DNA of 63,485 bases, filler included, from Collodictyon triciliatum (GCA_043381765.1; 5 parts of 5 records of this genome joined end to end with filler, not necessarily neighbours in it); one strand, 5' to 3'. Positions 1-63,485 are shown, counted from the first letter of the whole stretch. Notes: generated by a model from the letters alone, not told the origin. A program made the numbers and translations.

Positions 1-229
1 TTTTTTATGTTTTTTTATGTTTTTTATGTTTTTTTATGTTTTTTTATGTTTTTTTATGTTTTTTTATGTTTTTTATGGTTCTATGGTTCTATGGTTCTAT
101 TCTTATTTAGTAAGCTAAGACTGTCTGTGTGTTTAATAAGGCATGACCGAGTATCGCAATTAGTAATTTTTGTTGCATATTTTTTTAAATATTCAAGAAT
201 TTTTATATTTTTCAATTGTAAAATTAAAG

Positions 230-3200
230 TATATCTGAGCCATACCCAAAGTGAGAGACTGGCCAATACGAGAATACATGTGATTCCTGTGAGGACGAAG
301 TAAATTAGATTTGTAGCGACGCCCCCAATCGGCAAAAGGCCTGGAACGGCGGATAAACCTGGTTGTGTAATAAAAAAAAATATACGTTTCATTTCCTTGA
401 ATATATAATGGATATATCAATGATAGGAAAGCTTCCATAAATTTTGTACAGTTATATAAACTGTGAGTACAGATGTGAGAGAAACTTACACACGGATGTA
501 ATTAAAAAAGTCAAAAGTTCCCACGGGAAAGCATCATATTGTTCGTATAGAAAATATGAGTCTGCTACTGGGAAGATGTCTCCAGTGATTTCAAATTTAT
601 CCTGGATACTCGAAATGGATTTCCTGATTTTGTTCTATTTTAGACAATCAACTACCATGCAAATATATGTTGAATATTCCAAAACCGTCCATGACATGAT
701 TTTGTGGAGTTTTGATCTAAGATAAAATTGAGAAGGAAGGTAAAAAAAAATTCGAACCTAAGATTATTGATATATGACGAAGCTGCACTGTTCTGCCTGA
801 TATTCGCGAATCTAGCTCTTATTCTAGAACCTGAATCGAGTATGTAAATAACTCAGTATTTCATTTTAAGCTACATTAAATTTGTAATTCGCATTGCACA
901 GAACTGATTATCACTTTTCTTTTTTGTTAGAAGCAAACTTCATGACCAATTAAATTCAGTATATCTGCGGAAATTACCAAGAATGTATGATTTGTCTGCA
1001 TTGAATTGAACATCGCCACGAAATCCTATGCTTGATGTGTTCCCCATAAAGTAACCGAGCCAAACGTAGAAATTTGCGTTCAAAGATGCCTCGTCGCTAG
1101 TTTTACATTTTTTCTTTAACTCATGTCATAGAAAATTATTATAACACAACTACTAATATATAAATCGTTTTATTATTTCCGCGCATACCATGGAGAAGGA
1201 CAAATATGCGAAGAGCTCAGCCAGCTAAGATAGCTGGAATACCACGATGTATATGAGGAGGCGTGAATGTATTCATCAGACTGTATTTTTTCCTCGAATT
1301 CCTGTTGGAAAATGAATTATCAAAATTACGCGATGGTGTATGAACAACGCGTTTCGAATAATTGTTTCTGGGCATCAGTGGTTAACAATTAAAAGAAAAC
1401 CTTCATAAACAGCCGAGACTTGGGCTGTTTGAAATCAACACCTTTGAGATAAAAATGAGCTTCATAACCGCGAGAAGGAAAGAACTCGTCTTCTATATGT
1501 AAGAATTTTCTATACCCCGAGTTTCCATTCACTAACCTAGTGACAAAATTTATGTGAGCTCACAACATGGTAATGTAATAATGCAGGAATAAAGTCATAC
1601 TCTAATGGCTCAATTCCAGACTCTAGGTCTATGATTGTGTATATGGAGAAGCCAAGGTAGCCAAGCATGATGGAGACCTGTATTCAATCAATGTATTTTG
1701 TAATTATAAGGTTAAGAAAGAGAATTATAAAGAATAAATTTAAAGTATGGACATAAATACACAGGCTAATACACCGCACGAGGGTATGTGGTACAATTGA
1801 TAGATATTTGGAATATTCAACTCACCATTCCAATTCTAAATGCCATTAAGCTAATAATATTCCCATAAAGAACTCCAAAGAAATAAGACTCTTTGCTTTG
1901 CTGATTGGATGTCGTGTGATTGCTTTTTCTAAAAAACGGAATGCAGTCGAATCGAGCACCCTATGACATGTTGATGCGTATAAATACGAATATCTGTCCA
2001 TTAGGAGGAATGCAAGTGTCATAGAAAGAAGAAATACGTTCACTCGATCTATCTCGAATGACAGAAGGACTGGAAAAGTTAGTATTTGATAAACGAAAAG
2101 AACGGCAGTTCCCACGGCATTCTCGGCACAAAAATCCTATAAGTCCCAGAACAAACAAACAAACAAACAAACAAACAAACAAACAAAAAAAAAAGGAAAT
2201 AGAGAAAAAATGAAAATGAAAATGAGGAGGAAGAGGAAAAGTATTTAGTACGTAATAGATATTTGTACATTTCAATAAGAAATTTATAATGAAAATATTT
2301 CCAATGACGATTCAATGATATATCTAACCCGAATAAATGGAAAGCGACTCATTAGTCCGGACAAATAAATCAACAGAACAGAAATGTAAGCCATGATGAT
2401 ATAAACACCAGCATCTAGAAGATATAAAAATTCAGGGGAAATATGATGATATAATTCAGTCTGATAAGTATATAATTTAACTTTTTTTTTATTAGAGTGG
2501 AAATTTCTCACGAGAAAATACAATCCCAACTAGGTGAGGTGTGTCATCAGTGTGTTGAACCCTAGGCGAGAATACCGAAGCAAAGATTATGTATTGGGAA
2601 ATTGTGCATAATTTTGTTACTTTCAAAATCTACTTTGGTTAGACAAGTAAATCGATGATGGTATGGTTTTTTTCGAAGAGTTTGTGCGTTAGAGTAATTT
2701 AGACATACATTAAACTAATTCGTTTCAGAGTTCTCAAAACTAGAATCCCCGAACCCAGTCCGATGAAGATGTGGCTAAAAGCAGTCGAATAGCTGAAGCT
2801 GACGAATGGTTGCCGTCCATAGGCTGAATTCAATTTCGAGTGAAAGGGATGCAATCGATGAATGATGTGCCGAGTGATTATGTGCTGTTCTACATGTACA
2901 ATTCACTAACACTGCATCAGACTGTATGTGCTGAGTATGGATATCCCGATGATGAGGACAACTAAGAAGAAGAAAAGCATGCGAGACTGGACGAAGTCTG
3001 ATCTTATGAACGCGACAATCACAAAGAACTAGTATAATGTAGATTTAATCTGAGGTATAAAAGTTGATTAAATGTGCAACTGTAAAAAAAAAATACCGCA
3101 AATACTGCCAACGTGTTTGTAAATATCATATAATTATCCCTTGGGATGCCCATATACTCGTAATTCAATGTATCCTGGTGTTTAAAAAAAATGCTTGAGT

Positions 3201-4190
3201 AAGTGAGGCATCAATAAATTTTGAATCCTCCTTTTTTTTATTACTACTTTGAGTGATCAGGATTATGTATTCAACTACTTATACTCAAACAACCTTATTC
3301 ATATGTACAACTATGATGCCTAAATCTCCAGCCTCACGGGTTACATTGGACGTTATGTAGTCTGATACTTGCTCTTCCCATTGACGAACACCTTCGGATC
3401 GATCCTCCCTCATGTAGTAACTCCAGTAAAATCCCTTGGCTGAAGATATTACTCTAATAGGGTCAAATTTCAGAATTCATTTGATTTTAACTGAACTCGT
3501 CATTCAATATGTGAGATATGTTGTTTCATAGATGCTGATATTTAAAAAAAAACGTTTCTTGGTTCTAAAAATAATGCTGTAACAGAGGAAAATGGTGCTT
3601 CCAACTCATATTACCCTAGATTCTTGATATTTGCAGGTGAAACAAGAAGATAAGGAGAGTTGAGGAATCCATCAGGGTCTTCGAAATATGAGTTGAGAGT
3701 GAGATATTTGTTTTCATCTTCAATATATTTTGTGCCATTATAATCCCATCTTTGTAGGACATTTTCCACACGACACGAACCATCCTGATAAGTTGAGCAT
3801 AGGCTTTCAAAGTTTTGATTAGAGTTTGACCTAAATGACCTGAAGGCTTTATCCCACCGGCTGATTGCACTCATTATATCGTTTGACAATATATCTAGGT
3901 TTCTCTTTGTAAATATGATGATTTCAGTTTTTCTCGAAGATATGGGATTTTTAGGAAAAGAGTAGCCATAGGTTTTCAGATTCTCCAAGGTAGGGCTCCC
4001 ATCTGGAGTCTGGTTCATGTCGACAAGTAAAGGAAAGCTGTGTGACCATATGATTCCAATAGTAAAGGCTGCTACAAGGAGGACATATGCAAAAAGCATC
4101 AACAGTCGGTACTTGGATGTATAGTAAGCGTAAGATTCCAGAAGTATACTGATTTTGCTATATACAGACGTTGCCAGTCGAACCCATCCG
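230..4190 (-). CDS. Patched/NPC1-family (RND, sterol-sensing domain) membrane protein, multi-exon; C-terminus probably truncated at the scaffold edge; left coordinate approximate
   Basis: Spliced exons give TM1, a luminal CRVENVLQRWDY segment and VRQWEEQV. SSD-like helices follow: VQSRMLFFFLVVLIIGISILSTYSL, SHIFIGLGSG, DFCAENAVGTAVLFVYQILTFPVLLSFEIDR. The NPC1/Patched-like SYFLYEQY motif is at about 530-560. Confidence 0.8.
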
Positions 4191-4444
4191 CTAAACGAAG
4201 AAAAATATACATGAGCCAATTGCGAATATAGCGCAAGCAATTATGGTACATTAATAAAAAGAAATTCACTAAATCAGCATTAAAAATGCAAGCAGAAGGG
4301 ACTCAAAGTAATATTCATTCGATGATGGTAATGATATTATTCAAGATATTAGCCAGATTATTGTGATATCAGGCGATATGAAAAGGCTATGTTAATCCAA
4401 CATGTACACAATTTTTGGTGTGGTTTAATCCTGTGTGTAGTAAC

Positions 4445-5340
4445 CTTCGAGGGTCTGGTGCAGTAAAGTATGCATTTGGAAGGATTCCGCTGAGAGACAT
4501 AGGCTGAGACTTTGGTTGTTCAGGCGCCCATGCTACATTGGCATTCATCGCCTGTATTTCCCGGCACCATATTTTATCATGAGATACAATACTTTATAAT
4601 CAGATAACACAAATATCTAAATATCCAAAACAAAAAAAGGCATGTTTACCGGATTCTCGTATTGCATTAATAAGATTTCTCGGTGGTCCTGACAGATCAT
4701 GCACGAATGGCAACACACACTGGTTACACAATCGCCTATGTCATCATCAGGAAGGCCCTACAGTTTAGTAAAGCACATAAAGGTCAGCGCTTCTGGTGTT
4801 GGTTTGTGAGGATAGCTACTCTAAGAAGGAAATAAACATTAAATTGATGATTATAATCATGTAGAATGGCAAATTTTGGATACAAACTCTCTGCTTTCGT
4901 AATGAGCGACGGGTGAAGAACTCTACTGGACAGAACAGGGCATCGAGCAGACTGTATGGCCTCTCGTCAACATACGCAGCATTTTGTGCACTTAGAACAC
5001 ATGGACATAAGAGCCCCGTGACACCTGTGGGAGAAAAGAATCTATGATTAAATGACTGGGACAGATAGCTACCAGAAGGAAGTAAGAGAATAAATGAAAG
5101 TAAATTGATTTACTTTCAACCCGCTATTGGGGACATTAACGAAGGCTGAAAGTATCATAATCGCGAGAGGCAAAAATAAAACAAAAAATGTATTATTCGG
5201 AAAATCATACAGGAATAGTCGGACATGCAGTCAAATAGGGATGTGCTCCAAGTCTTTTGTGCACTTGCTTGGGGCTGGTACATAGGCGTCCTTTGGCTGT
5301 GTGGTGGCCGCGGGCCGCGCGGGACTGAAGAAGGATACAT
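4445..5340 (-). CDS. PLAC8 (Cys-rich, DUF614) domain exons plus linker, apparently the 5' part of the Patched/NPC1-like gene
   Basis: Exons 5340-5211, 5024-4888, 4757-4650 and 4551-4445 join in frame through GT-AG introns. They encode WSTSLFDCMSDYSCVTGLLCPC...TRRSLRKQRGL...DCVTSVCCHSCMICQDHRE, the PLAC8 signature. Confidence 0.85.
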
Positions 5341-5867
5341 TCTGGCACTGAGGCAATCAAAGCCAATCTGAGCAAAGTTGTGAATGATAAAAAAAAAAAG
5401 CCATTTTTTTGGAATTGAGCGGCCTCCAGAGCCGGCAACCTCTTGGCTACGCAGAATAAGAGCTGGTGCTTTGCGATCCGACGCATTCTGAAAGGCAGGT
5501 TGGTGTTTCCGCTCTCGAAAGTGATTCTCTTTGGTGGTTGATCGGATCCAAAAACTGGCAGAGTTCGAGACAACGGTCATAAACGGATTTGATCCAATGT
5601 GGATATTAAATTTATTTATATTTTCTTATAGATATGCACCTCAAGTATTTCATATATATGTAAAAAATATTATAAATTTAACTAAATTTCATTATGGTAA
5701 AAGATATAAGTGGTGTTACTCTCATGATGCGATACATCATTACCCATCACGCCTTTTCGTCACCGCGCGTGTGCTCTTAGTCACGTGCCCTTTTTGATCT
5801 GTTTGTTTTCAAGGCTCGTGCAGGAAAGGAATGACTATAAGAGGCTGTGTTTTGCATCTTGGTATCA

Positions 5868-6288
5868 ATGGCTTTATCTACAAGCGCTCATGTGCTTGAG
5901 TCGCTCATGCACAAACAGGAGGCCGAAGCCAAAAGGCGCGTGAGCGAGGAAATACAAACCTAACTCGCAAACCTTGGGTTGACCTGTATATCAGAAACCA
6001 GGCAACTATTACTACGAGCGCGGCATGAGAAACCTTCTGATCGGTCTTCTTGAATGGCGCCTCCGTGTACGTCCACACCTGAAGGACAAGTTTGCCAAGC
6101 TTGCGCAAGGACAGCATCCTAATGGTGACTTTAAACTTCTTATCAGCCCCCACTAATAGTCCACCCATGAATCCTTACAACTCTGCACAATCTCTTTGCC
6201 CTAGAGAAAAAAAAAAAAAAGACTGTCATTCTTTAATCGACACAGGAATTGCTGCAGCAATAACACTTTGTTATCTTGTGCACATTTA

Positions 6289-6334
<46 letters not shown>

Positions 6335-7450
6335 CTTACACAACATCACTACCTAAAGAAACTCTGGAGAGAAAGAAGAAAACACAAACACACTTTTCAC
6401 ACTTTGGCATTGTTCCATAGTGCTGTTCATCGGGTGCAGCGACTCTCGTGTTGCCGTCAATGTCTTTGCATCCACCCGCCCTGGAGAAACCTTTGTGATC
6501 CGCAACGTCGGGAATCTCGTCCCGCCAAGCCTCGGCTCCGAGTCACACCAGGACGTGGAGAAAGGGCCGGTCGGCTCTGCCCTCGAATTTGGTATCAACT
6601 CGCTGAGCGTCAAGCACGTCATTGTGTGCGGCCACTCCAGCTGCGGTGCTGTCAACGCCCTCACCAAACTCAACGATGTCAAACCGCATCATCACTATCA
6701 CCACACCCACGGAGAGAACCAACTGGCATCTAGTGATGCAACAAAGACAATTGGTTCGTCTAACATCACCCATTGTAGCGACCTCTCCTCCCCGCTGATT
6801 GATGCTACATCTGTCTATTTAGCCATGCACTCTTTTACGTGTATGCGCGGTTGATAACATGAAATGCATCGCATGCCCTCTTCTACTTCTCTGCGGCACT
6901 TATTCTGTTTGCCACACGCAGGCAGCATCCAACACACATGCACAGACCCGACACACAACCATGGCGCACATCCCGCCCCAGTCATACCCGGCATGCCTGC
7001 AATGACCTCCTGGCTCAAATGGGGCCACCCGACAGCACACGCTTGGAAGGCGGGCGACCGCGTGGACGGGAACAACCGTATGTCTCAGATATGAAGTCGG
7101 CTGGTCGGTTGATTTGCGCTAATTGCAGGAGTACATCATCGATAGACTTGCCTTTGGTGGATCAACTGTCCCAGCTCAATGTGAAGCAGCAGCTGCGGCA
7201 TCTGCAGTCGTACGAGATTGTGAAGCAGAAGGTGGCCAGCAAAGAGCTCAATGTGCATGGCTGGTGGTTTGACATCGGGGCTGCCGCGGTCTACTCGTAC
7301 AACGAGCAGTCGAATCGCTTCCGCTTGATTGACCTCAATGAGGCAAATCGCATCATGGAGAGTGTGGGCGAACCCCCAATCAACCAGGATTTGATGGAGG
7401 CCATGCGCGGCGACGTCCATGACTACGAAACCCTCATCGCAAATGCCTAG
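5868..7450 (+). CDS. Beta-class carbonic anhydrase, about 5 exons
   Basis: Motifs LAQGQHPN|VLFIGCSDSRV, RNVGNLVPP, ALEFGINSL, VIVCGHSSCGAV (Zn ligands C, H, C), NVKQQLRHL and VHGWWFDI are all present. Confidence 0.93.
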
Positions 7451-7701
7451 TGACTAGAAACACACCAAAAAATTGAAATATGAAAAAGTGAAATAAAATA
7501 AAGCATACCTAGAAAACGAAATTTACATTCGTGTCTTAAACACTCGAATAACGGGATCGTTGTCCGGTGGCTTTTGTCTCTCTCACCTTTCCTTCCTTTA
7601 CCGTTCTTTTTCAGATTCTCCCGCTCAACCGGCTGTGTTTGAGGAACGCGCGCCCATTATTGCTTCTCGTAATTGTCTTTTTTTCTTTTTTTTCTTTTTT
7701 C

Positions 7702-7828
7702 TTTATTCTTTTTTCTTTATTCTTTTTTCTTTATTCTTTATTCTTTATTCTTTATTCTTTATTCTTTATTCTTTATTCTTTATTCTTTATTCTTTATTCT
7801 TTATTCTTTATTCTTTATTCTTTATTCT
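7702..7828. repeat. (TTTATTC)n microsatellite
   Basis: Directly visible, intergenic. Confidence 0.95.
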
Positions 7829-8001
7829 TTTTTCTTCCTGATCAGTCAGTTGTAAGAGATGAGCGTTCGAAAGAAAAGGGGCACATGCAGCTTTACTAAA
7901 GAACCACAACAATTGTGTCCAAGGATCTTGAGTAGGAGGTATTCAACCTAGGCCCAAGTTTCACACATACGCCCGAGAGAGCCAACAGACGCACGTAGAG
8001 G

Positions 8002-11000
8002 ATGCAGAGAGAGGATTCTGCTTCGTGGGCAAGTGCAGGGTCGCAGGGTCTGAGGCGCATTCCCAGGGAAAACGAGAATCTCCGAAGTCAGCTGAGAGAG
8101 CCGTCGGTTGGTGGCGCGATGTTATGCTCCCTCACAGCCACTCTGAACCCTTTCATGTATATATAAGTACGCTCCTCTCTGATATTTTCTATTTTACACA
8201 ATAAGCTTGGGGCTGACAAACCGGGACCGACCTCCCAAGAAGCACTGGTCACGGTTGGAATAAGAATAATAATATGCATGACTATTTTTCTATTTAATTA
8301 TTTTTAGCTGAAATATTAAAATGTCATGTATTATTGCCGCAATATTTAAAAATGACAAATTTATTTAAACCCTTTAATCATCCAGCTACAAATGCTCCAC
8401 GCAGCACAGGCTGCGTACTCGAAGTTACAAACAGAGGCAAGTCGATTGAAGCAAATAAACGACGACCAAACAAATAAAATCGAGCAGCTTCAGTATACGG
8501 TGCGTTACAAAAATATTATTGATATTTTTTTTACCTAGCCTTTTCAAAGATTTCTCTAATAAAACATATATAATCCATTTTAAAACGTGGTTTAAACACC
8601 TTATAATACCACGCAATCATCATTATTAGATAGCCTCTTTGTAATTTCGATCATTTTTATCAGAATTATTTTGGCGTATTTTTAAAAGAAAATGATGTAA
8701 TGGAATCAATATTTTATCCATTGAAATGAACCCCTTCCTTACCAATACCTAGGTAACTGAACTAAAAGCTGTTATTGAGGAAAACTTGGATGAACCTAGC
8801 GAATCGAATAAGTCGAAGAAAATACCAGAAGAAGTGCTTTCAAAAATTTTTTGTGAACTTATCAAAAGATTTTAATGTATTACAGTCTCCCCGATGACGC
8901 AATCGTTAAGTACAAAATATAACCATTCTCTTATATCAAGGATTTTCGAAGTCTCCAGGAAACGCTTGCTAAAGTGCAGCTGGAAAAAGCTGAAATATAC
9001 AATCGCTACTACGATTTGCAAGGTTATCCATAATTTAATCTAACACATTTATAGTACCCGACTGACCATTTAACAAAAAAAAAAAAATCGTCATTTATGG
9101 GGGCAGCTGATGATACAAACGTGAGAGCATTTCTTGAAGTGGCTACGATGGCGCTTTATGTATGAGCATTTATCACCCATTAAATGACATGTACTCAATT
9201 GCTCTGACCAATACGACAAGATAGGTTCATGTGTTGATAATCAAAATATTTTCCCAAGACAATAAGGATGTCTGTAGAGACGAATGGATTTGAACTACAT
9301 CTCCCTGAGAACTACACTGATTTATGTAATCCCCTTTTGCCTTATGATACCTTTGGATTTTCTTTTATATTCAACCTGAGAATTTTTTTTATTGAAATTA
9401 AATCTGCATTCATTACTATCAAAATACCGGAAATGTACGACTTAAGCTGAGTGATACAACAACTTTCATTCATTTTACAGATGTCTAACTGAGCTGTCTG
9501 TTCACAAAATATTAAGCATGTGCATAATCACATAGGGGAACCACAACCTTTGAATGAGATAGTAAAGAATATCAAAGATCCGCAACGATACAAAATTTTC
9601 GAAGAGTTTGACGCGCAACTTCAGCTATTTGTCGGTGATTCCATGGCTATTACCCAAAATCTGTTCGACTTACAGCAAAAATCGACAGAAATACCCACCG
9701 ATGACAAACAGCTTCAAGTTGAGATAACCAGTGCAGAGGAGGTTATTTCCTGTGAATTTTTCATTCATCTCGTTTGATTTTAATCTCATTCCAAATCTTC
9801 TCTAGGAAAAGATTAATGAACTTCTTGAAAATGCAATCAAAAGTAGGGATGAGACTGAACTTAAGTTTATTGAAGCTCAAAAGGTCCTAACTTTTTGGGT
9901 GTATGTATGTATGTATGTATGTATGTATGTATGTATGTATGTATGTATGTATGTATGTATGTATGTATGTATGTATGTATGTATGTATGTATGTATGTAT
10001 GTATGTATAGCTTTTCTTTTCTTTTCTTTTCTTTTCTTTTCTTTTCTTTTCTTTTCTTTTCTTTTCTTTTCTTTTCTTTTCTTTTCTTTTCTTTTCTTTT
10101 CTTTTTAGTGAAAAGAATAGCGCTCATTTAGTAAATATATAATCAATTACTGCTACCCTACCAAAACAAAAAATGAGATATTGTTCATTCAAATGGCATC
10201 CAAATGTAGATAATAGCCGACCAACTCAGTGCTATCGATAAAAAGAATCATGATGTCGAAGAAAAGAAAATGCGAATTTCTTTTCTTGAAGCTGAAGTAT
10301 CTCGTTTAATTGAAGACAAGAAAGCTATGGAGGACAAAAAAGTACTAATATATTGTCAAGGAATAGTATTTTTTAAATGAATTAATGATTCATCCGACTG
10401 TAGACTAATCTTTAAAAAAAAACGTGTGTGGCGCACAAATTTTTCTTTTCAAAAGCAAATGGCGCCATCTTTCTTTGAGGAATATGTCGAACTCAAGAGA
10501 GAAATAGTCAGACTAAAGACTTTGTTGGCAGAACAAAAAGTGAAGGTGACAAATCACTTTTATTTGAAGCACATTTGCAAATTGTATTTATATGTATATG
10601 AAGGAGTTTATTTTGATTTAAATCATATGTACACCTTTCACTGATATTTTATTATAACCCACACCTTCATTTATGTTTTTATCTGATAGACTCGAATTCG
10701 TGGGGTTTACGACGGTGAAGGCCGAGACGAAAGCACAGGTTCCAAAAGTCGGACATCAACACCAGACCCATCGAGCACATCCAGTGGGGTTCCTTCCTCG
10801 TTTCCTAATGAACGCTCAAGAATATCACTCCCTGCGCCCGTTGTAAGTATTTATTTATCACACATAAAGCAAATATATATTATTTATCTTTCATGAATAT
10901 ATGGTCTACGAAAAATGATTATTTTCACTTTAATGGTTCAACTAATGCAAAAGAAAGGAAATATCTTTTGTGATATGAAATTATGTGAAATGGTATGAAA

Positions 11001-12001
11001 TTATCTGTAGGGGAAAGTGATGTCATCTGTCCCGAAATATCCGACACTCCACCTTTCAGAAGGACTTCCCCTTCTACCCCAAGCCCGGCGGTGATATTAT
11101 GCTCGCCTCTTAATGTAATTCTTGATTCAAACGACTCATTTTGTTCCATGTAAATTAAGTCCCATTCATTCTGCACACTGCTTTCTTTCCTGGCGGATGT
11201 TTTCTCAGAGCATAACATAACAATTTTCTTTTAAGATGAAGGAATCGAGCTTTATCTATGCGCCAGCAACCCCTGGGATTGAATCATTTTTGTGCATATA
11301 AATCGACTTGAAGTTTTTTTTTTTTAAAAAAAAAACACGTTACCAAGGATACACTAATTGAACTTTTTTTGCAATTTTTTCTGCATTATTTGCACTACCT
11401 TTAAATAATCGTATCCCGATGGTTATTATTTGTATGGAACTAGGCAACTGACGGACGTGTTTATTTCTTCTTCCATGTATTCCCCTTATATACATTTTAT
11501 TGATTTGTCTCTTAGTTATTTCCTCATGAATATCATGGCCTAAGTTATCTAAACATGGTGGAATTAATATGTTCCGGACGAGGTTTCCCAATCGATAGGC
11601 AATTAAATTAGCGCATGAAAGAATGCATACGAATAATGACACCTGAGAGCTAGAAATATACCTGTTTTTTTTTTGTTATTTTTTTGTTATTTTTTTGTTA
11701 TTTTTTTGTTATTTTTTTTTGTTTTTTTAGTATTACAGAAGCTACATACTCGAAAAATCACCGATGATGGTAAATCTTTTAATTCGCTGCGCTGGTAATT
11801 TTTTTTTTTTATTTATTTGGTAAATCCTTGTTTGATGTTTTAATGATGTCGATAAGCCGACCAAACTTCATTATTTTTGCCTTGCTTTAATCATATATGG
11901 TTTTTTTTTCCCTTTTTCTTATTATCATCAGGTTCACATGCTGGCTGATGGAAGATTTCTCTCCTGGATTTGTTGGGGTAGGCCTATTGTCGCTTCCTTA
12001 A
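8002..12001 (+). CDS. Multi-exon coiled-coil/Ser-rich protein of unknown family; boundaries uncertain
   Basis: Splice-flanked open segments with heptad character (SFFEEYVELKREIVRLKTLLAEQK, RISFLEAEVSRLIEDK) and a Ser/Pro-rich tail; no recognisable domain. Confidence 0.45.
9901..10105. repeat. Compound microsatellite (GTAT)n + (CTTTT)n
   Basis: Directly visible, intronic. Confidence 0.95.
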
Positions 12002-12470
12002 AATATTTCTTTTATAAAACTAATTCGTCCTTATCGTGACTTGATTTATAAAATATGCTCGCCCTATAATCAAACAGTAAGTCTATTTTAAGCCTATAAA
12101 GTATAATTAAACTGCGACGGAGCCGCGCTTAATTAAAGTTGATATGTAAGTGTATACTATTCCAACTACTGGGGATAACGTCGAAAACTTAATCCAAGAA
12201 ACTCATTCATGTAATCCCAGGTCGCTGCTTTCCTTGGGAAAACGCCACAAAGAGCTGGAGAGATACGGCGAAACCAAGATTCCATGTCCGTTCCAAACTT
12301 TCCGCCTCTCCGCCCTCACGCATTCTGGGAATGTGGTGTGCAATGGGCTGGGAATATCCACATTAGTACAATTCTTATCGTTCTCAGAACGGAGACCTGG
12401 TATATACACACTGCCCAGAGCCCTGGAGATTTCTCCCCGCCTGACGTCCACGCGTCATCCCCACGTCCAA

Positions 12471-12536
12471 CAAGACAGCAAGCAAGACAGCAAGCAAGAC
12501 AGCAAGCAAGACAGCAAGCAAGACAACAAGCAAGAC
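12471..12536 (+). repeat. 12-bp tandem repeat (CAAGACAGCAAG), about 5.5 copies
   Basis: Directly visible; precedes an ATG at 12537 whose ORF is cut by the scaffold end. Confidence 0.9.
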
Positions 12537-12621
12537 ATGAGAACATCCCACTTCGATGAAGACATCACGCAGCCCGCTCTGACGAGCACCTTCCGCAACG
12601 AAGCAGCCCTTCGACGAGGAT

Positions 12622-12721
12622 NNNNNNNNNNNNNNNNNNNNNNNNNNNNNNNNNNNNNNNNNNNNTTAATTAATTAANNNNNNNNNNNNNNNNNNNNNNN
12701 NNNNNNNNNNNNNNNNNNNNN
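12622..12721. other. Artificial scaffold spacer N44-TTAATTAATTAA-N44
   Basis: Palindromic 12-mer with stops in all six frames; identical 100-nt unit occurs four times. Confidence 0.97.
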
Positions 12722-35700: not shown

Positions 35701-38060
35701 TAAACTTTCTTCTATGATGCGATTTACTACACTAAAAGGCTCTTCCTACGAAAATAGTGATATTCCCTTTTAATGTATCACGGGATATATTATGACTTTT
35801 CATAATCTTTAGTAATGATATCATTCAATCATGTATCCACCCCAGGAGGGTGGAGAGGATGGAATTAGGGTTAGGGTTAGGGTTGGGTATGGTGTTTTTT
35901 TCATTACAAAATACATGTATCATATATCAAACCAAGGAAATTACATATTCGTCGAAGGGGTCACGCCTTGATAAAAGCTCCCAAACGACGATACCTAAAC
36001 TGTACATGTCCGAGTTCTGACTGAAGTTGTTTTCTTTTAAAACCTTGAAGCCCAGAAGAAAATTATTGTTGATTAGGGTTAATTGATCAAAAGAAAAAGA
36101 AAAACTCGTACATGCATTACCTCTGGAGCAGACCATAAAATGCTGTGATAAAACTCGTTTTTTCGAGTACAGGAGTCTCTAGTTCTCTGGAGACCAAAAT
36201 CGCTGAAAAAATGATTTAATAATAAATAAATATCCATAGTCTAATAATTTTTGTCCATAACTGAATGGCACGCTCTAGAAAAAGCCAGATTTACCTGAGC
36301 TTTACAGACCACCTTTCGTCCACCTAGTTGGAAAATTTGCATTTGAGTAAAGTTAGTTAATCAGATTTATATTTGCGAAAGAAATTCGATTCACCAGTAT
36401 ATTTCTGCTTGTAAGACTTCCATGAATAATTGGAGGCTTAGATAAATGGAGATACTGAAGTCCTGATAAAAAATAAGTAAGCATAAAAATAATACTTTGA
36501 TATGATTCTTTATGCACGATAATGCTACCTTTTACAACTCCAAGGAGGATTGAGCTCACACGATTCCAGGGCAATAATATATCATGATTGAATTTGATCG
36601 AATGCAAGTCTCCTTTCTCCATGAACTCGAATATAAATGCGATATTTGGTTGTTCCAGACACGCACCCATGTATAGAACCAGATTTGGATGGCGGATTTC
36701 GCTTTAATTAATATTTTAAAAATTTTTTAGAAAAGGCAGAGAAAATATGAAAAGTATGCAGTTCACTTAAAAAAAAAACACGAATACGTGAGCGCAGCCA
36801 TGTCTTCAAACACGGTGTTCTGGACATCTTTGATGTTCTGGTTTGATAGCCTTTTGACAGCAACCTTTCCACCTCGCAGAATTCCTTCGTACACCTGCCC
36901 AAAGAAATAGATGAGTTTCTGACAAAAGATAAAACAAAAGCAGTACTGCAACAGATTACCTCAAAGACTGACCCTTTTCCAATCAATTTTCCAGCTTCAA
37001 GGGCCTCCCAAGGATATGACGCAAGAATTTTCCTCTTTTCGAAAATTCACATTTCAAAGTAATTTATTCATATATAATAAAATAATTTCAAAATAAATTG
37101 TATTTAACGCAAACATACCATGTGGGACTCGTTTATATTGTGAACTTGTCTTTTTACTCGGCGTAAATAGATGAAGGCAGACGAAATAAAAACAGCAGAT
37201 ATAGACAAAGCAATCAAGACAATTGCAAAGATAGGCATAGAATCTAAGAAAAAAAGTAAAAAAAATTAGGGAATGAAGGAATTCGTTTGCTTACAAATCT
37301 GCTGTTGAAATGAAACTTACCTTCCTTATTTTCATCTGGGCAGAGGGGCTAATAATAAGAGTATTGTTAAATGTATAATTATAATGCACACAAAAAGATG
37401 AAATTCAGAGTTACATTTTTATCAGACACGAAGCATTTTGAGCAATCATTCGTTTTTGAGCGATAATATCCGACATTACAGGTACATTCTCGACTGTTTG
37501 AGAGGTGGCTGTTTGGAGGACAATCTATTATATTTCATTTTTAAAAAAATCAATTAATTACGAAAAAATAAAATAAAAGGTGATGTTACACGAGAAGGAA
37601 AAGGTATATCTCACCATGGTAAGACAAAGAGAATCCCTTTCCTCCTCCATTTTTGTTCGAAACAAAGTGGATGTAAAATTGTCTTGTGGTAGAATGAAGC
37701 ACTCTAGATTTCTCTGACTTCTTTGTCTTTGAAAGGATTTGTCTTACAATTTATGGAATAATAACAAAAATTCATGGACACTTCTGCCTATTTTAAGTCG
37801 ATACATACAAGCGAGTCGCTATATTGGCCAATAAGTGACATGGTTTCCCTCTCTGGTGAATCGTAGATGGACAAATAGTCTCCACTTCCGATATTCTCGT
37901 TGCTGACAAATAGGTAGTTTGCCTGTAATATTGTTTAGTAAATTTGAGCTGCGTGGCGCAAACGCGATGGTAAAAGTGTCTATTAATATAAAATATACAT
38001 TATTGACTATCCATGAGCAATTTGTATTCGGTTGGTACTCGGCACTAAAACTTCCATCAG
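32765..38060 (-). CDS. Single-pass receptor: Cys-rich ectodomain, TM, pseudokinase, class III cyclase-like domain, TKL-type protein kinase; 5' truncated
   Basis: Ectodomain CPPNS...CTCNVGYY...[29 protein letters not shown]. Kinase 1: [29 protein letters not shown]. Cyclase: [33 protein letters not shown]. Kinase 2: [26 protein letters not shown]. Confidence 0.92.
35865..35887 (+). repeat. Interstitial telomere-like repeat (TTAGGG)3 TTGGG in an intron
   Basis: Directly visible. Confidence 0.7.
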
Positions 38061-38160
38061 NNNNNNNNNNNNNNNNNNNNNNNNNNNNNNNNNNNNNNNN
38101 NNNNTTAATTAATTAANNNNNNNNNNNNNNNNNNNNNNNNNNNNNNNNNNNNNNNNNNNN
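38061..38160. other. Artificial scaffold spacer
   Basis: N44-TTAATTAATTAA-N44. Confidence 0.97.
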
Positions 38161-38220
<60 letters not shown>

Positions 38221-38349
38221 AGAGAAAAGAAGAAAGACAAAGTAGAACTAATCAATAATAGGGACGGCAAAATATACAAATATTGACAAAAGAAAAGAAA
38301 ACACACAATGAATTGCGATATTAAATCCAAGAATCTAGACAATCCTTAC

Positions 38350-40712
38350 ATCTGGGCAAACGCACAGAATATCGATATTGCAACAGAAGACATCAGCACG
38401 TAAGACAACTTTAGATACATATCCAACTTCAAAGTCTGCTTCCGAATCCTTAAATTTTCGATGGTCCCATTAAGAGAACGAAGAACCTTTTACAGTGTTA
38501 AACGATGACGGTCAATTATGACGTATACTATAAAATGAAAAAAAAGAATAAAGAGGATACATCTTCATCGCTTTTGATGTGTACGGACAGAAAACAATCT
38601 GAAAAAAAAGAAGAAAAGAATTACAATCCATGTAAATCCAGCATCGAGGGCCGCAACTGGTATGATAAATATCAAACGGACAAACGCATTCACACCAGAA
38701 TTCATGTGAATATCTTCAATTATCTCCAAAACACCAGCAAAGATGAAGAAAACAAGGCCGAATGACAAGACTTTAGGCATGTTTGAACCAAGGGTAGGAC
38801 TGCGTTATTGTATATGGTCGCTTAAGTAATTTATTTTCATATACAAGCAAATGGAGATCAACTGCTTTATTTTTTAAAAAAAGATAAATTAAAACAAAAA
38901 TATTCTTGTTTCATGATAAACAAACCGAACAACTCCGTATCCCATGGAAACGAGAAGGAGAAGAACACGAGAGACAGTTCGTTTCAAGACATTGAAGAAT
39001 GTGCCAGCAATTTCCAAACCAACATCTATTTCACATATTACCCAAATAATGAAATGAAATTGATTACTGAAACTAAAGATGCCATTCTATACTATTTTTG
39101 ATAGACTAATTATGCAGAAAGGAAAGGGGATGAATATTCCAAAAAACAAAAACAAACTATTTTCATGTTTTCATCATCAAATATATCCAAGCAGAAAAAA
39201 AAAAAGAAAAGAGTAATTATATTTCTTTTTCAAATAACGAATCAATAAAAATCTTCTTACCGATATTTCCAGAGTCATTTTGTTCGTTCCAATATGAAAA
39301 GACGATTGACATTTCAATCAACCCGAAGACGATGATGATACCGATGAAGCCCTAGGTGGCGAACAGAGGTAATTAAAATACAGAATGCCTGCTAAACATG
39401 ATATCAGCACGTACTTGGCCTTTGAGCATTATGGTAGACATTTCTTCAAACCTGAAGCTTCGACAGCTCTCTCCAATGAAGAGCAGAAAGGACAAGCCAA
39501 AAGAAAGCGAGAAGCGAATACCCAACCGTCAGAATCATATATAACTATTTTTTTTTAATTTTTAAGAAATCTGATATTACTTGCACTTAGAAAGTGAGAT
39601 AAACTCCGAAATGAAATAGATCTATTTAGTCGTTATATCATGGAAAAATAACAGCGCCAATGAACGATTTACAAACTGGGAGAAGGATATAAAATTGTCC
39701 GGGGAGATAGCCATATGGATTTTTCCATTGAGAAAGTCCATTAATCAGAACTTCGCCCGTCTTTGTATTGCAGCTGGAGAAATATAGATGATATACACCA
39801 GTTTTCTTTATGTTGTATCTCTAAATCGAATCGCTCGATTAGTTTAAAAGTCACGGGTAAATGTTTTTATCACATAGTAGATAATACACAGCTGACATCG
39901 ACATTCGATTCTACAATGAAATAAGAGGAAGAGAAAACCCATAAAATATACTTCCTAGCTTACTAGAACATTACATGTGCGCAATTTAATCAAATGAATA
40001 ATTAGTCAAAAAGAAAAAGAAAGAAAAAGAAAAAGAACGGGTTAATATATAACTCACAGCCTCAAGCCTGACAGATGACTGCTCAGCTTCGAAGCGAGCT
40101 GTCCATTGCTGGAGGGTGGTTGTTCCATCATCAACAAGAAATTGATGCGGAGTGGCACATAGTTGATCGTCATAAAGTTCATCAGAGCAACAGTAACCCA
40201 CCTTTGAATAAATTTCATGGGATTCATACAAAGAGTCAGTACCTGTATAAACATACGCGAATGAAAAATGTGCAGATGATGTAGAGAAATATAAGATAAA
40301 CAGATAAAGTGTTCTCGGTCAGGATTGATTATTTGAATATGAAATAACCGAGCCATCGTCGAAATGGTATCCAATGTGCGGCAAATCAACAGAATGGAGC
40401 AGAATGACCTCTACAAATCCCTCAAACTCGATAGAATCACGATCGAAAGTTACTAAAATAATAATAATAATAATAAAACAAAAGGAAGAAAAGGACATTA
40501 ATCATGGTGAGAGAATAGCTCAAAGGAAATACAGTAAATAGGGAACATTACAATCCAATTCGATGAAACTCTGGCTCCCAGCACCAGCAGGTGTGTCATC
40601 TGGTGCATACATCCCAACACTTTGGTGAATGATATAGTTCCCGGTTTGGTCGTTGTGCAGCTGCCCAATTAATGAAGTAAAGTGAGCACGCTATTATGGG
40701 ATATATCGCCAT
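38350..40712 (-). CDS. TMEM87: TMEM87/GPR107-like (GOST, Lung_7-TM_R) protein; 3' truncated
   Basis: Signal-peptide-like start MAIYPIIACSLYFINWAAA; YCCSDEL...C, IKKTGVYHLYFSSC, WKNPYGYLPG, KRTVSRVLLLLVSMGYGVV|PTLG, IPVAALDA, LRIRKQTLKLDMY. Confidence 0.88.
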
Positions 40713-40984
40713 AGCTGTGCATTTCTTCTCGGAAAAATAAAAGCATAAAAAAAGCATAAAAAAAGCATAAAAAAGCATAAAAAANNNNNNNNNNNNNNNN
40801 NNNNNNNNNNNNNNNNNNNNNNNNNNNNNNNNNNNNNNNNNNNNNNNNNNNNNNNNNNAAGCATAAAAAAAGCATAAAAAAGCATAAAAAGGCTTACAGA
40901 AAACAAAAACAAAAATAAAAAGAGGAGAGAACTTTGTCAAAAATATGTGTGTATGATATTTTAAATTGAAATTGATAGTGTCGA

Positions 40985-43900
40985 CTAAGAACGAAAATAT
41001 AAACCAGAGAACTCTGCAGCCTGAAAACTCTCCTTGTTCGATGAAAATATATCTGCCAGGGCGAACTGCTTGGGTGTTGAGCTCTGGGCACCCGGTAGTA
41101 TCTGAGCCCTCAAAGATTCGAGCCATGTTTGCACTATACTTTCATTATCCGAGTGAAAATAAATTATTTCACTCTCCAATTCTATCATAAATGTGAATCC
41201 GTCGATATTTGGCGAGACAACAGATTCTGGTATGGTTGCGCATGCAGAGACTGATGAAATCTAATGATTTTGAAAAAGAAACACATGAGTGATGTAAAAT
41301 TTAATGAAGGATTTCTAATGAAGCGTATCCAAAAGCTACCTTCTTCAGTCCCAGAGAACGCACAGGCTCTGAATCACCCGACGAGTTTATGAATATTATT
41401 TTATCACCCTGATTATTAGATGGGGAAAAATGGAGGAATAAAATAATAGTAAAAGAGAAGTTAAAATAAAAAAAAGATATCATCCAACTATAAAACTTCA
41501 CTAGTTAAAAAGATAAACAAGAGTGCAACATATCGGTCTGACAGTATCATGGATGAATACATTTTTCGATTTATCTTTTACCTGTAATACAACAAAATAT
41601 AACCTCCAAACGTCTGAGGGGTTCGCCAAAGTGTATGTTAAAAATGAATCCTCTAGATATTTCTGATTTGAATAATAAGTGAATTTGTGCCTCAATAAAT
41701 TCATGTTTATAAAGACTGTGAAGGAAAGGGAGTGGTAAAACTGAGCTGCGACGGGGGTCTCGATCACAGCACACAAATAATGAAACCTACCATGCTTTTT
41801 GTCAGCGATCCAAACATTTTGTTTTTTGTGGGACGTGAAGATGAAAGCTTCTGAACGGAGGATGATAAAGTTGCGGATAGGGAAGAGGATATTGATGAGG
41901 ATACGGACGATGCATCATTGAGAGAGCCCTCAGTTTGGGCACTACGATGCGGAATGACTGATCCAGATACCGGAATGGTTGGGGATGCGCGATATGATGA
42001 ACTGTTTGGTAGAGGGGTTGTCTCAGGAACTCGCGGTGACGAATGTGGGGACTGTGCCTTCGGTAAGATATGCGCACGAGGAACGGCCGATAAGTTTGAT
42101 ATACAACTTTTTTTTTTTTTTACATAGTTGCCAGTTATATGAATAGCATCGAACTTGAGCCAAATGAAATTTGTGTTGATGCCAGGCACCAGAAAGGAGG
42201 GGAAAATTATATACGTGAAATAATTGTTTGAGAAAACATACAAGAACAAATTTGCTGAATGCTCTTATCCATGCAGATCTGTCATCGGATGATTGGGCCT
42301 AAATTTCATGTAAGAATTAATAAGTATAAATATTTTTTTCTTTGAGTTCTAATATCTATGATATGTTGTTTTACTTCAAAAATCCAGCTTTCGCTAGAAC
42401 TCTGCACACGGAATCCACAAGGAGGCATCTCGACCTGACAAAAAATAAATTGAAATATTAAGAAATGGCAATTCCAAGGAGAACCGATAAATTACTTCGG
42501 GATACACAAACAATACACACAGATTATACGAAATACCACATACTACACGGGCCTACACATTTACAAGGTATTGAATCATACTTTGTCTATTCTTAAATCT
42601 GGGGGGAAAATGATAAGCGACTGCTCCTTGTCATATATTTTCGCTGTCATCTCCAATTTGCTTTCCTAGATTCATTTCCACATATCATGACAATATTTTA
42701 GGCTGTAATCGAATCAGAATTGATAACTCTTAAAAGCAAGAGAGTGATATGTTGTTACCTCAGATTTATTTTGGAAATACAAACAACAGTCTAGTATTGA
42801 TTGCTCTCGTTTAAACTGTGTACTAAGTTTCAATTTCGATCTATGTAGCAATATTCTTTCATATCCATCGCTTAAAAGAGACGACGATTCCTATGATATG
42901 ATGTATCAACCACAAAAAAAAATCATCCTAATCACACACTTGAGCCGATTAATTAAGAGATATGTTATGATTTTAAATGTTATTACGTGTGGAGGTGTAT
43001 CCTTGATGCTTGAGCTGGAGCTCGATTTCAATAGCGGGCTAATTCCACATGATGACACAGAGAGAGTCTGCGGCTGCGATACATGTTGCCTGAATGATAG
43101 AGCGGTTTCTTCTGATGGAATTGAAGGACTCAACAAAACCGGCTCAGTCTGTAACACAATATGAATAATTGAGAATTTGAAGCACTTCAGACACAAGGTA
43201 AAGGCACGTTCGCTTAAAACCAAACAAGTAGGCAACATGCAATTATTTATGATTGATATTTTGGTTACAACAGAAAGACAAAACCATAATCAGCACACAA
43301 GCACACAAGCGCACACATATATGCTCTCTCGTTCTGTTCTTAAGCAATACCTCCTCACTGAGGGATACTCTTTTCGTAACTAAGGGGTCAGAGAACAGAT
43401 CGGTGGTAGATTCTAATTCTTCACTCTCCTCTGTTATTGTCTTAACTTTCTTCCCAATGATCTTCCAACCTGTGAAGCTACGAATTTCCTCATTCTGCGT
43501 AATATTATGTTTAGGTCCATCTTGAGATACTTCTGTCAACGCCTCTAGAGCCGGAATCTTTGGAGACCCTGAAAGGGTAGTAGACCTTTCGTGCGTTCGG
43601 GCGGGTGAGAGGAGCATGCATAAATGTCTCAAGTGGAAATAAATAAATTCAAGGAGCGAAGGAACATGTCCGATTAATTTACCTTCTTCGAAGAGGAAGA
43701 GATTTTGAGAGACTCCTCTCTCTCCTTTCGCGGGCGGCAATCAAGTCGTTGTAGAATGTTTGGCAGACCTCCTCTGATATCGACAGGATATACATTTTGG
43801 CGTCGGAGTTGGATAATATGACGCATTTGTTTACATCGCTTGGGTTGAAATCATTAAAAAGCATATCTCTGGCATCTGATGCTTTTTGTACCTTTGTTAT

Positions 43901-45949
43901 CAGATCCAGCGGAATTTTTTTCATATCCTCTCTAAAATCAACAAATAAATCGCAACAAATCCAAAATTCAAAGGATAGAATTTAGATCATGACATACACA
44001 TAACAACAAGTTGGGGATTTTTTTCTTTTTTAAGGAAAGATATTACTTATCAACTTTGAAGCTTGGCTTGTAATATGCGATATCCCGGGGGAGAATAATC
44101 ATATGCTTGGCCTTCCAACCTTTCTTATTCGTACTCTTGCGAACCATAAATACTAAATTCGACCTTGATTCCTCTAGTTTCAAGTCTGATTGTGGTTCCT
44201 AAATTGATATAAATATCGTTGTATTTTGTTTTTCAAAATTTAACAAATTGTGATACTGATTTTGCTTATCAAGTCAACAAGAAAACACTAATAGTGAAAC
44301 GATTACAACAGCAGTCTGACCTTTTTCGGTGGATCATTCTCAATCACGATAGAGTCTTTTGGTTTCGAAATAGATGCCATCAGCTTACTTACTGATTCAT
44401 GTGATAAGTCCAAAGCCAAGGAATACCTGCTTTTTAGCGATTTAATGTGATCTGGAGCCTTTTGAGGCTGGTTGCTCAGGGTGATTGATGTATTGATGGT
44501 TGAAGCATCTTTGCTAATGCTATGGAAATCGGAGGCGGAGCTTTCATACGACAACTTGAGATTTTGGAGTGTCACAGCTATCTTTTGCACCCACTCTTTC
44601 TTTTTCGCTGCAGTTTCAGCCATAAAACATGTGTCTTTGGCACCACACTTTAACGCAAAACATCTTTCAAGTTCATCTCTTGATATTCCTGGAAAGCTCT
44701 GTGGATTGTCTCGAAGTTTTGCTGTTTCATCAAAAACGATGGTACCAACTATCTCGGACTTTGAGGAATCTTTGAAATAGCTGAGTGTGAATCCGTCAAG
44801 CATAAAGTATCGCAAGCGCCACCTCCAGCTGGTAAATGTTCGCTTTTGTAGATTTCCTTCGATCTGGGTGAACTGTTTCAAGCTTGTTCAGAAAGGTGTC
44901 GAGGCATTAAGACAAAGAGAACAATTAAAAAAGAAAAAGGAAAAAAGAAAGAAAAAGAAAGAAAAAGAAAGAAAAAGAAAGAAAAGGAAGAAAAGGGAGA
45001 AGAAAAGGAAGAAGAAAAGGAAGATTGGGTAAAAGAACTATATTTCAGGGTATTGTAAAATGTGAATGCCTGCCTTGTATCCTTCTTTTTGGACCAACTG
45101 AGCGACCTCCATCTTGACCGGCTTCAAATCACGAATATTTCTCTCCCAAGTTGTTCTTATCAGTTCCTTCCAATGATTTGCTCCGTCTTGTGTTTCCCAA
45201 AGCAGCACTATGGCGGGTGCCCCGAGTCCGATGACTACAGCCCGTGTAACTTGCTCTGGTCTAGAAAGAATTCCGAAATAATGAATAATCAACAATAAAT
45301 TATACATTCCAATTAATAGAGATAAAATATATTGATGAATAATAGAGAAAAGGTAGCAAACGGATGTAAATGGAATATTTAAGCCCAAATTCATTGAATA
45401 AACAGAAGAAAAGAGAGGCCGCTATTTGGAGCTTCAATTGAAAGTTCTTACGCAACTCCGTGCTCTGCGGTGGCCTCTACATGCTGAACCCCGGTTATAT
45501 TAGTCAACGTAATCGTGTTGATTGGATCCGGGTCATATCTCCTCTTGTAAAATAAGAGTTGTGTTGGGTAAAGGCAACACCACCTCTCTGGGGTGAAAAA
45601 AAAAGTATTAACTCCAAAAAAAAATCCATAAAATTGCGTACCTGAATTTGTGGTTAAGAAAAAGAAAAGGAAAAAGAAAAAAAGAAAGAATGAATGAGTG
45701 AAGACACGTAACATAATAGATATATAAAAGAGTTTAACCTTTCCAGCTCCAGCTATTCATTTTCTTCTTCTTGAGAAACCCTTGGATGATAGGTCCATGA
45801 TCCTGCCACGACAAGGAACCGCAAAATCAGACCACCCGTGAATATATCGCAAACAAGCTCCCAAGCGGATCAAAAAGAGATAATCATTCATAACGTGCAC
45901 AGTGTATATATGTTACGGGCATGGAGCTTCTCACCTTCGGCTCATCCAT
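40985..45949 (-). CDS. Multi-PH-domain protein (about five PH or PH-like domains, Ser-rich linkers)
   Basis: QGFLKKK..SWKERWCCL..LLFYK...ANHWKELI; EGNLQKR..WRLRYFML..LSYFKD...KKEWVQKI; KGWKAKHMII..IAYYK; FEAQSSDDRSAWIRAF; FHSDNESIVQTWLESL. Confidence 0.75.
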
Positions 45950-46084
45950 CGAGTTTGGCCCACAGCAAGCTTTGTGGCGATCTTCTTACACATAGATGTT
46001 TGTATTTTTAGTATAAGCGAATACGAATCAAAAGCGACGGAGTTGATCAAAAGCAAAACGAATGAATAAATAAAGAAACAGATA

Positions 46085-46186
<102 letters not shown>

Positions 46187-47609
46187 CAGATATATAACAA
46201 ATAGATATATAATAAAAAGAAAAGAAAAAGAAAAAGAAAAGAAAAAGAAAAAGAAAAAGAAAAAGAAAAAGAAAAAGATATCACATGACAGAAAGACTTT
46301 GCATGCTACTTCCTCGCCTGATTATGAAGCGATTACATCGCACATGTGCTTTTCGCCATTATAAAAGGTCTCGGGACAAATAAATACTTGAAACAAAAGG
46401 AGACAAAAGAAACCGACTGAGAGTCTATTGCCTGGTGAAGCAGGCTTTGGGAATCAAGGGTGGACATAAAGAGCCCTAGGGTCGGGATTGTCTTGCTGCA
46501 CTGCGCAAGTGGCAGGCTTTTGCTTCGTGGGCAGATAGGGCAACGGAACGCAACGAAGGGATAGGGAAAAAATCTCGCTGATAGGACAGGGATTTGACAG
46601 ATTGACTTTGTGGTGATTGCCTTTGTGATTGATCATCGCCTTCGAAAAAAGGAAAATGCATTGCGCGTGGCAGAAACCTATCAAATGAGTGGTGGTTGGC
46701 AACTGATTGTGAATTCCACGATTAGAAATAGGGCGTTGGACAGACTTTGCATCCGGGGTTGTTCTGCCTTCAGGGACTTGGTGCCAAGAGAAACAAAGAA
46801 ATAAACGGGCGCTTTGTCTGCTCGAGCTGTAATTTGGCACTCTGGTGGAGATGCGAAGAAAGGCGAGAGAATACTGTGTTCTATTGTCTGTATATGCAGC
46901 GGCGTAAAAAATAAGATAAATAATTAACGGTTAAAACAAAAAAAAGAAAGAAAAGAAAAGTAGAACGAAGGGTGATTTAGAATAATGGATGCACATGTAT
47001 ATTTTTTCATCATAGCATCGCTCACTTTCACTAAAATTAAATCATGTGCGCGACCAGCGATGGAGAGTTGGTTCAAGAACATTCACGACTTTGTCCTAGT
47101 TTTTTCGATTACAAGGGGACGCCGATACACAATTTTATCCGTGTTTCAAAAAAAATAATCATGGGAAACATAGAAAAATAAAACTGTACATGATGGAAAA
47201 ATAAACTTATGTATCTACACACGCCGATAGAAAAATGTGTTTTACAGAAATGTCGTAAAGTTTTCATACAATAAAGCTCGAGTATTTATATGTCCGAGTG
47301 AAGGTTAGGGCTCTCTACACATTTTAATTCAAGAAGCCTCATTTTCTTTCCAGTAAAACAGTTATTGAAACCATTCACTTCAATTGACTCTACTGGTCCA
47401 TTTTGATGTTGTAAACGCAACTCCGCTGTGGTGCCCCTGGCTTGAATGCACTGCTTTTCTTGCTTTTAACTGGAAATCAAATGTTTCTGAAACGAAACAG
47501 TATTATTTTTACTTTTTAAAATCTGCCTTTTCAATTTCGATGCCATATATTTAAAAAATGACAGTGTAACATTACTCACAATCATATTAATGGACTATAA
47601 ACATCTCTC

Positions 47610-61676: not shown

Positions 61677-63294
61677 CGTTATTATTATTATTATTATTAT
61701 TATCTACTCCAGTATTATGCATTTTAACTCAACCTTGAGGAAGACATAAAAAAACTGATGGACATAAAGGACAAAAAATGAACATCAAAGGACTCATTTA
61801 CCTAGGCAATATCGAATCTGTTTTTCATTTTTGGAGTTGTCTCTCCAGACTCAGATTTCTACGCTGTCATTGACGAGAATCACACGTTTGTCTATGCTAT
61901 ATACTAAAATCTTATTATTATTGCTAATTTTACTTTTTTTTTTTTAAAAAAAAACACTCACTTTGCAGATATTAATGCCTCAAATCATAATATGCAAAAT
62001 CTACGTCATCATTTTCGAACAGACATTGAAATAATCGCGCCATCAAATGTGCATAGAGAATATACATATGCATCCGTTGTCATCATTTGCGTCACCTTAG
62101 TGATGGGCTGCCTGATATCATACTTCATCACGAGGCCATTGCAGCAGCTCGAAATAGAAATGAACCGCCTTCAGCTGCTTGACTTCACCAGAGAGTAATT
62201 TTGGACACAAATTGAAGGAGAAAAATGCATCCAAATGAATGATGTTTTGCCATTAGATATACACGAAATCATGAATGCTATTGGTATATTTGGGCATGAT
62301 ATTTTATAAAGCATTAAACTTACTTTTGCATCTACAGAACTGCTGATATTGCCGCACGGGCGGACTCGTCTAGATTTTTCGCGCCTGTGAATCGAAAAGA
62401 CTCGTTTGGTATGGTAATGAATCGGGTCGAAATATATATGATAGTTTTACATACACGTATCTACCTGATAAGCGCATTCATGTTCATTATATCTACATAA
62501 TGAATATTCGCATTTGAACCAATTATGTATTGAACAGAGATGTCACCGTCTGCTCGGTATGTGCGATTATCGGAGGGGAATTTATCACGAATCAAAGAGG
62601 TATACACGCCTTTTTTTTTCTGCATTTAATTCGTGCTGACTGTTTTCATCCATTTTTCTTATATGTATATATACCTTTGATAATTAATTTTAAAATATAT
62701 ATCTTCGAATAGGTTCGTGTCATTCAGGAAAATTTTCTTTCATTGAAGAGGGGATTACATTCCTTCTCAAAGTATGTCCCAAGAGAAATTGTCACACACA
62801 TTTTATCATACGATGGAGAGGCGAGGCTTGGAGTGAAGCATGCTATGATGACAGTGTTTTTTAGTGATATTGGTATTGCATATTATACATATGATGAATC
62901 TCAAACATTGAAATTCTTCACAAGACACTGCTACTTTTTTTTTAATTACCTCCTCCCTTCGTTCTTTTTTTTTCTTTTCCCTTTTATTTGTTCGGAAAAT
63001 GATTCAGCAATGTCTCTGCATATCTAGAGAATTACACGGCTTTGGCAGAGTCCATGAATCCTTCTGCTCTGATCGAATTCCTTGGGCAATATTTTACAGG
63101 TTCGCACTTTACCGATGAAAGAACCGTGCAATACGCACGAAGTAACATTATGTCGTTTTTCTTTTCTTTTTTCCTATTCATGTGTGAGTATGCATCAATT
63201 GTACTGAAATGATATTCACTATGACTGTGTAACATTAAAGTTGTCACCGATGCGATATCCTCGAAAGGTGGTATGGTTGCGGAGTTTCTCGGAG
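58430..63294 (+). CDS. Membrane class III nucleotidyl cyclase (TM, extracellular sensor, TM, HAMP-like, cyclase); 3' truncated
   Basis: TM SVAIIVWILTIITTL; second TM then ITRPLQQLEIEMNRL, SRIKE|V..IQENF, KRGLHSFSKYVPREIV, ARLG...MTVFFSDI|ENYTALAE..P..LIEFLGQYF, GGMVAEFLG. Confidence 0.9.
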
Positions 63295-63485
63295 GTGAAA
63301 TCATTATTCATGTTATTGCATCTATGTATGCTTTTTCTGCATGTGTTTCATGCTCGCGACCTCATGTGGCGTCTGCTTTGGTTTTTCGTTTTGAACTATC
63401 ACCCTCTTTATCTTTTTTTTTTTGTATCTCTCTTTGTCTCTCTTTGTCTCTCTTTGTCTCTCTTTGTCTCTCTTTGTCTCTCTTT

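Follow-up and report, generated by a model that had tools for sequence, protein, structure and literature searches.

In Collodictyon triciliatum, a PLAC8 gene lies directly ahead of a gene encoding a Patched/NPC1-like membrane transporter, both on the minus strand, and the two are somewhat more probably joined than separate: with a probability of about 0.55, they form one minus-strand unit in which some mRNA splices the last PLAC8 exon (E3) to a linker exon (E4) and on to the first transporter exon (E5). The PLAC8 exons are recognisable by profile and motif, E5 appears akin to the N-termini of Patched/NPC1-type proteins, the E4/E5 splice is present in RNA and the model is open over 869 codons. 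We infer the fusion itself because we infer the removal of intron 3, between E3 and E4. PLAC8 proteins are widespread: in plants they are linked to metal tolerance and organ size, in animals to autophagy and lysosomes. To our knowledge they have no settled mechanism, and what they do biochemically is not clear. Sterols and lipids are the cargo of Patched/NPC1-type proteins. If the two are covalently fused in nature, this would be a testable hint that PLAC8 and Patched/NPC1-type proteins act jointly at one membrane, and the Patched family would gain an N-terminal module not reported before.

Layout of the locus

The window, that is, the whole stretch of DNA analysed (63,485 nucleotides, filler included), contains the following features of the locus. 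Residue numbers are those of the exon model.

Exon E1, 5340-5211, minus strand: opens with the ATG at 5340 and encodes a leader rich in Pro, Gln and Ser, then the beginning of the PLAC8 domain, whose first Cys are model residues 38 and 44
Exon E2, 5024-4888, minus strand: PLAC8 core, with a CPC motif at model residue 50
Exon E3, 4757-4650, minus strand: C-terminal part of PLAC8, with Q..RE at residue 112; ends CCG/GTAAAC, with no stop
Putative intron 3, 4649-4552, minus strand: 98 nt, GT..AG, GC 0.29
Linker exon E4, 4551-4445, minus strand: 107 nt (35 codons plus 2 nt), Ala/Pro/Ser-rich; ends ...GAC CCT CGA AG/GT
Intron 4, 4444-4191, minus strand: 254 nt, GT..AG; removal seen in RNA
Exon E5, 4190-3615, minus strand: pre-TM1 helix, TM1 (residues 190-208), then the initial ~145 residues of luminal loop 1
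Exons E6-E11, 3453-3294, 3174-3097, 3028-2911, 2823-2716, 2414-2329 and 2136-2038, minus strand (exon model and hydropathy): by hydropathy, what is left of loop 1, followed by TM2-TM6, five hydrophobic segments at the position of a sterol-sensing domain
Exons E12-E19, 1960-1826, 1677-1601, 1536-1401, 1301-1189, 1096-978, 830-758, 623-490 and 358-246, minus strand (exon model): TM7, loop 2 (~187 residues), TM8 and TM9, with a donor GT next at 245-244
Start of intron 19, 245-1, minus strand: contains tandem repeats; TM10-12 are expected in further exons beyond the window

The 19-exon model, picked by eye so as to stay open, has 869 codons and no stops, and all 18 of its introns are GT-AG; a script check of E1-E5 found 352 codons without a stop. 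The arrangement of PLAC8 exons, linker, intron 4 and TM1 that the sequence-only reading had proposed was recovered at the same positions by reading and by script on the minus strand. Its end for the Patched-like body, near 230, did not hold: E19, the last exon visible, runs to 246, where a GT donor follows, and the gene continues past the window. An earlier model with a long exon at 2136-1849 was rejected; it required a frameshift and had six TMs, whereas a 77-nt intron (2037-1961) gives one open frame and five TMs. Exon GC from E1 to E6 is 0.55, 0.50, 0.46, 0.50, 0.39 and 0.42, and intron 3 (0.29) resembles the other introns, which counts for the fusion. The sole neighbour that was placed encodes a beta-carbonic anhydrase, whose Pfam-supported coding sequence begins no nearer than 6357, ~1 kb away from the ATG of PLAC8, and Pfam searches of 153 further ORFs of the window returned generic eukaryotic domains only.

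The PLAC8 exons and the Patched-like body

Searched as single exons, E2 and E3 match the PLAC8 profile PF04749 colinearly, at profile positions 17-45 (E = 0.03, 15.7 bits) and 76-101 of 101 (E = 1.9e-5, 26 bits), respectively. Their rough sum is 41.7 bits, against a gathering score of 34.4, when scored per exon and not as a spliced protein; E1 alone has no Pfam match at E<=1. The PLAC8 signature consists of an N-terminal-side Cys cluster with CPC and a C-terminal Cys cluster with Q..RE. Both elements are present here (CPC at residue 50, Q..RE at residue 112), in a region with 10 Cys in 125 residues (38, 44, 50, 52, 75, 99, 104, 105, 108 and 111) and no hydrophobic peak at or above 1.4. The matches of E2 and E3 to successive parts of the profile support the PLAC8 identity first assigned to E1-E3 from sequence, and the accompanying observation that no stop directly follows the Q..RE motif is correct within E3.

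The Patched/NPC1-type identity of the downstream body, also proposed earlier, is supported. E5 has a single match among 1.84 billion proteins, P0001 (E = 1.6e-6, 27% identity), whose cluster includes a member named 'Niemann-Pick C1 protein' by its source. When P0001 is searched in turn, it gives NPC1_MLD in Pfam at 21.7 bits, under the cutoff of 27, and 25 sequences in the PDB. Of these, 19 are NPC1L1 (E = 0.0055), PTCH1 (0.08-0.13) or NCR1 (0.14) matched at the homologous TM-plus-loop position, and the other six are coronavirus spike fragments. A profile of E5 and P0001 reaches NPC1L1 in the PDB at E = 0.35 only; E5 alone has no family match there (two unrelated sequences at E 1.7 and 2), and PDB sequence searches with the 1849-2136 ORF, E9 and E18 gave no matches. 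In a protein-language-model atlas, the neighbours of E5 are PTCHD3 (0.97; top cluster 'Patched domain-containing protein 3'), PTCH1 (0.95) and an NPC1_MLD cluster (0.95), followed by SCAP_N (0.88) and HPIH (0.87). The Patched (PF02460) and sterol-sensing (PF12349) profiles of Pfam match none of 14 exon or ORF pieces at E<=1, which is weak negative evidence because the pieces are only 35-191 residues long.

Hydropathy peaks in the body fall at residues 190-208; 422-440, 449-467, 483-504, 511-529 and 543-561; 597-630; and 818-842 and 849-867. This layout of TM1, loop, five TMs, TM7, loop and TM8-9, with loops of 213 and 187 residues and the last three TMs outside the window, agrees as far as TM9 with the 1+5 / 1+5 topology of RND proteins, in which TM1 and TM7 are each followed by a large extracytosolic loop. 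The lipid-sensing role that the sequence-only reading gave the body is hypothetical. Patched and NPC1 carry an acidic GxxxD/E motif in TM4 and TM10 that is used for cation coupling. E9 (residues 472-507), at the TM4 position by eye, contains no Asp or Glu, and for this reason the body may serve as sensor or scaffold, or use other residues for coupling. A test for the internal two-fold RND repeat, comparing the N half with an incomplete C half, was negative: the local alignment score of 38 (shuffle mean 38.6) was reached in 152 of 300 shuffles. Failure of this test is usual among divergent RND members. An AlphaFold2 model of E5 from a two-sequence alignment has a mean pLDDT of 42 and is confident for the TM helix only.

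A word-index protein search found no full-length relative, with 625 (E5), 4575 (alignment A1) and 427 (P0001) candidates and none scored, and a scan of metagenome contigs with E5 gave 133 pattern matches, none confirmed. The same scan with alignment A1 gave 222 matches, of which 10 passed tblastn; all 10 were treated as chance on the basis of the two inspected (L006 and L009), which are uninterrupted ORFs of ~290 residues in dense, prokaryote-like contigs and have one 11-residue word in common with E5. Match range and identity are alike in L001-L008.

The linker junctions and the competing readings

RNA coverage consists of a single contig, from the only run with any of the region. This lake-water metatranscriptome contig (244 nt, one mismatch, depth 3.4) aligns to 3998-4190 and 4445-4495, its shorter side being 51 nt, and omits exactly 4191-4444 (254 nt), a segment whose ends are CT..AC on the plus strand and hence GT..AG on the minus strand. 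Therefore, the linker/TM1 junction (4445/4190), for which the sequence-only reading had suggested looking in RNA, exists there, and the Patched-like reading frame begins at or upstream of E4. The script also reproduced the proposed path from the linker exon, ending GAC CCT CGA AG/GT, in frame across the 254-nt GT-AG intron into the TM1 exon; the E4/E5 join reads DPRSGWVRLATS (model residue 158 onward). The claim that the Patched part lacks its own ATG is true of E5, where the first Met is residue 192, inside TM1, but fails for the linker exon to which RNA ties it, since that exon has an ATG at 4548-4546. Retention of intron 4, predicted to reach a stop after about 20 codons, gives 19 codons and then a stop at 4389-4387, so the stand-alone PLAC8 isoform proposed on this ground is arithmetically right but hypothetical.

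The point of fusion is the E3/E4 junction (4650/4551), and the RNA contig ends short of it, at 4495, which counts against the fusion. E3 ends in phase 0 at a GT, E4 starts after an AG and the two join in frame, which counts for it, although such compatibility by itself arises about 1 time in 3 by chance. With weight matrices derived from the gene's own introns, the donor and acceptor of intron 3 score 3.1 and 0.9; these values are matched or exceeded by 29% of 255 decoy GT and 39% of 238 decoy AG sites, and the intron is not separated from decoys. Reading through intron 3 meets a stop (TAG, 4619-4617) 10 codons into the intron. The intron also contains TATAAA (4598-4593) and three ATGs (4643, 4580 and 4570), none of them in the frame of E4. 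In E4 itself, the second codon (4548-4546) and a later one (4500-4498) are in-frame ATGs. Only 68 nt separate the read-through stop from ATG 4548, which counts for the fusion; the location of that ATG 3 nt past the acceptor fits a first coding exon or a trans-splice acceptor and counts against it.

Two proteins instead of a fusion would be the less probable outcome, though one to be taken seriously. Its leading form, unlikely when taken singly, is a pair of adjacent genes, in which a stand-alone PLAC8 protein of ~135 residues would end at TAG 4619-4617 and the Patched-like gene would begin at ATG 4548-4546 from a start site within 'intron 3'. The short read-through tail of PLAC8 suits this reading, as does the norm of stand-alone PLAC8 proteins (PMC8049495). 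ATG 4548 has a G at -3, and the TATAAA precedes by ~30 nt the position required for a clean start site, but TATAAA is expected by chance at 29% GC. P0001 begins with a Met ~18 residues ahead of TM1, aligned to E5 residue 9, and because of this start the family's usual N-terminus appears to be short and without PLAC8, which favours two genes and counts against the fusion; compared with P0001, the N-terminal extension here is 43 residues or more, and 168 in the fused form. However, two genes would require a 3' UTR, poly(A) site, promoter and 5' UTR all within 68 nt, in an intron-rich gene for which the other measurable spacer is ~1 kb, and inspection by eye finds no AATAAA in 4616-4552. The three out-of-frame ATGs just upstream of ATG 4548 also speak against it, because a private Patched start site must then lie within ~20 nt of this ATG or tolerate upstream ORFs.

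There is a slim chance that the two proteins come from an operon-like pair with spliced-leader trans-splicing, in which one precursor is made, the AG at 4552 is the trans-splice acceptor and the leader is followed by 3 nt before ATG 4548. The acceptor 3 nt ahead of the ATG and the very short gap to the upstream stop fit such a pair, and the PLAC8 ATG at 5340 likewise has an AG 1 nt upstream. Rotifers, copepods, Hydra and euglenids are freshwater groups with trans-splicing, which also counts in its favour. Conversely, Rfam families including spliced-leader RNA gave no matches across the 63-kb window, the RNA contig has no loose end (though it ends 56 nt short of the acceptor), and 65 nt leaves very little room for a 3' UTR and an intercistronic region together. 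It is barely credible that the joined contig is DNA of an intron-less allele or retrocopy and the locus untranscribed or decaying: an RNA library can hold DNA and there is one contig only, at depth 3.4, but the deletion is exactly a GT..AG unit that keeps the frame, and the 869-codon model has neither stop nor frameshift.

If PLAC8 and the Patched-like body are fused, transcription would start upstream of the ATG at 5340, and the product would comprise an N-terminal cytosolic PLAC8 domain (~125 residues, 10 Cys), a disordered Ala/Pro/Ser-rich linker of ~60 residues, the pre-TM1 helix and then a Patched/PTCHD/NPC1-type RND body, visible to TM9. The PLAC8 module could act as a membrane-associated Cys-rich cap at the cytosolic face beside TM1, where it might control where the transporter resides, its oligomerisation, or a gating that depends on metal or redox state; a second transport pathway is presumably not its role.

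Comparison with known systems and possible meaning

The body has the same layout as Patched-domain RND proteins (PTCHD/Ptr, PTCH1, NPC1/NPC1L1/NCR1 and Dispatched), namely TM1, a loop of ~210 residues, five TMs, TM7, a loop of ~190 residues and TM8-9. E5 is related to P0001, from the cluster with an NPC1-named member, and its atlas neighbours are the N-termini of PTCHD3, PTCH1 and NPC1. In contrast to these proteins, the present body is very divergent, and its single exons match neither PF02460 nor PF12349. With the PLAC8 family (PF04749; plant PCR/FWL/CNR, animal PLAC8/cornifelin), the upstream exons share 10 Cys in 125 residues, CPC and a C-terminal Q..RE, and E2 and E3 match successive profile parts up to the last position. 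Known members are mostly small single-domain proteins ('PCR... single domain proteins', PMC8049495), whereas here the exon of the domain has no stop after it and the frame can run into the transporter. Plant MCA channels, which combine an MCAfunc domain with a C-terminal PLAC8, offer a precedent for the recruitment of PLAC8 into a multidomain membrane protein (PMC8049495). In MCA, however, PLAC8 sits at the C-terminus and is paired with neither an RND nor a sterol-sensing-domain protein, whereas here PLAC8 would be N-terminal. The N-terminal domain of NPC1/NPC1L1 is likewise a Cys-rich module N-terminal to a Patched-type core, a likeness of position. In NPC1, this domain is a sterol-binding cap that is luminal, follows a signal peptide and requires an extra TM; the PLAC8 module here, with no hydrophobic peak >=1.4, would lie on the cytosolic side.

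In the full-text literature searched, judged by title or abstract start, a PLAC8-Patched/NPC1 fusion architecture was not found described, and PLAC8 was not co-mentioned with a sterol-sensing domain in the full texts. It is quite unlikely that a fused PLAC8-PTCHD protein is the main product and a Rosetta-stone fusion, with PLAC8 as a cytosolic partner or regulator of Patched/NPC1-type lipid transporters; if true, the partnership may also hold where PLAC8 and Patched/NPC1 are separate genes. NPC1, for instance, is lysosomal, and human PLAC8 is described as a plasma and lysosomal membrane protein (PMC9627672). Should the present pair instead be independent genes with 68 nt between them, the locus would be unremarkable and mainly a caution on misreading adjacent same-strand genes as a fusion.

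Exons of the PLAC8 part and RNA across the linker/TM1 junction

The region is eukaryotic, with a GC content of ~0.35, short exons and GT-AG introns. The 5' exons of the minus-strand gene are listed here.

5' part of the minus-strand gene model (exons by sequence reading and script check)
5340-5211, minus strand: E1, ATG start, ends in phase 1
5024-4888, minus strand: E2
4757-4650, minus strand: E3
4551-4445, minus strand: E4, linker exon
4444-4191, minus strand: intron 4, 254 nt, GT..AG
from 4190, minus strand: E5, the exon of the first transmembrane segment (TM1)

By script, E1-E5 comprise 352 codons with no stops, and GC is 0.39-0.55 in exons versus 0.29-0.34 in introns. The E4/E5 join, DPRSGWVRLATS, is identical to that of the sequence-only reading, whose predicted stop about 20 codons into a retained intron 4 also appears: 19 codons are added, followed by a stop at 4389-4387.

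E2 matches Pfam PF04749 (E=0.03, 15.7 bits, profile positions 17-45), as does E3 (E=1.9e-5, 26 bits, profile positions 76-101 of 101). The two matches are colinear on successive exons; each falls below the 34.4-bit cutoff singly, and together they sum to ~41.7 bits. With 10 Cys in all, the 125 spliced residues carry a CPC (residue 50) and a Q..RE (residue 112). On these features we accept the predicted E1-E3 product as a PLAC8 domain, the identity first proposed for it. Upstream of E1, the E1 frame stays open to 5625 on the minus strand, with a further in-frame ATG near 5579. This stretch (5341-5625) is far richer in GC than the introns, has no Pfam match and is probably 5' UTR.

One public run, a lake-water metatranscriptome, covers part of 3600-5600 (0.09 of the sampled words). 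Aligned to 1-6600, it gave a single contig of 244 nt (1 mismatch, depth 3.4), with depth present in just 3 of 30 bins. It aligns to 3998-4190 and 4445-4495 and omits exactly the 254 nt between, whose ends are CT..AC on the plus strand, that is, GT..AG on the minus strand. Intron 4 is thus removed in RNA, and E4 and the TM1 exon are in the same mRNA; the 4445/4190 junction that had been put forward for an RNA check is seen in this contig. The contig does not reach the E4 acceptor, from which its end within that exon is 56 nt away, and so has no bearing on what precedes E4.

The Patched/NPC1-like body

Downstream exons were extended by eye and then verified by script. The full model has 19 exons (E1-E19; 2607 nt, 869 codons, no stops) and 18 introns of 64-301 nt, all GT..AG. 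A long exon at 2136-1849 was dropped, as it needed a frameshift and held six hydrophobic segments; a 77-nt intron at 2037-1961 in its place leaves no frameshift and no sixth segment. Hydropathy places TM1 at residues 190-208. A loop of 213 residues separates it from a group of five segments (within 422-561); another segment, at 597-630, precedes a second loop, of 187 residues, and the last two segments lie at 818-867. This layout is the same as in Patched/NPC1-type RND proteins. The final visible exon ends at 246 in a GT donor, so the gene exits the window before TM10-12. The window starts with tandem repeats, (TTTTTTATGT) x7.5 at 1-74 and (TATGGTTC) x3.4 at 74-100. These lie within the expected intron 19, and the Patched-like gene is thus truncated where the window or contig stops. 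An (AACA) x10.5 microsatellite occupies 2150-2191 within intron 10. In Patched and NPC1, an acidic coupling motif is located at TM4; the exon at the putative TM4 position, matched by eye, contains no Asp and no Glu.

Among 14 exon or ORF pieces, none matched the Patched and sterol-sensing-domain profiles PF02460 and PF12349 at E<=1. Against PDB sequences, E5 alone returned nothing relevant and three further pieces (the 1849-2136 ORF, E9 and E18) no match; an internal repeat test was negative (observed score reached in 152 of 300 shuffles). Among 1.84 billion representative proteins, E5 had a single match, P0001 (195 aa; E=1.6e-6, 27% identity over query residues 21-168), from a two-member cluster in which one member is labelled 'Niemann-Pick C1 protein' by JGI/IMG. 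In Pfam, P0001 itself gave NPC1_MLD at 21.7 bits, under the 27-bit cutoff, and HPIH at E=0.0072. Its 25 PDB rows comprise 19 to NPC1L1 (best E=0.0055), PTCH1 (0.08-0.13) or NCR1 (0.14), every one aligned at the homologous TM-plus-loop-start position, and six to coronavirus spike fragments. A two-sequence profile of E5 and P0001 reached NPC1L1 at E=0.35 at best. The ESM Atlas neighbours of E5 were 'Patched domain-containing protein 3' (0.97, 209/256 features), a PTCH1 isoform cluster (0.95), an NPC1_MLD cluster (0.95), SCAP_N (0.88), an HMG-CoA reductase HPIH cluster (0.87) and MMPL (0.80); every one of these neighbours is the N-terminus of a protein with a sterol-sensing domain or of an RND protein. 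Although the direct family tests are weak, topology, P0001 kinship and the Atlas neighbours support the proposed Patched/NPC1-type identity, and we are fairly confident that the body would be a very divergent Patched/PTCHD/NPC1-type protein, with no subfamily assignable. Ten 'relatives' of E5 from a metagenome contig scan with the E5-P0001 alignment were false: the resemblance is the 11-residue word PDGSPTLENLK, which prokaryote-like ORFs of ~290 residues on two contigs (L006 9947-10822, L009 990-1853) have in common with E5.

One transcript or two at intron 3

Whether PLAC8 and the transporter form one spliced product rests on removal of intron 3 (4649-4552, 98 nt). In favor of removal, its ends are GT..AG, E3 and E4 join in frame, and its GC (0.29) is similar to that of other introns. 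From the TAG that would end a PLAC8 read-through (4619-4617) to the next possible start at 4548 are 68 nt, and the one other measurable spacer, from the PLAC8 ATG at 5340 to the start of Pfam-supported carbonic-anhydrase coding at 6357, is ~1 kb. Three ATGs within the intron (4643, 4580 and 4570) are out of frame with E4, and in 98 nt they would burden a private 5' UTR. We give a fusion transcript, with E3 spliced to E4 and E4 to E5, somewhat better than even odds (about 0.55).

Against removal, the second codon of E4 is an ATG (4548-4546), 3 nt past the acceptor, and a second in-frame ATG stands at 4500-4498. The sequence-only reading, which had argued from the lack of an ATG ahead of TM1 in the TM1 exon, overlooked both, and its case for a transporter with no start of its own falls. 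The Met start of P0001, aligned to E5 residue 9, precedes TM1 by ~18 residues, so a short N-terminus is normal for the family, and a TATAAA lies at 4598-4593. We consider two separate genes, each with its own start site, unlikely. The acceptor-then-ATG layout of E4 would also fit an operon-like pair resolved by spliced-leader trans-splicing, but the window holds no leader RNA gene and no Rfam family at all, and we regard such a pair as improbable. A DNA artefact or dead gene is very improbable. The remaining probability, which is unassigned, includes mixtures, for example alternative splicing that yields both products. Scored with matrices from the gene's other introns, the splice sites of intron 3 do not stand out from decoys. 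Positions 4569-4606 consist of a 20-nt unit x1.9, the TATAAA-like string included.

A fusion would place the Cys-rich PLAC8 module and its linker (~60 residues, Ala/Pro/Ser-rich) on the cytosolic side, directly ahead of the pre-TM1 helix. One paper describes plant PLAC8 proteins as possibly membrane-embedded and metal-handling (PMC8049495), and another describes human PLAC8 as a protein of the plasma and lysosomal membrane (PMC9627672). The most economical reading is that the module would act as a tethered regulatory or targeting cap rather than a second pore. Among the excerpts returned by a full-text literature search, no paper joined PLAC8 to Patched, NPC1 or a sterol-sensing-domain protein. 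The plant MCA proteins are a precedent for PLAC8 recruitment into multidomain proteins, although their PLAC8 is C-terminal with a different partner (PMC8049495), whereas in the putative fusion it would be N-terminal with a Patched-like partner. A real fusion would be a new way of combining domains from two known families; otherwise this is an ordinary locus.

Other features of the window

Further genes and matches
6357-7447, plus strand: beta-carbonic anhydrase gene, two ORF pieces with Pro_CA matches
15640-16549, 29954-30688, 31504-32326, 32768-36703, 44306-45756, 48716-49120, 51946-52242: other exon-sized Pfam matches

The Pro_CA matches have E=2.6e-28 (profile 1-85) and E=2.4e-8 (profile 111-154), and this gene is divergent to the PLAC8 gene. 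A 43-base A/T homopolymer (6290-6332) lies between the two, and a candidate first exon of the carbonic anhydrase, found by eye at 5983-6156, has no Pfam match. The other seven ranges hold generic eukaryotic genes: RabGAP-TBC, an ArsA/GET3-type ATPase, gamma-glutamyltranspeptidase, at least two protein-kinase genes, a PH domain, an ion-transport protein and an AAA ATPase. Pairs of 44-N blocks, 12 bases apart, recur every ~12,720 bases (12622-12721, 25341-25440, 38061-38160, 50780-50879), and this regular spacing looks like masking rather than assembly gaps. More N runs occur at 40785-40858 and 57968-58256.
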